Positions 1 to 64,000 of a stretch of 64,000 nt of DNA are shown one piece after another. The DNA comes from an uncultured Candidatus Saccharibacteria bacterium (GTDB taxonomy: Bacteria; Patescibacteriota; Saccharimonadia; Saccharimonadales; Saccharimonadaceae). The stretch lies in NCBI GenBank assembly GCA_964407015.1, contig CAYOTX010000001.1, forward strand, positions 1,708 through 65,707, read 5' to 3'. Made by a program: the position numbers and the translations under genes. Every line of letters starts with the position of its first letter. The stretch's first letter is position 1. The notes below the pieces were generated by a model. It did not search any database. It had not been told where the DNA came from and saw only the letters and a program-made list of their open reading frames with translations.

Positions 1-212
1 CCTATTTCGGATGAAAATCGGTACCCTGTAAATTGGCAGCCGATTTGGTGCCAGAAAAAAGACTTAAAACATTGACCAGCCACCGCTTATGCGGTGGTTT
101 TTCTTGGCAAGATAAGCTTAAGCATTTTACTTATGAAACTGGTTATGAAATAATGAAATTGGGTAGGACAAGTTCTTTAAAAGTCTAATCTAAATTTTAA
201 GGAGGTGAGGAT

Positions 213-689
213 ATGCAAGACTTGTTGGCCTTGAAAGCAGAATTGGAAAAACCTGGTATAGGCAAGCGTCGGCATAACCTTGCGGAAAAGTTCAAGGGAA
301 GAGCAGATGTACCCATAGAGTGGATCCAGGAATGGATCAACGCTAAATGGTATATACTGGGCTGCAAATATTTGTGGCTGGCGGCTATCAACGCCTGTAT
401 TGGCCGATCAGATGCTCCTCTTGGAATTATCGAGCAAGGGCTAAATAAAACTGACATGGATACTTTTAACGCCGCGATTAAGGCTTGCCGCGGACGCAAC
501 ATACCTTTTGAGGTAATAGCCTGCTGGTACGACACGCCCCGAAATACCATAATGCAGTTAGCAGCCATGAACGCATGTTTTGACAACCCAGATGTGCCAG
601 ATTGGTTCGCTAAGCAGGCGCTGCATAACCCCGACATTCGCGTACGACGGCTCGCCGAGAAACTCCTAGAAGAAAGCAATTCTAAATAG
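213..689 (+). CDS. HEAT/PBS-lyase-like helical repeat protein
   Basis: Repeating W..AA..AC.GR.D.P motifs; RBS GGAGGTGAGG before ATG; paralog of the next ORF. Confidence 0.6.
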   Translation: MQDLLALKAELEKPGIGKRRHNLAEKFKGRADVPIEWIQEWINAKWYILGCKYLWLAAINACIGRSDAPLGIIEQGLNKTDMDTFNAAIKACRGRNIPFEVIACWYDTPRNTIMQLAAMNACFDNPDVPDWFAKQALHNPDIRVRRLAEKLLEESNSK

Positions 690-704
690 ATTAGACTTAT
701 GGTG

Positions 705-730
705 TAGGGCTCGCTCTTAGCGGGCCCTAT
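705..730 (+). terminator. Hairpin TAGGGC...GCCCTA, probable terminator
   Basis: Inverted repeat tagggctcgc/gcgggcccta just after the stop; short U tail. Confidence 0.5.
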
Positions 731-816
731 TGACTTGGAGATATTTATCTGTTGTGATATAATTTTGATATAGTTCTTTAACAGTTTGGTTGGCCGGTAA
801 ACTTGGAGGTGATATT

Positions 817-1629
817 ATGACTAGTCTACAAGAGATAGAAAAGCAACTAAATAGCCATTTAAATTGCGAATGTTTAGCTGCAGCAGAAGCTTGTAAAAAT
901 ATTCGTGTACCAAAGCAAAAGATTCATACCTGGATTAAGGCCAAAAAATGGCCTTGGCGCCTGGCGGCAGTTTATGCCTGTTTTAATACGGGAGAAGTAG
1001 ATTTTGAGATTATCGAAAGAGGAGCGGAAGATAGAGATTACGACGTGCAGGATGCTGTGGCAGAACTTTGCCGTAATGTATCCTTGTGTATCCCTGTAGA
1101 AAAAATTGCCACCTGGATGAAATCCGAGAACGAAAATTTGCGTCGGGCGGCAATGTATGCCTGTGACTGGCGAAAGTATTCTGTGACCTGTGAAGTATTA
1201 AAGCTTGGCTTAAATGATAAAGATGGCGAAGTAGCAATAGCCGCAGCAAAAGCTTGCCAAGGGGCCGATGTGCCGTTTGAACAGATTTTGTCATGGGCAG
1301 AGTCTCCATCGTGGGCTGAGCGCCTAGCTTCTATATATGCCTGCATGGGGCGCAAAGATTTTTATCCGCTAGACATTCTTGAGAAAAAATTAACCGACAG
1401 CGATAATTTAGTGCACTGCACAGCGATAGAGGCATACACCTGTGCACCTATTTCCGCCCACAAGATTAGCAGCTGGGCAAAATCTGAAATCTGGCAAAAG
1501 CGTGCTGCCGCTATGATGGCTAGCATAGGTAGAGTAGATGTACCCGAAGAGATAGTTACGAAAGGACTAAAAGATCGCGAACATAAAGTTCGCAAATACG
1601 CTGGAAAAGCCACCGACCAAACTGAATAG
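817..1629 (+). CDS. HEAT-repeat protein
   Basis: About 7-8 repeats of W..R.AA..AC....V..E.I..GL.D.D..V; RBS GGAGGTG supports ATG at 817 over TTG at 790. Confidence 0.7.
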   Translation: MTSLQEIEKQLNSHLNCECLAAAEACKNIRVPKQKIHTWIKAKKWPWRLAAVYACFNTGEVDFEIIERGAEDRDYDVQDAVAELCRNVSLCIPVEKIATWMKSENENLRRAAMYACDWRKYSVTCEVLKLGLNDKDGEVAIAAAKACQGADVPFEQILSWAESPSWAERLASIYACMGRKDFYPLDILEKKLTDSDNLVHCTAIEAYTCAPISAHKISSWAKSEIWQKRAAAMMASIGRVDVPEEIVTKGLKDREHKVRKYAGKATDQTE

Positions 1630-1653
1630 GGCCTATAAATGGGCCCTATTTTT
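1625..1653 (+). terminator. Intrinsic terminator
   Basis: aatagggcc-tataaatg-ggccctatt followed by T run. Confidence 0.75.
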
Positions 1654-1826
1654 ATGAAATTTTTCTATCTATTAGGTTGATTTACCGCCTCTATTGACGG
1701 TGATCTTGATTTTTGGGGCGAAGTGTGGTATAATGGGGGTATATTAAATTAATTATCTACCCCTAAAAACTTACCGACAAACCATCTAAGAGTTTATCTA
1801 AGGTTATAGGGAAGAAAGGACAAAAT

Positions 1827-2153
1827 ATGGCAGAAACCAAAAAAGATGAAGGTCTCAAAATCCGTATTCGATTGAAGGCTTATGATCACCGTGTGATCGA
1901 CCAAAGTGCGCGACAAATCGTGGACACCGCTATCCGTACTGGGGCGAGCGTAAGTGGGCCAATTCCTCTACCTACTAAGCGCAGCACTTTTACCGTGGTA
2001 AAGTCACCACACGTATACAAGACTGGTGGTGAAGCTTTCGAAATGAAAGTACATAAGCGTTTGATCGATATTTCTAACGCTACCCCAAAAACAATTGAGA
2101 GCCTACAAAACCTCTCGCTCCCGGCTGGTGTGGATGCAGAAATTAAGATGTAA
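1827..2153 (+). CDS. rpsJ: 30S ribosomal protein S10
   Basis: [17 protein letters not shown]...GPIPLPT...KSPHV...[12 protein letters not shown]. Confidence 0.98.
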
Positions 2154-2161
2154 AAACCAAG

Positions 2162-2183
2162 ATCCCCCGAAAGGGGGATTTTT
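2162..2183 (+). terminator. Intrinsic terminator after rpsJ
   Basis: atccccc-gaaa-gggggat followed by TTTT. Confidence 0.85.
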
Positions 2184-2325
2184 GATGCAAGGCTAAAGAA
2201 TGATACGGTAAGTTGCAAAATTATATAAAATATGTTAATATATTATTAGTCCACCGATCTATATGTGGGCTATAGCTCTTTAGAAGTGGTGACCATTGTT
2301 TAACGAATTTTAAGGGGGTGAAGAA

Positions 2326-2859
2326 ATGAAAATAAAGAATGGTCAAAAAGTGTTTCTGCAAAAATACGAAGTGACATATATTATGCACGAGCTGAACTCA
2401 GTACCCGCCGGTATTGTTGAAGAGATTTTCAAAGATGGTAAGCCTTTTATAATGTCGGGGCCTATAGATGGGCAAGTATTTGCTTGCGTGTTTGAAAACC
2501 CTAAAGCTACAGAGTGGCTAATGGAACAAGACTGGATTGTGGATTATGATCAATACAAAAATGTTCCAGTAGCAGATCTGAAGGTATTGTGCGAGCAGCT
2601 GAAAAATGAGTATTCTTCTGGTGTAGGCAATTTTAATGCCAAAGATGATGCCTATCGTGAAAAACATTTTGATGAGCAAAATGAAAAGTTTAGCAATATG
2701 CGCCATAAGATATCTTCGCTTTATCTGATGATTGACCATCTGGAGAAGAAAACTAATTTCGTATTTCCAGACGAAATCTCTAATCACTCTATTTTTCAGA
2801 AAAACAACAAAAAGAAGTCGGGCTTTTTCGCCAGACTATTTGGTCGCGGCACCCAATAA
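2326..2859 (+). CDS. Hypothetical protein
   Basis: 177-aa ORF with RBS GGGGTG; no recognised motif. Confidence 0.6.
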   Translation: MKIKNGQKVFLQKYEVTYIMHELNSVPAGIVEEIFKDGKPFIMSGPIDGQVFACVFENPKATEWLMEQDWIVDYDQYKNVPVADLKVLCEQLKNEYSSGVGNFNAKDDAYREKHFDEQNEKFSNMRHKISSLYLMIDHLEKKTNFVFPDEISNHSIFQKNNKKKSGFFARLFGRGTQ

Positions 2860-2935
2860 TGGGTGCCTTTTTCTTGCCTGAAATAATTTAATAGCAACGG
2901 TGGCAGTTTTGGGGCGGAAGTGATATAATAGATGC

Positions 2936-4210
2936 ATGAGTAAGACCGCTAAATTTAAGAAGCGCTTTTATTTCGTGGCGGCGAAATATTTTCGGTATTT
3001 TGCAGATAAAACCCTAAAACGCTGGCAGCCACGCGTGATTGCAATTACTGGTTCGGCCGGAAAGACCACGATGCTAAACCTAATGGAGCACGAAATGGGC
3101 AAAAAAGCGCATTACTCGCACGATGCAAACTCTGCATTTGGGGTGAGTTTTGATATTTTGGGGCTTAAAGGTGTGCGTGGGTCGAAACTACGCTGGATAC
3201 ATCTATTTATAGCAGCACCATTTAAGGCGCTATTTTCGCGCCATAAGGAGAAATTTTATGTAGTGGAAATAGATGGCGAGCGCCCGCACGAGGCCGAGTT
3301 TTTGGCGAAATGGCTGAAGCCAGAAGTGACTATTTGGGTGTCTATTGGCAGGTCGCACGCGGTGCAATTTGAGAAAGAGGTGGAAGAAGGCAGATTTAAG
3401 AACCTAGATGAGGCGATTACGGCGGAATTTGCTAATTTACCACAAAATACCACCAAAAGAGTATATATAGATGCCAATTCTAAGATGATGAAAGCGGCTA
3501 CTAAAGATATTTCTGCTAAGGTGGTGCCGATTAATAAAAATATCATCAAGAAATATGTGGTTTACCCGGATTCTACGGATTTTACCTATGGCGACACCAC
3601 TTTTCATTTCAACCACCCCGAGCCAAAAGACATTGCTTTTAATCTGTTGGTATTGCAAGATTTGATGAAATATCTGAAATTGCCGTTTAAGTCTGATTTT
3701 TCAAACATTAAAATGGCGCCTGGGAGATGCTCGTATTTTAAGGGGAAGAAGGGGATAGATATAGTAGATAGTAGCTATAATGCGCACATGATTTCGATGG
3801 CATCGGTGCTGGATATGGCAAAGCGGATGCATGCCGAGAAAAAGTGGCTAGTGATTGGCGATATCGTAGACCAGGGGTCTACCGAGGCGGAAGAGCATAA
3901 AAAATTAGCACATTTAATCGCCGAAGTCGGGCCAGATAAGGTAATACTGGTAGGCCGGCGGACCAAAAAATATACTGCACCAGAGCTAAAGAAACTTGGC
4001 GTATCGGCAGTGGCGACTTTAGACCCGCGCAAGGCCTTGGAATATATAGAGAAGCGCTCACGCAGTACAGAGACGATTATCTTTAAGGGGAGCCAATACT
4101 TAGAATGGATTATTGAAAAGTTACTAGCCGACCCGAAAGATGCGAAAAAATTATGCCGGCGCGAAAAGGCAGCGGTACAACGGCGCAAAAGTTGGGGGCT
4201 AGATTCGTGA
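2936..4210 (+). CDS. Mur ligase, MurF-like
   Basis: AITGSAGKTT P-loop; DSSYNA and VIGDIVDQG resemble MurF DDSYNA and VLGDMLELG. Confidence 0.8.
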   Translation: MSKTAKFKKRFYFVAAKYFRYFADKTLKRWQPRVIAITGSAGKTTMLNLMEHEMGKKAHYSHDANSAFGVSFDILGLKGVRGSKLRWIHLFIAAPFKALFSRHKEKFYVVEIDGERPHEAEFLAKWLKPEVTIWVSIGRSHAVQFEKEVEEGRFKNLDEAITAEFANLPQNTTKRVYIDANSKMMKAATKDISAKVVPINKNIIKKYVVYPDSTDFTYGDTTFHFNHPEPKDIAFNLLVLQDLMKYLKLPFKSDFSNIKMAPGRCSYFKGKKGIDIVDSSYNAHMISMASVLDMAKRMHAEKKWLVIGDIVDQGSTEAEEHKKLAHLIAEVGPDKVILVGRRTKKYTAPELKKLGVSAVATLDPRKALEYIEKRSRSTETIIFKGSQYLEWIIEKLLADPKDAKKLCRREKAAVQRRKSWGLDS

Positions 4211-4247
4211 TTTTAGGATTTAGGTGCGATAAAAAAGGAGGTAAATA

Positions 4248-4928
4248 ATGGCGGATCTTTATATTATTCATGGGTGGACATATACGGTAGAGCCATGGAA
4301 AAATACTTTGGCTATGCTTCGCGATAACGGCATTAGCGTAAAGATGCTACATGTGCCGGGGCTAACCGAGAGATCCGACAAAGTTTACACGATAGATGAT
4401 TATGTGAAATGGGCGAACGAGAATATTCCAGATGGCGCAGTGGCGCTAGGGCATTCTAACGGGGGGCGGATTTTGCTGAATTTATGCGCAGATAACCCAG
4501 AGAAATTAAAATATCTGATTTTACTAGATGCGGCAGGAGTATACGAGCCATCTGCGCGAAAAAGATTAATAGAAAAAGTGGCGAAAATTGGTAAACCCCT
4601 AAAAAAAGTGCCAATTATAGATAAGGCATTTCACAAGATTACCGGTTCGACAGATTATTCGCGGGCGCCGAAAAATATGAAGCAAACCCTAGCGAATATG
4701 CTAGAATCAGACAAGAATTTAGATTTTAGTAAAGTTACTACTAAAACTTTTGTCCTATGGGGCAAGAAAGATACTACTACACCGCCGCGACAGGCCACTA
4801 CGATGTACGAAAAATTACCCAATGCCAAGCTAAAGTTTTATGCTAACTGGACACACGCACCGTATATTTCTAGCCCAGATGAATTAGCGCGTGCTCTAAC
4901 CGCCTTAATCAAAAGGATTAAGAAGTGA
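4248..4928 (+). CDS. Alpha/beta hydrolase
   Basis: HGW, GHSNGG nucleophile elbow, WGKKD, H-acid-base region near the C-terminus. Confidence 0.85.
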   Translation: MADLYIIHGWTYTVEPWKNTLAMLRDNGISVKMLHVPGLTERSDKVYTIDDYVKWANENIPDGAVALGHSNGGRILLNLCADNPEKLKYLILLDAAGVYEPSARKRLIEKVAKIGKPLKKVPIIDKAFHKITGSTDYSRAPKNMKQTLANMLESDKNLDFSKVTTKTFVLWGKKDTTTPPRQATTMYEKLPNAKLKFYANWTHAPYISSPDELARALTALIKRIKK

Positions 4929-6112
4929 AAAAACATTATTTCTTAGGTTCAGCAGCAAATTATAAGGGGAGATTATGGGCACATACTTTTGCTGTAGGGC
5001 TAGAAAAAGATCGCGGAGCGTTGCAAAGGTTTTTGTCGCAGAAGTACAGTGGCGAAGCAATTTTAACAAAAAATGGAAGATCTGCACTAGCTTTAGCGTT
5101 GAAAGCTTATTTTGAGCCGGGTGATGCGGTAATCGTGAACGGATTTACTTGTTATGCAGTTTATGAAGCGGTGAAAGCTGCTGGGCTAGTGCCGGTATGG
5201 GCGGATATTTCGAGTGGGGATCTAAACTATAATGCCACAACTTTAACCGCCGCTCTCCGGGCGGGTCCTGCCGTCGCAGCTTCCCCCACTGTGCTCGACT
5301 CGCGTCTGCGCGCAGCGGGGGACCCCCCAGCTCCGTCACCCACCCGTATAAAGCCGGTAGGCATCATCATTCAAAACTCGCTTGGTAACTCAGTAGATAT
5401 TGCCGCTATTGAAAAATTCGCCAAGCAGCATAACCTCACAATTATCGAAGACCTAGCGCACTGTGCTGGGGTGAAATATGCGGACGGGCGGGAGGTTGGT
5501 ACGGTGGGGGCGGCCGCGGCTCTATCTTTTGGCAAAGACAAGTCTATAGATACAATTTCTGGCGGGGCGGTGATCCTTCGTGACCCCTGTAAAACGGTAA
5601 TTGAAGCGCCTAGTAAACTTCCGAAAATTTCCGATACTTTAAGGGCGAGATTTTACCCGCTACTAGGTGCGGTAGCGCGAGGGCTATCTTATATTAAGCT
5701 AGGCGGAGCATTTATGCGGTGCCTGGTAAAAATCCACTGGGTAGAGAAGTCGGCTGACAATAAATTAGATCTAGAGCGGAAAATCGCCAAATTTGAAGCT
5801 AGATTAGCCCTAAAACAACTAAAAAATCTGAAGAAATCTGGCGAAGCACCAATACGGGAATTTTGCCTAGTGCGAAACAGAGCAGAAGTACTAAAAAAGC
5901 TGCAAGCTAGAGGCTACTATTTTGGCGGATTTTGGTATGAAAAACCAGTGTCTCCAGAACGATATTATAAAAAAGTGCATTTTCCAGAAGACAAATGCCC
6001 GGTAGCTACAGAAGTTGCTAAAAAAATCATCAATCTACCAACTTACTATAGTGAAAAAGATTTGGAGCCAGCGCGCAGAATCATAGCAGAATATATGGAG
6101 GGTGAAAAATGA
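4925..6112 (+). CDS. DegT/DnrJ/EryC1-family PLP-dependent aminotransferase with an internal GC-rich insertion
   Basis: IIEDLAH, LSFGKDK, C-terminal CPVA..VA..IINLPT; extra segment ALRAGPAVAAS...PSPTR. Confidence 0.85.
   Translation: MKKHYFLGSAANYKGRLWAHTFAVGLEKDRGALQRFLSQKYSGEAILTKNGRSALALALKAYFEPGDAVIVNGFTCYAVYEAVKAAGLVPVWADISSGDLNYNATTLTAALRAGPAVAASPTVLDSRLRAAGDPPAPSPTRIKPVGIIIQNSLGNSVDIAAIEKFAKQHNLTIIEDLAHCAGVKYADGREVGTVGAAAALSFGKDKSIDTISGGAVILRDPCKTVIEAPSKLPKISDTLRARFYPLLGAVARGLSYIKLGGAFMRCLVKIHWVEKSADNKLDLERKIAKFEARLALKQLKNLKKSGEAPIREFCLVRNRAEVLKKLQARGYYFGGFWYEKPVSPERYYKKVHFPEDKCPVATEVAKKIINLPTYYSEKDLEPARRIIAEYMEGEK
5258..5346. repeat. GC-rich inverted-repeat element inside the aminotransferase CDS
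   Basis: Ends cgggcgggt/acccacccg; shares gggtcctgccg, ttccccca, ggggg(a/t)ccccc and ccgtcaccc in the same order with 51684-51767. Confidence 0.7.
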
Positions 6113-7083
6113 ATTGGCAAGAAATAATTAAAAATTTTCCAGAGGCAAACTTTTTACAATCGCCAGCATATGGCAAGATGAATGAATTGCTCGGTGATAA
6201 AGTCATAGAGGAAGATTTCGGAGGAAAAGGACGCGCCCTGATCATAGTGCGAAATGCCAAGCGTGGGCGATACCTAGAAATCCCATGCGGGCCATTGCTA
6301 GATTATAAAGACAAAAAGACGGTAACAGCCGCGTTTGAAAAAATTGCCGAAATCGCTAAAAAAGAGAAGTGCGCATTCGTGCGGGTGCGGCCGCAACTGA
6401 TCAATACTCCAGAAAATTTGCAACTTTTGGCGGATTTGGGGCTGAAAAAATCGCCGATGCATCTAGCCGCGGAACATACAGTAATTATAGATTTGACGAA
6501 GCCAGAAGATGAACTGCTGGCCAATATGCGCCGGCAAACTAGATACGAAGTGCGCCGCGCTGCCAAGCAGGGGATTATGGTGGAAAAATCGCAAAGTGAA
6601 GAAATTTTTAAAGAATTCCGCAAGGTACAGGCTGAGACGGCCAAGCGGCAAGGGTTTGTGCCACCTAATCTGAAGACCCTAATGGCAGAAAGGGAAGCGT
6701 TTGACGATAAGATTGCGATTTATGTAGCGAAGACCGACGATGGCAAGCCAATTGCCTACGGCATGATTATCAAAGACGGCAAAGAAGGGGATTATTATGA
6801 GGCAGCTTCTACGGATTTACATCGTAAAATGCCTGGGGCGTATGCTTTGCTTTGGCAAGCGATGAAAGATTTGAAAGCCGAGGGCTATGAAAGGTTTAAT
6901 CTATGGGGGATTGCGCCGCCAGGGCAGCCAAATCACCGCTATGCCGGGGTGACCACCTTTAAAACAGGGTTTGGTGGCGAAGTGGTAGAATATGTGCCGG
7001 CACACGATATGGTAATTTCGAAAGCCAAGTATTTGAAAAATTGGCTGGTGGAAATAGCACGCAAAAAACGGAGGCATTTGTGA
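6109..7083 (+). CDS. FemAB/FemX-family peptidoglycan peptidyltransferase
   Basis: NFLQS, GPLLDY, RQTRYEVRRA, FNLWGI, FKTGFGG. Confidence 0.9.
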   Translation: MNWQEIIKNFPEANFLQSPAYGKMNELLGDKVIEEDFGGKGRALIIVRNAKRGRYLEIPCGPLLDYKDKKTVTAAFEKIAEIAKKEKCAFVRVRPQLINTPENLQLLADLGLKKSPMHLAAEHTVIIDLTKPEDELLANMRRQTRYEVRRAAKQGIMVEKSQSEEIFKEFRKVQAETAKRQGFVPPNLKTLMAEREAFDDKIAIYVAKTDDGKPIAYGMIIKDGKEGDYYEAASTDLHRKMPGAYALLWQAMKDLKAEGYERFNLWGIAPPGQPNHRYAGVTTFKTGFGGEVVEYVPAHDMVISKAKYLKNWLVEIARKKRRHL

Positions 7084-8099
7084 AAATAATAGAGATAGAA
7101 AGCCAGGCGAAGTGGGACGGATTTATCACTTCGCACCCGGAAGCGAACTTTTTGCAGTCGTGGGATTTTTACGAATTCCATAAAGCGCGTGGCAAAAAGG
7201 TAGTACGGCGTGCGGCGGTAAATGATAAAGATGAAATAGTAGCAGCTTATGCTGGGGTGGTAGAAACTGCCAAGCGTGGCACACATCTAGCCATTGCTGG
7301 TGGGCCAATTATAGACTGGGAAGATAAAAAGTTGGTGCGCGAGATTTTCAAAGATATTAGAGAAATAGGGAAAGGGGCGGGTTGTGCTTTTGTGCGAATA
7401 CGGCCACAGTTACCGCTTTCTGACAATTCCTTGAAACTGATGCAAGAATTAGAATTAAAAAAAGCGCCGATGTATTTATCAGTAGAATATGCTGGAATAT
7501 TGGACTTGAAGAAATCTCGGGAGGAGATTTTAGCGGGAGCATCGCAAGGGTTCCGCCGGAAACTTCGCAAGGCCGAGAAAAACGAAATAGAAATTACCGC
7601 CGATGCTGAGAAAAAATCCATTAAGGAATTCTGCGAGTTAGAAAAAAAGCACGCCGAACGACAAAAATACGTAGCGTTTTCTAGTAGTTTTCTTACCAAG
7701 CAATTTGATGCGTTTGCTAAAAATAATGAGGTATTAATATATACTGCGAAAAAAGATGGGGAGATTTTAGCACAGAATTTTATGATATTCTATGGGGCGG
7801 AAGCGAGCTATCATTATGGCGTATCTTCGCAGCTTGGCACAAAGTATTCGGCAGCACCACTACTCCATATGGCGGCGATGGACGAGGCCAGAAAACGCGG
7901 TTGCACGCGATATAATCTGTGGGGGATAGTGGGGCTAGACGAAAAAACGCACCGGTTTTACGGCGTAAGTGAATTTAAACGTTCATTTGGCTGTGAAGAA
8001 TTAAAATATACGCCAGCACATGATATGATTTTAAACCCGGTGAAGTACCAACTAACAAAAATAGTTGAAACTGCCCGTAAAAAAGTTAGGCATATATAA
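7080..8099 (+). CDS. FemAB/FemX-family peptidyltransferase (second paralog)
   Basis: NFLQSWDF, GGPIIDW, YNLWGI, FKRSFG; GTG at 7080 overlaps the previous stop. Confidence 0.9.
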   Translation: MKIIEIESQAKWDGFITSHPEANFLQSWDFYEFHKARGKKVVRRAAVNDKDEIVAAYAGVVETAKRGTHLAIAGGPIIDWEDKKLVREIFKDIREIGKGAGCAFVRIRPQLPLSDNSLKLMQELELKKAPMYLSVEYAGILDLKKSREEILAGASQGFRRKLRKAEKNEIEITADAEKKSIKEFCELEKKHAERQKYVAFSSSFLTKQFDAFAKNNEVLIYTAKKDGEILAQNFMIFYGAEASYHYGVSSQLGTKYSAAPLLHMAAMDEARKRGCTRYNLWGIVGLDEKTHRFYGVSEFKRSFGCEELKYTPAHDMILNPVKYQLTKIVETARKKVRHI

Positions 8100-8128
8100 G
8101 CCTGTTGTTGCTATGTTATAATTTTATT

Positions 8129-8878
8129 ATGACAAAATTAATCTGTAGTGATTTTGATAGGACTATTTATTTTAGAGATGATGAAGAACTGACTCACAGG
8201 AATTTTTTAGCGATACAAAGATGGCGGCATAATGGAAATATTTTCGCGGTGGCGACAAATCGTAGTTTCGTATCCGTAAAAAGACAACTACCGGAATTTA
8301 AAAATTATTTCGATTATCTGATTCTTGATAGTGGCTCTACAATTTTTAATACAGAAGGCGAGATATTTTGGTCTACGACCTTTAGCGAAACAACCTTGGA
8401 AGAGTTATTTAAAATCACAAGAGAATTGCCAGAGCAACCAGTAATCACTTTCTTTAATGCGACTGCGGAAGATTTTAGCTTTGAGCCGCTCGAAAAAATG
8501 ACGAAAATGCGTTTTTGGTTTAAAGATTACAATAATGGCTTGGCGTCTTTAGATATAGTAAAGACGATCAATAAAAAAACTTTTTTGACGAAATTTGATC
8601 GCTTAACTGATAACAAATCTGTACTTGGAGGATATATCGCGTTTCTTGACATAATACCCGAAACCGCTGGCAAAGAGGTAGCCGCAGATAAACTAGCAGA
8701 AATACTGGGCATAGAGAAGGGCCAAGTTTTTACTATCGGGGATGGGGAAAATGATATCAATATGATAAGAAAGTTTAATGGGTTTGCTATTAAAGATTCT
8801 TCAGCAGCGAAGTTCGATCTACAATTTAACAAAGTTGAGTCTTTAGAAAAATTAATAGATGAAAAAATAGGAGGATAA
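8129..8878 (+). CDS. Cof-like HAD hydrolase
   Basis: SDFDRT, VATNR, GKEVA, IGDGENDINM. Confidence 0.85.
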   Translation: MTKLICSDFDRTIYFRDDEELTHRNFLAIQRWRHNGNIFAVATNRSFVSVKRQLPEFKNYFDYLILDSGSTIFNTEGEIFWSTTFSETTLEELFKITRELPEQPVITFFNATAEDFSFEPLEKMTKMRFWFKDYNNGLASLDIVKTINKKTFLTKFDRLTDNKSVLGGYIAFLDIIPETAGKEVAADKLAEILGIEKGQVFTIGDGENDINMIRKFNGFAIKDSSAAKFDLQFNKVESLEKLIDEKIGG

Positions 8879-9310
8879 ATGCATATTATAGTAGGTGGAG
8901 TAATAGAAAAAGATGGAAAATATCTTTTAGTACAAGAAGCTAAAGAAAAGTGTTACGGCAAGTGGAACTTGCCAGCTGGGCATTTAGATACTAATGAGAC
9001 ACCGATAGATGGTGCCAAACGCGAAATTAGAGAAGAATGTGGTTGTGAGGTGAAAATAACTGGTATTTGCCAGATTGGCAACCAAAAGTCAAAAGGCGAT
9101 AATTTAGTATCTATAATTTTCACTACTAAATTAATAAGTGGTGAAATTAAATTTGACAAAAATGAGATTTTGAATGTAGGCTGGTTTAGCTACAAAGAAA
9201 TTATGAATATGCGGAGTGAGCTAAGAAGCGAGAGATTAATAGTGGGCGCGATAGATAATATACGAAATGGGATCGTCGCCCCAATGGAAATAGTTGAACT
9301 TGGCATCTGA
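8879..9310 (+). CDS. NUDIX hydrolase
   Basis: Nudix box PAGHLDTNETPIDGAKREIREECG. Confidence 0.9.
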   Translation: MHIIVGGVIEKDGKYLLVQEAKEKCYGKWNLPAGHLDTNETPIDGAKREIREECGCEVKITGICQIGNQKSKGDNLVSIIFTTKLISGEIKFDKNEILNVGWFSYKEIMNMRSELRSERLIVGAIDNIRNGIVAPMEIVELGI

Positions 9311-10119
9311 GCATATAGCGCAAACTAAATATATAAAAAGTTCGAGAGATAATATCGAAATAGCGCTAGATGAAAGATATAGCAAAAACTCCAGCGTATG
9401 CGTAATATTAGTCCACGGAATGGGCGAACATAAGGGAAGGTACAAAGATCTTCTTGAAAAAAATACATGGAGCAGATATTTCGATTGTGGCGCTAGATAT
9501 TAGAGGGCACGGCGAGAGCGGTGGAGAAAGGGGATACATAGATGATTTTAACGATTTTGTAGCCGACTTAGGTGATGTAATTTTTTACGTAAAAAATAAA
9601 TACCCCCACCTAAAAATAGCTCTGATGGGCCACTCTTTGGGCGGACTTATCGCTACTAGATATGCGGAAATGAAAGACGATGTTGATTTCCTCATTCTCT
9701 CTAACCCATTAGTAAAGTACCCTGTTTTGACTACCATATTTAGGGTTATCCCGTATAAATTGTTTGGTAATATCAAAATAAAGAAATTTAAAAGCGAGAG
9801 CCCGGAAATGTTAAAATACAGCTATTCCGATCCTTTAGCCTGCAATTATTTCTCTTTAAAGCTATTAGGTTGTATCTTTACGATTGGCGCCCCACTTACT
9901 TATGAAAATCTCGAGAAAGTGAGGATGCCAGTATTATTGTTGTGCGGAGAGGTAGACCCAATTCTTAATCCTAAAAGATTAGATACGGTCGAGTCACGTC
10001 TTGGATCTAAGGATAAAATATTAAAAACATACAGCGGAGTAAGACATCGTTTATTACAGAGCACCAGGAAAAATGAGGTAGTAGAATATATAATTAACTG
10101 GTTAAGAAATCACAGCTAG
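9294..10119 (+). pseudogene. Lysophospholipase/monoacylglycerol-lipase-like hydrolase split by a frameshift in an A7 tract
   Basis: VHGMGEH..RY lies in one frame, LDIRGHG and GHSLGG in another; the frames join if A7 at 9457-9463 is A6; start codon uncertain. Confidence 0.75.
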
Positions 10120-10183
10120 TTTAAGTTTTATTAATAGTTAACTTCATAAAAAAGTTAGGGTCCCAGAAAAGGTAGATGCAAAA

Positions 10184-10258
10184 ATGACTATACAAATTGA
10201 CCTTTTGTGTATCATCTTTTCCGGACGGAAACGCCGAAATAAAAAATCTACTAGATAA
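10184..10258 (+). CDS. Small peptide MTIQIDLLCIIFSGRKRRNKKSTR (candidate type I toxin)
   Basis: Homologous to 61113-61184; preceded by AAAGGT; hydrophobic N-half and basic C-half. Confidence 0.55.
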   Translation: MTIQIDLLCIIFSGRKRRNKKSTR

Positions 10259-10312
10259 TTCAATCTAGTAGACCAACCTTCTGGGAGAGTTTCCTAGAGA
10301 CTCTCCTTTTAT
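10241..10312 (-). ncRNA. Candidate antisense sRNA (two hairpins)
   Basis: TGtTATAAT at 10319-10327 on minus; hairpin with TCTAGG loop; terminator tctactag/ctagtaga plus U6. Confidence 0.55.
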
Positions 10313-10386
10313 GTTTTGATTATAACATAAACTATAAAAATACGAAAGAATTGTGTTATAATAAGCATAAGTAATAAAGGATTTTT

Positions 10387-10977
10387 ATGGCGAAATTGAA
10401 TCGCAAATATATAGACAAACATTGGTTAGTATTTATCTTAAGGGGTGCACTAGCGGGGGCATTTGGGTTTATTGCGCTATTTAGCGGAATGGCGAATATT
10501 GAGAGTATAGTGGCAGTAATCAGCGTGTTTTTGCTACTAATGGGCATAGTAGACTCGGTGGGGGCGCTGTATAATTCTACCAAAAAGCATGGCTGGATAA
10601 ACTCGGTGATAGATGCCGGAATAGATGTGGTGGCGGCAGTAGTGTTGCTGTTTTTCGCACGCAATGATTTAGTGACTAGCGTGATTATCTTATCTATCTA
10701 TACGATTTTGTCTGGTGTGATAGATATTTTCCATGGTTTTTTATCCACTGTGGATCCGACAGACCGGTTTATCCGCGTGTTGGTCGGTGCCTGTGGCTGT
10801 ATTATTGGGGCGGTAATACTAAATGCGGGAAGCTTTGAGATTACTACATTTATAAGATTCTTTGGGACATATATGCTGATAGTAGGGGTGACGAGCCTAA
10901 TTTATGGTGTGCATAACCGCGCACAAAACATAGAAGATAAGATAGCACGTAAACAGGCCCGAAAGAAGAAAAAATAG
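10387..10977 (+). CDS. HdeD/DUF308-like membrane protein
   Basis: About 6 hydrophobic segments; W..F.LRG.LA..FG pattern. Confidence 0.65.
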   Translation: MAKLNRKYIDKHWLVFILRGALAGAFGFIALFSGMANIESIVAVISVFLLLMGIVDSVGALYNSTKKHGWINSVIDAGIDVVAAVVLLFFARNDLVTSVIILSIYTILSGVIDIFHGFLSTVDPTDRFIRVLVGACGCIIGAVILNAGSFEITTFIRFFGTYMLIVGVTSLIYGVHNRAQNIEDKIARKQARKKKK

Positions 10978-11014
10978 ATTTCTTGTGCTATAATGAACCC
11001 ACAAGGAGATTAAA

Positions 11015-11893
11015 ATGTCAGCTGTAAAAAAAGCAATTATAACCGACGCTGGGTTTGCCAGTCGTTATTTACCAATTACTAAAACTATACCGAAAGCCAT
11101 GATCCCGATTGGCGCGAAACCGGTAATGCAACTGTGTGTGGAAGAATGTGTGGAAGCGGGAATCGAAGAAATTATCATTGTAGCGACGCCGAATACTAAA
11201 TCTAAAGAAATCTACGACGATTATTTTCATAACAAAGCAGACAATGTGAAAGCTTTGCTAGATAAGCAAGGGAAGTCCGAAAGGTTTGAGGCAGTAGAAA
11301 GGGTACTAAATTTTCCAAAAATTACTGTGATAGAGCAAGACCCAAGCTTGCCGTATGGCAATGGTTCGCCGATAGTGTCTGCCAAGGAATATGTAAAAGA
11401 CGAAGAAGCGTTTGTGGTGCTATATAGTGATGATTTGATTTTGGGTGAAGGCGATGTGAAGACTTTGGTCGAAGATTACGAAAAAGCGCCAGGTGCGAAG
11501 GGTGTGATTGCCGCGCAAGAAATGCCAGAAGAAGTATGGCATAAATACGGCATGATTGCCTTGAAAGAAAACGGCACTTTAAGCCATATTGTAGAAAAAC
11601 CAAAAACGCCAGACCTAGCACCGAGTAATTTGACTAGCTACGGGCGGTATTTACTGACGCCAGAAGTATTTGATTATCTAGTACCGTCTAATACTGGGCT
11701 AGACGGAGAGCTGTGGACGGTAGACGCAATTACAAAATTGGCCGAGCACGGCGATGTGGTAGTAGCGAAAAGTAAAGGTAAATGGATTACCACTGGTGAC
11801 CCGAAAAACTATTTCCTAGCGCACCTAGAATATGTACTAAATTACAGCGACTATGCCGACGAGGTAAAGAAAATCGTGGAAGCGACCAAATAA
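11015..11893 (+). CDS. galU: UTP-glucose-1-phosphate uridylyltransferase
   Basis: KAII..AGFASRYLPITKTIPKAMIPI, IVEKP, GRYLLTP. Confidence 0.85.
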   Translation: MSAVKKAIITDAGFASRYLPITKTIPKAMIPIGAKPVMQLCVEECVEAGIEEIIIVATPNTKSKEIYDDYFHNKADNVKALLDKQGKSERFEAVERVLNFPKITVIEQDPSLPYGNGSPIVSAKEYVKDEEAFVVLYSDDLILGEGDVKTLVEDYEKAPGAKGVIAAQEMPEEVWHKYGMIALKENGTLSHIVEKPKTPDLAPSNLTSYGRYLLTPEVFDYLVPSNTGLDGELWTVDAITKLAEHGDVVVAKSKGKWITTGDPKNYFLAHLEYVLNYSDYADEVKKIVEATK

Positions 11894-11925
11894 TTGGTGC
11901 TATAATAAAATAAAAGGAGAAAAAT

Positions 11926-12219
11926 ATGAATGTAGCTGAATGGATATTGGTAGTAATACTGAGTATTACGCTTTTGATTTTCTTGATTGTAGGAATCGTG
12001 CTGTTCGTGAAAATGATTGGCTTAAGTAAAGAAATGAAAAAAGTAGTAGTAGAGAGCCAAGATATTGCTAAAAATGCGAATGGAATCGTATCTAACGTAA
12101 AAGGCATGACCTCTATCGGTGGCACCATGGAAATGTTCGTGGATAAATACATCAATCCAAAGTTAAAGGAAAAAATTAAAGAAAGGAAAGAAGATGGCGG
12201 AAGAAAAGCAGAAAAATAA
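11926..12219 (+). CDS. Small membrane protein
   Basis: N-terminal TM helix followed by a coiled-coil-like segment. Confidence 0.6.
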   Translation: MNVAEWILVVILSITLLIFLIVGIVLFVKMIGLSKEMKKVVVESQDIAKNANGIVSNVKGMTSIGGTMEMFVDKYINPKLKEKIKERKEDGGRKAEK

Positions 12220-12541
12220 AAGCGGAGCAGGAAAGTTCTTTTTGGGGGCGGCACTCGGGGCTTTGGCTGGGGCAATAGCCGGAAAATTTGTGTCTGATAA
12301 AAAATGCGATAAATGTGATTGTGAAGAAAAATTAGACGAACTAGAAGACGAATTTGATGAAATAAAGGAAGACATCGCCGAGAAGGCAGAAGATGTAAAG
12401 GAAGAAGCTAAAGATAAGGCGAAGGAAATTAAGAAAAAGTCCGAAAAGGTAGGCAAAACCGTAGCCAGTGAAGCTAAGAAAGTGGGTAAAACGGTAGAAA
12501 AAAGCGCCAAGAAGGTAGAAAAGACTATCAAGAATGCCTGA
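12194..12541 (+). CDS. YtxH-like protein
   Basis: KFFLGAALGALAGAIAG followed by a charged helical tail. Confidence 0.65.
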   Translation: MAEEKQKNKSGAGKFFLGAALGALAGAIAGKFVSDKKCDKCDCEEKLDELEDEFDEIKEDIAEKAEDVKEEAKDKAKEIKKKSEKVGKTVASEAKKVGKTVEKSAKKVEKTIKNA

Positions 12542-15500
12542 AACGCAGCTAAAGCCTAGCGATTTCGTGCATCTACACAACCATACGCATTATTCTTTGC
12601 TGGATGGTTTGACTAAGGTACCCGAACTCGTAAAGTATGTAAAAGACCAGGGCATGGAAGCGGTGGCCGTCACAGACCACGGCACCATGTCTGGCCTAGT
12701 TGAGCTGTATAAAGAATGTAATGCGGCCGGAATAAAGCCTTTGCTTGGGCTAGAGGCCTATGTGGCGGCGCGTAAGATGACCGACAAAGACCCGGCGCAC
12801 GACAAGCAGAGGTTCCATATTACCCTAATTGCGATGAATAATAAGGGGTTTGAAAACCTTTGCCGGATAATGAGTAATGCTGAAGAGCATGGCAAGTACT
12901 ACAAGCCACGCACCGACCATGACGAACTACAGAAGTATAACGAGGGGATTATTTGCCTGTCTGGCTGTATGGGATCAGAGATTTCTGAAGCGATACGGGC
13001 CGGAGATGATAAAAGGGCATATGAATTAATAGACTGGTATAGTAATGTATTTAAAGACCGGTTTTACCTAGAGATGCAAGATCACGGCCACCCAAAATCT
13101 ACCACTCATTCTGCCGAGCAAAAAAAGGTAAATGACTGGCTAATGGCACATGCCGAAGAGCTAGGCTTGCCACTGGTGGTAACCTGTGATGCGCACTACC
13201 TCACTAAAGAAGACCAAGATGCGCACGAGGTGCTACTATGTATTGGTACGGCAGCGAATTTATCTGATACTAACCGCATGACTTTGAAGGATTACGACCT
13301 ACATGTGATACCGGCGACTGAAATTATAGAGCATTGGCAGGATACCTGCCCCGAAGCAGTCTTAAATACCAAACGAATAGCGGATAGATGCAATGTAGAT
13401 TTACAGCTGGGGCGGATTTTGATTCCAAAATTCCCGGTGCCAGATGGGGAGGACGAAAAAACTTACCTAGATAAATTAGTATTTCAAGGGCTAGTTTACA
13501 GATATGGTGGCAAAAAGTTGGAGGAAACTGTGGATCTAAGCGTAGAAGATTGCCGTAAGATTTTAGAAAAAGTAGACAAAGAGCGTGATGAAACACATAA
13601 AGTACTGCCTCGTATAGATTACGAGCTATCTGTGGTAGATAAAATGGGCTACAATGGATACTTCTTAATCGTGCAGGACTTTATTAACTGGGGTAAATCG
13701 CAGAGGATAGTGTATGGGCCGGGGCGTGGCAGCGCGGCGGGGTCTATTCTCGCGTATGCGCTCCGTATTACCGAGTTAGATCCGTTGAAGTATGATTTAC
13801 TTTTTGAGCGGTTTTTAAACCCAGACCGTATCTCGATGCCAGATATTGATACAGATATTCAAGATACGCGACGCGACGAGGTGATAGGATATTGTTCGAA
13901 CAAATATGGGTTTGATAGAGTATCTAATATTGCAACCTTTGGTAAAATGATGGCCAAAAACGCGGTGCGTGATGTGGCGCGAGTGCTAGAGGTGCCGTAT
14001 GCCGAGGCCGATAGGCTGGCTAAAATGGTACCAGACCCAGTGATGGGCCACCACGTACATTTAGCTGACGCGATAAAAGATGTGCCAGATTTAAAGCAAG
14101 AGTATGAGACTAACCCTACCTCTAAGGAGGTGATAGATTTTGCCTCGAGACTAGAGGGAACAATTCGTAACCATGGCGTACATGCTTGTGGGGTGATTAT
14201 TGCACCAGATGACCTAGTGAAATTTTTGCCTCTCGAAGTCTCTGCCAAGGGGCCGATTGCTGCGCAGTTCCCGATGGGCCAGGTAGAAGAGCTGGGACTT
14301 CTAAAAATGGACTTTTTAGGGCTGTCTAACCTGTCCGTAATTAATAATGCCCTCCGGATGATCAGGAAAGTTTACAATGATGATATAGATTTATCTAACT
14401 TACCGCTGGACGACCCAGAGACTTACGCGCTGCTTCAGCGGGCAGAGACTACTGGTGTATTCCAGCTAGAATCTGCCGGGATGAAGCGGTATCTGCGTGA
14501 CCTGAAGGCTTCTACATTTGAAGATATTATCGCTATGGTGGCGCTTTATCGCCCGGGGCCGATGCAGTTTATTGACTCTTTCATCAAACGTAAGCACGGG
14601 GAAGAGCCGATCACCTATCTGCACCCGGGGCTAGAAAATTCTCTGAAAAATACCTACGGGATTATGATTTACCAAGAGCAATTCATGCAGATATCGAAGG
14701 AATGGTGCGGGTTTACCGGTGGGCAGGCAGACACGCTACGTAAGGCGGTAGGTAAGAAGAAAATTGACTTAATGAAAAAGGTAAAGCCAGAGTTTATTAA
14801 GGGTGCTATAGAGATAGGTGGCGCTACAGAAGAAATTGCCGAGACATTTTGGAGCCAGCTGTTAGACTTTGCGAACTACTGCTTTAATAAGTCGCACGCG
14901 GCGTGCTATGCCCTGATTGCTTACTGGACAGCGTATCTAAAGGCGCACTATCCAGACGCCTTTATGGCAGCACTAATGACGGCAGATATGCGCTGGACAG
15001 ACCGCCTAGCCATAGAAATTGCCGAATGTAAGCGCATGGGGCTAAAGGTACTAGGACCAGATATTAACCAAAGTTATGGTGATTTTGGTATTGTGGGCGG
15101 CGAGAAAACGATTCGGTTTGGGCTGTCGGGCATTAAAAGTATGGGCAAAGCCCTAGTGGAAGATTATGTAATACCTGAGCGCGATAAAAACGGGCCGTTT
15201 AAATCTATCTGCGATTTTGCTAAACGCGTAGATAGTTCGAAGTTTAATAAAAAATCCTGGGAAGCGGCGATTAAGACCGGGGCGTTTGATAGCTTTGGAT
15301 ATTCGCGTTCTGATTTACTCTTTAATTTAGAGGCCATTCAGGCCTACGGGGCGAAAATTCAAAAAGATGTGGGCTCTGGGCAGACGGATTTGTTCGGCAT
15401 GATGGGTGAAGCAGGCGCAGTGCCAGAAGTAGAAATTAAAAAGGCACCAGTACAACACCCAGAGAAAGAGCAGCTACTATGGGAACGCGATTTGATGGGA

Positions 15501-16280
15501 TTATACTTATCTGCACACCCTTTGGACAAATACGATACCTATTTTGAAGAGCAAACCCACCCGATGAGTTTAATTACCGCAGAAAATAACAATAAAATGG
15601 TAACGGTGGGCGGCATTATCACGGCGGTGCGAACCATCTTGACCAAAAAAGGCGATAAAATGGCCTTCGTAAAAATGGAGAATAAGTCCGCCGAGACGGA
15701 ATTTATCGTATTTCCGAGTACTTTTGCGGAATATGGCGGTAAGCTAGAAGTAGATAACGTAGTACGGGTGCGGGGCAAGGTAAATGCTACGGACAAAGAG
15801 GGGAATATTACTTCCGACGTAAAGCTTCTGGCAGAGACGGTAGAATTGGTATCTGATGATGTGCTAGAAAATTATCAACCTACCGGCACTAAGCTTGCAG
15901 CGCCAACTTTAGCGCCAGACGTAGGCCGGCGCCGCCGAGGGAAGACTTCCGCCGAACGCGTATATAACAGTGGCAGCGGCGGGAACGGAGCGCGTAATGT
16001 TTCTCCGACAATAGATACACCGCGCGTACTAAAAGAGCCTCCCAAAGACCCACGGAAGGAAAGATTATATCTATTAATAGAAGATGCCAATGATACGGAT
16101 ACATTATCTGCTATCCGGCGGCTGGCAGATTTGAACCCTGGGTTTCAGGAAGTAGTGCTAGTACTGAAAGATGGCGAGCGGAAGCGGCCTTTACGAATGC
16201 CGTTTAAGATAGAAGTGTCGGATGATTTGATGGGGAAACTGAAGGATTTATTAGGGGAAGAGAAGGTAAAAGTAAACTAG
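12534..16280 (+). CDS. dnaE: DNA polymerase III alpha subunit
   Basis: PHP HLHNHTHYSLLDG; GPGRGSAAGS; RISMPDID; FNKSHAACY; OB-fold near the C-terminus; no intein-sized insertion seen. Confidence 0.98.
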   Translation: MPETQLKPSDFVHLHNHTHYSLLDGLTKVPELVKYVKDQGMEAVAVTDHGTMSGLVELYKECNAAGIKPLLGLEAYVAARKMTDKDPAHDKQRFHITLIAMNNKGFENLCRIMSNAEEHGKYYKPRTDHDELQKYNEGIICLSGCMGSEISEAIRAGDDKRAYELIDWYSNVFKDRFYLEMQDHGHPKSTTHSAEQKKVNDWLMAHAEELGLPLVVTCDAHYLTKEDQDAHEVLLCIGTAANLSDTNRMTLKDYDLHVIPATEIIEHWQDTCPEAVLNTKRIADRCNVDLQLGRILIPKFPVPDGEDEKTYLDKLVFQGLVYRYGGKKLEETVDLSVEDCRKILEKVDKERDETHKVLPRIDYELSVVDKMGYNGYFLIVQDFINWGKSQRIVYGPGRGSAAGSILAYALRITELDPLKYDLLFERFLNPDRISMPDIDTDIQDTRRDEVIGYCSNKYGFDRVSNIATFGKMMAKNAVRDVARVLEVPYAEADRLAKMVPDPVMGHHVHLADAIKDVPDLKQEYETNPTSKEVIDFASRLEGTIRNHGVHACGVIIAPDDLVKFLPLEVSAKGPIAAQFPMGQVEELGLLKMDFLGLSNLSVINNALRMIRKVYNDDIDLSNLPLDDPETYALLQRAETTGVFQLESAGMKRYLRDLKASTFEDIIAMVALYRPGPMQFIDSFIKRKHGEEPITYLHPGLENSLKNTYGIMIYQEQFMQISKEWCGFTGGQADTLRKAVGKKKIDLMKKVKPEFIKGAIEIGGATEEIAETFWSQLLDFANYCFNKSHAACYALIAYWTAYLKAHYPDAFMAALMTADMRWTDRLAIEIAECKRMGLKVLGPDINQSYGDFGIVGGEKTIRFGLSGIKSMGKALVEDYVIPERDKNGPFKSICDFAKRVDSSKFNKKSWEAAIKTGAFDSFGYSRSDLLFNLEAIQAYGAKIQKDVGSGQTDLFGMMGEAGAVPEVEIKKAPVQHPEKEQLLWERDLMGLYLSAHPLDKYDTYFEEQTHPMSLITAENNNKMVTVGGIITAVRTILTKKGDKMAFVKMENKSAETEFIVFPSTFAEYGGKLEVDNVVRVRGKVNATDKEGNITSDVKLLAETVELVSDDVLENYQPTGTKLAAPTLAPDVGRRRRGKTSAERVYNSGSGGNGARNVSPTIDTPRVLKEPPKDPRKERLYLLIEDANDTDTLSAIRRLADLNPGFQEVVLVLKDGERKRPLRMPFKIEVSDDLMGKLKDLLGEEKVKVN

Positions 16281-16395
16281 CCAGTCTAAATACCTATAAA
16301 AACTTCAAAACTTTCTTTTCTTTAACGATAAAATTACGCCAAAGTACGATAATCTCAAAACCAACCTTTTGTTTGCGCCTACGCTGGGCGGCAAT

Positions 16396-16558
16396 AACTT
16401 CAAAACTCATATTTTTCTCAGCGGTTGAAATGCGCGCCAAGATAATTTTTAGCAACACTAGGCGGCTCTCAAACTGGTACTGTCCAGTTTTCGAGCCGTA
16501 GAGTTGTAAAAATTATATGGGCGATTTCAAATGCTTCAAAAAAGAGAGTTTTGAAGTT
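16396..16558. repeat. Long nested palindromic element between convergent genes
   Basis: 13-bp perfect IR aacttcaaaactc/gagttttgaagtt with nested ttgaaat/atttcaa, cggctc/gagccg and aaactgg/ccagttt. Confidence 0.75.
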
Positions 16559-16590
16559 TGAGAAACCTGGGTTTTGATTATCCGCTAGAT

Positions 16591-18258
16591 TTATCTGGCG
16601 ATACAACGGAGAGTGGCCCCCCGTCGTCTATCCGTTGCATCTTTTATAAATATGCCATTCTGGGTGAAAGCGAAATCAAATGCACTATTATTATTAATGG
16701 TAGATGACCAGTAAAGCCCCTTTGCATCTAGCCCGTTAATAGACGCGCCATCTCCTATGTACCCAGACTTAATGAAATATAGTGGAGGAACTAAGACATC
16801 TGCGATAACATTCAAATTATATAGGTATTTTAGCCTAGCGAACTCATTAGTGGAATTAACCATGGCTTCAGATTGATTAGATATAGTGGACAATCTCCAC
16901 CCTTTAGGGCAAATAGAATTTTTGGGGTTATTAGATACATTATTTGATGTATCTTGTGTTAATGTGGAAGAATCATTGCTAGCAATTGCTACAGTCCAGT
17001 TATAATAATTACCCAATGATGAATGGCCAGTGTTAGTGCTATCGGTTTTATTGGCAGAATATGGTACGGTATTACTATCATTCCAGTCGTCCGCCCTAAT
17101 ACCCTCAAAACCCATAGTCTTCGCAGACATTGCTGGCGTCCAAGTAGTAATACCAGTATTCACATCGTAAGTATATCTACTCGCATAAGCGCCGACAAGC
17201 GAGTGGTCCGTAAGATCGGTATCGTTTGAAGTAAGTGATTTCATCACTTCTTGGCCTTGTTCGTTTGTATAAGCGACTAAATCTAAACCTAAGTTTTGCG
17301 TCATCCAGCAATGCCCATCTTGCAACTTGGCCACCCAGTATAACTTATTATCTCTAATATCTATTAGTTGAGTTTGTGAGGCTTCATCATATGAGCCTAC
17401 TGAATTACAAATATATGAGTTCATGTCTTGCATAGTATAATAAGTGCCGCTTTCTGTGTTAACTGGATTTTTGCCCTGTGATGCGTAAGCTTCGTTAAAG
17501 CCTAAATGGTTGTTGTTGCTACTGGGATGCACCATCAAGTACTTCACTTTCCCATTATAAGTACCAGCAGGCTGTACAGAACTAGCATAGACATCATAGG
17601 TAGTAGCAAAGTATGAACCAGTAATATCAGTATCTATAGTCATATTAGTACCAGAAGCTCTAGAGGCTACTAGTGTATAGTTATTTGGTACTACATTATA
17701 ATTATCGTAGTTATTTACGATAGTAGGAGGAGTAATAGCAATACTAGCACCAGTATCAGGATTAAGACCTGTGCCTATACCAGGAGCTAGTTTCATACCC
17801 CAAGATGATGGAGTAAGACTACTAGAGCTTCCTTCGTCATAAATACCAGTCTTAATATTATAACCATCATTATTACTACTAATTAAATCTGTATTACCAT
17901 CTATGTTATTACTACTACCTATAGCATAGATACTATAGCCATTATTATCATTACAATAAGCATTAACTCTAGTACTACCAATATCTACTGTATGAGTACC
18001 AGCATTAACATTAACTGTATGGGCTCTATCTATACTACTGCTCAAAGTACAAGCAGAAGAAATGGAGATGCTGAGGCTGTCTGAGCTGGTGTTATTATCT
18101 GCGGAGGAATGAGGAAGAGATAAGACTAGGGTAGAAATAATGAGCAATGGGATTAAAATAAGTAATATATTCCGGAATGAATAATAGAAGAAATCTGTGT
18201 AACTGCTTGCTTTATGATCTTTTTCTTTTATTTTAGATTTTGTAGTTCTATAGCCCAT
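16591..18258 (-). CDS. Secreted FISUMP (Fib_succ_major)-type protein A
   Basis: Signal/TM, WxL-like beta domain, DIRDNKLYWVAKLQDGHCWMTQNL, ICPKGWRL, YWSST...RC; SD AAGGTG fits ATG at 18258 (ORF track start 18267). Confidence 0.8.
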   Translation of the reverse strand: MGYRTTKSKIKEKDHKASSYTDFFYYSFRNILLILIPLLIISTLVLSLPHSSADNNTSSDSLSISISSACTLSSSIDRAHTVNVNAGTHTVDIGSTRVNAYCNDNNGYSIYAIGSSNNIDGNTDLISSNNDGYNIKTGIYDEGSSSSLTPSSWGMKLAPGIGTGLNPDTGASIAITPPTIVNNYDNYNVVPNNYTLVASRASGTNMTIDTDITGSYFATTYDVYASSVQPAGTYNGKVKYLMVHPSSNNNHLGFNEAYASQGKNPVNTESGTYYTMQDMNSYICNSVGSYDEASQTQLIDIRDNKLYWVAKLQDGHCWMTQNLGLDLVAYTNEQGQEVMKSLTSNDTDLTDHSLVGAYASRYTYDVNTGITTWTPAMSAKTMGFEGIRADDWNDSNTVPYSANKTDSTNTGHSSLGNYYNWTVAIASNDSSTLTQDTSNNVSNNPKNSICPKGWRLSTISNQSEAMVNSTNEFARLKYLYNLNVIADVLVPPLYFIKSGYIGDGASINGLDAKGLYWSSTINNNSAFDFAFTQNGIFIKDATDRRRGATLRCIAR

Positions 18259-18293
18259 ATGCATCACCTTGTTTAATTATCTTTATCTTTGTG

Positions 18294-18466
18294 ATGCCAT
18301 TTTGTGTAAACGGGGTATATTACAAAAATGGCACCGCAAGGGGTGCAATTACTAACAGCCAACATCCGAATTCGAACACAGCCGTAAAGTTCCTCGCGGT
18401 ACCATTTTTAACTGTGTTCGAGCTATTAAAATAACTCGGAATTTATTTAGTTGTTAGTAATTGCAC
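18294..18466 (-). ncRNA. Structured 5' leader RNA, copy 1
   Basis: 15-bp P1 GTGCAATTACTAACA/TGTTAGTAATTGCAC 4 nt after TGgTATAAT; invariant 23-mer at 18324-18346. Confidence 0.7.
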
Positions 18467-18509
18467 TTTTATTATACCATGCTAATGATTTTTGTGGTAT
18501 AATTTAGTT

Positions 18510-18580
18510 ATAAAAAGAGAAGCCCTCTAGGAAGACTTCTCTGGGTTGTTTTGATTAGGCTTTAAGGCCTAATCTTTTTT
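18510..18580 (+). ncRNA. Candidate antisense sRNA (two hairpins)
   Basis: TGgTATAAT at 18495-18503; hairpin agagaag..TCTAGG..cttctct; terminator gattaggc/gcctaatc plus T6. Confidence 0.6.
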
Positions 18581-18634
18581 CTTCGGTTTGTTGTCTTTGT
18601 CTCGGTTTATAATGATTAGTGCAAACTGAAACAT
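18569..18634 (-). CDS. Small peptide MFQFALIIINRDKDNKPKKKD (candidate type I toxin)
   Basis: SD AAAGG; TTGAAA-N18-TATAAT promoter (18792-18763); ~125-nt UTR homologous to the 60985-61110 region. Confidence 0.55.
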   Translation of the reverse strand: MFQFALIIINRDKDNKPKKKD

Positions 18635-18979
18635 TATTTAACCTTTCTAGGGCAACTTTAACTTACCTAGAATAGCCGTTTAGTGAGCCCTCACACAACC
18701 ACAAACTCTTTTAGGGCTTGCGTACTCTATGCCCATTAAACACCCGAAGCCAACCCGGCGCTATTATATGCACAGGTGCGAAAATATTTCAACCCCCCTG
18801 ACGATATAATGAAGCCATAAGAGGTTTTACCTCTGGAAAATTTCATATCACGCTTGCGGTAAAAATAAGCCTAGACGGAATAGAAGGGGGATTTATACGC
18901 GGTGATTCTAGATAGCCTAGATTTATCTCCCCAAATTTTTAGTTTCTAACAAAAACAAAAAAACGAAAGGAGAACGAAG

Positions 18980-19054
18980 ATGTCTATAAAGTTTAATCTT
19001 GTATTCAAATTCGGTTCTAAAACGAGAAAAATTACCATCCGTATAGAGTGGTAA
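18980..19054 (+). CDS. Small peptide MSIKFNLVFKFGSKTRKITIRIEW
   Basis: Strong SD AAAGGAG; 3' end overlapped by an antisense transcription unit. Confidence 0.55.
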   Translation: MSIKFNLVFKFGSKTRKITIRIEW

Positions 19055-19097
19055 TCCTTCTCCAAACCTATGGCAAGTTTCTAGAGCTTGCCTCTTG
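19025..19097 (-). ncRNA. Candidate antisense sRNA (two hairpins)
   Basis: TTGACA-N17-TATACT at 19131-19103; hairpin ggcaag-CTCTAGAA-acttgcc; terminator attacca/tggtaat plus U run. Confidence 0.6.
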
Positions 19098-19159
19098 ATA
19101 TAAGTATAAGTGACATTGCAAGAGATGTCAAGATTGCGCGCTAGTGATATAATAGAGGA

Positions 19160-19576
19160 ATGAAGAAGAAAAAGACCCCAGATATGGTGACGGTGAACCG
19201 TAAGGCGCATTTTGATTATGCGCTAGGCGATGAGCTGACGGTGGGAATGAGTCTGGCGGGGCCAGAAGTGCGGGCGATACGCGACCACCATGTGCAGCTT
19301 AAAGGATCTTTTGTGACGATAAGAAATGATGAACTGTGGCTGAATAATTTGACACTCGGTGCAGAAACGGCACGAAATATCAAACTACTAGCCACTAAAA
19401 AACAAATTGTGGCACTAGAACGTGAAAAAGTAGCGGGATCTACCATTGTGCCGGTGAAGTTGCTGGGCGGTGGGCGCCATATAAAATTAGTGATAGCGGT
19501 AGGTAAGGGCAAGAAAAAATACGATAAGCGTGAAACTATTAAAAAGCGCGATATAGAGCGGGGGAGATACGCGTGA
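19160..19576 (+). CDS. smpB: SsrA-binding protein
   Basis: NRKAHFDY, L.G.EVRAIR, GKGKKKYDKRETIKKRD. Confidence 0.95.
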   Translation: MKKKKTPDMVTVNRKAHFDYALGDELTVGMSLAGPEVRAIRDHHVQLKGSFVTIRNDELWLNNLTLGAETARNIKLLATKKQIVALEREKVAGSTIVPVKLLGGGRHIKLVIAVGKGKKKYDKRETIKKRDIERGRYA

Positions 19577-20355
19577 GAATATTTTCGTGGAATGTGAATG
19601 GACTAAGGGCGGTAATAAATAAAGGCGCGCTACAAGCGTTTATCACAAAAGAGCAGCCAGATATTTTGTGTTTGCAAGAAACTAAAGCAAAGCCGGGACA
19701 GGCGGAAGTGGATTTGCCGGAATACGAGGAGCTATGGAATTCGGCAGAGCGAGCGGGGTATAGTGGCACAGCAATATTTACAAAAATTAAGCCGCTAAGC
19801 GTAAAAAATGCATTGCCGGTGGAAGAAGATTTTGCAGACCAATTTGGTGATCCGCTAAACGAAGGGCGGGTGCAAACGGTAGAGTTTGAGAAATTTTATT
19901 TAGTGAATATTTATACGCCAAATTCTAAACGAGGATTGGAAAGATTGGGTCTACGGGGAAAAAAGTGGGATCCGGCGGTACGAAATTATTTGAAGGGGCT
20001 AGAGAAGCATAAGCCGGTGGTGGTGTGCGGAGATTTTAATGCGGCGCATACCGAGATAGATTTAGCGCGGCCAAAGGCAAATCACCATAATGCTGGCTTT
20101 ACGGATGAGGAACGGCAAGGAGTGAGTAATTTACTAGATGCTGGGCTGGTGGATACATTTAGAATTTTGCACCCGGAAGTGCAAAGATATACTTGGTGGA
20201 GCCATTGGGGGCATGCGCGCGAAAACAATGTAGGGTGGCGGATAGACTATTTCTTTATTTCAGAAAGTTTGCGGAAGAATTTGAAAGACGCGGAAATTTA
20301 TGAGAATTATATGGGCTCGGACCACTGCCCGATTTCGATTGAACTGGAGTTTTGA
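19573..20355 (+). CDS. xth: Exodeoxyribonuclease III / AP endonuclease
   Basis: SWNVNGLRA, LQETK, GDFNAAH, WRIDYF, SDHCP. Confidence 0.95.
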   Translation: MRIFSWNVNGLRAVINKGALQAFITKEQPDILCLQETKAKPGQAEVDLPEYEELWNSAERAGYSGTAIFTKIKPLSVKNALPVEEDFADQFGDPLNEGRVQTVEFEKFYLVNIYTPNSKRGLERLGLRGKKWDPAVRNYLKGLEKHKPVVVCGDFNAAHTEIDLARPKANHHNAGFTDEERQGVSNLLDAGLVDTFRILHPEVQRYTWWSHWGHARENNVGWRIDYFFISESLRKNLKDAEIYENYMGSDHCPISIELEF

Positions 20356-21137
20356 TGGACTATTTTGAGAAGATCGAGAGTAGCCCATACGAAGATTTGT
20401 ATTGGAATATACCAGAAAAAAAGCAAGGCGCAGTAAATGTAATAGGCGGGAATGGGCAAAGTTTTCGTACAGAAGTGAAGGTGGCGGAATATTTAGCGGG
20501 GAATTATCCAGTGGAAACAGTGAATACGGTATTGCCGGAAGTGCTAAAAAATAAATTGCCGCCGGTGGAGAATTTTAAGTTTTTGCCAGCTACGGAAGGT
20601 GGGACTTTTAGTGGGGAAGGTTTGGCAGATGTGATAAATGGGGCGGATTTTAATTTGATAATTGGGGATTTATCTAAAAATGCGGTGACGGGCAAGGCTG
20701 TAACGAGCGCGTGCGAAGCTAGCGAAAAGCCGATTGTAATTACGCGCGATACGGTAGATCTAATCGCGGAAAATGGACCAGAAAAAGTATTGATGAATGA
20801 AAATATGATAATTTTTGGATCTTTGGCGCAGATGCAAAAGATATTACGCGCGGTGTATTATCCAAAAATGTTGCTTTTGTCGCAGTCTTTGGTGCAGGTA
20901 GTGGAAGTGCTACATAAATTTACTTTGAGCTATCCCGTAGGTATAGTGACTTTACATAATGGGCAGATATTGGTGGCGAAAGATGGCATAGTAAAAGCGG
21001 TGCCGATGGAAAAATCTGGCTATTCGCCGATCATGTTGTGGAGTGGAGAGCTTGCAGCTAAAATTGTGGCGCTAAATTTGTATAATCCGAATAGTTTTAT
21101 TGGTGCTACTATAGCAGCCATACTACAGATTAGATAA
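20352..21137 (+). CDS. Hypothetical protein, distant YjeF/ribokinase-like fold possible
   Basis: G.V.VIGG near the N-terminus; weak recognition only. Confidence 0.45.
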   Translation: MMDYFEKIESSPYEDLYWNIPEKKQGAVNVIGGNGQSFRTEVKVAEYLAGNYPVETVNTVLPEVLKNKLPPVENFKFLPATEGGTFSGEGLADVINGADFNLIIGDLSKNAVTGKAVTSACEASEKPIVITRDTVDLIAENGPEKVLMNENMIIFGSLAQMQKILRAVYYPKMLLLSQSLVQVVEVLHKFTLSYPVGIVTLHNGQILVAKDGIVKAVPMEKSGYSPIMLWSGELAAKIVALNLYNPNSFIGATIAAILQIR

Positions 21138-21287
21138 TTTAAATATTTATAGCGGTATCGCTTCACGCCAGGAAATTTTATCGAAATTTTTTAACGGAAA
21201 AACTAGATTTCTGAATCTTCGATTTTCTTAAAATTTCTCAAAAATTTCTTAAGTTTGCTCAATGCTATAAAATATTTAAATTATCTA
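21131..21287. repeat. Inverted-repeat-bounded intergenic element
   Basis: 23/24-bp IR tagataatttaaatatttatagc / gctataaaatatttaaattatcta (one indel). Confidence 0.7.
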
Positions 21288-21316
21288 GTGGCATGCATAT
21301 ATGCTATGATAAAAGT

Positions 21317-23170
21317 ATGAAATTGAAACGCTTATTTTTAGGTGCGGTGTTGACACTAATATTTTCACCAATTAGTAATACTTTTGCCGGTGTGCAAGAT
21401 TTTTATTTTGAAGATTTTACGGCGGATTATTATTTGAGTAAAGACGAAGAAGGAATTTCGCATCTAAAAGTGGTAGAAAATGCAACAGCCGAATTCCCGA
21501 ATCATAAACAGAACAAAGGGATTTGCCGGCAAATACCATTTACGAACCAAAACGGAGAAAATATAACTCTGCCAAATTTGACGCAGGCAAATATTAAAGT
21601 TACGCGAAATGGAGCAGCTGAGCCAATTTATAGTATCGAAAAAGATAGTGGGTATTATAATGTGTGCACTGGAACAGAAAAATATGTACTAGGGGAGCAA
21701 GTGTATGGATTTGAATATGAATTTGATAAAGTGGTAACAGATTTTGGGAATTATCAGGAACTTTATTGGGATACAAATGGTAATGGTGCGACGCAGAAGT
21801 TCAATAAAGTAACAGCCAGAGTACATCTAGATGACACGGATTGGTGGACGGGCGAGAGCTGGTGCTATGTAGGGCGCTACGGCGAAAGTGGACAAGATAG
21901 GTGCAAAATGACAAAGCTAGAAGACGGAGTAGAATTTGTAGCAACGAAACTTAAAGCGTACGAAAACTTAACATTTGATATAGAATTGAAACCCGGGAGC
22001 TTCGTAGTGCCGGAACCAGAAGAAAACTACATTTATGTGTGGATATTGGCGGGGTTAATTACAATTTGTATAGCGGCAATACTACTAGCAATGCGAAAAT
22101 TTATGAAGACGCGCGAAAAGGCAAAGTATTATAAAAGTATATTTGTAAAGCCAGAGTATCAGCCAAATCTAAAATATAGCTTACCAGAAATGGCAGAAAT
22201 ATATATTGGCAAGAAAAAGGATGCAAAAGTGGCAATGTTGCTAGAACTAGTGGTAAAGCGAAAAATTGAACTCATAAAAGGCGAGAAGAAAAAGTGGAGC
22301 ATTAAAGTAAAAAACTTAAATGGTGTAGAAAAAGAGTATATTAACCTGCTAGAAATATTAAAAGGTGGGTCGCAAGTAGCGGTGGGGAATATGATAGAAA
22401 TAAAAACGCATACGGCAAACAGTAAACTAATTGCGTTAAGAGAAGCTATGGAGGAGAAGGTAGAAAGTGATTTGAAGGAAGACGATCTGGCTACTGATAA
22501 ATGGCGGTACGGAGCCAAAAATGGTGGGTTTTTAAATACTTTAGTATTAACAATTATAATGACGCCAGTAATGGTAATGATTGGCGTATTTGTGCTAGGT
22601 ATATTAGAAGGTGCATTAGGGCTTGACGGAGCCTATGGTGGCAAAATGGTGTTTATGGAGTATTTCTACCCAGTAGCATTTTTAATAATTGTACTGACAG
22701 TATTTATTACAACATGGCTTCTGGGGGAAGCAAAAAAATATGCAACCTACACACTGAAAGGCCTGGAAGCATCGCGATATATGGACGGGTTAAAACTGTA
22801 TATTAAAATGGCGGAAGCAGAGCGAATGAAAATGCTGCAAAGTGTGGAAGGGGCAGATACTTCGGCGGAAGGAATTGTAAAGTTATACGAAAAACTATTA
22901 CCGTATGCAGCGGTGTTTGGACTGGAAGAAAGTTGGATGAACGAGATGAAAGAGTATTGTAAAGTGAAAGAAATAGCGGAGCCAGATTATTTGATGACTG
23001 GAATTGCGGTAGCAGAATTATCACGCACAATGCGAATGACATCTAACGCCATAAGAACAGCTACGGTGATGTCTGGCTCAGGTGGTGGGTCTTCTTCTGG
23101 GTTTTCCGGTGGTGGGGGCGGGGGATTTTCTGGTGGCGGTGGAGGGGGCGGGGGATTTGGAGGAAGATAA
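21317..23170 (+). CDS. DUF2207-type membrane protein
   Basis: Signal peptide, ELYWDTNG, KLLPYAAVFG, Gly/Ser tail GGGFSGGGGGGGGFGGR. Confidence 0.85.
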   Translation: MKLKRLFLGAVLTLIFSPISNTFAGVQDFYFEDFTADYYLSKDEEGISHLKVVENATAEFPNHKQNKGICRQIPFTNQNGENITLPNLTQANIKVTRNGAAEPIYSIEKDSGYYNVCTGTEKYVLGEQVYGFEYEFDKVVTDFGNYQELYWDTNGNGATQKFNKVTARVHLDDTDWWTGESWCYVGRYGESGQDRCKMTKLEDGVEFVATKLKAYENLTFDIELKPGSFVVPEPEENYIYVWILAGLITICIAAILLAMRKFMKTREKAKYYKSIFVKPEYQPNLKYSLPEMAEIYIGKKKDAKVAMLLELVVKRKIELIKGEKKKWSIKVKNLNGVEKEYINLLEILKGGSQVAVGNMIEIKTHTANSKLIALREAMEEKVESDLKEDDLATDKWRYGAKNGGFLNTLVLTIIMTPVMVMIGVFVLGILEGALGLDGAYGGKMVFMEYFYPVAFLIIVLTVFITTWLLGEAKKYATYTLKGLEASRYMDGLKLYIKMAEAERMKMLQSVEGADTSAEGIVKLYEKLLPYAAVFGLEESWMNEMKEYCKVKEIAEPDYLMTGIAVAELSRTMRMTSNAIRTATVMSGSGGGSSSGFSGGGGGGFSGGGGGGGGFGGR

Positions 23171-23172
23171 GA

Positions 23173-23817
23173 TTATTTCTTCTTAGCTTTTTTGGTAAGT
23201 TCTTTTTCGATGTCTACAGCATCACGGGAAATATTTTTACGGCGCTGGCGCAAGAAGAACCAAGTGAAGACAAAAGTTAAACATCCAGCAGCAAAACCAA
23301 TATATTTAACTGGGTCTGGCCAATTGGTAGCAAAAAGGGTGACAGCATTTAAAATACCGAGACACAGCGTGTAGCCATAGCGCCGGGTCAAAATAATTTT
23401 TTTGGCAAGTGGGAAATTCTTTTTAGTTAGAGAATTCGTCGTACAGTTATCTGGATGACCAAAGAATTTGCCATAGACGATGAGTTCGATACTACCGCAA
23501 ATAACGACGTAGTAAATAATGGCGATGAGGCCAACGATCCAATTGATTCTGAGGGCGACAAAGAGAACCTGAGCGGCGGCAAGGAGAACATCGGAAACCA
23601 TATCGTAAAGTGCGGCATATTTGCGATATTTCGGAGTTTTATTTTTGGGAAATGGCCATTTTTTAGCGCAAGTTCCGTCGAAGGCGTCGGTGAGGACTGC
23701 TGCAAAAAACATTAGAAAGACCGCTTCGGCTGAACCGCTACTTGTGAAACAACAATAAAAAATGACAAGTGCTAAAATGAATCTTGATAGTGTAAGTAAA
23801 TCTGCTAAGTATTTCAT
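23173..23817 (-). CDS. CDP-alcohol phosphatidyltransferase
   Basis: ADLLTLSR; D.FDG..A...ALYD..SD motif. Confidence 0.8.
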   Translation of the reverse strand: MKYLADLLTLSRFILALVIFYCCFTSSGSAEAVFLMFFAAVLTDAFDGTCAKKWPFPKNKTPKYRKYAALYDMVSDVLLAAAQVLFVALRINWIVGLIAIIYYVVICGSIELIVYGKFFGHPDNCTTNSLTKKNFPLAKKIILTRRYGYTLCLGILNAVTLFATNWPDPVKYIGFAAGCLTFVFTWFFLRQRRKNISRDAVDIEKELTKKAKKK

Positions 23818-25046
23818 AAGTTTATTATATCACTAAAGTATTTTTCTAAGATTTTAATACGATTGGAAATTAACGCTTCGTTGCGATTTTTTAACATAAT
23901 TTTGCTCATTTGTTGGATTTTTTCTGGATGCTGGAGTAAATTGTTCAAAGCTTTTGTCATTTGGATGGGAGTGGGGCCAGCGCTTAAAATATAGCTGTCT
24001 TTAGGAACAATTTCTTGCATATCCGGATCGCAAATAAAGGCTGGTACGCCGGCGGCTTCGGCTTCTACTAAGGTCATGGGATAATTGTCAAAATTGTAGG
24101 AAGCCAATACGTCCAAATGGGATTTTAGAATGGCACTTTGGACAGTAGTGAATTTGGCATTGCCGTGGAAAGTGACGCTTAAATTATGTTTGGTGACATA
24201 ATGTTTGGCTTTCTTAAGGTCGGCGCCACCGCCGTAAACGTCTAAATGGTACTTGCCATTAACTTGGTTTAAGGCTTGCAGAAACGGCATAATGCGTTTT
24301 TCACCAGAAAGGCGAGAATGCCAAATTATTTTGAGTGGCTCGCCGGGATTTAGGCTTTTAATGGTAGGGTTGGTTGGGAAATTTTGATCCGGATAGCCGT
24401 TGGGGAAGATTTGGATTTTGTGTTTGACGCCGTAACGAGCAAGTTTTTTGGCAAAGTGGTGGGAGGGGGTGATGACGTAGTCGGCATAATTGGCGTGGTT
24501 TACCATCATGGTCCACATTTTGGCTTTGGCGGTGGTGTCGGCTAAGTAATCATCGCGGTGGATTTTGATAGGATGGGGAATATACCAAGAGTGGAACCAA
24601 TTGAGGAGTGTGGCTACAATGGTGCGAAATCCAAAAGGAATAATATTGGTAACTCCCATATCTTCGCGACCATGCATCACTTGAACGGTGGGGATGTGGA
24701 GTTTTTTGCCAAGATTGAGTCCGGTGATAGAGCAACCGGATTCGTAATGTATATAATATATATCAAAATTTTTGATTTCTGGATGCTCGCGAAGAAGCCA
24801 TTTTTCAATGATTTTGGGGCGGCGAGAGATGGGTGTAACGCCACGAATAAGCCAACGGCAAGAAGGCACAGGGAAAATTGAACTCTTGGCAAGTTTTTGC
24901 CGTTCTTCTAGGGTTTTGGGATAGCTAGTGCTAAAAATATAGACAGTGTGGCCAGCTTTTTCTAAAGCAGCTTTTTGGGCATTGATGGAAGAAGTGATGC
25001 CGCCGGTGAGATCTAAGTAGCAATCTGAAAAAATCGCAATTTTCAT
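23814..25046 (-). CDS. GT4 glycosyltransferase (diacylglycerol glucosyltransferase-like)
   Basis: MKIAIFSDCY...GGI..SI; HSRLSGEK; DNYPMTLVEA. Confidence 0.85.
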   Translation of the reverse strand: MKIAIFSDCYLDLTGGITSSINAQKAALEKAGHTVYIFSTSYPKTLEERQKLAKSSIFPVPSCRWLIRGVTPISRRPKIIEKWLLREHPEIKNFDIYYIHYESGCSITGLNLGKKLHIPTVQVMHGREDMGVTNIIPFGFRTIVATLLNWFHSWYIPHPIKIHRDDYLADTTAKAKMWTMMVNHANYADYVITPSHHFAKKLARYGVKHKIQIFPNGYPDQNFPTNPTIKSLNPGEPLKIIWHSRLSGEKRIMPFLQALNQVNGKYHLDVYGGGADLKKAKHYVTKHNLSVTFHGNAKFTTVQSAILKSHLDVLASYNFDNYPMTLVEAEAAGVPAFICDPDMQEIVPKDSYILSAGPTPIQMTKALNNLLQHPEKIQQMSKIMLKNRNEALISNRIKILEKYFSDIINL

Positions 25047-25095
25047 ATTTTTATTTTAACATGTAGCGTGCTATAATCGTAACATTAACAATTTA

Positions 25096-25184
25096 ATATC
25101 AAGAAGGGGCGAGGGAACGGCCTGGTGACCCCCTACCAACCTAGCTAGACCAAGGTGGTAAATCCGACCAGAAAGGAAAGATAT
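25096..25184 (+). promoter_or_regulatory. SAM riboswitch (SAM-I superfamily)
   Basis: ATATCAAGA..GAGGGAACGGCC..TGA.CCCC..CAACC...AAGGTGGTAAATCC...GATAT directly upstream of metK. Confidence 0.9.
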
Positions 25185-26145
25185 GTTCTATAGAACTGCG
25201 GAGAGCGTTTCTCCGAAACACCCAGATAAATTATGTGACCAAATAAGTGATGCGATACTGGATGCGTATTTTGAAAAAGATCCAAATGCGCGCGTAGCGG
25301 CAGAGGCTTGTGGCGGGCACGGCGTAGTGTTTGTAACTGGTGAGATTACATCTGAGGCGGATGTGGATATTCCGGCCATAGTGAAACGAATTGCCGGAGA
25401 TGGCATAGAGGTGCATACCAAAATTGTGAAGCAGTCGCCAGAAATTGCGCAAGGCGTAGATACTGGTGGGGCGGGCGATCAGGGCATAATGATAGGCTAT
25501 GCGTGTGATGAAACGCCGGAAATGTTGCCGCGCGAAGTAGTGCTGGCACGTCGGCTAAACCAGTATATATATGAAAAGTACCCATTTGATGGCAAAACGC
25601 AGATTACAATAGCGCCAGATGTAAGTATTGATTCTATTGTGGCGAGTTTTCAAAATGCACCACGTGAAGAATTAGAGAAATTAGTGCGAGAATTTATAGA
25701 AAAGGAAAAGTTGACTGGGAAGTTAGAACTGCATATTAATCCGGCTGGGGATTGGCAACAAGGTGGCTTTGATGCGGATACGGGTCTGACCGGGCGGAAA
25801 CTAATAGTAGATAACTATGGGCCACGGGTGGCGATAGGTGGAGGATGCTATTCTGGTAAAGATCCATCTAAGGTGGATAGGAGTGCAGCGTATATGGCAC
25901 GGCGAATTGCGGTGAATTATTTAAGAAAACGCAAGGCGCATGAAGTGTTGGTGCGGCTAGCATATGCGATTGGCTATGCTGAACCTTTGGAAAAAACGGT
26001 AATCGTAGATGGTAAAGCTGAGGAAATAGAAGGATACGATCTTACGCCAAATGGAATTATAAAATATTTGGATTTGAAGCGACCAATTTACGAAAAAACT
26101 GCGCGGTGGGGGCATTATGGCGAAGGGTTCGACTGGGATAAATAG
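25183..26145 (+). CDS. metK: S-adenosylmethionine synthetase (compact form)
   Basis: AESVSPKHPDKLCDQISD, GAGDQG, DTGLTGRK, GKDPSKVDRSAAY. Confidence 0.97.
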   Translation: MFYRTAESVSPKHPDKLCDQISDAILDAYFEKDPNARVAAEACGGHGVVFVTGEITSEADVDIPAIVKRIAGDGIEVHTKIVKQSPEIAQGVDTGGAGDQGIMIGYACDETPEMLPREVVLARRLNQYIYEKYPFDGKTQITIAPDVSIDSIVASFQNAPREELEKLVREFIEKEKLTGKLELHINPAGDWQQGGFDADTGLTGRKLIVDNYGPRVAIGGGCYSGKDPSKVDRSAAYMARRIAVNYLRKRKAHEVLVRLAYAIGYAEPLEKTVIVDGKAEEIEGYDLTPNGIIKYLDLKRPIYEKTARWGHYGEGFDWDK

Positions 26146-26151
26146 TTTTTA

Positions 26152-26180
26152 AAAAATCGTCTCGAAAGAGACGATTTTTT
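26152..26180. terminator. Bidirectional terminator
   Basis: aaaaaatcgtctc-gaaa-gagacgatttttt. Confidence 0.85.
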
Positions 26181-26194
26181 GATTGTCGCATGAT

Positions 26195-26224
26195 TGGTGG
26201 GGGTTAATTAACCAGGTTTTAACA
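26195..26224 (+). repeat. Motif M, copy 1 (cassette boundary)
   Basis: TGGTGGGGGTTAATTAACCAGGTTTTAACA, identical to 27155-27184. Confidence 0.85.
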
Positions 26225-26274
26225 TGTTACAAAAATGAGATACGAGATAATTTGATTATTTATATCTCGAATAA

Positions 26275-26943
26275 CTAGTTATTAATATTTTTGATACCAA
26301 CTTCTGGAATCATAACATCCGCAGGAGTGTCGATAATAAAACGAATCAGACGAGCAACTTCTTTAGTATCAACTCCGTTAGCCATATTCTTTTCAATGTT
26401 TAGTTTCTTAAACATATCGATCTTCATCATTCCCGGCATAACATCGGTGACTCGAATGCCGTATTTTGCGAGCTCGTCTTGAAGGGATTTCGTAAAGCCA
26501 GTAACTCCCCATTTTGTAGCATTATAGACCACGCGTTCTGCTTTGTGATTGATGCCAGCTTGAGAATTAATATTGATAATTAATCCGTCGCCGTTTTTCT
26601 TCATTTCTGGAATAACTGCCTTGGAGCAGTTTATTACGCCGAGTAGATTTACTTTGACTACTGCTTCAATACGATCAACATCGTTTGTGCCTAGTTCTTC
26701 CTGAATCCATAAGCCAGCGCAATTAATAAGAACATCAATCTTGCCAATTTTTTCTGTAATTGTTTTAACGGACGCGTAGTTAGTCACGTCACAAACATAG
26801 TAATCGCAACCTGCTTCACCGGCGACATCTTTTAACTTCGCTTCATTAGTCGCAAGAATGGTAACTTTATTATCTTTTGATAAATTTTCGGCTAAGGTTT
26901 TACCCAAGCCATCACTACCGCCAGTTATAACAATGCTTTTCAT
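26275..26943 (-). CDS. SDR-family oxidoreductase
   Basis: TGGSDGLG, NCAG, YNATK. Confidence 0.9.
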   Translation of the reverse strand: MKSIVITGGSDGLGKTLAENLSKDNKVTILATNEAKLKDVAGEAGCDYYVCDVTNYASVKTITEKIGKIDVLINCAGLWIQEELGTNDVDRIEAVVKVNLLGVINCSKAVIPEMKKNGDGLIININSQAGINHKAERVVYNATKWGVTGFTKSLQDELAKYGIRVTDVMPGMMKIDMFKKLNIEKNMANGVDTKEVARLIRFIIDTPADVMIPEVGIKNINN

Positions 26944-26989
26944 TTTTAATACCTTTGATAACTTACTGCAATTATATCATAAAAACTCC

Positions 26990-27184
26990 GGACCAAATTG
27001 TGGGGGATTTAACAGACGAAATTATAGAAGTAAATTATAATTTTTGGCATATTTTTGCCTAAAAAATGGCATAAAAAATACCCTCTATTTTTATGAGGGA
27101 TTTAACAGACATTCATAGATTACGAAATAGTTGAAAAACATTCTATAACCTGAATGGTGGGGGTTAATTAACCAGGTTTTAACA
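26990..27184 (+). repeat. Repeat R1 (~165 bp) joined to motif M, copy 2
   Basis: Aligns along its length with 29686-29852; contains two GGGATTTAACAGAC direct repeats. Confidence 0.85.
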
Positions 27185-27228
27185 GGTTATAGAGAAGATT
27201 TATATCAAAAAATGGTATAATAGTATAT

Positions 27229-27633
27229 ATGGAAAAGACATTTGATTTCTTAAAAAACCGAACCAAAGTTAATTTTGTATCGACCATCGATGGTGACAAG
27301 CCCAGTTGTCGTCCTTTTGGTGATCCAATTCTTTTTGATAATCATATATACGCTCTGACGAATGCTAAGAAAAATGTGGCCAAGCAGATTGCTAAGAACA
27401 ACAGTGCCTGCATAGTGGCTTATGACGGCGAAAACTGGATTCGCATCAATTGCCAAATGATTGACGAAAGCAATAATATTGAAGCCAAGAAGGCTATTAT
27501 CGCGGAATTCGATTGGGCGAAAGAAGCCGGCTACACCTTAGATGCTCCAGATTTTGTTCTCTATCGTCTAGCTAATGCAAAGTCCACTATTTACGACGAA
27601 GACGGCAAAATATTAGCAGAGGAAGAGTTCTAG
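27229..27633 (+). CDS. Pyridoxamine 5'-phosphate oxidase-like flavin-binding protein
   Basis: VSTIDGDKPSCRPF...K.V.KQI..N pattern. Confidence 0.75.
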   Translation: MEKTFDFLKNRTKVNFVSTIDGDKPSCRPFGDPILFDNHIYALTNAKKNVAKQIAKNNSACIVAYDGENWIRINCQMIDESNNIEAKKAIIAEFDWAKEAGYTLDAPDFVLYRLANAKSTIYDEDGKILAEEEF

Positions 27634-27828
27634 AGATTTAACGGAGAGACAATATTCTTAATAGCCTAATACCGGCCATGAGCAGGAGATATACTAGTTC
27701 AGAGGCCTTCCGTTTACAGGGGTAGTAATTGACATTTTTAGGAAAGTGTGCTATAATTATGTTAGCGGTAGGTATTTTGATGACCGTGAATCATTTACAT
27801 AGTCTGATTTAAAAAGGAGGGGGTCTTT

Positions 27829-28938
27829 GTGAGGCCTACAATTGTAGCACAAAAAATTGACGAGGTTGACCTGCACATCACTCGCATATGCAACGGGCGC
27901 TGCCCGTATTGCTATGTCGATGATGGTGGCGAAAGCAACCCACTGTTCGAGCGGTTGCCGCAATTTGGTGAGACCGCAACCCTAAAGAAGATTATCCAAA
28001 ACATTCGAAATGCGGCAGCAGCGGAAAACCTTGTGTTTGTCGGGGGTGACCCTTGTCAACATCCCGATTTAGCCGAGTTGCTCCGCTTTGCCAGCGAAGA
28101 TGTTGGCGGTATGGCTGTTTGCGTTCTATCCAACACGCACCTCTACAAGAAAAATGGGCAGTCTGTCCCGATCGAAACCATCGTGCCCTACGTTTCAGAG
28201 TTGGATTTTACCCTGCACGGGATCGGTACGGCACATGATGCGATTAATGGTAACTGCGGTGCCTACGAGCATGGGATGCGTCAGCTGAAGGCCTATATGC
28301 GGGCTCGCGGCGATGCTGACAAAGGTGTGGCCATTGTGCTCAATTTTATTCCGTATACCATGCAGCATATCGAAGAGATAATGAGGAGCGTAATCATGGA
28401 GCTGCAGATGGATCCTCAGCGCGACTACTTCATGGTCCAGAGGATTGCAAAAACCGGACGAGCCTGCAAAAGCTATAACCGATGGATGATCCAGCATGAC
28501 CTGCTGGTAAAAGCACTGGGTACGATTGAAGTTATCAACCGTGAACTGGGCTTCGAAACGAAGCTTGATGCCGTGGACGCATTTCCCTGGTGTGCTATTC
28601 CGGAACAATACAGGTACATGCTGACTCCCGGTGGCTGTAAATGGGGCCGTCCCGGCGGAGTCCTCTCTGTGGTTCAGAACGGTGGCATCCAGAGGTGCGC
28701 ATTGAGTGAAAGGATTTTGGGCAATTTCCTTGAGATTGATATGCCTGAGACTTTTACTCAATTCATGACGGAAAATCCGGTGCTGCAGCAGTTTCGCGCA
28801 CATCGGCACCTGGATTTAAAGTGTCTGCCCTGCAATCTGTTGGATAAGTGCGGTGGCGGTTGCGTGATTGCGGCCGGTGGGGGTGACCCCTACAAGAACG
28901 ATACCGTTCGCACTGGTCACGATTATCTCGCAGATTAA
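27829..28938 (+). CDS. Radical SAM protein with SPASM-like C-terminus
   Basis: CNGRCPYC, GGDP, C-terminal C..C....C.GGC; visibly higher GC than neighbours. Confidence 0.9.
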   Translation: MRPTIVAQKIDEVDLHITRICNGRCPYCYVDDGGESNPLFERLPQFGETATLKKIIQNIRNAAAAENLVFVGGDPCQHPDLAELLRFASEDVGGMAVCVLSNTHLYKKNGQSVPIETIVPYVSELDFTLHGIGTAHDAINGNCGAYEHGMRQLKAYMRARGDADKGVAIVLNFIPYTMQHIEEIMRSVIMELQMDPQRDYFMVQRIAKTGRACKSYNRWMIQHDLLVKALGTIEVINRELGFETKLDAVDAFPWCAIPEQYRYMLTPGGCKWGRPGGVLSVVQNGGIQRCALSERILGNFLEIDMPETFTQFMTENPVLQQFRAHRHLDLKCLPCNLLDKCGGGCVIAAGGGDPYKNDTVRTGHDYLAD

Positions 28939-29118
28939 CAAAAACGCCGCGCCCATTTAGGGCGCGGCTCTTTCATATTAAGGGAAATTGAGGTAGCTAA
29001 TCATGTTTGTACGGTGATGAGAGGTGGATGAACCTCGCTTCGCTCGGTGCGAACCCCGGGCTCGAGCCTGCATCTATCAGAAATTAAATAAAGAGCCTGT
29101 GGCTCTTTCTCCAATTTC

Positions 29119-29148
29119 TGGTGGGGGTTAATTAGCCAGGTTTTAACA
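29119..29148 (+). repeat. Motif M, copy 3
   Basis: TGGTGGGGGTTAATTAGCCAGGTTTTAACA (1 mismatch to the other copies). Confidence 0.85.
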
Positions 29149-29203
29149 ATATATAGAGAAAGCTTGCGAGAAAGACTAAAAGTACTGTATACTATAAATA
29201 GTA

Positions 29204-29683
29204 TGAATAATCCTACAAATAATGCAGCTGGACGTTTTAGAACTATAGCCGCGGCGCTCGTGTTGCTAACGAGAGAAACTGAAGATGGAACTGAGTATCT
29301 TTTGCAAAAAAAGACAAAACACTGGTTTTGCTGATGGCATGTGGGATTTTTCGGCTTCTGGACATGTAGAAAAAGATGAACCGATGGCTGCAACGGTGTG
29401 TCGTGAAGCCAAAGAAGAAGTTGGCGTTGATATTTTACCAAATGATATTGAGTTTATGGGGTTACTACACTCTTTTGGCGACGATGGCGAACCAAGATTT
29501 TTAGGTTGTTTTAAAGTAAATAATTATTCTGGTGAGATAAAAATAGGTGAGCCAGAAAAAATTGCAGAGCTAAAGTGGTTTAACGAAAATAATTTACCAG
29601 ATAACATTATAGATTCACGAAAGAAGGCGCTTGATAGATTTAAAAAAGACGGAGTTTTTTATCAAGAATTTGGTTGGGATTAA
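29204..29683 (+). CDS. NUDIX hydrolase (start uncertain)
   Basis: WDFSASGHVEKDEPMAATVCREAKEEVG Nudix box; the ORF-track ATG at 29285 gives an N-terminus that does not look like NUDIX, so an upstream start near 29204 or a frameshift is possible. Confidence 0.7.
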
Positions 29684-29685
29684 TT

Positions 29686-29852
29686 GGGCCAAATAGTTGG
29701 GGATTTAACGGATGAAATTATAGAGGTAAAATATGGTTTTTGGCATGTTTTTACCGCAAAAAACAGCATAAAAATAACCCTCTATTTCTGTAAGGGATTT
29801 AACAGGCATTTATAGGTTACGGAATAGTTGAAAAAACATTTCATAAACCGTT
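29686..29852 (+). repeat. Repeat R2 abutting the tRNA-Leu 3' end
   Basis: Homologous to R1 (26990-27154). Confidence 0.85.
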
Positions 29853-29939
29853 TGGTGGGCGAGGAGGGACTTGAACCCTCACGACCTTGCGATCACAAGA
29901 TTTTGAGTCTAGCGCGTCTACCAGTTCCGCCACTCGCCC
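29853..29939 (-). tRNA. tRNA-Leu(CAA)
   Basis: GGGCGAGTGGCGGAACTGGTAGACGCG...CT-CAA-AA...long variable arm...GTTCAAGTC...CCCACCA. Confidence 0.95.
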
Positions 29940-29986
29940 ATATCTTTATTTTAACATATTTTGGTGAATTATGCTATAATTTTATT

Positions 29987-31198
29987 ATGGATTCGGAAAA
30001 AGGTGGGCTATCTTCTAGAGACGTACAGAGGCAGACGGCCGCGCAAATCGCTAGGAAAAAGGTGCTAGCGGCTTATGCTCAGTCGGCCAAAAAAGCGGCG
30101 AGCAATCCAGAAAATAACGATGCTCACCTAAAAAATGAACCCGTAGCACCGAAGATTAATTCAGAATCGTGGAAAAAGTATCATTCGGCATGGCAAGATT
30201 ATTATCAAAAATATTATAGTGATTATTACTCTAAAGCGGCTCGGACCTATATAGAAAAAGAGCGCTTAAAAGACGCTCGCGAGAAGGCAGATGAGGAGGA
30301 AATATTAAGCTCGCTAGCCCGCAATAGTGCCAAAACCGATAAAAAGGCCGGGCTATCATTGACAGAGGAAAAATCCAAAGGAAGCGCGTCTTTTTCTTCC
30401 GAAAATGAAGATATTAAAAGTAGACTTCGAAAAACTATTCGGAAAAAAGCCACCGAAAGCGCCAAAAAATCTAGGCGACGACGGCACTGGATACCAGTGC
30501 TGGCTGGGGTAGCAGTGGTGTTATTAATACTGTTTTTGCAATACAACCGGCTGATTTTTGCGCCGATTATGGCCTATGTGTCGCCCGGCAATGTGCCAGC
30601 CTCGGGTATAGAGGCAATAGACCCTACAGTAACACAGACAGTATCGGCAGATCCGCGGCTGATAATCCCTAAACTAAATATAGATGTGCCGATACGCTTT
30701 GAGGTACCTTTAGACGGCGTAATGAGCGCGATGAATAATGGGGTGGCGCATTACCGTATTGCTGGGGCTAGCGCATACCCGGGTGAAATTGGCAACCTAG
30801 TGATTACGGGGCATTCGGCGGGTGATATTTATAGCTCTAACCCATACAAATATATCTTTTCGGGGCTAGAAAGGCTGGAAGACGGCGACTTGATTTATGT
30901 GAACTATAATTCGGTGCGCTATACTTACCGTGTGATTAAAAAAGAAGTGGTAGAGCCAAGCAATGTGGCGGCCCTAGTAGTGGAAACTAATAAGCCCCTA
31001 ATTACCTTGGTGACCTGTACTCCACTTGGCACCTCTAGGTATCGCTTGCTAGTGACTGGCGAACAAATCTCACCGAGTTACGAAGGAGCAGAGAGCGCGG
31101 AAGACTTACCAACGATAGACCAAAATGATAGTGATGCTTTACCTTCCAATGAACCTTCTTTCTTTGAAGGGATTTGGAACTGGATGACAGGGAATTAA
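29987..31198 (+). CDS. Sortase with extended N-terminus
   Basis: ITGHS, LITLVTCTPLG, YRLLVTG; TM before the catalytic domain; the ORF-track start overlaps the tRNA, so ATG 29987 is used. Confidence 0.9.
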   Translation: MDSEKGGLSSRDVQRQTAAQIARKKVLAAYAQSAKKAASNPENNDAHLKNEPVAPKINSESWKKYHSAWQDYYQKYYSDYYSKAARTYIEKERLKDAREKADEEEILSSLARNSAKTDKKAGLSLTEEKSKGSASFSSENEDIKSRLRKTIRKKATESAKKSRRRRHWIPVLAGVAVVLLILFLQYNRLIFAPIMAYVSPGNVPASGIEAIDPTVTQTVSADPRLIIPKLNIDVPIRFEVPLDGVMSAMNNGVAHYRIAGASAYPGEIGNLVITGHSAGDIYSSNPYKYIFSGLERLEDGDLIYVNYNSVRYTYRVIKKEVVEPSNVAALVVETNKPLITLVTCTPLGTSRYRLLVTGEQISPSYEGAESAEDLPTIDQNDSDALPSNEPSFFEGIWNWMTGN

Positions 31199-31201
31199 TT
31201 G

Positions 31202-32620
31202 TTATTTGTCTAATGATTCACGCACTAAATAATTGTCGCTAAAATAGTATAGCCATTTGTCGCCAGTGATAGCGGCGGGGAAGTGACTAGCAACATTTTT
31301 GGCGATAGAACGGCGATTAAGACCGTCGTAGTCGTAGACGATAAGCTCGCCCTCGGCTACTGAATAAAACATGTCGTTGTCTAGCCAGCCGAAATTTTCG
31401 CTATCTATAGACCAGTCTAGTACAGAGGTGGATTCCATATCTAGGGTAGCAATTTGAGCACCCTTGGTCATAGTGATAAATTCACCGCTGTGGCCTACCT
31501 CTATGGTATCGGGTATAAAGGAAAGCTCAAAACTAGAGATTTCAGAGAAATCTTCTTTTTTGTAAAGCGTAGCTATGTTGTCTTCTAGAATGGTGATGTA
31601 TTTATCGTCGTAAAACTTGCTCATTACGACTTTGGTTGGGGCAGAAGTGGTTTTAAGCTCGGTAATTTTACTGTCTCCGATTTTGATAATACCTACATAA
31701 TAGCTTGGGGCTTCAAGCGACGAATCTGTAGCAGAAAAGATAATTTCGTTGTTGTTGTAATGGTCGAAATAGTTGACATTTTCTACAAGTACGGCCGAGA
31801 GAGATTTATTGCCGAGGTCGATCTTGTGTAAGTTACCATCCTGAATGGCTAGTAAATTATTAGAAGAATTGTCTAGGATTTGGATTTCACTAAAATTGCT
31901 ACTACCAAACTCTTTGTTGAGATTGATGCTTTTGTCGGGATTTTTCACATCTAGAAGCACCCATTCTTTACCGGCGTCGGTGGCCACCTCAAAGAGCGCG
32001 TGGCTAGCATTGTAATCCCAGCTAATGTCTAGAATACGGCCGGTAAATAAGCCTTTTTCAGCGCCCTCGGCTAAACTGACACTAGAAAATAGATCTGCAA
32101 CGTCTATTTTAGTTGGTGTGACAGTGTCACTATCTAAATTGACCAGGCTCCATTCGGTGGTATCGTTGATTAGTAGGAATAAGTTATGATCTGGCGAGGC
32201 CGAGACAAGCGTAGTACCACTAACATCTAGCATATTTTCAGGGGTGCGGTCGGTAGGGAAAAGGCGGGGGTAGTGAATACGGTAAAGTAAACCCTCGGAA
32301 ATGTTGATAGTTTTAGACCAAGAATCGTATCCCTCTTTGGAAAGAGAAATGGTATGTTCGCCAACTGGCAAGACTTTAGAAGTATTAGTGCGCTGCAGCC
32401 AAGAAGAGCTACCGTCTATATAAATGTCGGCGCCGGTAGGAATGGAGGAAATTTGCAGCAAACCTTGGCGCTCTACTTTAAAATCAGAATTAAGCCAGTA
32501 GCCAGAAACCATAAAAGCCAAAACAACTACCGTCATAACAACGGCGATCACCATAATAGCTTCCGAAACAATAACTCTAAGGCTTTGACGCCGTTTGGCT
32601 TTATCGGGATCCATATACAT
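31202..32620 (-). CDS. PEGA-domain protein
   Basis: N-terminal TM; ISSIPTGADIYIDG...ISLSKEGY..W. Confidence 0.8.
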   Translation of the reverse strand: MYMDPDKAKRRQSLRVIVSEAIMVIAVVMTVVVLAFMVSGYWLNSDFKVERQGLLQISSIPTGADIYIDGSSSWLQRTNTSKVLPVGEHTISLSKEGYDSWSKTINISEGLLYRIHYPRLFPTDRTPENMLDVSGTTLVSASPDHNLFLLINDTTEWSLVNLDSDTVTPTKIDVADLFSSVSLAEGAEKGLFTGRILDISWDYNASHALFEVATDAGKEWVLLDVKNPDKSINLNKEFGSSNFSEIQILDNSSNNLLAIQDGNLHKIDLGNKSLSAVLVENVNYFDHYNNNEIIFSATDSSLEAPSYYVGIIKIGDSKITELKTTSAPTKVVMSKFYDDKYITILEDNIATLYKKEDFSEISSFELSFIPDTIEVGHSGEFITMTKGAQIATLDMESTSVLDWSIDSENFGWLDNDMFYSVAEGELIVYDYDGLNRRSIAKNVASHFPAAITGDKWLYYFSDNYLVRESLDK

Positions 32621-32705
32621 ATTATAACATAAAAAGCATAAAAATTAGCTCTTGCGTTTTCGCGCTGGAAATAGTATTATAGGTATAGATAAAAGCGAGG
32701 TAAAA

Positions 32706-33566
32706 ATGCAAAAATCAGATACTAATGTGGCTAAAACTGTCCGTCGTAAAGTGCAGACTTCTACCACGCTGAATAGAAAATACGTAAAAAGGCCGGTAAA
32801 AAGTACCGACGTGATGGTATCGATCAAGCGCAGTCCTAAAGTAAAGCGTTTTGATACTCCGGCACCAGTTACTAAGAAGATGCAGGAAGACCAACCAATA
32901 GCGCCTAGCATAGTGCACCCAATGCAAGCTGCAGCGATTACAAAAATGCAAAGCCGTACTACGGCCCCTGTAGCTAAAAAAATGACGGCGAAAGAACTAA
33001 AGGATCAGGCAATCCAAAGAGCTCTAGCAAGCGCGTCAAAAACTTCCGAAAATATGGATGCTAAGAAGACTAAAAAGTCTAAAAAGGCACCAAAACTACA
33101 CTTTGGATTAGGTAGAGTAGTACTAGCCCTTTCTTGCGCAGCGGCAGCGGTGTTCGCAATTGTGTATTTTGTGAATTTAAATATGCCAGATATCTCGATG
33201 CGAGTAGCGGCCATGCAGACTGGCATAGAGGCTACTTACCCTAGCTATGTACCACGTGATTTTAGTTTATCGGATATCACTTCAGAAAACGGTAAAGTAG
33301 TTTTGAGTTTTAAAAATTCCGGTACGGGTGATGCATTTTCATTAACCGAGGAAACTTCTTCATGGGATTCGAACGCGCTTTTGGCGAATTTCGTCAAAGA
33401 TGAATACGGGGATAATTATACTACCGTGCGTGAGCAAGGGCTGACTATATATATTAGTGGCGGCGGTGATGCAGCTTGGGTAAATGGCGGAGTAGTATAT
33501 AAGATAGACTCTACGGCTGGCGCACTAACTAAGAAACAAATTAACACCATAGCGACATCGTTATAG
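32706..33566 (+). CDS. Membrane-anchored protein (DUF4367-like C-terminus)
   Basis: Basic N-terminus, TM, PSYVPRDF. Confidence 0.55.
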   Translation: MQKSDTNVAKTVRRKVQTSTTLNRKYVKRPVKSTDVMVSIKRSPKVKRFDTPAPVTKKMQEDQPIAPSIVHPMQAAAITKMQSRTTAPVAKKMTAKELKDQAIQRALASASKTSENMDAKKTKKSKKAPKLHFGLGRVVLALSCAAAAVFAIVYFVNLNMPDISMRVAAMQTGIEATYPSYVPRDFSLSDITSENGKVVLSFKNSGTGDAFSLTEETSSWDSNALLANFVKDEYGDNYTTVREQGLTIYISGGGDAAWVNGGVVYKIDSTAGALTKKQINTIATSL

Positions 33567-33648
33567 TCTTGGATTTTCTTTTCTAAAAGCTCAATAAAAA
33601 AACCAGCTTAAAAATTAAGACGGGAGCGGATTCCGTTTTAATCTTGGG

Positions 33649-35088
33649 CTAAATGCTTCGGGTGACAGCGTTGAGCCGAGCCAAGGTAATTTCGCGTCCT
33701 AGCACTTCCATGGTAAGGTTGAGGGCCGGGCTAAACGGCGCAAAACTGACAGCAATACGGATAAGACTAAAGAGTTCGGCAGGTTTTTTGCTAGTTTCGG
33801 CAAGGAGTTCGTTGAGGGCTTCTTGCAAAGTGTCGGCATTCCAATCTTCGAGATCGGTAAGTTTATTAATGGACTGTTTTAATAGATTCTCTAGCTCAGC
33901 TTCGGAAAGTTTTTTGAGGAATTTGTTATTGATGAGCATGTCTAAATCTATACGCGGGTCTTCGAAGAAGTAAGTAGTCATTTCGCGTAGATCAGAAAGA
34001 GTTTTCAGGCGATCGTAGATAATGGAAAGGACCTTGAGTTTATATTCATCGGAAAAATCTTTGGCGATTTCGGGCCAGAAATTAGCGGTGCGAGCATAGA
34101 GTGCTTCGGCGCCTTGCTCAGTATAGATACGGCGGATCCATTGACCGTTAAGCCAAAGTAATTTCGTCTCGTCATAGCGAGCGCCAGAAGTCTGGATGCG
34201 ATCTAGGGAAAAGTTTTTAATTAGCTCGTCTTTAGTGTAAACTTCCTGCTCGGTGCCGTCGTTCCAGCCAAGGCAGGCAAGGTAGTTTAGCATAGCTTCA
34301 GCCAGTACGCCATCGTCGCGATATTCAGTGACAGATTTGGCACCGTCGCGCTTGCCAAGTTTTTTATTGCCTTGGGGGGCTAGAATATGCGGCAGGGAAA
34401 CTAGCTTTGGCAGAGTAAGATTTAGAGCCTCATAAAGCGCTAGATAATTTGGCGTACTAGAAAGATATTCTACACCGCGCATCACGTGGGTGACGCCCAT
34501 TTCGGCATCGTCTACAATGTGGGCAAAGTTGTAAGTAGGGTAGCCGTCTTTTTTGATTAAAATAATATCGTCTAATACCTCGGGGCCGGCATGCATGTCG
34601 CCCATGACTTCGTCGTGCCAGGTGTAGGACTTAGGCTCAGCCTTGAACCGTAGTGGCATACCCAGCTCCCATTCGGGAGTATCTTCGGGGCGGAAGTTGC
34701 GGTACAAGAACGGTACCTTTTCTTTATTACATTTTTCACGATATGCAGCGATTTTTTCGGGTGGGGTAGGGTCGGCATAGGCACGACCGGACGCAATTAG
34801 TTTACGCGCCCATTTGTGATAATTTTCCATACGTTCACTTTGGAAATATGGGCCATTTGGGCCGCCCACGATAGGGCCTTCATCCCAATTTAGGCCAAGC
34901 CATTCTAGAGTATTTTCAATTAGCTCGGTGGCACCCTCTACATAACGGGCGCGATCAGTGTCTTCGATACGCAAAATCATCTTGCCGTTATTTTGCCGGG
35001 CAATCAGATATGGGTAGATAGCCGAACGCACATTGCCGATATGAATATACCCCGTAGGGCTAGGGGCAAACCTAGTGATAATTTCCAT
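33649..35088 (-). CDS. gltX: Glutamate-tRNA ligase
   Basis: TRFAPSPTGYIHIG, LRIEDTD, KKLGKRDG. Confidence 0.97.
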   Translation of the reverse strand: MEIITRFAPSPTGYIHIGNVRSAIYPYLIARQNNGKMILRIEDTDRARYVEGATELIENTLEWLGLNWDEGPIVGGPNGPYFQSERMENYHKWARKLIASGRAYADPTPPEKIAAYREKCNKEKVPFLYRNFRPEDTPEWELGMPLRFKAEPKSYTWHDEVMGDMHAGPEVLDDIILIKKDGYPTYNFAHIVDDAEMGVTHVMRGVEYLSSTPNYLALYEALNLTLPKLVSLPHILAPQGNKKLGKRDGAKSVTEYRDDGVLAEAMLNYLACLGWNDGTEQEVYTKDELIKNFSLDRIQTSGARYDETKLLWLNGQWIRRIYTEQGAEALYARTANFWPEIAKDFSDEYKLKVLSIIYDRLKTLSDLREMTTYFFEDPRIDLDMLINNKFLKKLSEAELENLLKQSINKLTDLEDWNADTLQEALNELLAETSKKPAELFSLIRIAVSFAPFSPALNLTMEVLGREITLARLNAVTRSI

Positions 35089-35106
35089 ATATTTATTATA
35101 ACATAT

Positions 35107-36063
35107 TTATATGGTTTCTTCTTCGTCCTCATCGTCGTCTTTTTTGCGCTTGGCGAGGATGAAGAAAACAATACCAGTGCCAGCAACCACAGAAGCCGTA
35201 GCTGCTAGTGCAGTAGTGAGCATTGAGCCCTCATAGATATTAGAGCTGGATACTTCAGTGGCACCCTGTGGCGGAGTGTAGCCTTCGTATGCACTAGTGT
35301 TGTCGCCTGGGGTGACTTGAGTAGTGGTTTCGGTGGTAGCGGTAGCACCACTGCCCCTAGTGGTGGTGTAAGTGTATGCCGTAGCGTTAGCGGTAGAGTT
35401 GTATTCTGCGGTTCGTTCTGTGCTAGGCCCAACTGGGGTAGGATCGTTGCCAGAAGGCGCCGGCAAAGGACTACCGCTAGTGCCAGATACCACACTAATA
35501 ACTACTGTACCAGAGTAAGTACCGGAAGCTTGCGAAATATCAGCTTTAGAGCCAAAATAAACATCCTGCGAGCCAGAAGCTGCGGAGCTGTTAGACAAAA
35601 TAGTGATCGGCGCAGCGGTCGAATTTACCATAGGCAGGTAAGTGCCGTTGCGCTCACCGTCTGTTATAGAGTAGCCCCAATGGTTAGCCACGAATGCGCT
35701 ACAATTAGGGTCACTACTACCGGCACAGGTATAAGAATTTCCAGAGCCTATAGTAGGGATGGTGGTATTGTTTTTTGATGAGTGCGAGAGTGCGGTGCTG
35801 GTGCCGCTAGTAGTCATGCCGGCAGTAAAACCACTAGCATTATTAGATGTAACACCTACAGTAACCTTGTTGCGCAAAAATTCGCCGACTTCACCCTCAG
35901 CCCAGGTACTAGGGGTAGTAACAGATACAGAAAGAATTTCTTGGACGTTGACTTGGAAATTAGTATTTTCGGCCGAAGCAGAAAGTGAATGCGGTGGGAA
36001 GATAAAGAATAGAGCACCAACAGAGGTGCATACCAGTGCAGCTCTAAAAATCTTCTTAAGCAT
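35107..36063 (-). CDS. Surface protein: signal peptide, WxL-like beta domain, Pro/Thr linker, C-terminal TM plus basic tail
   Basis: MLKKIF...ASA signal; NNASGFT, WGYS, SGTYSGTVV shared with the FISUMP proteins' N-domain; PPQG...TM...KRKK. Confidence 0.75.
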   Translation of the reverse strand: MLKKIFRAALVCTSVGALFFIFPPHSLSASAENTNFQVNVQEILSVSVTTPSTWAEGEVGEFLRNKVTVGVTSNNASGFTAGMTTSGTSTALSHSSKNNTTIPTIGSGNSYTCAGSSDPNCSAFVANHWGYSITDGERNGTYLPMVNSTAAPITILSNSSAASGSQDVYFGSKADISQASGTYSGTVVISVVSGTSGSPLPAPSGNDPTPVGPSTERTAEYNSTANATAYTYTTTRGSGATATTETTTQVTPGDNTSAYEGYTPPQGATEVSSSNIYEGSMLTTALAATASVVAGTGIVFFILAKRKKDDDEDEEETI

Positions 36064-36128
36064 ATTTTTATTATAGCACAACCATAATAATTTTGTGTTA
36101 AAATAAATATAAGTAATTTGGAGTGAAA

Positions 36129-37403
36129 ATGGCATTAGTGGAAAACTCGGCAAATACAAATGAAGCTATCAAAAAGGGTGTATCGTTAAACGATAGATTG
36201 TCTGATGAGGCGCCTAAAGGAGCGCTGCATTCTGATGGCCAGCAAAAATTAGATAAAAAACATTTGGCTTTTCTGATTTCTGGCATAGTGGGGTTTGTTG
36301 GGGGTATAGCATGCTTACTAATTGGGATTTTTGGCGTGGGAAGTGCCGCAGCGGAAGCTGCTTTTCCAAAAATAGGTACGGATACCAAAAATGACACTTT
36401 TAGCGATTTAACTGGCGAACCATTGGCAGACGCTTCACTAAAAACTGCGCCGGCGTATTGTATCCAGACGCCAAATGGCACCGATGGCGCACGGCCACAG
36501 GCCGGGCTAAACGAAGCCGGTGTAATATTTGAAGCAATCGCCGAGGCCGGCATCACTAGATTTGCCGCAATTTATCAAAATCCGAACTCGGCAGTGATTG
36601 GACCGATAAGATCTTTGCGCATATATTATCTGCAATGGGACACCCCGTTTGATTGCACCATAGTGCATGCTGGCGGAGCGGCTGATGCCTTAGCGGCAGT
36701 AGCGTCGGGTGGATATAAAGATTTATCAGAAGATTACACCTATATGTACCGTGGCACTTATGGCTCTAGACTATGGAATAATTTGTTTACTACTTCGGCA
36801 TATTTAAAACAATATAGTACAGACCACGGATATGACACGTCAAACATTAAAGGCTTTACCCGGATGACGCCAGATGAGGCCAATAAATCAAGGGTGGGCG
36901 CTAATGCCAAAGAAAAATTGAATATCGTGAAAAGCACAACTGCAGACACATCCGAAACGGTAGCAGGTGTGAATAGTATTACCCTAAACCTAGGTGGCTG
37001 GGCAGATTTTAATGTACATTACGATTATAATGCCGAAACTAATACTTATTTTAGAAGCTATGCGTCTGGGACGCCACATGAAGTATACGCGTGTGATGCG
37101 GTAGATCTGGGTGAAAAGAATCCAGAAGATGTATGTAGCCTAACCCAGATGAATCCTTCTGTAGTAATTGCCATGGTAGTACAAGAAGGGAAAGCATCGG
37201 ACAACTATCATGAGGATATCGACACCATCGGCACCGGCGATGCGTATATTTTCCAAAATGGCACAGTAATTGAAGGGACTTGGGCGAAGGGCGATGTAGA
37301 TCAGCAAATTAAGTTCTTTGGCGAAGATGGATCGGAGGTTTCTTTGGCGCCTGGGCAAACAATTGTCTCGGCGGTACCAGCCTATGGAAGTGTTGAATAT
37401 TAG
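36129..37403 (+). CDS. DUF3048-family protein
   Basis: ARPQAGL, EAIAEAGITRFAA, GPIRSLR. Confidence 0.85.
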   Translation: MALVENSANTNEAIKKGVSLNDRLSDEAPKGALHSDGQQKLDKKHLAFLISGIVGFVGGIACLLIGIFGVGSAAAEAAFPKIGTDTKNDTFSDLTGEPLADASLKTAPAYCIQTPNGTDGARPQAGLNEAGVIFEAIAEAGITRFAAIYQNPNSAVIGPIRSLRIYYLQWDTPFDCTIVHAGGAADALAAVASGGYKDLSEDYTYMYRGTYGSRLWNNLFTTSAYLKQYSTDHGYDTSNIKGFTRMTPDEANKSRVGANAKEKLNIVKSTTADTSETVAGVNSITLNLGGWADFNVHYDYNAETNTYFRSYASGTPHEVYACDAVDLGEKNPEDVCSLTQMNPSVVIAMVVQEGKASDNYHEDIDTIGTGDAYIFQNGTVIEGTWAKGDVDQQIKFFGEDGSEVSLAPGQTIVSAVPAYGSVEY

Positions 37404-37477
37404 ATAAATTTGTGTTAAAATAGTGGTAGTAGCTCCTGAAGAAATTTGCCGAGCAAACTTCTTGCGGAACTACATTC

Positions 37478-37554
37478 GGCTCCTTCGTCTAGTGGTCCAG
37501 GACGTCTGGTTCTCATCCAGAAAATCGCGGGTTCGACTCCCGCAGGAGTCACCA
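37478..37554 (+). tRNA. tRNA-Glu(CTC)
   Basis: GGCTCCT acceptor stem, TCTGG-TT-CTC-AT-CCAGA anticodon arm, GGTTCGACTCC, ends ACCA. Confidence 0.95.
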
Positions 37555-37716
37555 CAAACGAAAGTAGACCCGAAGGGTCTAGTTTTGTTTGTGGTAGGTT
37601 CTGTAAGAACCGAGGCCGCGAAGCGGGTTCGCTCGTGGTAGGAGTTGAGCAAAAAGAAAGTAAACTTTCTTTTTCGAAACGACGCCCCACGAATTAGCGA
37701 GCGTAGCGAGACAAAA

Positions 37717-37737
37717 TCCCGCAGGAGTCACCACAAA
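37717..37737 (+). repeat. Duplicated tRNA-Glu 3' end (att-like)
   Basis: TCCCGCAGGAGTCACCACAAA identical to 37538-37558. Confidence 0.85.
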
Positions 37738-37764
37738 ATATAGCCTTAAAATGAGGCTTATATT

Positions 37765-39741
37765 TTAGCCACTTCTCATACATCGCACAGAGAGCCCGTA
37801 GAACTTCTTACTGTCGATGCAACTGTTGCCGGTGCCCCAGAAAGTCAGGTACCACGCATGGTTATTGGCGTACCGGGTGCTAGACCACCAGTACCCACCA
37901 CTCCCGACATTACGTTGAGAACCGGAGTAGAAGTTGCCAACAGTGTTCAAAGAACCATTATTAACTAGCGCCGTTCTAAACGTACTGTTTTTAATTTCTA
38001 AATCGCCTGAACCATACGTCAGCAATGCCCACCCAGCCGGACAAATAGAACCTAGCGCATAGCCATCGTTCGTCAATGTAGCGTCAGTATCTGACGTCGG
38101 ATCTGAGCACTGGTACGGATTCGCTATGGCTGCATACCAGTTATAGAAATACTCACCATTTTGATTACCTACAGTCATTATAGCTTTACAATAATAATCC
38201 TGGTCGGCAGAAGCCCAAGCTTCCGTAGGCAAAGTAAATGAAGTTTTTGTAACGCTTTTATTAGTATTTGGGTCTATATAAGTTACACCACCAGCCTTGA
38301 TGTCTGAATCGCCAGTCTTCAAAGTCATTCCACTTGCTACGGCTAAGTTGCTTAATATAAAGCAGAAACTGCTGTTACCACTAGTAATATAATTTACACC
38401 GTAGGCCTTACCGTCTCTAGCATCGTACTTTGTGCCAGCACAGCTTGCACTAGTGTTGGTAGTGGCTTGCAATGTATTAGCATTAAAGTTCCAAATGGCA
38501 TAGTATGTTATATCGTCTGTAGGAGTTATTCCTGTTGTTACAGCTGCGCCGGTGCCATCCGCCTTTACATTCCATTCTTTAAAACTAGTATAGCAATCTG
38601 CTCCGTTACACTGAGTATTTGGTTTAGTTATTGTAGGTAAAGTAGTCACTGTCCCATATGTTACGGTACTATCTGGCAAGTTAGTTCCAGAATAATTACT
38701 ATCCCAAGTTACCATATATGGGCGCCACATAGCGTAGAGTGTAATATTTGTATTACTAGTAGTTTGGTTTAATGTATATGCTAGATTACTTCCATCACCA
38801 TTTGGGTTGTAAGTAGTACCACTACAACTATCTATATTGTCAGTTTCTACTGGTTGCATACTACACCAACCTAGGAACTTACGACCAGTCCTAGTTGGCA
38901 CTGTGTTTGGTAATGTTACTATAGTATCATTTGTGCTACTGCCTAAGTCGTCTGGTAGGTTACTTACCGTCCCTTCTTCTGCATTACCTTTATTGAAGGT
39001 TATTTCATACGGTATAGGATTAGCCACAGCAGTAATTACAAAAGTATTAGTATATGAACCTTTAGGGATATCTGTACCTACTCTAGCGCCTATAGCCATA
39101 TTGTAGTTGTTAGCGGTTTCTGGGTTAGCTGTATCTGTAGCATCTAAAGTGATGGGTGTGGTAGTGGTAGGAGCTGGTAAGTAGTTAGTACTTTCTGATG
39201 TGCTTAGTTTGGTAAGTGTATAGCCCCAAGTATTGTTATACTGAATATTACTGTTACCCGAGAAGGCTTGCTCTGTAATACCGGCACTAGTTACCCCCTC
39301 TACCGTACCAATAGAAGAAATCCTGCCTATAATAGTCTGTTCATTGCCTTCTCCTGATGTTTGCACTAGATTAGCTGCATCTGCTTCATCACTACTAGCT
39401 GCTATACCTAGTGTATAGCCAGCAAAGTAGTTAGTAGTAGCACTTATGGTACTACTAGCAGTATCAGACTTAGCAAAAGTACCTGTGGTAGAGATTGGTT
39501 TTAAGTCTAAAGAAATACTATTAGCTATAGCGACATTGAGAAATGGGTCTGTAGCAAAGGTAGGATTACCAAATATAAATAAGCTAGACATTAGGCTGAC
39601 GGTAACCAACAATAGAATAGATGGGCAAAATAAGCGAGGTCGTAGTGCCAACGGAAGAAGTGAAAAGCCGTTGGCACTAAAACACCGCTTATTATTATCT
39701 TTATTTGCACCTATACTGTTATTTTGTGAAATATATTTCAC
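37765..39741 (-). CDS. Secreted FISUMP-type protein B with InlB-B/Flg_new-like repeats
   Basis: Signal, WxL-like domain, two F.GW/F.EW...LYA.W repeats, ICPAGW, WWSST...SVRC. Confidence 0.8.
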   Translation of the reverse strand: MKYISQNNSIGANKDNNKRCFSANGFSLLPLALRPRLFCPSILLLVTVSLMSSLFIFGNPTFATDPFLNVAIANSISLDLKPISTTGTFAKSDTASSTISATTNYFAGYTLGIAASSDEADAANLVQTSGEGNEQTIIGRISSIGTVEGVTSAGITEQAFSGNSNIQYNNTWGYTLTKLSTSESTNYLPAPTTTTPITLDATDTANPETANNYNMAIGARVGTDIPKGSYTNTFVITAVANPIPYEITFNKGNAEEGTVSNLPDDLGSSTNDTIVTLPNTVPTRTGRKFLGWCSMQPVETDNIDSCSGTTYNPNGDGSNLAYTLNQTTSNTNITLYAMWRPYMVTWDSNYSGTNLPDSTVTYGTVTTLPTITKPNTQCNGADCYTSFKEWNVKADGTGAAVTTGITPTDDITYYAIWNFNANTLQATTNTSASCAGTKYDARDGKAYGVNYITSGNSSFCFILSNLAVASGMTLKTGDSDIKAGGVTYIDPNTNKSVTKTSFTLPTEAWASADQDYYCKAIMTVGNQNGEYFYNWYAAIANPYQCSDPTSDTDATLTNDGYALGSICPAGWALLTYGSGDLEIKNSTFRTALVNNGSLNTVGNFYSGSQRNVGSGGYWWSSTRYANNHAWYLTFWGTGNSCIDSKKFYGLSVRCMRSG

Positions 39742-39761
39742 TGCTCACCTTTCTGTTTTAC

Positions 39762-39919
39762 TTCGCAGTGCCTACCTCCTATAAAAATGGCACCGCAAGG
39801 GGTGCTAATTCTCATCAACCTAATCAAGTTTATCAGGCAGTGATACCTTACGGCGCCATTTAACTGTCTGATAAACCTACATTATAAAAATAACTTGATT
39901 TATTAATGAGAATTAGCAT
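39762..39919 (-). ncRNA. Structured 5' leader RNA, copy 2
   Basis: P1 TGCTAATTCTCAT/ATGAGAATTAGCA after TACAAT; invariant 23-mer at 39783-39805. Confidence 0.7.
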
Positions 39920-40073
39920 TTTAATTGTACCGTGCTTTTGAAATATACACAAGGCTTTTTGCCGAAACTCAACGATTTTTCATTGACTTTTTGGCTGAAG
40001 TGTGGTATAATTAGGGTATAGGGCTAGTGACAAGGGCTCTATCTTTTTTTAGTTTTTATGTTATAATAGGGTT

Positions 40074-41426
40074 ATGAAACGCTTACCAATAGTAGCATTA
40101 ATCGGCCAGACCAATGCTGGAAAATCTAGCATTTTAAATAGAATGGCGCATAAAAATATCGCGATTGTGGCCCGCGAAGAGGGTACCACGCGCGATAATG
40201 TGATGGCTACTATTGATGATTCTTTTATTTTGATAGATACAGCCGGCCTGAAAGACCCGAACGATGATTTTGAAGCGTCTATTCAAGACCAAATTGCGGA
40301 CGCTATAGACGCAGCAGATGTAATACTGGTAACGCTAGATTCATCAAAATATTTCGATCACAAAGATGCAAAAATCGCCAAAGATGCTTTAAAATCTAAA
40401 AAACCAGTATATTTGGTGCTCAACAAATGTGACCTGGGCGAATCTTTGCCGGTTACTGAGTTTCGCGCGCTGGGTATTGCACCAGAGAATATTTACTATG
40501 TTTCGGCTACTACGGGACAAGGGATAAATAAGCTTAAAAATGTTTTGCCAAAAGGCAAGGTTAACACGGATACCGACGCGTTAAAAATCGCTTTAATCGG
40601 CCGGCCGAATGTAGGCAAGTCTAGCTTATTTAATACCCTCGGCAAAAAGCAGCAGGCCATAGTGTCGAGCCGGCAGGGCACTACGCGCGATGTTAACCGC
40701 GTACAGATCAAATACAAGGGCAGGGAATTAGAGATTTTGGACACAGCGGGGCTGCGCAAGCCTGGCAAGCGCGAAGTAGGGATTGAGAAATTCTCGGCGA
40801 TTCGTACCTTGGCGGCAATAGAAGAGGCCGACATCTGCTGCCTGCTAATAGATTCTACCGAGCCACATAGTAAATTAGACCAGTCGCTAGCCGGGCAGAT
40901 CGTAGAAGCGGGTAAGGGCATTATTATGGTAGTGACGAAATCCGATTTACTAGATGATGCCACCCCTACAAATTACTTCGGTGAAGAAAATGTAGGTAAC
41001 CGCACAGCGGCAGATTTCTTGATAGACGCTTTGGAAAAAGATTTTGACTTTTTGCCATATGCGCCGGTGTTAATTACAAGTTCAGAAACTGGCGAAAATG
41101 TAACGCAGCTATTTGAGTTGGCGCTTGAAATAGACCAAAACCGCCATACCAAGATTAAAACTTCAGACCTCAATAAGATTTTGAATGAAGCAATAGTGTC
41201 GCACCCACCAGCAGGGCTGAAAAATACACGACCAAAGCCAAAATACATCGTACAAACCGATATTTGCCCGCCATGGTTTGTGGTACATGGGCACGAAATG
41301 GGGCTGCTGCACTGGTCGTGGAAACGATTTCTAGAGCGCAAGATTCGGGAAAAATATCCGTTTATGGGCACGCCGATTATGTTCTCTTATCGTAGCGATG
41401 ATTCTGGTAAAAAATCTGAGCATTAA
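40074..41426 (+). CDS. der: Ribosome biogenesis GTPase Der
   Basis: Two G domains (GQTNAGKS, GRPNVGKS; TTRD twice; DTAGL twice). Confidence 0.95.
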   Translation: MKRLPIVALIGQTNAGKSSILNRMAHKNIAIVAREEGTTRDNVMATIDDSFILIDTAGLKDPNDDFEASIQDQIADAIDAADVILVTLDSSKYFDHKDAKIAKDALKSKKPVYLVLNKCDLGESLPVTEFRALGIAPENIYYVSATTGQGINKLKNVLPKGKVNTDTDALKIALIGRPNVGKSSLFNTLGKKQQAIVSSRQGTTRDVNRVQIKYKGRELEILDTAGLRKPGKREVGIEKFSAIRTLAAIEEADICCLLIDSTEPHSKLDQSLAGQIVEAGKGIIMVVTKSDLLDDATPTNYFGEENVGNRTAADFLIDALEKDFDFLPYAPVLITSSETGENVTQLFELALEIDQNRHTKIKTSDLNKILNEAIVSHPPAGLKNTRPKPKYIVQTDICPPWFVVHGHEMGLLHWSWKRFLERKIREKYPFMGTPIMFSYRSDDSGKKSEH

Positions 41427-41539
41427 CTCTTTTAAATATCCGCAAAATATAGTATAATATTGATAAGGTGGGAGCAGATTTGGCTCTCATTTTTCGTAAG
41501 AAAATAGACCTTGTACATTTACAAAAAAGAGGAATATGA

Positions 41540-43144
41540 ATGTTGAAAGGTCAGAAGTTTTATATAATCGACACCAATATTTTGGTTGACTATGTCGATG
41601 TGATACCATCACCTGATAACCCAGGGGTAGCGCTCGAGAAACCCACCATTGATTTAACCGGAGCTCATCTGGTAATACCATCGGTAGTAATTAGCGAGCT
41701 GTCTAGCTTTAAGCGCGAAAAAAGCGAGCGAGGCAAAGCAGCCAGGACGGTGCTCAAAAGGATACGCCAAATGGTGGAATCTAATCCCACACCAGCTGCA
41801 GGCCAAGCTTACCAACTTGAAGCGCCGATCGAAATTAAAGAGAGGAAACAATTAATTTCTATTTTGCCGGTGCACAAAAAGTTTAAAGATACCTCGCCGT
41901 TTAGCCCTTCAAAAGACGATATGGACGGCCAGATTATCTTGGCAGCAATTGCTGCGTCTTTTATTGCGGAAGAGCTGCCTATTGACGGCACCGCCGAAGC
42001 TAGCGACTTTTTAAAACCGCGGGGTGCGGACGTAACCGTACTTACCAACGACAACGGCCTGGCTACACGCGCCAGAAATAGGGGTCTCAAAACAGATCGC
42101 TATGGCTATAAGTATCCAGATCCGTATACCGGCAGGAGAGATTTGGTCGTACCCAAAGATTTGCTGACTGAATTCTTTGCTATGCACCGAATTGAGCTGG
42201 CAGATTGGGAAGATTATATGCCCGAGCAGCCCAAGCTCATAGCGAATGAGTTTATCGTAATGAGGCTTGAAAACGAAAAGGATTACCCGGCCGATTACGA
42301 CCCGAGGAATGATCCGTATTTTTCTAATATTGGCAGATACGATGCCGAGGAACAGGCCATTGTAGGCTTGGAGCATGTTAGAAACTTTCCGGTTTACCCA
42401 AAGAATAATGGCCAGGCAATTTATGCTGAAGCCCTGATGCTGCCAAATATTGCAGCCGTAGTCTGCACTGGCCCGGCTGGTTCGGGCAAGACTTATATGT
42501 CTACCATCTATGGCTATAAATCTTGCGTAGACGAACGCTTTATCGGCGTGACGGTAGTGCCATGCGAAAGTCACAGCACCATTGGCGCATTGCCGGGAGA
42601 TTTGGACGAAAAAATGGATCCTGATGTGCAGCCGCTAAAAAATGCCCTGCGCAATTACCTAATCAGCGAAGACAAAACTTTCCAGAAAAAGTTTGCCAAA
42701 CTCGGCAACAAATCTGATAGCAAAGCTGACCCGGAGCCATTTTACGCTCCAGAAGAAAAGACGAAAAAATCTATCAAGACCGAGCTGGCCGAGCGAGTGG
42801 AATTGATTTGGGGTAATTGGTTTTCTAATATCCCGATCGAAAATGCGCGTGGTCGCGATTTTGCTTGCGAACTTGCGATTTACGACGAGTTCCAGGACCA
42901 AAGCGCAATGCAGGCCGACACTTTAATTAAGCGTATCGGTAAAGACGGTAAAATTGTGCTGACTGGTGACATCCAGCAGATTCATGCGCCGTATTTAGAT
43001 CAGTCTAACAACGGCCTGGTATATGCTTCGCGTCTACTAATGGACAACACTATGGTGGCACAAGTGCATTTTACCGAAGATGAAGTCGTACGGCATCCGC
43101 TAGTTAAAGAGGTAGCCAGACGACAGAAAGATAAGAAATTATAA
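41540..43144 (+). CDS. PIN-PhoH family protein
   Basis: IDTNIL PIN motif; GPAGSGKT; RGRDF...DEFQ; LTGDIQQI. Confidence 0.9.
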   Translation: MLKGQKFYIIDTNILVDYVDVIPSPDNPGVALEKPTIDLTGAHLVIPSVVISELSSFKREKSERGKAARTVLKRIRQMVESNPTPAAGQAYQLEAPIEIKERKQLISILPVHKKFKDTSPFSPSKDDMDGQIILAAIAASFIAEELPIDGTAEASDFLKPRGADVTVLTNDNGLATRARNRGLKTDRYGYKYPDPYTGRRDLVVPKDLLTEFFAMHRIELADWEDYMPEQPKLIANEFIVMRLENEKDYPADYDPRNDPYFSNIGRYDAEEQAIVGLEHVRNFPVYPKNNGQAIYAEALMLPNIAAVVCTGPAGSGKTYMSTIYGYKSCVDERFIGVTVVPCESHSTIGALPGDLDEKMDPDVQPLKNALRNYLISEDKTFQKKFAKLGNKSDSKADPEPFYAPEEKTKKSIKTELAERVELIWGNWFSNIPIENARGRDFACELAIYDEFQDQSAMQADTLIKRIGKDGKIVLTGDIQQIHAPYLDQSNNGLVYASRLLMDNTMVAQVHFTEDEVVRHPLVKEVARRQKDKKL

Positions 43145-43325
43145 CTCTATTTTCTCCTTTTCTGGGGCCCCGCTATGTTATGTGGCGGGGCTTTTTCGTG
43201 GTTTATTTGGATAAGATTTTGATAGTTTGTCTGGGCAGGATATGGCTTTGGGGTTGCCTGAATAGGGACGGTTTTAGTGGTTTACTCAGGTAGGGACGAT
43301 TTTGGCGGTATGGTATAATACAGAT

Positions 43326-43847
43326 ATGAAACTAATAGTAGGGCTAGGCAATCCAGGGGCGCGATATAATTTTACACGGCATAATTTTGGGTTTTTGGCG
43401 CTAGATTTCTATTTTAAGCGGTATAACCTTACTTGGGGGGACAAACCGCGCTACGGGGCTTTGTGGAGCCGTAAAGGCGATGTGTTGTTTATTAAACCAC
43501 AGGATTTTTACAATGAAAGTGGGCGAGCGGTGCAAGAATTTGTGCGGTTTTACAAGATTCCGCTATCTGATATTTTGGTGATTTGCGATGATTTTAACCT
43601 AGATTTTGGGCGGATGCGTTACCGAGCACAGGGGTCAGCCGGGGGAAATAATGGGCTAAAATCGGTAATTTCAACATTAGGCACAGCTGAATTTGCTAGA
43701 TTAAGATTAGGCACAGGGAATGATGAGTTGCGCAATAAAATGGGGGATATGGATTTTGTGCTGTCTAAATTTACCTCAGAGGAAAAGGTAAAATTGCCAG
43801 AGATTTTGGGGGAAGTGGTGGGGAAGATTGACGAGATTATCGCTTAG
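43326..43847 (+). CDS. pth: Peptidyl-tRNA hydrolase
   Basis: MKLIVGLGNPG..Y..TRHN.GF; GSAGGNNGLKS. Confidence 0.97.
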   Translation: MKLIVGLGNPGARYNFTRHNFGFLALDFYFKRYNLTWGDKPRYGALWSRKGDVLFIKPQDFYNESGRAVQEFVRFYKIPLSDILVICDDFNLDFGRMRYRAQGSAGGNNGLKSVISTLGTAEFARLRLGTGNDELRNKMGDMDFVLSKFTSEEKVKLPEILGEVVGKIDEIIA

Positions 43848-44121
43848 TTTGAATCTCAAAACTCGTATTTCTGTTTAGCAGTTTTGCGGCACACAGCGTA
43901 CAAACCTATTGACTTCTGTCGTCGGGACTAAAAACAGAGAATATGAAGCTGCAATTGGCGAAGTATAAAACTTATGTTTTTACACTTTCTTTTGCAAATG
44001 TAAAAAATATGCTACAATAGTACAGGAATTTATTAGAAATCGTAGTTGACATTGTGATAAAACTATGATATTATAAGTAAAATTAACAATATTAACAGTA
44101 GTGGGACAAGGAGACCTATTG

Positions 44122-45150
44122 ATGGAGCAAAATGCGGAAATCCTCGAAAATGCAATCTCTGGCAGTCTAAAAATCATTGAACAAGACCGCGAAAAAGAAA
44201 TTATTTCTAGGCGATTTGGGCTGACCGGAACAAAAGAAACCCTTGAACAAATTGGCGAAATGTTGTCAATTACTAGGGAACGAGTTAGACAACTCGAAAA
44301 GGCAATTCTTATTCGTCTCCAAATTTCCGCTGAGGAGAATCAAATCCCAGAACTTGCCCCTGCTGAAAAACTTTTGGTACGTAATCTGACTGAAATGGGT
44401 CGCGTAGCTAAGATTTCTGACCTCGCTGACAAAGTTTATGGAAGGGAAACCACCGCGTCCGAAAAGACCGGCATTTATTTTATAGCGACTTTTTCTAAGA
44501 GTTTAACTGTAGTAGAAGAAAACGATCGCTACCATGCAGCAGTGGGTATTGCCGAATACGGCGATAGCAAGGCAATTCGCGAAAAAGTAGACGAAATCGT
44601 GAAGGTGATTAAAGATAACAAAAAGCCAATGACTATCGACGAGCTTGACAATAAGCTAGATTATGAGCACCCTAACTATATTAAAGCCGTGGCGTCAATA
44701 TCTAAGCTACTTGCTACTCTAAACGGCGTGTGGGGCCTTGCCAAATGGCCGGCAGTAAACCCAAAGAATATTCGTGATAAGATTTTTGTGATACTAGAGA
44801 CTAGAAAAGAGCCAATGCATTTTTCGGATATTGCGGCGGAGATTGCTAAGAGTAATTTCAAACGCAAGAATGTAACAATCCAGGCAATTCATAACGAACT
44901 AATCAAAGACGACCGTTTCGTGCTAATCGGGCGGGGAATTTATGCGCTAAGTTCGTGGGGATACAAGAAGGGAACCATCTCCGATATTATTAAATCTATC
45001 CTGGAAAAGGCCGGTAAGCCATTAACGCGTGAAGAGATAGTAAAACAGGTGCTGAAAGTACGCAAGGTAAAGGAGACCACGATACTATTAAATTTGCAAA
45101 ATAAGGCGTTATTTAAGAAAGTTGATAAAAACTCTTATACTTTGGCCTAG
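44122..45150 (+). CDS. Sigma70 region 4 plus HARE-HTH protein
   Basis: TLEQIGEMLSITRERVRQLE; TIQAIHNELIKDDRFVLIGRGIYAL; RBS AAGGAG supports ATG 44122. Confidence 0.8.
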   Translation: MEQNAEILENAISGSLKIIEQDREKEIISRRFGLTGTKETLEQIGEMLSITRERVRQLEKAILIRLQISAEENQIPELAPAEKLLVRNLTEMGRVAKISDLADKVYGRETTASEKTGIYFIATFSKSLTVVEENDRYHAAVGIAEYGDSKAIREKVDEIVKVIKDNKKPMTIDELDNKLDYEHPNYIKAVASISKLLATLNGVWGLAKWPAVNPKNIRDKIFVILETRKEPMHFSDIAAEIAKSNFKRKNVTIQAIHNELIKDDRFVLIGRGIYALSSWGYKKGTISDIIKSILEKAGKPLTREEIVKQVLKVRKVKETTILLNLQNKALFKKVDKNSYTLA

Positions 45151-45167
45151 TGTGGTAGAATAATTAT

Positions 45168-48100
45168 ATGGAACAAGTCATACATTTTATTTTAATGCCT
45201 ATCTTCTGGATTCCGGTGGTGGGGATACTGGCGTTTTTGACTTACCGGAATTATAAGAAGTTGAACACCCTGAAAGTGCTAAATGTGGATTCGGTACTTT
45301 TGATGCTAGAAATTCCGCGCACCAATGATAAAAAGGAGCTGGCGGCCGAGCAATTATTTGCGTCGCTTCACGGGATTTTGAGAGATAAAAGGGAATTAAA
45401 GAATAGTGGCGGAGTGCAAGAGCATTTATCGTTTGAAATTGTGTCTACCGCAGGGCAAATACGGTTTTACGTGTGGGTACCAAAAGTGCTACAAAGTTTT
45501 GTAGAGGGGCAGATTTATTCGCAATACCCAACTGTACAAATCTACAAAATGAATGAAGACTATGCCGATGGACGCAATAAGTACCCGGTGAGTTATTCTA
45601 CAGAGTTAGGCCTAATAGACAACGAAGCTTTACCGATTAAAACTTTTGACACCTTCGAGGTGGACCCACTGGCGGGTATTACTGGGACATTGGCGAAACT
45701 TAGCCCGGATAATTCTGAAGAACTCTGGGTTCAAATATTGGCGCGCCCGATTCCGGATGATTGGCACAAAAACACCACAGATAAGTGGATTCGACGCATC
45801 AAATCTGGCAAAAAATCGCTTTTTGCAGGTACCGGCATAGATTGGACCTGGATAGCAGAGGCGATTGGTGCGCTGTTTCGCCCACCGGCAGGGGGTACAG
45901 GGTCTGATGTAAAAGTAGAGCTATCTGAGCGCGACAAAAACCGCATCGCCAAGGCAGAAGAAAAGGCCACAAAGCTGGGCTATGAGGTAAAAATCCGCCT
46001 GGCCTACTTAGGGCAAAACCAAACTGATGCAAAGCTTAATATGCAAGCCCTAGTCGGAACCTTTAAGCAGTATAATTCTACGAATTTGAATGGGTTTAAG
46101 CAAATAGGCGGCTCGTTTAATCCTAGTGACCTAGATGCCTATAAAATGCGACAATTTTCTAGCCGCGGGTTTATCTTGAATATCTCCGAGCTGGCTAGCG
46201 TGTATCATTTGCCACATACATCAGTAGAGACGCCAAATATCGTGTGGGCCTCCTCCAAAACTGCTGAGCCACCAGCAAAACTACCGGTATTAACTGGCGA
46301 GGTTTCTAACGATGAAAATATTTCGGCCTTTGGGTTAACGAATTTCCGTGGAATTAACCATCAGTTTGGCTTGCTGCGTCGCGATAGAAGCCGTCATGTA
46401 TATATTATTGGACAAACAGGGGCAGGGAAAAGCGGTATGTTGGAGCTTTTGGCTCTCTCTGATGTATTCTACAACCAAGGGTATTGTATTATTGATCCGC
46501 ACGGGGATTTTGCAATAGATAACTTGCGGTTCGTACCTGAATCTCGTGTAAAAGATGTAGTGTATTTTAACCCAGCGGATACAGCCTTCCCTGTGGCGTT
46601 TAACCCGTTAGAGATTACTGATCCCGCCCGCAAGCCGAACATTTGTTCGGAAGTAATAGGGGTGCTAAAACGGATGTTCGGCGACTCTTGGGGGCCGAGG
46701 CTAGAGCATATCTTGCGCTATACTTTGTTGGCGCTTCTAGATAGGCCAGAGACTACACTACTCGATATTTCTAGACTTCTGACTGATAAAGAATTCCGCA
46801 AGGAAACTTTGGATTATTGTAAAGATGTGACGGTGCTACAATTCTGGAAGCATGAGTTTGGCCAATGGAACGAGAAACAGGTGAATGAATCTATTGCACC
46901 GGTACTTAATAAGGTGGGCGCCTTTACTGCCAACCCAATTATCCGTAATATTATTGGGCAACCAAAATCTTCGTTTGATATCCGCAAAATCATGGACGAG
47001 GGAAAGATATTGGTAGTAAACCTTTCTAAGGGACTAATCGGGGAAGACAACGCAGGGATTTTGGGTGCATTCTTGGTGACTAAGGTACAGCTGGCAGCAA
47101 TGTCGCGCTCTGATATCCCTGACGTAGCAGACCGGCGACCATTTTACTTATACGTGGATGAATTTCAGAACTTTGCTACAGATTCGTTTGCCGTAATCCT
47201 CTCCGAGGCGCGTAAATACGGCCTGAATTTGACAGTGGCGAACCAATACGTAGCCCAGATGACCGATAGCGTGCGTGACGCGGTATTTGGCAACGTAGGT
47301 ACAACCATCAGTTTCCGGGTATCCGCTGACGATGCGCCGATATTAGTAAAGCAATTCGAGCCGACTTTTGAAGAAAGCGATATTATTCAGCTAAATAACC
47401 GGCACTTCGTGATTTCGATGATTATTAACGGCGAGAAGGTACCGGCTTTCTCGGCTACTACCCTTTCTATCCCAGACACACCAAAGGATAACTTTGATGC
47501 GATTATTGCACACTCGCGCGAAAATTACGCTCGCCCAAGGATGGAGGTAGAAGCGGAGATTCGCGAGACGATCGAGCAGTCTGAAAAATATAAAAAGAAT
47601 TTGTCCGACTCTGGGCGCCAAGAGGAGCCACGCCTAGTGATAAATAATGCTGAACAGCCAGTATTTAGGCCAGTAATGCGTGAGAAAAAAGAGTTTTCTA
47701 CTTCTATTCGTACCAACGGCCCAAGTTTCTCTTCCGAACAAAAACCGAACTTAAGATACCAGACTACTCCGCAAGCGGATTTTCGCAAACAAAATCTTAG
47801 CCCAAATGCTGCCGAAGGTAAAGAAAGATTAGGGTTGAAAGATTTGGCAAAATTAGTAGCAGAAAACCAGGGAAACAGTGCAGAGAAAAAGGTAGACACT
47901 GCGCCGGCGTCCGCTAAAAAGGGAAAGACTAATAATAAAAATAAGAGACGTAACGACAGAAAGGGGAAGAAACATCCTGGAAAGTCGCACAATAATGCAA
48001 ATGCGAATATTACAGAGAGAGATAGAGCAATTCCCCCTGTTAAGCCGAACATAAATGCTAGCAACAATCAGATTCATTCTGCCTCTGTTAACCCAGAGGT

Positions 48101-48236
48101 AGAATACCAAGAAAAATCAGTGGTAGATATAAAGCCGTCTCATAATTCTCTACCCCTGTCTACCCCTGTTAAGCACACAGAAGATTTTGCCAGTAAGGAT
48201 AACTCTGTAGATGGATTTTTATCTATAAAACATTAA
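45168..48236 (+). CDS. VirD4/TraD-like (HerA-FtsK superfamily) ATPase
   Basis: HVYIIGQTGAGKS, IDPHGD, LYVDEFQN, EARKY; long disordered C-terminus. Confidence 0.85.
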   Translation: MEQVIHFILMPIFWIPVVGILAFLTYRNYKKLNTLKVLNVDSVLLMLEIPRTNDKKELAAEQLFASLHGILRDKRELKNSGGVQEHLSFEIVSTAGQIRFYVWVPKVLQSFVEGQIYSQYPTVQIYKMNEDYADGRNKYPVSYSTELGLIDNEALPIKTFDTFEVDPLAGITGTLAKLSPDNSEELWVQILARPIPDDWHKNTTDKWIRRIKSGKKSLFAGTGIDWTWIAEAIGALFRPPAGGTGSDVKVELSERDKNRIAKAEEKATKLGYEVKIRLAYLGQNQTDAKLNMQALVGTFKQYNSTNLNGFKQIGGSFNPSDLDAYKMRQFSSRGFILNISELASVYHLPHTSVETPNIVWASSKTAEPPAKLPVLTGEVSNDENISAFGLTNFRGINHQFGLLRRDRSRHVYIIGQTGAGKSGMLELLALSDVFYNQGYCIIDPHGDFAIDNLRFVPESRVKDVVYFNPADTAFPVAFNPLEITDPARKPNICSEVIGVLKRMFGDSWGPRLEHILRYTLLALLDRPETTLLDISRLLTDKEFRKETLDYCKDVTVLQFWKHEFGQWNEKQVNESIAPVLNKVGAFTANPIIRNIIGQPKSSFDIRKIMDEGKILVVNLSKGLIGEDNAGILGAFLVTKVQLAAMSRSDIPDVADRRPFYLYVDEFQNFATDSFAVILSEARKYGLNLTVANQYVAQMTDSVRDAVFGNVGTTISFRVSADDAPILVKQFEPTFEESDIIQLNNRHFVISMIINGEKVPAFSATTLSIPDTPKDNFDAIIAHSRENYARPRMEVEAEIRETIEQSEKYKKNLSDSGRQEEPRLVINNAEQPVFRPVMREKKEFSTSIRTNGPSFSSEQKPNLRYQTTPQADFRKQNLSPNAAEGKERLGLKDLAKLVAENQGNSAEKKVDTAPASAKKGKTNNKNKRRNDRKGKKHPGKSHNNANANITERDRAIPPVKPNINASNNQIHSASVNPEVEYQEKSVVDIKPSHNSLPLSTPVKHTEDFASKDNSVDGFLSIKH

Positions 48237-48541
48237 ATATGGGGTGAGATTAAGATATCTTTAAAAGATCCGGGTTTAGGCAGAAATAAACCCGGATTTT
48301 TACAGAAAGAAACAAAAACATGCAAAAATCTGCAGCCAACCAGAAAAATAAGTAATTTTTGGACGAACAAGCAATCGTCTTTTTTATATAGTTTTAATGT
48401 CGCACAATGTAGATTTTAAGACATTACGGTTATGGTTTTTAGACGGCTAAGTTATCATCTTTTGCAGGCAAGTTTTTCCTGACAGGCGGGAATTACGACT
48501 AAAATCGTTTTTCGACTAGCTGTAGTCCTTATTTTAGTTAC

Positions 48542-48781
48542 AGTCATAATTCTTATTTCAGGAGCCGGACTTGGCAGTTGATAATTTCTGCAAAATCCGG
48601 CAGACGCTCGCGTCTTACTCGTCGACTGCAGTATTTTCTATATAGAGACTCAACCTGGGGCCCAATATAATGCAATGATTTTTACAAAAATTCTCAGGTT
48701 GGACGCTCACGTAACTGGGATTTTGTAGAAATTGACAACGGGCCAAATCAATTTTATGCTCCTGAAATAAGAATTATGACT
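48542..48781. repeat. 240-bp long hairpin with 24-bp perfect terminal IR
   Basis: agtcataattcttatttcaggagc / gctcctgaaataagaattatgact with nested inner IRs. Confidence 0.8.
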
Positions 48782-49109
48782 ATAAAAAATCTTCTAGCTT
48801 GGTGCATTTAGGCTAGTTTTATAGATTTTGGTGGATTTTTCGGGTTTTTGGCCGAATTTGGGCTAAATTTGCGAATTTGACAATTCCCTTAGTTTATTTC
48901 CCTTTTTTATGATTATCCCTGTTTTTGGTCGGGGCGTTGGTATTATTCGTTATTTTGATTACCATTTTTGCCGAACAAAAACCGAACAGGAATAGGAAAT
49001 TATAGAATTGCAAATACCAGAACAAAACCCGAACGCTTCCCTATTCCCTACCTCTAGTCTATGGCTCAGAGGGAGGTGATTGATGTTTGCTCTGGAGGGC
49101 AGTTCAGGG

Positions 49110-50831
49110 TCAGCGAGCGAGGCAGCGGATTGAACCTCCAATGAATCTGGCTTCAGGAACGGCTGGTTGCCCAGTGCCAGAATTAAAAAATAAATAATAA
49201 GCGACAGAACTGTCTTTAGTTGTAGTAGACCAATAAGTGCCACTCCGCAGAGCTCCATTTAGTGATTTACTTGCATAAAAATAGCCAGATCTGACGAGCC
49301 AAGTGGGTGATTTTCTGATATTGTTAAACCCGTTTGCGGCATAAGTATCGTCAGTTTTAGATGTGGTGATACCTTGTTGAAACAATAGCTCCCCAAATTC
49401 ATAAACGGATTTGTCACTATTGGTTGCTATGGGTAATCGCCAGCCTTTTGGGCAAATAGAGTTAGCGGCATTGGTGTAGTTAATATTAAAGCCATTTGAG
49501 TTATTAGAAGCAATAGCTACTGTCCAGTTATAATAATTACCTACATGATAATGTCTACAGTCTGCTTTTGCATGATCATCGTCTATGCATGCTTGTAGGG
49601 AAGTATATTTTATGTCGTCAGCGGTAGTATTCGAGGCGTAAAAATATGTATCCCCACCTTCAGCAGAAGTTGGAGCAACATTGTTTCTGTTCCATCCATC
49701 TGCCGTATTATTATCATAATCTACAATTATATTCCCTGTAGTAGTCCCCGGATTCCAAGTCCATACACCATTATTTTCGCTATAACCATAGGCTGTACTG
49801 TAAATGCCACTACCGGATGCGGTAGTACTAATATCTGTATTCTCTGAGGTTAATGGGCTTGTATTTGGACCATTGATGTCTAAATCTAGGTTTTGTGTCA
49901 TCCAACAATGGTTATCTTTTAGTTTAGTGACATAGTAGATATTATGGTCTCTAGTGTCTACTAATCTAGCAGTAGTAGATTCACCGGTATTAAGTACAGA
50001 GTTGCAAATATCACTAGTCATATCTTGCATAGCATAGTATGAGCCTTCGCTATCTTGATATGCTTTCTGTTTGCCAGCCATAGCAAAGGCCGCATCTATG
50101 TCATTAATAGTACTAGGTGCATTAGTGTTTGGATGAGTTAGGACGTACTTTACTTTACCAGTATATGTACCAGCTGGCTGTGCAGAACTAGCATATATAT
50201 CATAGGTAGTAGTAAAGTATGAACCAGTAATATCTAAATCTACATTTGGGTTCATATTAGTCCCAGAAGCCCTAGAAGCTACCATAGTATAGGTATTAGG
50301 GACTACATTATAGTTATTATAGCCATTATTGGCGGTAGGGGGAGTACGCTCACTTTCAGACCCTGTGCCAGTACCGGGCGTAATCTTCATTCCCCAAGAA
50401 GATACAGTACTTCCACTACTATATATACCAGTCTTAATATTATAGTCACTACTTAGACCACTTACTACTAGGTCTGTATTGCCGTCTATATTATTACTAT
50501 TACCTACAGCATATATATTATAGCCATTATTATCATTACAGAATACCCCTACTTTAGTAGTACCAATATTCTCTCTATGTAATCCACCACCTTCAAAAGT
50601 AGCTACATGTGGCGTTAATTCTGTGGCGCTAATTGTACAAGAAACAGGAAGGTTAAGAGTGACACTATCTACTCTAGTGGCATCGCCAGAAACGCTGCCT
50701 TCTGCGGAGCTATGCGGCAAAGATAAAATCAATGCGGAAACAATAACTAGGGGAATACTAATGAAAAGAATATTACGGAAGGCTTTATAGAAGAAGTCTG
50801 TATAGTTGTTTGTTTGGCTTTTGTGACTCAT
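49110..50831 (-). CDS. Secreted FISUMP-type protein C (close paralog of A)
   Basis: YTDFFY..FRNIL...SLPHSSA; DTRDHNIYYVTKLKDNHCWMTQNL; ICPKGWRLP; YWSTT...IRC. Confidence 0.8.
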   Translation of the reverse strand: MSHKSQTNNYTDFFYKAFRNILFISIPLVIVSALILSLPHSSAEGSVSGDATRVDSVTLNLPVSCTISATELTPHVATFEGGGLHRENIGTTKVGVFCNDNNGYNIYAVGNSNNIDGNTDLVVSGLSSDYNIKTGIYSSGSTVSSWGMKITPGTGTGSESERTPPTANNGYNNYNVVPNTYTMVASRASGTNMNPNVDLDITGSYFTTTYDIYASSAQPAGTYTGKVKYVLTHPNTNAPSTINDIDAAFAMAGKQKAYQDSEGSYYAMQDMTSDICNSVLNTGESTTARLVDTRDHNIYYVTKLKDNHCWMTQNLDLDINGPNTSPLTSENTDISTTASGSGIYSTAYGYSENNGVWTWNPGTTTGNIIVDYDNNTADGWNRNNVAPTSAEGGDTYFYASNTTADDIKYTSLQACIDDDHAKADCRHYHVGNYYNWTVAIASNNSNGFNINYTNAANSICPKGWRLPIATNSDKSVYEFGELLFQQGITTSKTDDTYAANGFNNIRKSPTWLVRSGYFYASKSLNGALRSGTYWSTTTKDSSVAYYLFFNSGTGQPAVPEARFIGGSIRCLAR

Positions 50832-50866
50832 ATATGTATTACCCTGTTTAAGTTTCTAGTCATTGT

Positions 50867-51048
50867 GGCGCCATTTTGTGTAAACGGGGTAGTAATACAA
50901 AAATGGCACCGCAAGGGGTGCAATAACAAGTTATTTATACCAGCATAGAGCCCATACAAAACTTGGTCCTTACGGCGCCGTTTTATTTTATATGAACCCT
51001 ATTATGGTATAAAAATGCGCTGGCTTATTAAATAAATTGTTATTGCAC
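50867..51048 (-). ncRNA. Structured 5' leader RNA, copy 3
   Basis: P1 GTGCAATAACAA/TTGTTATTGCAC after TGcTATACT; invariant 23-mer at 50899-50921. Confidence 0.7.
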
Positions 51049-51090
51049 TTTTAGTATAGCACAATTATTTTGCTTTGTGTGAAAAAATGG

Positions 51091-51795
51091 CTATTTCCAA
51101 TAGGCTTTGTGGGGGAGGCGGACGTCTATATACTGGAATTCAGTAATTCCCTGGCCCGATAGATAGCGGAGCATACGGTCGGCATCTTCTACCGAAACGG
51201 CCGTGGGGCGATCTATAAACATTTTTATGTAACCACTGTAACCATCGAGGTAAAAATCTATTTCACGGACGGCGCCGGCCGGTAATACTGCCCTGGTTGG
51301 TTGATAACCAAGCGCACGAAAGTCCACTTCGGCCTGGCCGATATAATCTTTCATGCGACTAGTGATTTTGCCACTGGTGGCGGCAGCATCTTCGTCTACC
51401 ACTTCGATAGTGGGTTGATAGGTAGGCTCTGGCTCTTCTACTATAAGCTGATCCTCCCCTCCCCGAAAGAAAATAAAATATATTGCCGCCAGAATAGCTA
51501 CCAAAACAATAAAACCGAAACTCACGAAAAAAACTCGTAGATGACTTTTGCGCTTATCTTTCTGGCGAGCAAGTTCGCGTTCGTTGGCGGTCTCGAGTTT
51601 TTCCCTTTGTTCGCCGATGGTGCGGCCAGCACGCAAAGTAGATTTGCGGTTTATGCTACGACGAGTTGGCCGCAAAGCAACTTCGGGACGGGTCCTGCCG
51701 GCTTCTTCCCCCAAAAAATTGCGTTGCAATTGTTCTGGGGGTCCCCCTTCAGCCGTCACCCGTCCCGATTTATTTTTCTTTAGAATACCCACCAC
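51091..51795 (-). CDS. FtsQ/DivIB-like protein
   Basis: Position after murG; TM; C-terminal QYIDVR. Confidence 0.65.
   Translation of the reverse strand: MVGILKKNKSGRVTAEGGPPEQLQRNFLGEEAGRTRPEVALRPTRRSINRKSTLRAGRTIGEQREKLETANERELARQKDKRKSHLRVFFVSFGFIVLVAILAAIYFIFFRGGEDQLIVEEPEPTYQPTIEVVDEDAAATSGKITSRMKDYIGQAEVDFRALGYQPTRAVLPAGAVREIDFYLDGYSGYIKMFIDRPTAVSVEDADRMLRYLSGQGITEFQYIDVRLPHKAYWK
51684..51767. repeat. 84-bp inverted-repeat element inside the FtsQ-like CDS
   Basis: 10-bp perfect TIR cgggacgggt/acccgtcccg; homologous blocks with 5258-5346. Confidence 0.7.
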
Positions 51796-51803
51796 AAATT
51801 CCT

Positions 51804-53039
51804 TTACGCTTCTTCCAAAATTATTTCGGCTAGGCGCTTGGCGGCGTCAGAACGAGCTTCTTTGGCGAGGCAATCGGCCATATCGGCGCGGAGGCGTGGA
51901 GATTTAACTAGGTGACGAATTTCTTCCAATAATTTATTAGGGTCAGCCATCATGTCGGCATCTTTGATGACCAGGGCGGCTTTAGCTTGCTCTAATCTCT
52001 CGGCGTTTTTGACCTGGTGACCGCCAGGCAGGCGTTCAAATGGCACTAAAATGGTAGCTTTTTTAAGCGAGGCCATTTCCGCAATAGTAGTAGCGCCGGC
52101 GCGAGAAACTACCACGTCGGCGGCGCCCATTAATTCGTTCATAGTGGTGTTAAATTCCCACATCCTAAAATTGGATTCTAGGTTAGCCTTTTCCCAGTTT
52201 TCATATTTTTTGAGATCGACCATATTTTCGTAATGTTTGCGACCGGCAACCAAGCCCACAGAAGTAAATTTTAATAATTCTGGTAAGATTTGGCGAGTGG
52301 CCTCATTGAGGTTTTCTGAACCTTGGGAGCCGCCAGTAATTACCACTAAAGGTTTTTCGGCATTGAAAGAAAAGGCTTTTTTGAGCGAAAGCTGCTTGGC
52401 GGGACTGACCGGCTTGAATTCTGAACCAACTGGTATACCAGTCCAAACGTAGTTAGGGTGTTTTTCTAAAATATCCTCAGTGAGCGGCATACCAAAAGCG
52501 ACTTTTTTAGCTTTCCGCATAAGTAAGCGATTAGCTAGGCCTGCTACTACATCAGATTCGTGGATAATGTAAGGGATACGAAAAAGGCGCGCAATGAGGC
52601 CGACTGGCAAGCAAACATAGCCGCCTTTGAGAAAAATAATATCAGGACGGGAAGATTTTTTGATAAGCCGGAAAAATGCGGTAAAAATACCAAAAACAAA
52701 ACCGAAGAAGCCAATAACATTGCCAAAGATTAAATCTTTTAGCGTGATATCTAGATGTACGAAATAATCTTTAAAAGACCAACCCGAATAACGATGGAAT
52801 TTCCCTGCCGGGATGCGGCGCACGCGAATGTATGGGCCCTTGCCGCGGTGTTCGGATTTGTTTTCTTCGCCCCAAGAAACACCGATTTCGGTGGTGAGTT
52901 TGGTGACGTTTTTATAATATTTGAAATCAGTCCAAAATTCTACACCTATACGAGGTTTTTGACTGAGAATTTCACGAACTACGGCGACCGCTGGAGTGAT
53001 GTGCCCCCCGGATCCCCCGCCGACTACTAATATCTTCAT
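51804..53039 (-). CDS. murG: UDP-GlcNAc:lipid I GlcNAc transferase
   Basis: GGGSGGHITP, GGYVCLP, HESD, GGSQGS, SRAGA. Confidence 0.95.
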   Translation of the reverse strand: MKILVVGGGSGGHITPAVAVVREILSQKPRIGVEFWTDFKYYKNVTKLTTEIGVSWGEENKSEHRGKGPYIRVRRIPAGKFHRYSGWSFKDYFVHLDITLKDLIFGNVIGFFGFVFGIFTAFFRLIKKSSRPDIIFLKGGYVCLPVGLIARLFRIPYIIHESDVVAGLANRLLMRKAKKVAFGMPLTEDILEKHPNYVWTGIPVGSEFKPVSPAKQLSLKKAFSFNAEKPLVVITGGSQGSENLNEATRQILPELLKFTSVGLVAGRKHYENMVDLKKYENWEKANLESNFRMWEFNTTMNELMGAADVVVSRAGATTIAEMASLKKATILVPFERLPGGHQVKNAERLEQAKAALVIKDADMMADPNKLLEEIRHLVKSPRLRADMADCLAKEARSDAAKRLAEIILEEA

Positions 53040-54204
53040 TTCTAATTACCTCCCTACTAGTATAACATGAAAGTTGGCAAACTTCACCAATAGCAAAAGC
53101 AATAAAGATCATGCTGGTGCCACCATACGAAAGAAGCGGTAGAGTGATACCAGTAACCGGCACGAGGCTGGTCATTGCCATGATATTAACTACTACCTGT
53201 GCTAAAGTCCAAGAAAAAACACCAATGACAAGTAGACGATTATAGAAATCAGCAGTGCCCTCGGCGACTTTGAGCATGCGAAGCAGCATTACGCCAAAAA
53301 TGGCAATGATAATAAATAAACCAACAAAGCCGAAAGTTTCGCCCATAATAGCAAAGACTGAGTCGTTGATAGATTCTGGCAAATAGCCGGTAGCCTGAAC
53401 AGAATTTCCTACTCCCACGCCGAACATACCGCCAGTGCCAATAGCTAGCATAGCGTTTTCTACGTGATAGGTAGAGTCGGTACTCTCACCGCCAGTAAGA
53501 GTGGTGAGCCAAGCATCTACACGTTGCATACGGTGAGAAGATGTAGCTACCGAGCCGACTGCTACGGCTAATACTACGGCTAGCATAATGAGATATTGCC
53601 GGGCTGGTACGCCAGAAATAAGTAGTGTGCCGAAGATAATGGCGATAAGAGCTACACCAGTACCAAGGTCGCCCTGCGCGATCACCACTAGGAAAAGCGA
53701 AAGACCGCAAACAATGAGAAGTGGTAGCCAAAATTCGCGCCATTTGCCGACGACTCCCTCTTCCCTCTTGCGGGAAAGGAAATCTGCGAGATAAAATACC
53801 ATAGCGAGTTTTAATAGTTCGGCAGGCTGAAAACTGAGACCGCCGAAATTAAACCAGCGACATTCGCCGAGTTCGCATTTGACGAGCGACGAATGTGCCA
53901 TGGCTAATATCCAAAGTAAACCAGATAAAACTAGCGCAATAATCATCAACGGCTTGGCGCATTTTTTGACATATTTATATGGTATCCACTTGAACGCGGC
54001 AAAAAAGGCCAAGAGTGACAAACCTACCGAACGTAACTGACCGATGAAAAAGAAATTAGAGTCGTAATCGGTGCCATAAGTACTGTTTAAAACATTGGCG
54101 CGCATAGGACCGATAGCATAAATTACAATCAGGCCGAGTGCCATAAGGCCTAGCGTAGAAAATAAAATCACTAAGTCGGATTTATGTTTTCTGATGGTGG
54201 GCAT
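53029..54204 (-). CDS. ftsW: SEDS protein FtsW
   Basis: FQPAELLK, QGDLGT, LPESINDSVFA, LPLLSYGGTS; within the dcw cluster; ATG 54204 used. Confidence 0.85.
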
Positions 54205-55229
54205 TAAATGGCGCCTCCGGTAGCGGCAATAAAGACTCCGAGAATAGCACAAACACCAGCGATAATCCAAAAGCGCATCACAATTTTAGCCTCGCCCCAA
54301 CCTTTGGCTTCTAGGTGATGGTGTAGTGGCGCAGAAATAAAAACTTTTTTATGGAAGAATTTTTTTGAAACTAATTGGATAAGGCTAGAGCTAGTTTCTA
54401 CCACGAAAGGCAAACCAATAATCGGCAGAAGTAGGAACGAATTGGTCATCATAGAGACTACACCAAGGCCGGCACCCAGGGCAAACGAGCCAGTGTCGCC
54501 CATCATAAAGCGGGCAGGCGGTACATTAAACCAAATATAAGAGAGTAGCCAACCAACTACCGTAAGGCAAAAACCGAAAAGTAAGATATTGCCCTGGAAA
54601 AGCGCAATCACACCATAGGCGCCATAAGCCATCATGGCGAGGCCACCAGAGAGGCCATCTAGGCCATCAGTAATATTAACAGCGTTAGAGGTAGCTACTA
54701 CGGCAAAGGCAAAAATTAGCATCACCCAAACCCCGCCTATGGTAAAATCGCCCACAAATGGCACTAAAATATCCGTCCAGCCAAGTTTGAAAGCAAAGAA
54801 CCAACCTAAAGTAAGGCCTACGGCAGAAATCAAAAAGAATTTAACTGGGCCGCGCAGGCCTGCGGCACCTTTGCCAGAGCCAAAAACATTGATCATATCA
54901 TCGAGCATACCAACTAGCGCCCCACCCAGAAAACCGGCGAGCGGTAGCCAAGTTTGCCCACGATCTAAATTAAAAATACAGGTGGTAGCAGTAACCGATA
55001 TAATACCGACAAGCCCGGCCATGGTTGGGAAAACGCGCTTGAATTTGTGGGCATGAAGCTTGGTCATAATTGGCAATTCTTTACCATCTACTGTGGTTTG
55101 TTTTTGTTTTTTCCAGAATTTATACTTGTAAGCAAAGTGGGTATAAATAGGCGTAAATAGCATAGAAAACAAAAATCCAGCCAGTGCAAGTAATAATCCA
55201 TAAAATACTTCGTCGTTGATATTTCCCAT
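54204..55229 (-). CDS. mraY: Phospho-N-acetylmuramoyl-pentapeptide transferase
   Basis: PTMAG, NAVNITDGLDGL, FMGDTGS, APLHHHLE. Confidence 0.96.
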   Translation of the reverse strand: MGNINDEVFYGLLLALAGFLFSMLFTPIYTHFAYKYKFWKKQKQTTVDGKELPIMTKLHAHKFKRVFPTMAGLVGIISVTATTCIFNLDRGQTWLPLAGFLGGALVGMLDDMINVFGSGKGAAGLRGPVKFFLISAVGLTLGWFFAFKLGWTDILVPFVGDFTIGGVWVMLIFAFAVVATSNAVNITDGLDGLSGGLAMMAYGAYGVIALFQGNILLFGFCLTVVGWLLSYIWFNVPPARFMMGDTGSFALGAGLGVVSMMTNSFLLLPIIGLPFVVETSSSLIQLVSKKFFHKKVFISAPLHHHLEAKGWGEAKIVMRFWIIAGVCAILGVFIAATGGAI

Positions 55230-55230
55230 T

Positions 55231-56970
55231 TTATACCTTTGGTTTAATTTTTAAATAATTGATTACGTAGTTTGATAAACTGTCGAAGAAACTACCGGCA
55301 TGCTTAGTGCCGTCCATGTATTGCCCTTCTCCCCACATTTTAACCATTATCACGTATTTTGGCAACTCCCCTTCTGGCCCGACAAAGCCAATGTACGTAC
55401 CAACTGTTTCGCTCATAGTGTCATCGTATGCTCCGTCGCGAATTACCTGGGCAGTGCCAGACTTACCACCGATAGAATAGCCTGGCTTATCTATGCCGCC
55501 GCTAACCTTGTAACCGCGGTTGTTTACCAGCATACTACGCATCATGGCACTAGTATTATCGGAAAGAATTTTGTCTTCTACGACATCGGTACGAGTTTGC
55601 TTGACTAATTCCCCATTTTCCAAAGTGCCCTCAACAATAGTAGGAGAATGATAAGTGCCGCCATTTACTACGGCAGAAAAGGCGGTGGCCACCTGGATCA
55701 TAGTAAGCCCAAGGTTTTGGCCAAAAGTCATATTGGCATAGACAGAATCGCGACCCCAGCCTTCGTTAGGATCAGGAATATAGCCTTCTGCCTCGATTAA
55801 TTCAATACCAGTAGCCTGACCCAAACGAAACTTATTATAATAATAGTCGTAAAGTTTTTCACGCCCTTGCTGAGTAATAGCACCAGGATTACCGCCGAGA
55901 AGTTTGAGCGCATAGATTGAGCCGGTATTGAGCGACCAGTAGAGTGCAGTACGCATATCGATGGTGCCATAAAGCGACGAACGTTGTTCGGCGTTTTTGA
56001 TTTTCCAGCCGTCGATAATTTCATAACCTTCGTTGAAATAAGTAGTGTCGGGCGTCATGACGCCTTCATTAATAGCAGCAGAAAAGGAAAAATTCTTACA
56101 AACCGAAGCTGGCTCGTATGGAACTTCGGTGGTGTAATTCATGTAGGCTGAAGCATCCTTGACATCGCCGTAATTAGCTGGGTCGTAATTTGGCATATTA
56201 GCCATAGCCAATACTTCACCAGTATTTGGGTCCATGATAATAGCGGCGGCATTGGTAGCAGGAGTATTATTAATAGTAGCGGCAGTGATTTCTTCTACGC
56301 CTTTTTGTAGGCCCCTATCTATAGTGAGCACAATATTTTGACCATCTTCGGCGGGGATTTTAACATTATCGTTACCAATTGAGAGGGCTACTTTATTAAC
56401 ATCGGCGGTGGCTTTAAGTATGCCGTCTTTGCCAGATAGTAAATTATTAAGTGAGCCCTCTACGCCGTATTGACCTAGGCCGTCGGCATTAACAAAGCCA
56501 AGCAAGCCAGAGGCCATTTCGCCCTCGGGGTAGACACGCTGGTTATTTTTTTGGAACCAAATAGCGCCAAGATTTTCTTCGGCAATTTTGTTGGCGAGGT
56601 CGCGCGGAACGTTTTTGGCTACGATAGAATAGCGCAATCCTTCAGTATTATAAACTTCATCTAAATCCACCACGATATAATCTTTGGCGTAAGTTTCTAG
56701 GGCATGCTTGATTCCCTCTTTGTCGGTGACGGAAGGGTCGATAATAATTTGGTAAGTAGTTTGGTTTAGTACTACAGGCACCGGCTCACCATCATCCATC
56801 ATATAAATTTCACCGCGCTTAGCTACGATAGTCTCTAGTAAAGTATGGGCTTCGTCGGCCTTGGCTACCCAGGCATCGTGCTCGATAATTTGAATGAAAA
56901 ATAGCCGTACCAAAATAATGGCAAGGGCTATCAAAACGACATTTTTCAAAATTTTAATCCGGCGAGGCAT
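55231..56970 (-). CDS. Class B penicillin-binding protein (FtsI-like)
   Basis: RGEI, YEPASVCK (SxxK), SLN, KSGTAQ; start chosen at the ATG of MPRRIK, exact start uncertain. Confidence 0.88.
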   Translation of the reverse strand: MPRRIKILKNVVLIALAIILVRLFFIQIIEHDAWVAKADEAHTLLETIVAKRGEIYMMDDGEPVPVVLNQTTYQIIIDPSVTDKEGIKHALETYAKDYIVVDLDEVYNTEGLRYSIVAKNVPRDLANKIAEENLGAIWFQKNNQRVYPEGEMASGLLGFVNADGLGQYGVEGSLNNLLSGKDGILKATADVNKVALSIGNDNVKIPAEDGQNIVLTIDRGLQKGVEEITAATINNTPATNAAAIIMDPNTGEVLAMANMPNYDPANYGDVKDASAYMNYTTEVPYEPASVCKNFSFSAAINEGVMTPDTTYFNEGYEIIDGWKIKNAEQRSSLYGTIDMRTALYWSLNTGSIYALKLLGGNPGAITQQGREKLYDYYYNKFRLGQATGIELIEAEGYIPDPNEGWGRDSVYANMTFGQNLGLTMIQVATAFSAVVNGGTYHSPTIVEGTLENGELVKQTRTDVVEDKILSDNTSAMMRSMLVNNRGYKVSGGIDKPGYSIGGKSGTAQVIRDGAYDDTMSETVGTYIGFVGPEGELPKYVIMVKMWGEGQYMDGTKHAGSFFDSLSNYVINYLKIKPKV

Positions 56971-57004
56971 CGAAACAGCCGGGTTGGTTACCAGATGCTG
57001 GTAA

Positions 57005-57346
57005 TTAGTCCGCGACATACCCCGTAACCGTGGCGTCTTCCATGGCCGCGGCAACGGTGCTGTTTTTCGCCGTAGCAACAGAATTCAGACGCGCTTTTTC
57101 CACTGCGAGATCATCTTTTTTAGCATTCATTTCGGTGATTTCATCTTCAACTTTGGAAATTTCGTAATCAAAACTGGTGGCTTTGGTACTTTCAGCCACA
57201 TAAATGAGTCCAAAAATTAGGGTAAGCATGCTAACTATCACAATTTGAGAGATTGAGCCCAGACTTCTTTTAGTATGGCGGACGGTATTATGGTTACGGG
57301 CAAAACTGTTTCCTGTATTTCGCCTAGTAGTATATGTTTGTTGCAT
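57005..57346 (-). CDS. FtsL-like septum protein
   Basis: Single TM plus coiled coil, directly upstream of the PBP. Confidence 0.65.
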   Translation of the reverse strand: MQQTYTTRRNTGNSFARNHNTVRHTKRSLGSISQIVIVSMLTLIFGLIYVAESTKATSFDYEISKVEDEITEMNAKKDDLAVEKARLNSVATAKNSTVAAAMEDATVTGYVAD

Positions 57347-57579
57347 TTTTCCTCGCTGATGTTTGTTTTTGTTTTATTTTATTTTTTGATTTGGTTTTCG
57401 TCTTAGTCCGGGAACTGCTTGCCTGGCAGAGCTATAAGTAACCTAGCAAGAGTTCCCGGGAAGGTCATACACTTCACACTCTCTGTGAAAACTCTATTTG
57501 GCGGACCACACTCGGCCCATGTCACTAGTCACGGAACACCGGGCAGAGTCTTGTTTTTTGCTCTGCCCGGGAAGGGAGA

Positions 57580-57645
57580 CTAGCGGAAATGTACCTTAAC
57601 TTTTTGGGCGCGGGATTTGTTCGCGACTACGATTTGTTTTGGCAT
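57580..57645 (-). CDS. Small ORF MPKQIVVANKSRAQKVKVHFR
   Basis: Strong SD AAGGAGG 5 nt upstream; not in the ORF track. Confidence 0.5.
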   Translation of the reverse strand: MPKQIVVANKSRAQKVKVHFR

Positions 57646-57678
57646 ATTGCCTCCTTTTGTTTTATGTTTTTATTTTTA

Positions 57679-58551
57679 TCAATTCCGCGTTGCAACTCGT
57701 AATTTTGCACTACGCGCACGCGGGTTGATAACTAACTCCTGTTTTTCCGCAACGATGGGCTTTTTGGTGATGATTTTTAATTCAGACTCTTCGCCAAAGC
57801 TGGAAACTTCTTTGAAATAATCTTTGACCAACCGATCTTCTAGGCTATGGAAGGTAATGATGCCGACGCGACCGTTTTGATTTAGTAATTTCGGTAGCAG
57901 GGGCAAGGTCTTTTCGATTTCGCCGAGTTCGTCGTTGACGGCGATACGAATAGCCTGAAAGACGCGGGCTGCAGGGTGGGTTTTAGAATACTTGGATTTA
58001 CTGAGGATAATATTAGCAAGCTCTTTGGTACTCTTGATCGGTCGGTGGTGGACAATTTCGCGAGCTAGCAACTTTGCGCGGCCAGGCTTTTCTTCACCAA
58101 ACCTAGTGAAAATACCTGCTAGTTCCCTTTCGCTATAATGATTTACAATATCATCCGCCGAGAGGGCCTGACTTTGATCCATCCGCATGTCCAGCGGGCC
58201 GTCGTGTTTAAACGAAAAACCACGCTCATCCATATCTATTTGCGGAGAAGAAACTCCAAAATCCGCTAATATTATATCAAAAGTTTTTCCACACTCGGTA
58301 AGCTGTAGCACCGCACTATAAAAATCTTCGTTAATAATGGTAATCTCAGGTGGAAATTTGCGCTCTAAGTAATCAGCGGAAAATTTATCCCGATCTACCA
58401 GGACGGAGTTTTTATAATTCTGTGTTACATCCAAAATTTTGCTAGCGTGCCCGCCATAGCCTGCGGTAAGATCTAAATATGCTTCACCGGGCTGGGGGTC
58501 TAGGCTGACTAAAACTTCCGATAATAATACAGGGATATGTAATCTCTCCAT
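57679..58551 (-). CDS. rsmH: 16S rRNA m4C1402 methyltransferase
   Basis: HIPVLL.EV, DLTAGYGGH, DFGVSSPQ, LDMRMD, NPRARSAKLR. Confidence 0.96.
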   Translation of the reverse strand: MERLHIPVLLSEVLVSLDPQPGEAYLDLTAGYGGHASKILDVTQNYKNSVLVDRDKFSADYLERKFPPEITIINEDFYSAVLQLTECGKTFDIILADFGVSSPQIDMDERGFSFKHDGPLDMRMDQSQALSADDIVNHYSERELAGIFTRFGEEKPGRAKLLAREIVHHRPIKSTKELANIILSKSKYSKTHPAARVFQAIRIAVNDELGEIEKTLPLLPKLLNQNGRVGIITFHSLEDRLVKDYFKEVSSFGEESELKIITKKPIVAEKQELVINPRARSAKLRVATRN

Positions 58552-59191
58552 ATCTTTATTATACAACGTTTGAGATCGTTCAACTAGAAACTACGGCGGG
58601 TTTGTTTTTGTATGATTTTTATTTATTGCACAATATATCCACCACAATTTGGTTGGTTTGCGCGAAGCAAGCCATAGATTGTGGCCGTTGAGAGACTTAT
58701 TGTGTTTCGATCTCACGATCATATAGAGTTTTATTGGGAGGTGTGTTTAAGAAAAGAGCGCACGATTTTGGTTTCGCATCTCGCTAATATTAATGCGCGC
58801 CAGAGCTCCTAGATGATCGATCTCAAACTTTTTTAATGTACGACTTTTGTTTAGCGTTTTTGTTTAATTATTCGCTGATTTAAGTTTATGATAATTTTCA
58901 ACAAAATGCAAGAGCTTTTTTGGACTTTTTTATTTTGGGAGTTTTTCACAAATGTGGAAAACTCCCCTGTTAATTTCCCGAACAAAGCTGGTTGAAATTC
59001 TGTGGTTTTGTGGTGTGATAACCGAACAGTTCCCTGTTCTATGGCTTGGCTTTCTCTGTTATATTCTGTTATGCTTGACTTTTTAGCTTAAGTGTGATAT
59101 AATTATGTTATGGTGGGGGTTTTGTGGCCCTAATCGCTTCTAGCGATTATTTTTTATATGGTATAATGTAGGAAATAAGTGGAGATAATAC

Positions 59192-60199
59192 ATGGAAAAT
59201 ACTGATCCTATAAAGGAAAGTAATGCGACCGAACCGTTTGATATCTTTCTCTGGGCGAACGAGATTGATGAAGTAAAAAACAACGTTTCGGCGGAGCTGT
59301 TTTTATTTAACAAAAATTACACACCGTACAAGATTAAATATTCAGATAAACTGACCGGTGCAGTGAAATCGATGTTCATGCAAGAGGCGGTGCATTATAT
59401 TATAGAGGAAGCGGACAAGGGCCTAGAGGTACGCGATTATGAAAGAGCAGACGGCGAGGAAAAAGTAATTTACCGCACTTCCCTTTCCAAGGTTGGCCGC
59501 GCCGAAACTTTAATCCACTTGATTGAAAATGAGTATAAAGATATAGATTATTTCTCTGAAAACGAGTATGACTTTAAGAAGGTCAAGGGCATTATTGCGA
59601 AGTTTACTTACCCGGGCGAAGACGGGATGAAGACTTTCTATATTGCGAAGATTTTGCCGGCTTCAGCAGCGCTGAAGGGGGCGACATCTTGGGAGATTAA
59701 CGGCGAGAGTTTTGAACCGTTCTCTGCCGAGATTGCACTCAAGATGCCAGAAGATAACCAGGTGGCAATAGTGGATGGCACGATTATCGTGTTTAACCAA
59801 GCTAAATTTGAGAATTTGTTCCAATATGATTATAAATCGCAGGTGATTGCCGAGGCAAAGGCAAAAGAGTTAACCGAAAAATATAAACTATCTTTTGCAG
59901 AGGGGTTGACCTTAGATGTACTGTTAGCAGACAAAAAGCCAATTCTTAAAAAAGTCCAGGCTATGGATATTGCTGAAGAAATGCCACAGGATAAATTGCT
60001 AGATTACGCGGATGAGATGCAATTAGAGTTAATGACGGACGATGATGGCTCTATTATTATCATGGATGATAAAGATCTTACGATGTTTGTGAATTTGCTC
60101 AATGAAGATTATTATGTATCGCCGGTAAATGGCAAGCGATATGAAATTAAATCTAAAAAATTACTCGGCGAGCCGGATGGTGAACCACCGAGAGGATAG
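59192..60199 (+). CDS. DUF4868/KwaB-like protein
   Basis: C-terminal FVNLLNEDYYVSPVNGKRYEIKSK resembles the DUF4868 pattern. Confidence 0.65.
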   Translation: MENTDPIKESNATEPFDIFLWANEIDEVKNNVSAELFLFNKNYTPYKIKYSDKLTGAVKSMFMQEAVHYIIEEADKGLEVRDYERADGEEKVIYRTSLSKVGRAETLIHLIENEYKDIDYFSENEYDFKKVKGIIAKFTYPGEDGMKTFYIAKILPASAALKGATSWEINGESFEPFSAEIALKMPEDNQVAIVDGTIIVFNQAKFENLFQYDYKSQVIAEAKAKELTEKYKLSFAEGLTLDVLLADKKPILKKVQAMDIAEEMPQDKLLDYADEMQLELMTDDDGSIIIMDDKDLTMFVNLLNEDYYVSPVNGKRYEIKSKKLLGEPDGEPPRG

Positions 60200-60234
60200 A
60201 AAATAAGCCCCGTTTTGGGGCTTATTTTTATTTG

Positions 60235-60771
60235 TTATTTCTCTATCTCAAAATAAGTACTATCTATAAAATTATTTTCGCCGAGGGTTTCGAAGGTTTT
60301 TTGTAAATCTGATTTTGCAGCGGCGACAGAGTCGTTGGCAGCAAGATTGGATTCTATTTTGGCATAGTAGCCTGGTTGGGTTTCAATTTTGTCTAGATAA
60401 ATATATGTACCTTCACCCATCTTAAGATCTTGGCGGCGACGCGATACTTCCCCGGCTGGCTTAAAACCAAGCTGCAGAATAATATTTACAGTGTTTTCGT
60501 AATCTTTAATACTGGTTTCTTCTACCACGTCTATACCGGAATCTTCGATGTGGCGGCGCAGGATGAGCGAATATTTGGGCGGTTTGTCTACTGCTTTCAT
60601 TTCGGTGCGCATTACTAGGCGCGGCAGATTCATCCCCCGTTTGTAGCCACGTGGTACATATACTCTGTCGTGCTGCCAATAAATAGCTGAAAAATCTAAA
60701 TCAATATCAGAAAGCTTTTCTTCAAACTTATCACGGCTGGTAAGTTTACATTTCAAGATTACCTTTTTCAT
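60235..60771 (-). CDS. CYTH-like protein
   Basis: QHDRVY, LILRR, V.RRR, YLDKI..., IE pattern. Confidence 0.65.
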   Translation of the reverse strand: MKKVILKCKLTSRDKFEEKLSDIDLDFSAIYWQHDRVYVPRGYKRGMNLPRLVMRTEMKAVDKPPKYSLILRRHIEDSGIDVVEETSIKDYENTVNIILQLGFKPAGEVSRRRQDLKMGEGTYIYLDKIETQPGYYAKIESNLAANDSVAAAKSDLQKTFETLGENNFIDSTYFEIEK

Positions 60772-61112
60772 AGGCTAATTATAACACATTCTGTTTGGGG
60801 AATTTTAGTGTGGGTGAAAAATTGGAAAATTTAAAATTTTATACATTCTGTTATTGCTAAAAATAAGCAAAGCGAAATAAATTTTAAGCCTAGGCAGTTT
60901 GTGATAAAATTGTTGTTCGCGCGGCAAAATATTTTTGTGCGGGTGGGGGTTGAAATTATGAATAGAGTGTGCATATACTATAGGCGGGTTGACTTCGGAG
61001 TTTAATGGGCTAGAGTTCACAAGCTTAAAAATGTATTTAGGTTTGCGGTTGTGTGAGGGTCCATTAAACGGCTATTCTAGGCGAGCTAGGATCCTAGGAA
61101 GGAGATAATTAA

Positions 61113-61184
61113 ATGACCATACAGATTAATCTGCTATGTATCATCTTTCCAAATCGGAAACGCCGAAGTAAAAAATCTAGTTAG
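61113..61184 (+). CDS. Small peptide MTIQINLLCIIFPNRKRRSKKSS (candidate type I toxin)
   Basis: SD AAGGAG; TTGAAA-N18-TATACT promoter at 60950-60979; homologous to 10184-10258. Confidence 0.6.
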   Translation: MTIQINLLCIIFPNRKRRSKKSS

Positions 61185-61246
61185 CTACAAAGCTAACTAG
61201 ACAACCCAAAACTTAGAGAAGTCGTCCTAGAAGGCTTCTCTTTTAT
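61170..61246 (-). ncRNA. Candidate antisense sRNA (two hairpins)
   Basis: TAGACA-N17-TACAAT at 61281-61253; TCTAGG-loop hairpin; terminator tctagttagc/gctaactaga plus U6. Confidence 0.6.
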
Positions 61247-61258
61247 GCTTTGATTGTA

Positions 61259-62881
61259 TCACGAAATTATCTCTATGTCTACAATACGAGCCTCGGCAGA
61301 TTTTATACCGTTGAAATCATTCTCCATTAGTTTAATCAGTGGCACTATTTTATCTTCCGAGGTAAGACTTAGCCACTGCTCTGGAGCATAGAAAGCGACG
61401 AGTTTTAGATTATTACCTTTTCTATCCCTAATATCTAGGCGGAGGTGATTTTGTTCGGTGCCCATGCGAGAAATATTAACGATATCTACTTCCGGCAAGC
61501 GGAAAATCGGTTCTTCGTTCCCTGCACCGAAGGGCTCTAGGGATTTTAGCTCTTCTAGAAATTGCAGAGATAAATCAGAAAGGTTCGCGACATCTAGATC
61601 GGCTTGCTGTTTAAGATATTTTGTTTGATCCACCAGATGTAAGCTTTTATAGTAATCGTTGATTTTCTCGCGAAATGCATAGAGCTGCTTGCTATCCACC
61701 CGCACACCAGCGGCGCCAGCGTGGCCACCACCGCCAATGATAGAATCCTTGGTATAGTCTAGAGCTTTGGCCAAGCTAAAATCGCCAAAGCTACGGCCAG
61801 AGCCCTTAAAAATACCATTTTCTACCTCTGATAGTACAAAAGCTGGACGCTGAAATTCTTCCACTAAACGGCCGGCAATAATCCCCAAGATGCCTTCGTG
61901 CCAAGAGCCGGTCTCTATAATTACTGGATTATCCGAAACGCCGCGGGTGGAAATTTCTTTGATAGCGGCTTGCTGCTCAGTTTTGCGTTTTTTGTTGAGG
62001 TCTTCTAACTGTTCGGCGAGAGCGGCGGCATCAGTAGGAGAAGTAGCACGAAGCAGGTCTAGCGAAAGATGGGCAGACTTCAGCCGGCCGGCGGCGTTTA
62101 ATCTTGGGCCAATCTGAAAACCGATGCTTTCGGCAGTTAAATTTTTTACTCGGGCGCGAGTCATTAATTCTTTTAGGCCAGCGCGGCGAGTTTTTTCTAA
62201 AACCTTGATGCCGTAATAACCAAGAATACGGTTTTCGCCAGTGAGAAGCATATTGTCGCAGATGGTGCCGATCAGCACTAAATCTAGCAGCCACTTCTCT
62301 TGGCCGGCCGGGATGAGACTTTTTTGCACTAAGCCTTGCGCCACCTTAAAGGCCACGCCCACACCGGCAAGGTCCCTCAGGCCATTTACAGCGGCAAAAT
62401 CTGGGCGCTTAGGATTTACTACAGCCAGAGCCTCTGGTAATTCGTCACCACATTCATGATGATCCGTGACGATAGTATCTATATTCAAAGTATTTAGCTC
62501 ATCTATAATGGCATGGTTGCGAGAGCCGCAGTCTACCGTAATCACCAAGGTAACTCCCTGTTTTTTGGCGCGAGAAATTAAGCGCGGGCTCATGCCGTAA
62601 CCATCCGCAAAACGGTCTGGCAACATAATATCTATATTTTCAGGATTGGCGCCGGCCAGGGTAAGCGCATCCGCCATTACGGTACTAGCGGTAACGCCAT
62701 CTACATCGTAATCACCATAGATTAAAATCTTCTCGTTCTCTGCTATAGCTTGATTAATTCTGTCTGCCGCCTTATCTAAATCCGGCAAAATGAATGGGTC
62801 AGTAAGATTTTCGTATCTAGGGGCTAAAAAACTACGGTCTAGCCCACGCGCTTCTAGTAAGCGTTCAAATAATTTACTCAT
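61259..62881 (-). CDS. recJ: ssDNA exonuclease RecJ
   Basis: GDYDVDG, DCGS, TDHHE, GPRLNAAGR, GGGHAGAAG. Confidence 0.96.
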   Translation of the reverse strand: MSKLFERLLEARGLDRSFLAPRYENLTDPFILPDLDKAADRINQAIAENEKILIYGDYDVDGVTASTVMADALTLAGANPENIDIMLPDRFADGYGMSPRLISRAKKQGVTLVITVDCGSRNHAIIDELNTLNIDTIVTDHHECGDELPEALAVVNPKRPDFAAVNGLRDLAGVGVAFKVAQGLVQKSLIPAGQEKWLLDLVLIGTICDNMLLTGENRILGYYGIKVLEKTRRAGLKELMTRARVKNLTAESIGFQIGPRLNAAGRLKSAHLSLDLLRATSPTDAAALAEQLEDLNKKRKTEQQAAIKEISTRGVSDNPVIIETGSWHEGILGIIAGRLVEEFQRPAFVLSEVENGIFKGSGRSFGDFSLAKALDYTKDSIIGGGGHAGAAGVRVDSKQLYAFREKINDYYKSLHLVDQTKYLKQQADLDVANLSDLSLQFLEELKSLEPFGAGNEEPIFRLPEVDIVNISRMGTEQNHLRLDIRDRKGNNLKLVAFYAPEQWLSLTSEDKIVPLIKLMENDFNGIKSAEARIVDIEIIS

Positions 62882-62882
62882 T

Positions 62883-63173
62883 TTAGCCTATAGTTTTGCT
62901 CGGCTTGCTGCCCTTTTGGCTTTTAATGACGATACTTTGAAGCTCTTTTAAGATTGGGAATTGTTTGTTGGTCTGGTAGATTTTGGTTTTACCCTTTTTA
63001 GTAACGATAAGGAACTTACCTTCGGCCATGCGGTTTAGCTCCCTCTGGATATTACCTGGATCTTCTTTAATGAGCTTAGCCAAGCCACGAACGTGAGTCT
63101 TAAAGTCTGGATATTTAGCAAAAACCACGATAATTTTGCGGCGCACCCGAGAAGTGACAAATATATCTAACAT
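62883..63173 (-). CDS. Winged-helix (ArsR-like) protein
   Basis: HVRGLAKLIKEDPGNIQRELNRM HTH-like segment. Confidence 0.65.
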   Translation of the reverse strand: MLDIFVTSRVRRKIIVVFAKYPDFKTHVRGLAKLIKEDPGNIQRELNRMAEGKFLIVTKKGKTKIYQTNKQFPILKELQSIVIKSQKGSKPSKTIG

Positions 63174-63252
63174 ATTACCTCGCTTAATCTCTCACTATTA
63201 TAGCACGTAAAGTGTAAAAAATACAACAATTTGGATGAGGCCTTAATTCACC

Positions 63253-63375
63253 ACATAATTCACCGTATTTCGGAAGATCCGCAATGTGATAATATATTTT
63301 ATCACATTGCTCCGCCCCTACGGCGGCAAAATCATAGATTTTGCCTTTATGTTCCTCAATACTGGTGAATTATGT
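63253..63375. repeat. Cloverleaf-like palindromic element
   Basis: 12-bp outer IR acataattcacc/ggtgaattatgt enclosing 12-bp and 9-bp hairpins. Confidence 0.7.
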
Positions 63376-63415
63376 AGCAATATCTTAGCCCTACCCCATA
63401 TGCTATAATGAATAT

Positions 63416-64000
63416 ATGTTTTACGAGGTGATACCGGGGAAGGTGTTTAATAAGGCTGGTGGTGTGCTAACCTATGAGTCTGATAATTCCCTGGTACCGG
63501 GGCAGATTGTAGTGGTACCACTAGGGCGCGGCAAGGTAGTGGGCGTGGTCAGTAAAAAAGTTGCGCAACCGAATTTTGCTACAAAAAAGATTTTGCAAGT
63601 TTTGTATTCAAAGCCACTGTCAATGCACTTAGTAGCAACGGCGCAATTTGTAGCCGACTACTACCAGGTGCCATTAGCTAGCACTCTAGGCTTGATACTG
63701 CCAAACGGCGTTGATAAGAGACGGCGAAAAACCGAACAAATGTTCGGGAACATGTTTGAAACCGAACAAACTGCCGCAGATGCGGAAATTCCACTCAATC
63801 AGCCCCAGAAAAATGCGCTAGAAGCCCTAAAAAAGGCTCCAGGAGCCACGAAACTACTACATGGCGTGACCGGAAGCGGTAAAACCAATATATACCTTAA
63901 AATGGCTAAAAATGCCCTTCTAGCGCAAAAATCTACTATACTTTTGGTACCAGAAATCGCATTAACGGGGCAACTTGTTCGGGTTTTTACGGAATATTTT
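63416..64000 (+). CDS. priA: Primosomal protein N' (5' part, truncated by the window end)
   Basis: LTY...GQIVVVPLG; LLHGVTGSGKT.IY; LVPEIALT. Confidence 0.93.
   Translation, partial: MFYEVIPGKVFNKAGGVLTYESDNSLVPGQIVVVPLGRGKVVGVVSKKVAQPNFATKKILQVLYSKPLSMHLVATAQFVADYYQVPLASTLGLILPNGVDKRRRKTEQMFGNMFETEQTAADAEIPLNQPQKNALEALKKAPGATKLLHGVTGSGKTNIYLKMAKNALLAQKSTILLVPEIALTGQLVRVFTEYF

Follow-up and report, generated by a model that had tools for sequence, protein, structure and literature searches.

How do single genes come to be stacked, one behind another, at the end of a tRNA gene when no recombinase lies among them? The question is raised by a 64,000-nucleotide stretch of DNA from an uncultured gut Candidatus Saccharibacteria bacterium (hereafter the window), in which an initial annotation, made from the sequence alone, described small gene cassettes next to a tRNA-Leu gene and proposed that they are integrated in tandem in an integron-like manner, with a tyrosine integrase as the enzyme. 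Saccharibacteria have genomes smaller than 1 Mb with few recognized mobile elements, and their acquisition of accessory genes is for these reasons largely obscure.

Organization of the tRNA-Leu(caa) array

The segment 26195-29852 is best read as three non-autonomous mini-elements inserted one behind another at the extreme 3′ end of tRNA-Leu(caa). The features of the region are as follows:

25093-25187: SAM riboswitch upstream of metK (Rfam, 55.6 bits)
25183-26145, plus strand: metK, the conserved left flank (Pfam S-AdoMet synthetase N, M and C domains)
26151-26194, plus strand: metK terminator hairpin and original chromosomal side of the attachment site (B half-site), read from the sequence
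26195-26224, plus strand: core copy 1 (TGGTGGG, 26195-26201) and M arm (P′ half-site), the distal boundary of the array
26195-27154, plus strand: cassette 1 (960 bp), with M, SDR gene and R arm
26275-26943, minus strand: SDR gene (Pfam adh_short, 2e-48)
26985-27154, plus strand: R arm copy a, decayed and homologous to the terminal ~165 nt of a large serine recombinase (LSR) gene (P half-site side)
27155-29118, plus strand: cassette 2 (1964 bp), with core and M, PNPOx-like gene, GATTTAACGG remnant, radical SAM gene and R2
27155-27184: core and M of cassette 2
27229-27633: PNPOx-like gene (Pfam)
27829-28938: radical SAM gene (Pfam; 51.6% GC)
28939-29118, plus strand: R2, the alternative left arm of cassette 2, a ~180-bp repeat
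29119-29852, plus strand: cassette 3 (734 bp), with core and M, split NUDIX gene and R arm copy b
29119-29148: core and M of cassette 3, with one mismatch
29164-29334 and 29285-29683: NUDIX gene in two pieces, split by a frameshift (Pfam NUDIX)
29684-29852: R arm copy b, right end of cassette 3
29853-29939, minus strand: tRNA-Leu(caa) (ARAGORN; Rfam tRNA, 56.7 bits)

Each of the three cassettes is delimited by the core and M on one side and by R or R2 on the other, and their contents (an SDR gene; PNPOx-like and radical SAM genes; a frameshifted NUDIX gene) agree with the initial description, from which the frameshift was absent. The view of these units as separate cassettes, each 0.7-2 kb long, that follow one another at the tRNA 3′ end and share a short crossover core with one conserved arm on each side, was also upheld. 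None of the four cassette genes encodes a recombinase domain (Pfam), and genome-wide recombinase searches returned none in the window, in agreement with the reported lack of a recombinase between metK and the tRNA.

The tRNA-Leu(caa) gene is encoded on the minus strand and ends in CCCACCA; in reverse complement, these last 7 nt (29853-29859) read TGGTGGG on the plus strand and constitute the fourth core copy and the B′ half-site. The empty site is found in two relatives (G004 and G031), in which the metK terminator directly abuts TGGTGGG-tRNA-Leu(caa); in G004, the homologous flank ends in ...gattgtcaa followed by TGGTGGG-tRNA, matching the 26151-26194 side in the window.

Core sequence and flanking arms

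TGGTGGG is present at the four positions first reported (26195, 27155, 29119 and 29853), and by itself it is common within the window (18 matches vs. 4.4 expected). The 30-mer TGGTGGGGGTTAATTAACCAGGTTTTAACA, comprising the core and M, occurs exactly three times in the window (0 expected by chance), without mismatches at 26195 and 27155 and with one at 29119, and the 23-nt M arm described after these three core copies was thereby recovered. The R repeat reported before 27155 and 29853 was found at about 26985-27154 and 29684-29852. It is about 165-170 bp long, its two copies are 82-83% identical (23 transitions, 11 transversions and 2 gaps), and R copies were recovered in repeat families D2, D3 and D5. 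The two GGGATTTAAC motifs in each R copy, GGTTTTAAC in M and the R-like GATTTAACGG remnant (27636-27645) located between the PNPOx-like gene and the radical SAM gene are likewise present.

Further copies of M and R in this genome (G000) are located on contigs C12 and C14. The R2 arm, which was overlooked initially, contains the terminator of the radical SAM gene, a further hairpin and a fossil 3′ fragment resembling tRNA-Val(tac). Its 90% copy at C12:26113-26297 is likewise followed by core and M, and an R2-like end adjoins tRNA-Val(tac) in genome G054 and in run X6.

Full-length elements and the large serine recombinase

Membership of R and M in a larger degraded island or prophage had been named as a finding that would speak against the initial reading, and they do belong to a larger element: R and M represent the opposite ends of elements of 10-15 kb, in which the last gene encodes an LSR. 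An intact full-length element of 13 kb is present in this genome at tRNA-Val(tac) (C14:708-13691), with a TGGTGGG core. It begins with M and finishes with an LSR gene (C14:11988-13757), whose product contains Resolvase (PF00239), Recombinase (PF07508) and Zn_ribbon_recom (PF13408) domains and is related to SPbeta SprA/YokA (2e-11) and to the A118 and TP901-1 integrases. The LSR ORF crosses the arm and the core into tRNA-Val(tac). LSR orthologues, 49-57% identical, were detected in ten other genomes, and in all eight cases where the fetched contig includes a tRNA, the ORF continues into that tRNA (Gln, Pro or Leu). An M-like arm lies 10-15 kb from the LSR gene in G153 (14.8 kb element) and G134 (9.7 kb element), whose core is changed to TGGCTGG, matching tRNA-Gln, as opposed to TGGTGGG at Val and Leu tRNAs. 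In three independent full-length elements (C14, G153 and G134), each bounded by attL and attR with a short target-matching core, M is linked to the LSR and the tRNA, and the core changes along with the tRNA targeted.

The R arm aligns collinearly with the 3′ ends of the LSR genes from C14 and G005, R arms translate to the LSR C-terminus in many loci, and the left boundary of R is the same beside unrelated cargo. Judging from these alignments, the R arms are decayed LSR 3′ ends. In-frame stops are present in both R arms of the window and, together with the frameshifted NUDIX gene, suggest decay. The three cassettes possess both att arms (M and R in cassettes 1 and 3, M and R2 in cassette 2) and no recombinase of their own, and they are cut-down relatives of the 10-15 kb LSR-driven mobile element.

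Alternatively, the cassettes might be inserted and excised by a tyrosine integrase whose gene lies elsewhere, perhaps the host Xer protein, acting on a 7-bp overlap and on the GGGATTTAAC repeats as arm-type sites. The core is indeed 7 bp long, tRNA 3′ ends are a classical target of tyrosine integrases, and GGGATTTAAC is repeated in R and related to the motif in M; moreover, GGGATTTAAC is kept in two reading frames of the LSR tail and therefore looks selected at the DNA level. However, the single PF00589 match in this genome is an Xer-like protein that is conserved in 20 of 20 genomes tested, whether or not cassettes are present, and none is located near the arrays. In addition, no tyrosine recombinase gene occurs in any of 83 M-bearing loci, and in the full-length elements delimited by M and R, the recombinase encoded at the att-proximal end is an LSR. 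A tyrosine integrase as the mover is thus very unlikely, and interpretation of the GGGATTTAAC repeats as lambda-type arm sites is not supported, since R is the decayed 3′ end of an LSR gene.

Distribution of M sites and the cassette pool

A search of this genome and its relatives for M and R, as the initial annotation had recommended, revealed a large and diverse cassette pool. The M consensus was derived from 117 sites (80 listed of 91 matching genome-contig stretches, plus three stretches of the present genome), and all M-bearing records among the matches listed are Ca. Saccharibacteria/Nanosyncoccus MAGs. Wherever the fetched stretch included a tRNA, M always faced its 3′ end, and only TGGTGG(R) is common to the element end and the tRNA. 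At least 8 different tRNAs are used, including Val-tac (18 sites), Val-cac (12), Leu-caa (11), Met (5), Ala (5) and others such as Ile. Among the M-bearing loci, 89 closed cassettes were identified (median length, about 950 bp), 72 of which contain a single ORF of at least 100 aa; the ORFs of the closed cassettes form 75 clusters. The cargo consists of very diverse accessory genes for enzymes, membrane proteins and proteins of no known function, including NUDIX hydrolases, SDRs, methyltransferases, NifS/NifU, a CAT-family acetyltransferase and HopA1-like proteins. Cassette orientations are mixed (63:25), and because both occur, the genes presumably use their own promoters. Overall, tRNA-anchored stacks of one-gene cassettes are present in roughly a quarter of the species of one gut genus. 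Fixed gene content between the repeats in relatives had been named as a finding that would speak against cassettes; the content varies among relatives, so this objection fails and the cassette reading stands.

Arrays of single-gene cassettes without a recombinase and with very diverse cargo are also what a true integron or CALIN would offer, in which IntI recombines attC-type folded sites, and the integron-like platform proposed at first holds as a functional analogy. It does not hold for the enzyme or the sites: no IntI-type integrase was found in this genome (PF00589 search) or in the 83 M-bearing loci, and no attC-like folded site was detected at the junctions by flank complementarity or ssDNA folds. 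Flank complementarity equals that of permuted pairs (4.56 vs. 4.48 ± 0.09), no hairpin is common to the junctions (an 11-bp stem surrounding M at 27155 is absent from the other copies), and the conservation lies in the sequence of the M arm and not in folded structure. Given also that cassettes are inserted in both orientations, presumably with their own promoters, and that tRNA genes serve as the anchor of the array, a true integron or CALIN is effectively refuted.

Recurrence of cassettes in other species

All three cassettes have counterparts elsewhere. Cassette 1 recurs core-to-core (positions 1-954 of 960) at tRNA-Ile(gat) in another species (L130) with about 88.5-88.8% identity, compared with only about 68-68.5% for core genes. 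Cassette 2 is 90% identical over 1781 nt to a unit in the tRNA-Val(tac) array of another species (L116), in which the neighboring sequence common with the present genome (itself cassette DNA) shows about 77% identity; in addition, a 96%-identical copy is present in other gut metagenomes, with different neighbors on both sides. Full-length copies of cassette 3, 80-81% identical, are located at tRNA-Val(tac) (L127 and L094) and tRNA-Val(cac) (L026), and its identity of 81% compares with 65-69% for other common sequence. Intact NUDIX orthologues of 157-158 aa are encoded at L026 and in a tRNA-Val(tac) array (L031). With core-to-core units at different tRNAs of other species and an empty site in relatives, these comparisons indicate that the cassettes move as units and cross species boundaries.

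It could be argued that each cassette is the in-place remnant of a full-length LSR element that suffered a deletion of its middle part and never moves itself. The R arms are pseudogenized LSR 3′ ends, as such remnants would have, the deeper cassettes of some arrays (L116) contain degenerate cores and M sites, and many M-positive genomes lack a cognate LSR. Nevertheless, independent deletions would hardly account for core-to-core units with identical internal deletion boundaries at different tRNA genes in different species, for recurring units that are more similar than core genes, or for a left boundary of R that is identical beside unrelated cargo. The highly diverse accessory cargo, among whose annotated genes no LSR-element backbone genes were found, also argues against in-place decay, which we consider rather unlikely as an explanation for the arrays.

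Regarding direct traces of excision, neither a circular R-core-M junction nor another excision product was seen in the assembled contigs of public runs. One apparent back-joint in these contigs was rejected as a 34-nt promoter-like similarity.

Proposed mechanism of cassette mobilization

The cassettes are likely to be non-autonomous, LSR-dependent elements, analogous to SCC/psi-SCC and to the Dehalococcoides ssrA islands. In the parent element, the LSR ORF runs through the int-proximal R-type arm and the 7-bp core into the tRNA, with M as the int-distal end, and the attP of the circular form is accordingly R-core-M. Recombination of this attP with attB (flank-core-tRNA) inside TGGTGG(G) is predicted to yield flank-core-M...R-core-tRNA, which is the order seen in the window. 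The mini-cassettes have lost the recombinase; what they keep is M, a single cargo gene under its own promoter and, as R or R2, a decayed 165-bp remnant of the LSR gene. They could be excised and inserted in trans by the LSR of a resident or visiting full-length element; a candidate resident source is the element that this genome carries at tRNA-Val(tac), whose core is likewise TGGTGGG. Successive insertions at one tRNA may build the array, in which older units decay. We infer the trans-mobilization by an LSR, the position of the crossover inside the core and the way in which arrays are built. To our knowledge, canonical LSRs carry out attP × attB recombination only, and tandem arrays need recombination with hybrid sites, which goes beyond this reaction.

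A close LSR orthologue (>50% identical) is missing from most M-positive genomes, and no LSR above the Pfam cut-off was found in G027, G054 or G051, the last of which has only a sub-threshold match. Many cassettes may therefore be immobile relics at present. The persistence of cassettes in genomes without a close LSR could also mean that another recombinase, or a helper phage or plasmid function outside these assemblies, moves them and that the LSR link is historical only. Several types of left arm occur (R, R2, R3 or a bare hairpin), which implies a loose requirement on that side and would suit such a mover. In contrast, M is absent from 2.9 million viral contigs, and the three full-length elements tie M to the LSR and the tRNA with a core that follows the target, making a mover other than the LSR improbable.

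Comparison with known systems

No description of this system was found in the literature searched, the coverage of which was incomplete. LSR-dependent cassettes would most resemble SCC/psi-SCC, in which a large serine recombinase acts on one chromosomal target, the 3′ end of a conserved gene, the att sites consist of degenerate half-sites around a short common core, elements are stacked in tandem into composite islands, and many att-bounded units lack a recombinase and are thought to depend on one in trans. The likeness concerns mechanism and architecture only, as SCC is integrated into rlmH (orfX) by Ccr, whereas the targets here are the last 6-7 nt of several tRNA genes. Moreover, most of the present units comprise a single gene and about 0.6-2 kb, whereas tens of kb are reported for SCC elements (a composite island with three elements is 40 kb; preprint 10.1101/336396); the left arm here is a stub of the recombinase gene itself, and the host is an ultra-small CPR bacterium.

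In the Dehalococcoides ssrA islands, the gene for DsiB, a serine recombinase of ~540 aa, adjoins the att site, the islands are arranged in tandem and bounded by direct repeats of the ssrA 3′ end, about half lack the integration module, and they are a major source of strain-level accessory genes (McMurdie et al. 2011, PMC3146451). A serine recombinase beside att, a tRNA-like 3′ end as target and tandem units, many without an integration module, are thus common to both systems. The Dehalococcoides direct repeat is 20 bp long with insertion in the T-loop of ssrA, and the islands carry operons and are around 12 kb where a size is given (vcr islands) (PMC3146451), whereas mostly single-gene mini-cassettes with a 7-bp core at the CCA end of at least 8 tRNAs are found here.

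Integrons and CALINs likewise contain arrays of small, mostly single-gene cassettes without their own recombinase, drawn from a very diverse pool and differing in content between relatives. Unlike them, the present arrays have neither IntI nor folded attC, their cassettes are inserted in both orientations and presumably self-promoted, the likely enzyme is a serine and not a tyrosine recombinase, and the docking site is the end of a tRNA gene and not attI. The tycheposons of Prochlorococcus are also tRNA-targeted, cargo-carrying integrative elements of streamlined genomes, in which later insertions push older elements into the island and leave degenerate remnants and partial tRNAs. However, tycheposons encode their own integrase (a tyrosine recombinase in 910 of 937 and an LSR in the rest), often carry replication genes and are flanked by longer partial tRNAs (bioRxiv 10.1101/2020.12.28.424599). 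The units described here lack an integrase, the duplication of the tRNA is limited to 7 nt, and their parent elements use an LSR.

CIMEs are cis-mobilizable elements of Streptococcus thermophilus that have ICE att sites on both flanks. These and other MITE-like elements resemble the present cassettes in being bounded by the att arms of an autonomous partner, lacking recombination genes and accumulating in tandem with the partner, by which they are presumed to be mobilized in trans. They differ in that the partner of CIMEs is a tyrosine-integrase ICE, and the units here are far more numerous and diverse, with a recombinase-gene stub as an arm.

Implications for Saccharibacteria

We tentatively suggest that Ca. 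Nanosyncoccus possesses an integron-like platform for gene capture and exchange that is built on LSRs, although we would not yet favor this broader reading. Such a platform would comprise a pool of self-expressed single-gene circles, each equipped with M and with a remnant of the recombinase gene, which LSRs would load, shuffle and unload in trans at the CCA ends of at least 8 tRNA genes. If LSRs do move the cassettes, the system would be a serine-recombinase counterpart of the integron and would provide a natural set of short att sites together with LSRs that target tRNA ends. If the platform reading is true, it would represent the main route by which these tiny genomes obtain accessory genes.

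Anatomy of the array at tRNA-Leu(caa)

The 7-mer TGGTGGG, the complement of the CCCACCA end of tRNA-Leu(caa), stands at 26195, 27155, 29119 and 29853, and divides the DNA between metK and this tRNA gene into three cassettes. The window contains the 7-mer 18 times, and by itself it is unremarkable; the combination of this core with the 23-nt arm M, the 30-mer TGGTGGGGGTTAATTAACCAGGTTTTAACA, occurs exactly three times, against zero expected. Direct reading, motif counts and gene and tRNA calls bore out the layout of core, M, arm R and genes described in the initial annotation, which had missed the left arm of cassette 2 (R2). The features are as follows.

Left flank: metK with a SAM riboswitch
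25093-25187: SAM riboswitch directly upstream of metK (Rfam RF00162, 55.6 bits)
26275-26943, minus strand: SDR gene (cassette 1, 26195-27154)
27229-27633: PNPOx-like gene, a weak assignment (cassette 2, 27155-29118)
27829-28938: radical SAM gene (cassette 2)
28939-29118: R2, left arm of cassette 2
29164-29334 and 29285-29683: NUDIX hydrolase gene split by a frameshift (cassette 3, 29119-29852)
29853-29939, minus strand: tRNA-Leu(caa) (Rfam, 56.7 bits)
Right flank: sortase gene

The arm R (~170 bp) lies upstream of 27155 and 29853, and its two copies are 82-83% identical, differing in the alignment by 23 transitions, 11 transversions and 2 gaps. R2 has a copy on contig C12 of the source genome, which is 90% identical and likewise followed by core and M, and it contains a tRNA-Val(tac)-like 3′ fragment (ACGGTGATGAGAGGTGGATGAACC), referred to here as a fossil. 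The R2 motif GAACCTCGCTKCGCTCGGTGCGAACCC was found again in the same genome (contig C2:7216-7282), downstream of tRNA-Arg(tcg) and between an 18-nt direct repeat of the 3′ end of that tRNA, an arrangement suggestive of a further integration scar.

In each of the three M copies of the window, which read TGGTGGGGGTTAATT, position 9 is a G, whereas orthologous cassettes in other species have ..GGGGCTTAATT. This common G hints at homogenization, or concerted evolution, of the M copies within the array. The frameshift in the NUDIX gene lies in an A-run near 29306-29313 and recurs in contigs assembled independently from the source sample (record 5 of sequencing-run contig set X1). Intact orthologues of 157-158 aa are present in two relatives (G027 and G046); the cassette 3 copy has either become a pseudogene or contains a slippage site.

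Insertion at tRNA genes and distribution of M

In two related genomes (G004 and G031), TGGTGGG and tRNA-Leu(caa) come straight after the metK terminator. This is an empty site, and therefore the 3.66 kb at 26195-29852 was inserted exactly at the core.

Within the genus, 9 of 61 genomes have M-like sites; across 40 other genera of the order, no such site was detected. A pattern scan for M over one genome per prokaryotic species returned 91 stretches, 80 of which were listed; all 80 belong to metagenome-assembled genomes of Ca. Saccharibacteria or Ca. Nanosyncoccus, mostly from ruminant gut. The same pattern had no match in 2.9 million viral contigs, on which ground the idea that M is a phage attP was rejected.

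Searching the genome and its relatives for M and cataloguing the enclosed genes, as had been proposed, yielded 117 M sites and 89 closed cassettes among the matches listed (80 loci) and three stretches of the source genome. In these loci, wherever a tRNA gene lies within the fetched stretch, M faces its 3′ end from the opposite strand; the tRNAs faced are Val-tac (18), Val-cac (12), Leu-caa (11), Met (5), Ala (5), Val-gac (2), Ile (2) and Phe (1). The only sequence common to M and these tRNAs is TGGTGG(R). The possibility that M is a degenerate tRNA 3′ half was also considered and rejected, as only its first 7-10 nt match a tRNA end. The tRNA-Ala genes at M loci read TGGTGGAGCA or TGGTGGAGT, not TGGTGGAGCT, the textbook 3′ end of Escherichia coli tRNA-Ala.

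The cassette pool and its movement

A cassette was considered closed if it was ended by the next M or by a tRNA gene. Among the matches listed and the source-genome stretches, the 89 closed cassettes range from 563 to 4428 bp (median about 950 bp), and 72 of them contain a single ORF of at least 100 aa. Their ORFs fall into 75 clusters and occur in both orientations (63:25), and their left arms are of type R, R2 or R3, or consist of a hairpin alone. The cargo is made up of accessory genes, many of which encode enzymes, including NUDIX, methyltransferase-HD, peptidase S51, NifS with NifU, SDR, DHH, 2-hydroxyacid dehydrogenase and serine hydrolase proteins. One cluster is a chloramphenicol-acetyltransferase-family protein (Pfam CAT, 2e-27) and another a HopA1-like protein (Pfam HopA1, 1.3e-08), found at loci L076 and L131 of other Nanosyncoccus genomes; two more clusters look similar to the HopA1-like one. 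In the source genome, the tRNA-Val(tac) locus (C12:23460-27058 plus C14:1-13768, the contig join being assumed) holds at least four M-bounded units, with NUDIX, SnoaL, 2-hydroxyacid dehydrogenase and methyltransferase genes among them, as well as a 13-kb element.

Comparison of cassettes and their surroundings suggests that the units move. Cassette 1 recurs core to core at tRNA-Ile(gat) of another species (954 of 960 nt, 88.8% identity), where a flanking core gene is 68.5% identical. Cassette 3 is present at full length at tRNA-Val(tac) and tRNA-Val(cac) with 80-81% identity, the core genes at these loci showing 65-80% (65-69% at L127 and up to 80% at L094). Cassette 2 lies in a tRNA-Val(tac) array with 90% identity, and the neighbors shared there with the source genome show about 77%, these neighbors also being cassette DNA, which matches the C12 array. 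A cassette 2 copy with 96% identity, present in independent gut metagenomes, is flanked by other sequences to its left and right, and R2-core adjoins tRNA-Val(tac) there. Decayed cores were observed in older cassettes deep within arrays. Between two relatives (L029 in G054 and L031 in G046), the tRNA-Val(tac) and tRNA-Thr(cgt) genes each have opposite orientations, the flanking genes being otherwise collinear.

Two unusual joints in sequencing runs were also inspected. A back-joint 29153->27194 (X6, X7 and X8) was rejected as a circle of cassette 2: in a 4737-nt X8 contig, it consists of about 34 nt of shared promoter-like sequence after M, followed by a different neighbor. A joint 27137->29839 (X1 and X7) has a shorter side of only 21-25 nt with extra letters between, and probably represents another strain with R beside the tRNA gene rather than proof of excision.

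A large serine recombinase and its elements

The initial annotation had attributed integration to a tyrosine integrase. The source genome encodes a single PF00589 protein, which is Xer-like; this protein scores about 150 bits in each of the 20 genomes tested and is the sole tyrosine recombinase in seven of the nine M-positive genomes, and no tyrosine recombinase was detected near M in 83 M-bearing stretches. A nearby or genome-specific tyrosine integrase, of which these searches gave no example, was rejected, and the proposed mechanism gave way to a large serine recombinase (LSR).

A Resolvase-domain search of the source genome identified two LSRs. The first (C14:11988-13757; Resolvase, Recombinase and Zn-ribbon domains) is related to the SPbeta SprA, A118 and TP901-1 integrases and is the last gene of the 13-kb element, which starts with M at C14:708 and also carries genes for an EcoRI-type methylase, a GmrSD-HNH nuclease and an ADP-ribosylglycohydrolase. 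Its ORF extends across an R-type arm and then the core into tRNA-Val(tac). Ten other genomes supplied orthologues (49-57% identical), and in all eight loci whose contig extends to a tRNA gene, the LSR ORF continues into that gene (Gln, Pro or Leu). M-like arms lie 14.8 kb (G153) and 9.7 kb (G134) from the LSR, with the core TGGCTGG matching the tRNA-Gln end, and in G134 a 1.1-kb mini-cassette is stacked outside the full element. At tRNA-Pro the core type is TGGTCGG. The full-length LSR elements have backbone modules in common. In alignments, the R arms of the window are collinear with the last ~165 nt of LSR genes; R arms in many loci still translate to the LSR C-terminus, and the window copies have in-frame stops.

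The second LSR (C10:7428-8984) is ~25% identical to the first, and its ORF enters tRNA-Trp(cca); LSR elements of this lineage may, as a rule, read into the tRNA that they target. Next to tRNA-Gln(ctg) lies a pseudogene fragment of an LSR C-terminus (C13:17365-17688; 54% identical, three stops), left over from a Gln-targeting member of the first LSR's family.

Relationship to known systems and a proposed mechanism

The idea of an integron-like platform for gene capture was supported in part: the tandem stacking of small cassettes at a tRNA 3′ end and the large, diverse cassette pool agree with it. With neither IntI nor attC present, the likeness to integrons is purely functional. An attC-like or hairpin site, prompted by inverted repeats on either side of M at 27155 and 29119, was rejected. 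Flank complementarity over 114 junctions equals that of permuted pairs, and folds of the junctions showed no structure in common. Separately, an Rfam search of M and R gave no known RNA family, the matches being only tRNA and the SAM riboswitch. The perfect 10-11 bp inverted repeat CTATAACCTG/CAGGTTATAG that brackets core and M (27141-27194) belongs to a single junction and is not shared by the family.

Tycheposons carry genes for integrases of their own, most of them tyrosine recombinases (10.1101/2020.12.28.424599). The closest known systems are the SCC/psi-SCC islands, which use LSRs and form tandem arrays with ccr-less units (PMC13739063), and the Dehalococcoides ssrA islands, which use the LSR DsiB and lie in tandem at the 3′ end of ssrA, the integration module being absent from half of them (PMC3146451). 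No description of LSR-linked, tRNA-anchored cassettes in Saccharibacteria was found in the part of the literature that could be searched.

We propose that the circular form would carry attP as R-core-M, and that crossover with attB (flank-core-tRNA) within TGGTGG(G) would generate the observed flank-core-M...R-core-tRNA, array-internal junctions being R-core-M. The motif GGGATTTAAC occurs twice in R and, in a related form, once in M. Where the LSR tail is intact, the two copies of the motif lie in different reading frames, and therefore it looks to be selected at the DNA level. Array building would need recombination with hybrid sites, of the kind accepted for Ccr recombinases acting in composite SCC islands (PMC13739063). 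The mini-cassettes would be non-autonomous derivatives that retained both arms, and a shared core could allow the LSR element resident at tRNA-Val(tac) to act on them in trans.

Follow-up and report, generated by a model that had tools for sequence, protein, structure and literature searches.

In riboswitches of the ZTP, preQ1-II/III and SAM-II classes, the expression platform makes use of the same 3′ tail that base-pairs with a hairpin loop. The stabiliser leaders of ompA and aprE consist of one hairpin each and lack an invariant tail, a pseudoknot and any alternative partner. The Mycoplasma vsp, vlp and vsa families vary by promoter slippage or by site-specific DNA inversion, the latter at conserved 5′ regions. 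Saccharibacteria spend their lives attached to host bacteria, with surface proteins as the interface; to our knowledge, very little is known about gene regulation in their reduced genomes. Here we analyse a structured leader, copy 2, which occupies positions 39918–39762 on the minus strand of a 64,000-nucleotide stretch of Saccharibacteria DNA (the window) and lies upstream of the gene B open reading frame (ORF; 37765–39741). We refer to the genome of copy 2 as G000. After re-reading the parts of the leader and verifying their coordinates on the minus strand, we arrived at the following features, in which L, T and A denote the tail-complementary loop segment, the tail core and the anti-tail.

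39929–39924, minus strand: −10-like box, TACAAT, assigned by homology, 5 nt upstream of P1
39918–39902, minus strand: P1 5′ strand, UGCUAAUUCUCAUUAAU (MFE structure)
39900–39893, minus strand: P2 5′ strand, AAUCAAGU, which pairs with ACUUGAUU (MFE structure)
39892–39877, minus strand: conserved U-rich 5′ bulge of 16 nt, UAUUUUUAUAAUGUAG, between P2 and P3
39876–39863, minus strand: P3 5′ strand, GUUUAUCAGACAGU, which pairs with ACUGCCUGAUAAAC (MFE structure)
39862–39842, minus strand: apical loop, UAAAUGGCGCCGUAAGGUAUC, which contains segment L
39861–39846, minus strand: segment L, AAAUGGCGCCGUAAGG, complementary to the tail
39841–39828, minus strand: P3 3′ strand, ACUGCCUGAUAAAC (MFE structure)
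39829–39822, minus strand: P2 3′ strand, ACUUGAUU, with a 2-nt overlap with the P3 3′ strand as first annotated
39819–39803, minus strand: P1 3′ strand, GUUGAUGAGAAUUAGCA (MFE structure)
39800–39789, minus strand: tail core T, CCUUGCGGUGCC; the full tail reads CC-CCUUGCGGUGCC-A-UUUUU
39798–39789, minus strand: tail segment in the tail/anti-tail helix, UUGCGGUGCC, partner of GGCACUGCGA
39787–39783, minus strand: U5 run, 1 nt past the tail core
39780–39775, minus strand: AGGAGG, inside the loop of the tail/anti-tail hairpin, AUUUUUAUAGGAGGUA
39772–39763, minus strand: anti-tail A, GGCACUGCGA, 10 bp with the tail, two of them G-U
39751–39744, minus strand: Shine-Dalgarno sequence (SD) of gene B, AAGGUGAG, 2 nt upstream of the GUG at 39741
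39741–39739, minus strand: GUG start codon, within a small hairpin at 39741–39726 (GUGAAA-UAUA-UUUCAC)
37765–39741, minus strand: gene B, 658 aa, surface-type, with a weak FISUMP match at the C terminus and Flg_new repeats

Every leader that we parsed starts 3–6 nt past a TAnAAT-like box, and the P1 5′ strand of copy 2 is probably the 5′ end of the mRNA. Copies 1 and 3 carry a TG extension of the −10 box that copy 2 does not have, and a promoter scan called no full −35/−10 promoter at copy 2. Elsewhere in the window, a strong promoter block, TTGACTTTTTGGCTGAAGTGTGGTATAAT (−35, 17-nt spacer and extended −10), heads unrelated genes; its copies lie on the plus strand at 1706–1743, 27729–27764, 39983–40020 and 59075–59112, and the one at 39983 drives a der-like GTPase gene that is divergent from copy 2.

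The copy 2 leader folds at −62.8 kcal/mol (z = −5.1), a value reached by none of 200 shuffles, and its MFE structure holds the helices that a first-pass annotation of the window had named, including the tail/anti-tail hairpin around AGGAGG. The stems had been said to differ in sequence from those of copy 1 and yet to pair, which we confirm: copies 1, 2 and 3 all form the same three-helix rod. The annotated P2 and P3 pairings are also sound, but P1 (39918–39902 with 39819–39803) had gone unnamed and the 3′ strands given for P2 and P3 share 2 nt. P3 of copy 2 contains one A/C mismatch, and the U-rich bulge is unpaired or weakly self-paired. The rod (P1–P2–P3) comprises about 45 bp, and its sequence varies between copies while the pairing is kept. 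Thus, P1 strands pair with their own partners at a mean of −14.0 kcal/mol, compared with −3.3 kcal/mol for cross pairs, and their own partner is the best one in 58 of 64 leaders; for P2/P3, the corresponding values are −20.9 and −8.0 kcal/mol, and 57 of 64 leaders. For P1 of copy 2 itself, its own strands reach −14.3 kcal/mol against −8.1 kcal/mol for the best cross pair. In 62 of 64 leaders, the rod folds better as the sense than as the antisense strand (−52.3 versus −41.1 kcal/mol; p = 6e-12), with 4.9 versus 1.8 G-U pairs per rod. This asymmetry argues for an RNA element rather than a DNA element. Unpaired elements are conserved as well: an alignment of 56 leaders shows this for the apical loop, for the A-rich J1/2 and for the U-rich bulge, whose AUUUU block hardly varies.

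Copy 2 belongs to a large family. The 21-mer of the tail has 32 matches in the 827,888 bp of G000, against none for a reversed-pattern control, and leaders head around 4% of all genes in this genome. A covariance model, R1, built from a leader alignment that includes copy 2, scores copy 2 at 95.0 bits (E = 4.3e-14; C1:41488–41626 of G000), a match that is partly by construction; copy 2 has the rod, the tail-complementary loop, the tail core and the U-run in the family order. Of 40 species sampled from the genus, R1 detects the leader in 20, at 1–32 copies each, and it finds none in 150 other genomes of the order (around 120 genera; stricter filters). The public records in which the tail occurs are MAGs of gut Saccharibacteria from mice and ruminants, and several bear the name Candidatus Nanosyncoccus. 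A search of the whole window against Rfam 15 at gathering score returned only two tRNAs and a SAM riboswitch, and with E values up to 10, copies 1 and 2 gave only chance-level matches to eukaryotic snoRNAs and miRNAs. In the literature on regulatory or noncoding RNA of Saccharibacteria and Nanosyncoccus, we found no description of the leader. We conclude that the leader is an undescribed, genus-restricted family of structured mRNA leaders, of which copy 2 is a full member. The SAM riboswitch of the window is of type SAM-I, lies on the plus strand at 25093–25187 (55.6 bits, above the gathering score) and is directly upstream of the ORF at 25183–26145.

Where the contig continues, the G000 copies precede proteins of 490–690 aa with an N-terminal membrane anchor, most of which share a motif (...YTDFFYYAFRNILL...) and a terminal FISUMP domain. 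Gene B and two paralogs, on contigs C4 and C27, form a subfamily (B-type) with a different N terminus. A search of JGI metagenomes and of 39 genomes from the genus turned up no orthologs of the B-type leaders; other contigs that encode the exact protein B (DNA assemblies) have an identical leader. In some species, the leader stands before genes for TM2-domain or unannotated membrane proteins, so that the genes served encode FISUMP, TM2 and unannotated membrane or surface proteins and offer no clue to a pathway. We rejected a tie between the leader and one protein family, given species with numerous paralogs but no leader (in G011, 19 paralogs and 0 leaders) and others whose leaders serve different gene families. 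Because the leader is not bound to a single family, its presence ahead of a gene with a different N terminus, as in copy 2, is consistent with this distribution.

Contigs often end in or next to a leader (in G000 at C3:127, C4:90, C22:29, C36:32, C12:39 and C41:31, and also in genomes G013 and G015). Short-read assemblies break at the leader repeat and its gene family, so copy numbers from MAGs are lower bounds. In 10 of the 32 G000 leaders (for example, L006 at C3:24571–27591, L004 at C2:4426–7446 and L011 at C8:28492–31512), a palindromic insert of around 150 nt separates the anti-tail from the SD. Two types of insert occur, one rich in AT (GCATAATTCATTATG...TAATGAATTATGC) and one rich in GC (AGCGGGTCCTG...CCACCCGCT); they look like miniature inverted-repeat elements that landed in leaders. 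A stand-alone hairpin that resembles tail plus anti-tail, CCTTGCGGTGTC-N13-GGCACCGTAA, occurs on the plus strand at C20:6181–6218 of G000; it is intergenic, lies just past a terminator and has no upstream rod.

The first-pass annotation of copy 2 did not name the main competitor for the tail, which is the apical loop of P3, with which the tail forms a pseudoknot (L:T). In copy 2, the L:T duplex has 16 bp and −28.0 kcal/mol. Loop–tail pairing of 12–16 bp is present in every leader examined (64 computed and around 40 more seen), and the computed duplexes range from −21.6 to −34 kcal/mol (64 of 64 leaders). Covariation was assessed in 56 leaders of four species, aligned with MAFFT. Pairing at the 12 core pairs is 86–100%, and at least 93% for 11 of them; changes on both sides occur at five pairs and in 50 cells, a result that none of 500 shuffles matched. 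Examples are G-C, A-U and U-A at tail position 6 and A-U and G-C at position 4. In the true register, 88% of cells are paired, compared with 41–56% in registers slid by 1–3 columns, and the RNAalifold consensus includes the L:T helix unaided. A run of four to six U residues begins 1–2 nt past the tail core in all 104 leaders inspected across 15 genomes. The loop–tail helix and U5, together with the rod, make up the universal core of the leader family.

The second partner of the tail lies downstream. As annotated, GGCACUGCGA at 39772–39763 pairs with UUGCGGUGCC and encloses AGGAGG; this pairing (T:A) is better than 98.5–99% of dinucleotide shuffles (p = 0.01–0.015). All 26 G000 leaders that have enough downstream sequence for a register test place a GGCAYC (GGCACC-like) core opposite the tail GGUGCC in one ungapped register, with the core positions 92–100% paired. 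The anti-tail of copies 1 and 3, ACACAAAAUGGC(A/G)(U/C)CAC, covers the same GGUGCC and, written as AAAAUGGC[AU/GC]CAC, extends over the U-run; that of copy 2 extends over the 5′ half of the tail. The partner of copies 1 and 3, which had been described as different, is therefore not so: it has the GGCAC core and the register of copy 2, and the extension alone differs. By the same token, the earlier idea that an alternative tail pairing is retained with unrelated sequence is right about the retention and wrong about the sequence, as the GGCAC core and the register are common to the copies.

Covariation is also seen in T:A, with two positions that change on both sides (A-U/G-C at tail position 4 and U-A/C-G at position 13), and downstream regions prefer the tail variant of their own species in 72 of 97 leaders (p = 2e-6). 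The annotation had proposed looking for an anti-tail in all homologs and held that its common absence would count against a switch. In a survey of 97 leaders from 15 genomes, at p ≤ 0.05 relative to shuffles, the anti-tail was significant in 49, so such absence is in part what we found. The split follows lineage: the anti-tail is significant in 13–24 of 26 G000 leaders, depending on whether the U-run is included (24 of 26 at best), and is both highly significant and full-length in 11 of 11 leaders of G015 and 10 of 10 of G175, whereas it is mostly not significant in G023 (1–4 of 17) and G010 (0–1 of 4). It is short in G021 (GGCCYCACG), and in the clade of G186, G179 and G187, the partner is shifted to the end of P1 and the first tail bases, where it covaries (UAACACCC/GGGUGUUA, GAACACCC/GGGUGUUC and GACACCUC/GAGGUGUC). 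Being weak or absent in G023 and G010, the anti-tail is not part of the universal core of the leader and is lineage-dependent. In the B-type subfamily, the 5′ half of the tail has three different partner sequences: copy 2 pairs with it through UGCGAAG, which is contiguous because of an 11-nt deletion, and the two paralogs through GUGAGGGG past a 5-nt bulge and GUAGGG past a 7-nt bulge. Copy 2 thus illustrates that the anti-tail can evolve: among subfamilies and species it shifts in register and extent, while the loop–tail helix and U5 are fixed.

In G015 (L078–L088), the anti-tail GGCACCACGAGGGG is a perfect complement of the G023-type tail, CCUCGUGGUGCC, and has one A/C mismatch with its own tail, CCUCGCGGUGCC. 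This type of mismatch is found again in 31 of 60 leaders and may be a deliberately weakened position.

L:T and T:A use the same T bases, so the two pairings are mutually exclusive and define two states. A crude pseudoknot-aware energy sum gives median differences between these states of +2.2 kcal/mol in G000 and +0.5 kcal/mol in G023; for copy 2, the same sum favours the pseudoknot by 7.2 kcal/mol. Because the two helices are exclusive, both under selection and roughly isoenergetic, our leading interpretation is a two-state device, in which copy 2 would be a cis-regulatory leader that is off when L:T forms and on when T:A forms, with the choice made during transcription; we assign this model a probability of roughly 0.45. 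The sequences show the rod, the two pairings, their exclusivity and the invariance of U5; regulation of the switch, the assignment of on and off to the states, and the output are parts of the model that we infer. The conformational switch proposed in the annotation accordingly survives in outline, through the conserved alternative partner of the tail, and fails in the details of unrelated sequence and universality.

In the two-state model, capture of the emerging T by L would create a GC-rich helix followed by U5, a terminator-like arrangement in a genome with no Rho, and this would be the off state. In a full-length RNA, L:T would instead form the pseudoknot and leave A free, which would also be off, so that repression might operate through premature termination at U5, the release of A, or both. 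Should L miss T, A would be made 20–45 nt later, pair with T and lock the leader in an open, translatable form (on). Copy 2 would differ from copies 1 and 3 solely in the flank of T that the anti-tail extension covers. Flanked by an A-tract and by U5, the GC-rich helix bears the signature of an intrinsic terminator at the level of sequence, with L:T being long-range; we know of no precedent for a terminator formed by a long-range pseudoknot helix. The distal U-run pairs with the A-run of the loop in only 64–66% of cells. A scan flagged a local terminator-like site at 39805–39790 (GCACCCCUUGCGGUGC and CAUUUUUAUA; a 5-bp hairpin plus U5), and this hairpin has −6.7 kcal/mol and competes with P1. 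No Rho RNA-binding domain was found in G000, which is 98.8% complete, and we rejected Rho-dependent attenuation because no encoded Rho was found. The termination version of the model does not account for the benefit of A. The rod is around 120 Å long with L at its far tip, so bending of the rod is assumed for L to reach T at the base; a fold-back geometry would couple the lengths of P1 and of P2+P3, and their correlation (r = −0.35, with a rough parse of the P1/P2 boundary) gave it no support.

When T is withheld, the predicted accessibility of the ribosome site falls to 0.46 from 0.62, and 39 of 51 leaders show such a decrease; relative to shuffled spacers the effect is 0.57 versus 0.62 (p = 0.046; p = 0.14 for copy 2). 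The SD of copy 2 has an unpaired probability of 0.81 in the hairpin state and 0.77 with L and T withheld, and its GUG is paired in both states, either in the local hairpin or through the freed anti-tail CACUGC with GCAGUG. We did not take masking of the ribosome site by the anti-tail beyond a possibility, because the trend is barely above that of shuffled spacers and is absent in copy 2, and we rejected a role of the tail as a direct anti-SD because tail/ribosome-site pairing is at chance (5 of 85). Nor does copy 2 resemble an RNA thermometer: its SD is 0.81 unpaired, the GUG alone is in a 6-bp hairpin and the conserved structure is far upstream. The SD of gene B, whose GGUGAG core stands 5 nt before the G of the start codon, is conserved in both B-type paralogs. 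Both paralogs also keep GUGAA/UUCAC around the start codon, with the 3′ arm in a different codon phase, which suggests selection as a hairpin rather than as a peptide.

The same features could belong to a constitutive structural leader, in which the 5′ rod guards against 5′-end-dependent decay or is a signal for RNase III, and L:T and T:A are steps of folding. P1 begins at the predicted 5′ end of the mRNA, the rod is free in sequence provided that its pairing holds, and RNase III is encoded in G000 at C5:12326–12715, so processing of the rod is possible; moreover, the gene context gives no clue to a ligand and the predicted effects on the ribosome site are small. A stabiliser, however, needs neither an invariant tail, a covarying loop–tail helix of 12–16 bp and a U-rich bulge nor an invariant U5, and two near-isoenergetic, exclusive helices are typical of switches. 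We regard a purely structural role as unlikely.

Somewhat less likely again is that T, whose complement L and A mimic, is a shared address read in trans, be it by a small RNA, by other leader mRNAs through their loops or by a family-wide RNA-binding protein, with intramolecular pairing as secondary. The tail core is identical in all 32 G000 copies, whose rods are free to differ; T differs among species, L varies within G000 only in wobble-compatible ways, and intermolecular L:T pairing needs no bending of the rod. Against this, minority tail variants in G023 occur with matching loops in the same molecule, as for pairing in cis, and no candidate factor or small RNA was found, the single stand-alone tail-like hairpin being that on C20. 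We also consider it doubtful that T is a common address through which at least 32 leader mRNAs pair with each other (loop to tail) or with one shared factor. If it were, the leaders could constitute a joint dosage sensor or a means of mutually exclusive expression of an adhesin-like family. This would parallel, at the level of RNA and in an episymbiotic CPR bacterium, the control of antigenic variation.

The enclosed AGGAGG, for which use by ribosomes had been raised at the outset, could be a working site (for a uORF or for standby) that gives B-type genes their own translational control, and an SD-like motif (AGGAGGU, AGGAGGU and AAGGAGA) does occur in the three B-type leaders and in no other subfamily. 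The 13 nt after AGGAGG in copy 2, UAGGCACUGCGAA, however, contain no AUG, GUG or UUG, so there is no start codon 4–13 nt downstream, and gene B has its own SD at 39751–39744. The motif is also mostly paired, with an unpaired probability of 0.28, because of G-U wobble with the U-run. As candidate uORFs, we considered CUG...UGA in copy 2 and AUG-UGA in one paralog and discarded them, as these mini-frames are not conserved among the three paralogs. We see no sign that translation starts at AGGAGG; a standby or decoy role is conceivable, and a working ribosome site there seems improbable. Least plausible, and by a wide measure improbable, is a DNA-level element (a recombination or mobile repeat, such as a MITE or an inversion site, beside variable surface genes), to which the many copies, the contig breaks, the invariant 21-mer core and a likeness to the conserved 5′ regions of Mycoplasma surface genes might point, but against which count the strand asymmetry, the G-U pairs, the compensated copy-specific stems and the fixed place after a −10 box on the gene strand.

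Under the two-state reading, the leader is unusual in being confined to one genus, in serving several unrelated surface-protein families and in its pseudoknot/hairpin build, and it would be among the first families of cis-regulatory RNA that are restricted to the candidate phyla radiation. Its segments L, T and A, together with the U5 run, offer a concrete way to ask which signal controls the adhesin repertoire.

Among known systems, the leader resembles trp-type attenuators and riboswitch platforms in that T has exclusive upstream (L) and downstream (A) partners; as in trp-type attenuators, a U-run follows the upstream helix and the choice could be made during RNA synthesis. It differs from these attenuators in that its upstream helix is no local hairpin but a long-range pseudoknot with the tip of the 45-bp rod, that no U-run follows the downstream helix and that it lacks a leader peptide: the one SD-like motif of the leader has no start codon after it, and the rod begins at the 5′ end. 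With the pseudoknot riboswitches (ZTP, preQ1-II/III and SAM-II), it shares a switchable loop-to-3′-tail pairing and A/U-rich tracts that flank the helix, and, as expected of metabolite riboswitches, it has conserved, aptamer-like unpaired positions upstream of genes as well as covarying helices. Unlike in those classes, the helix is far longer (12–16 bp), and the leader has no Rfam match and serves surface proteins rather than a metabolic pathway, with 32 copies in one genome. Like the ompA and aprE stabilisers, it places a helix at or beside the 5′ end of the mRNA, to which it adds an invariant tail, a pseudoknot and an alternative partner. Finally, as in the Mycoplasma vsp, vlp and vsa families, a very small genome has numerous divergent paralogs of surface proteins that share an upstream module; unlike in those families, a separate −10 box precedes each copy of the leader, and what is conserved are covarying RNA helices.
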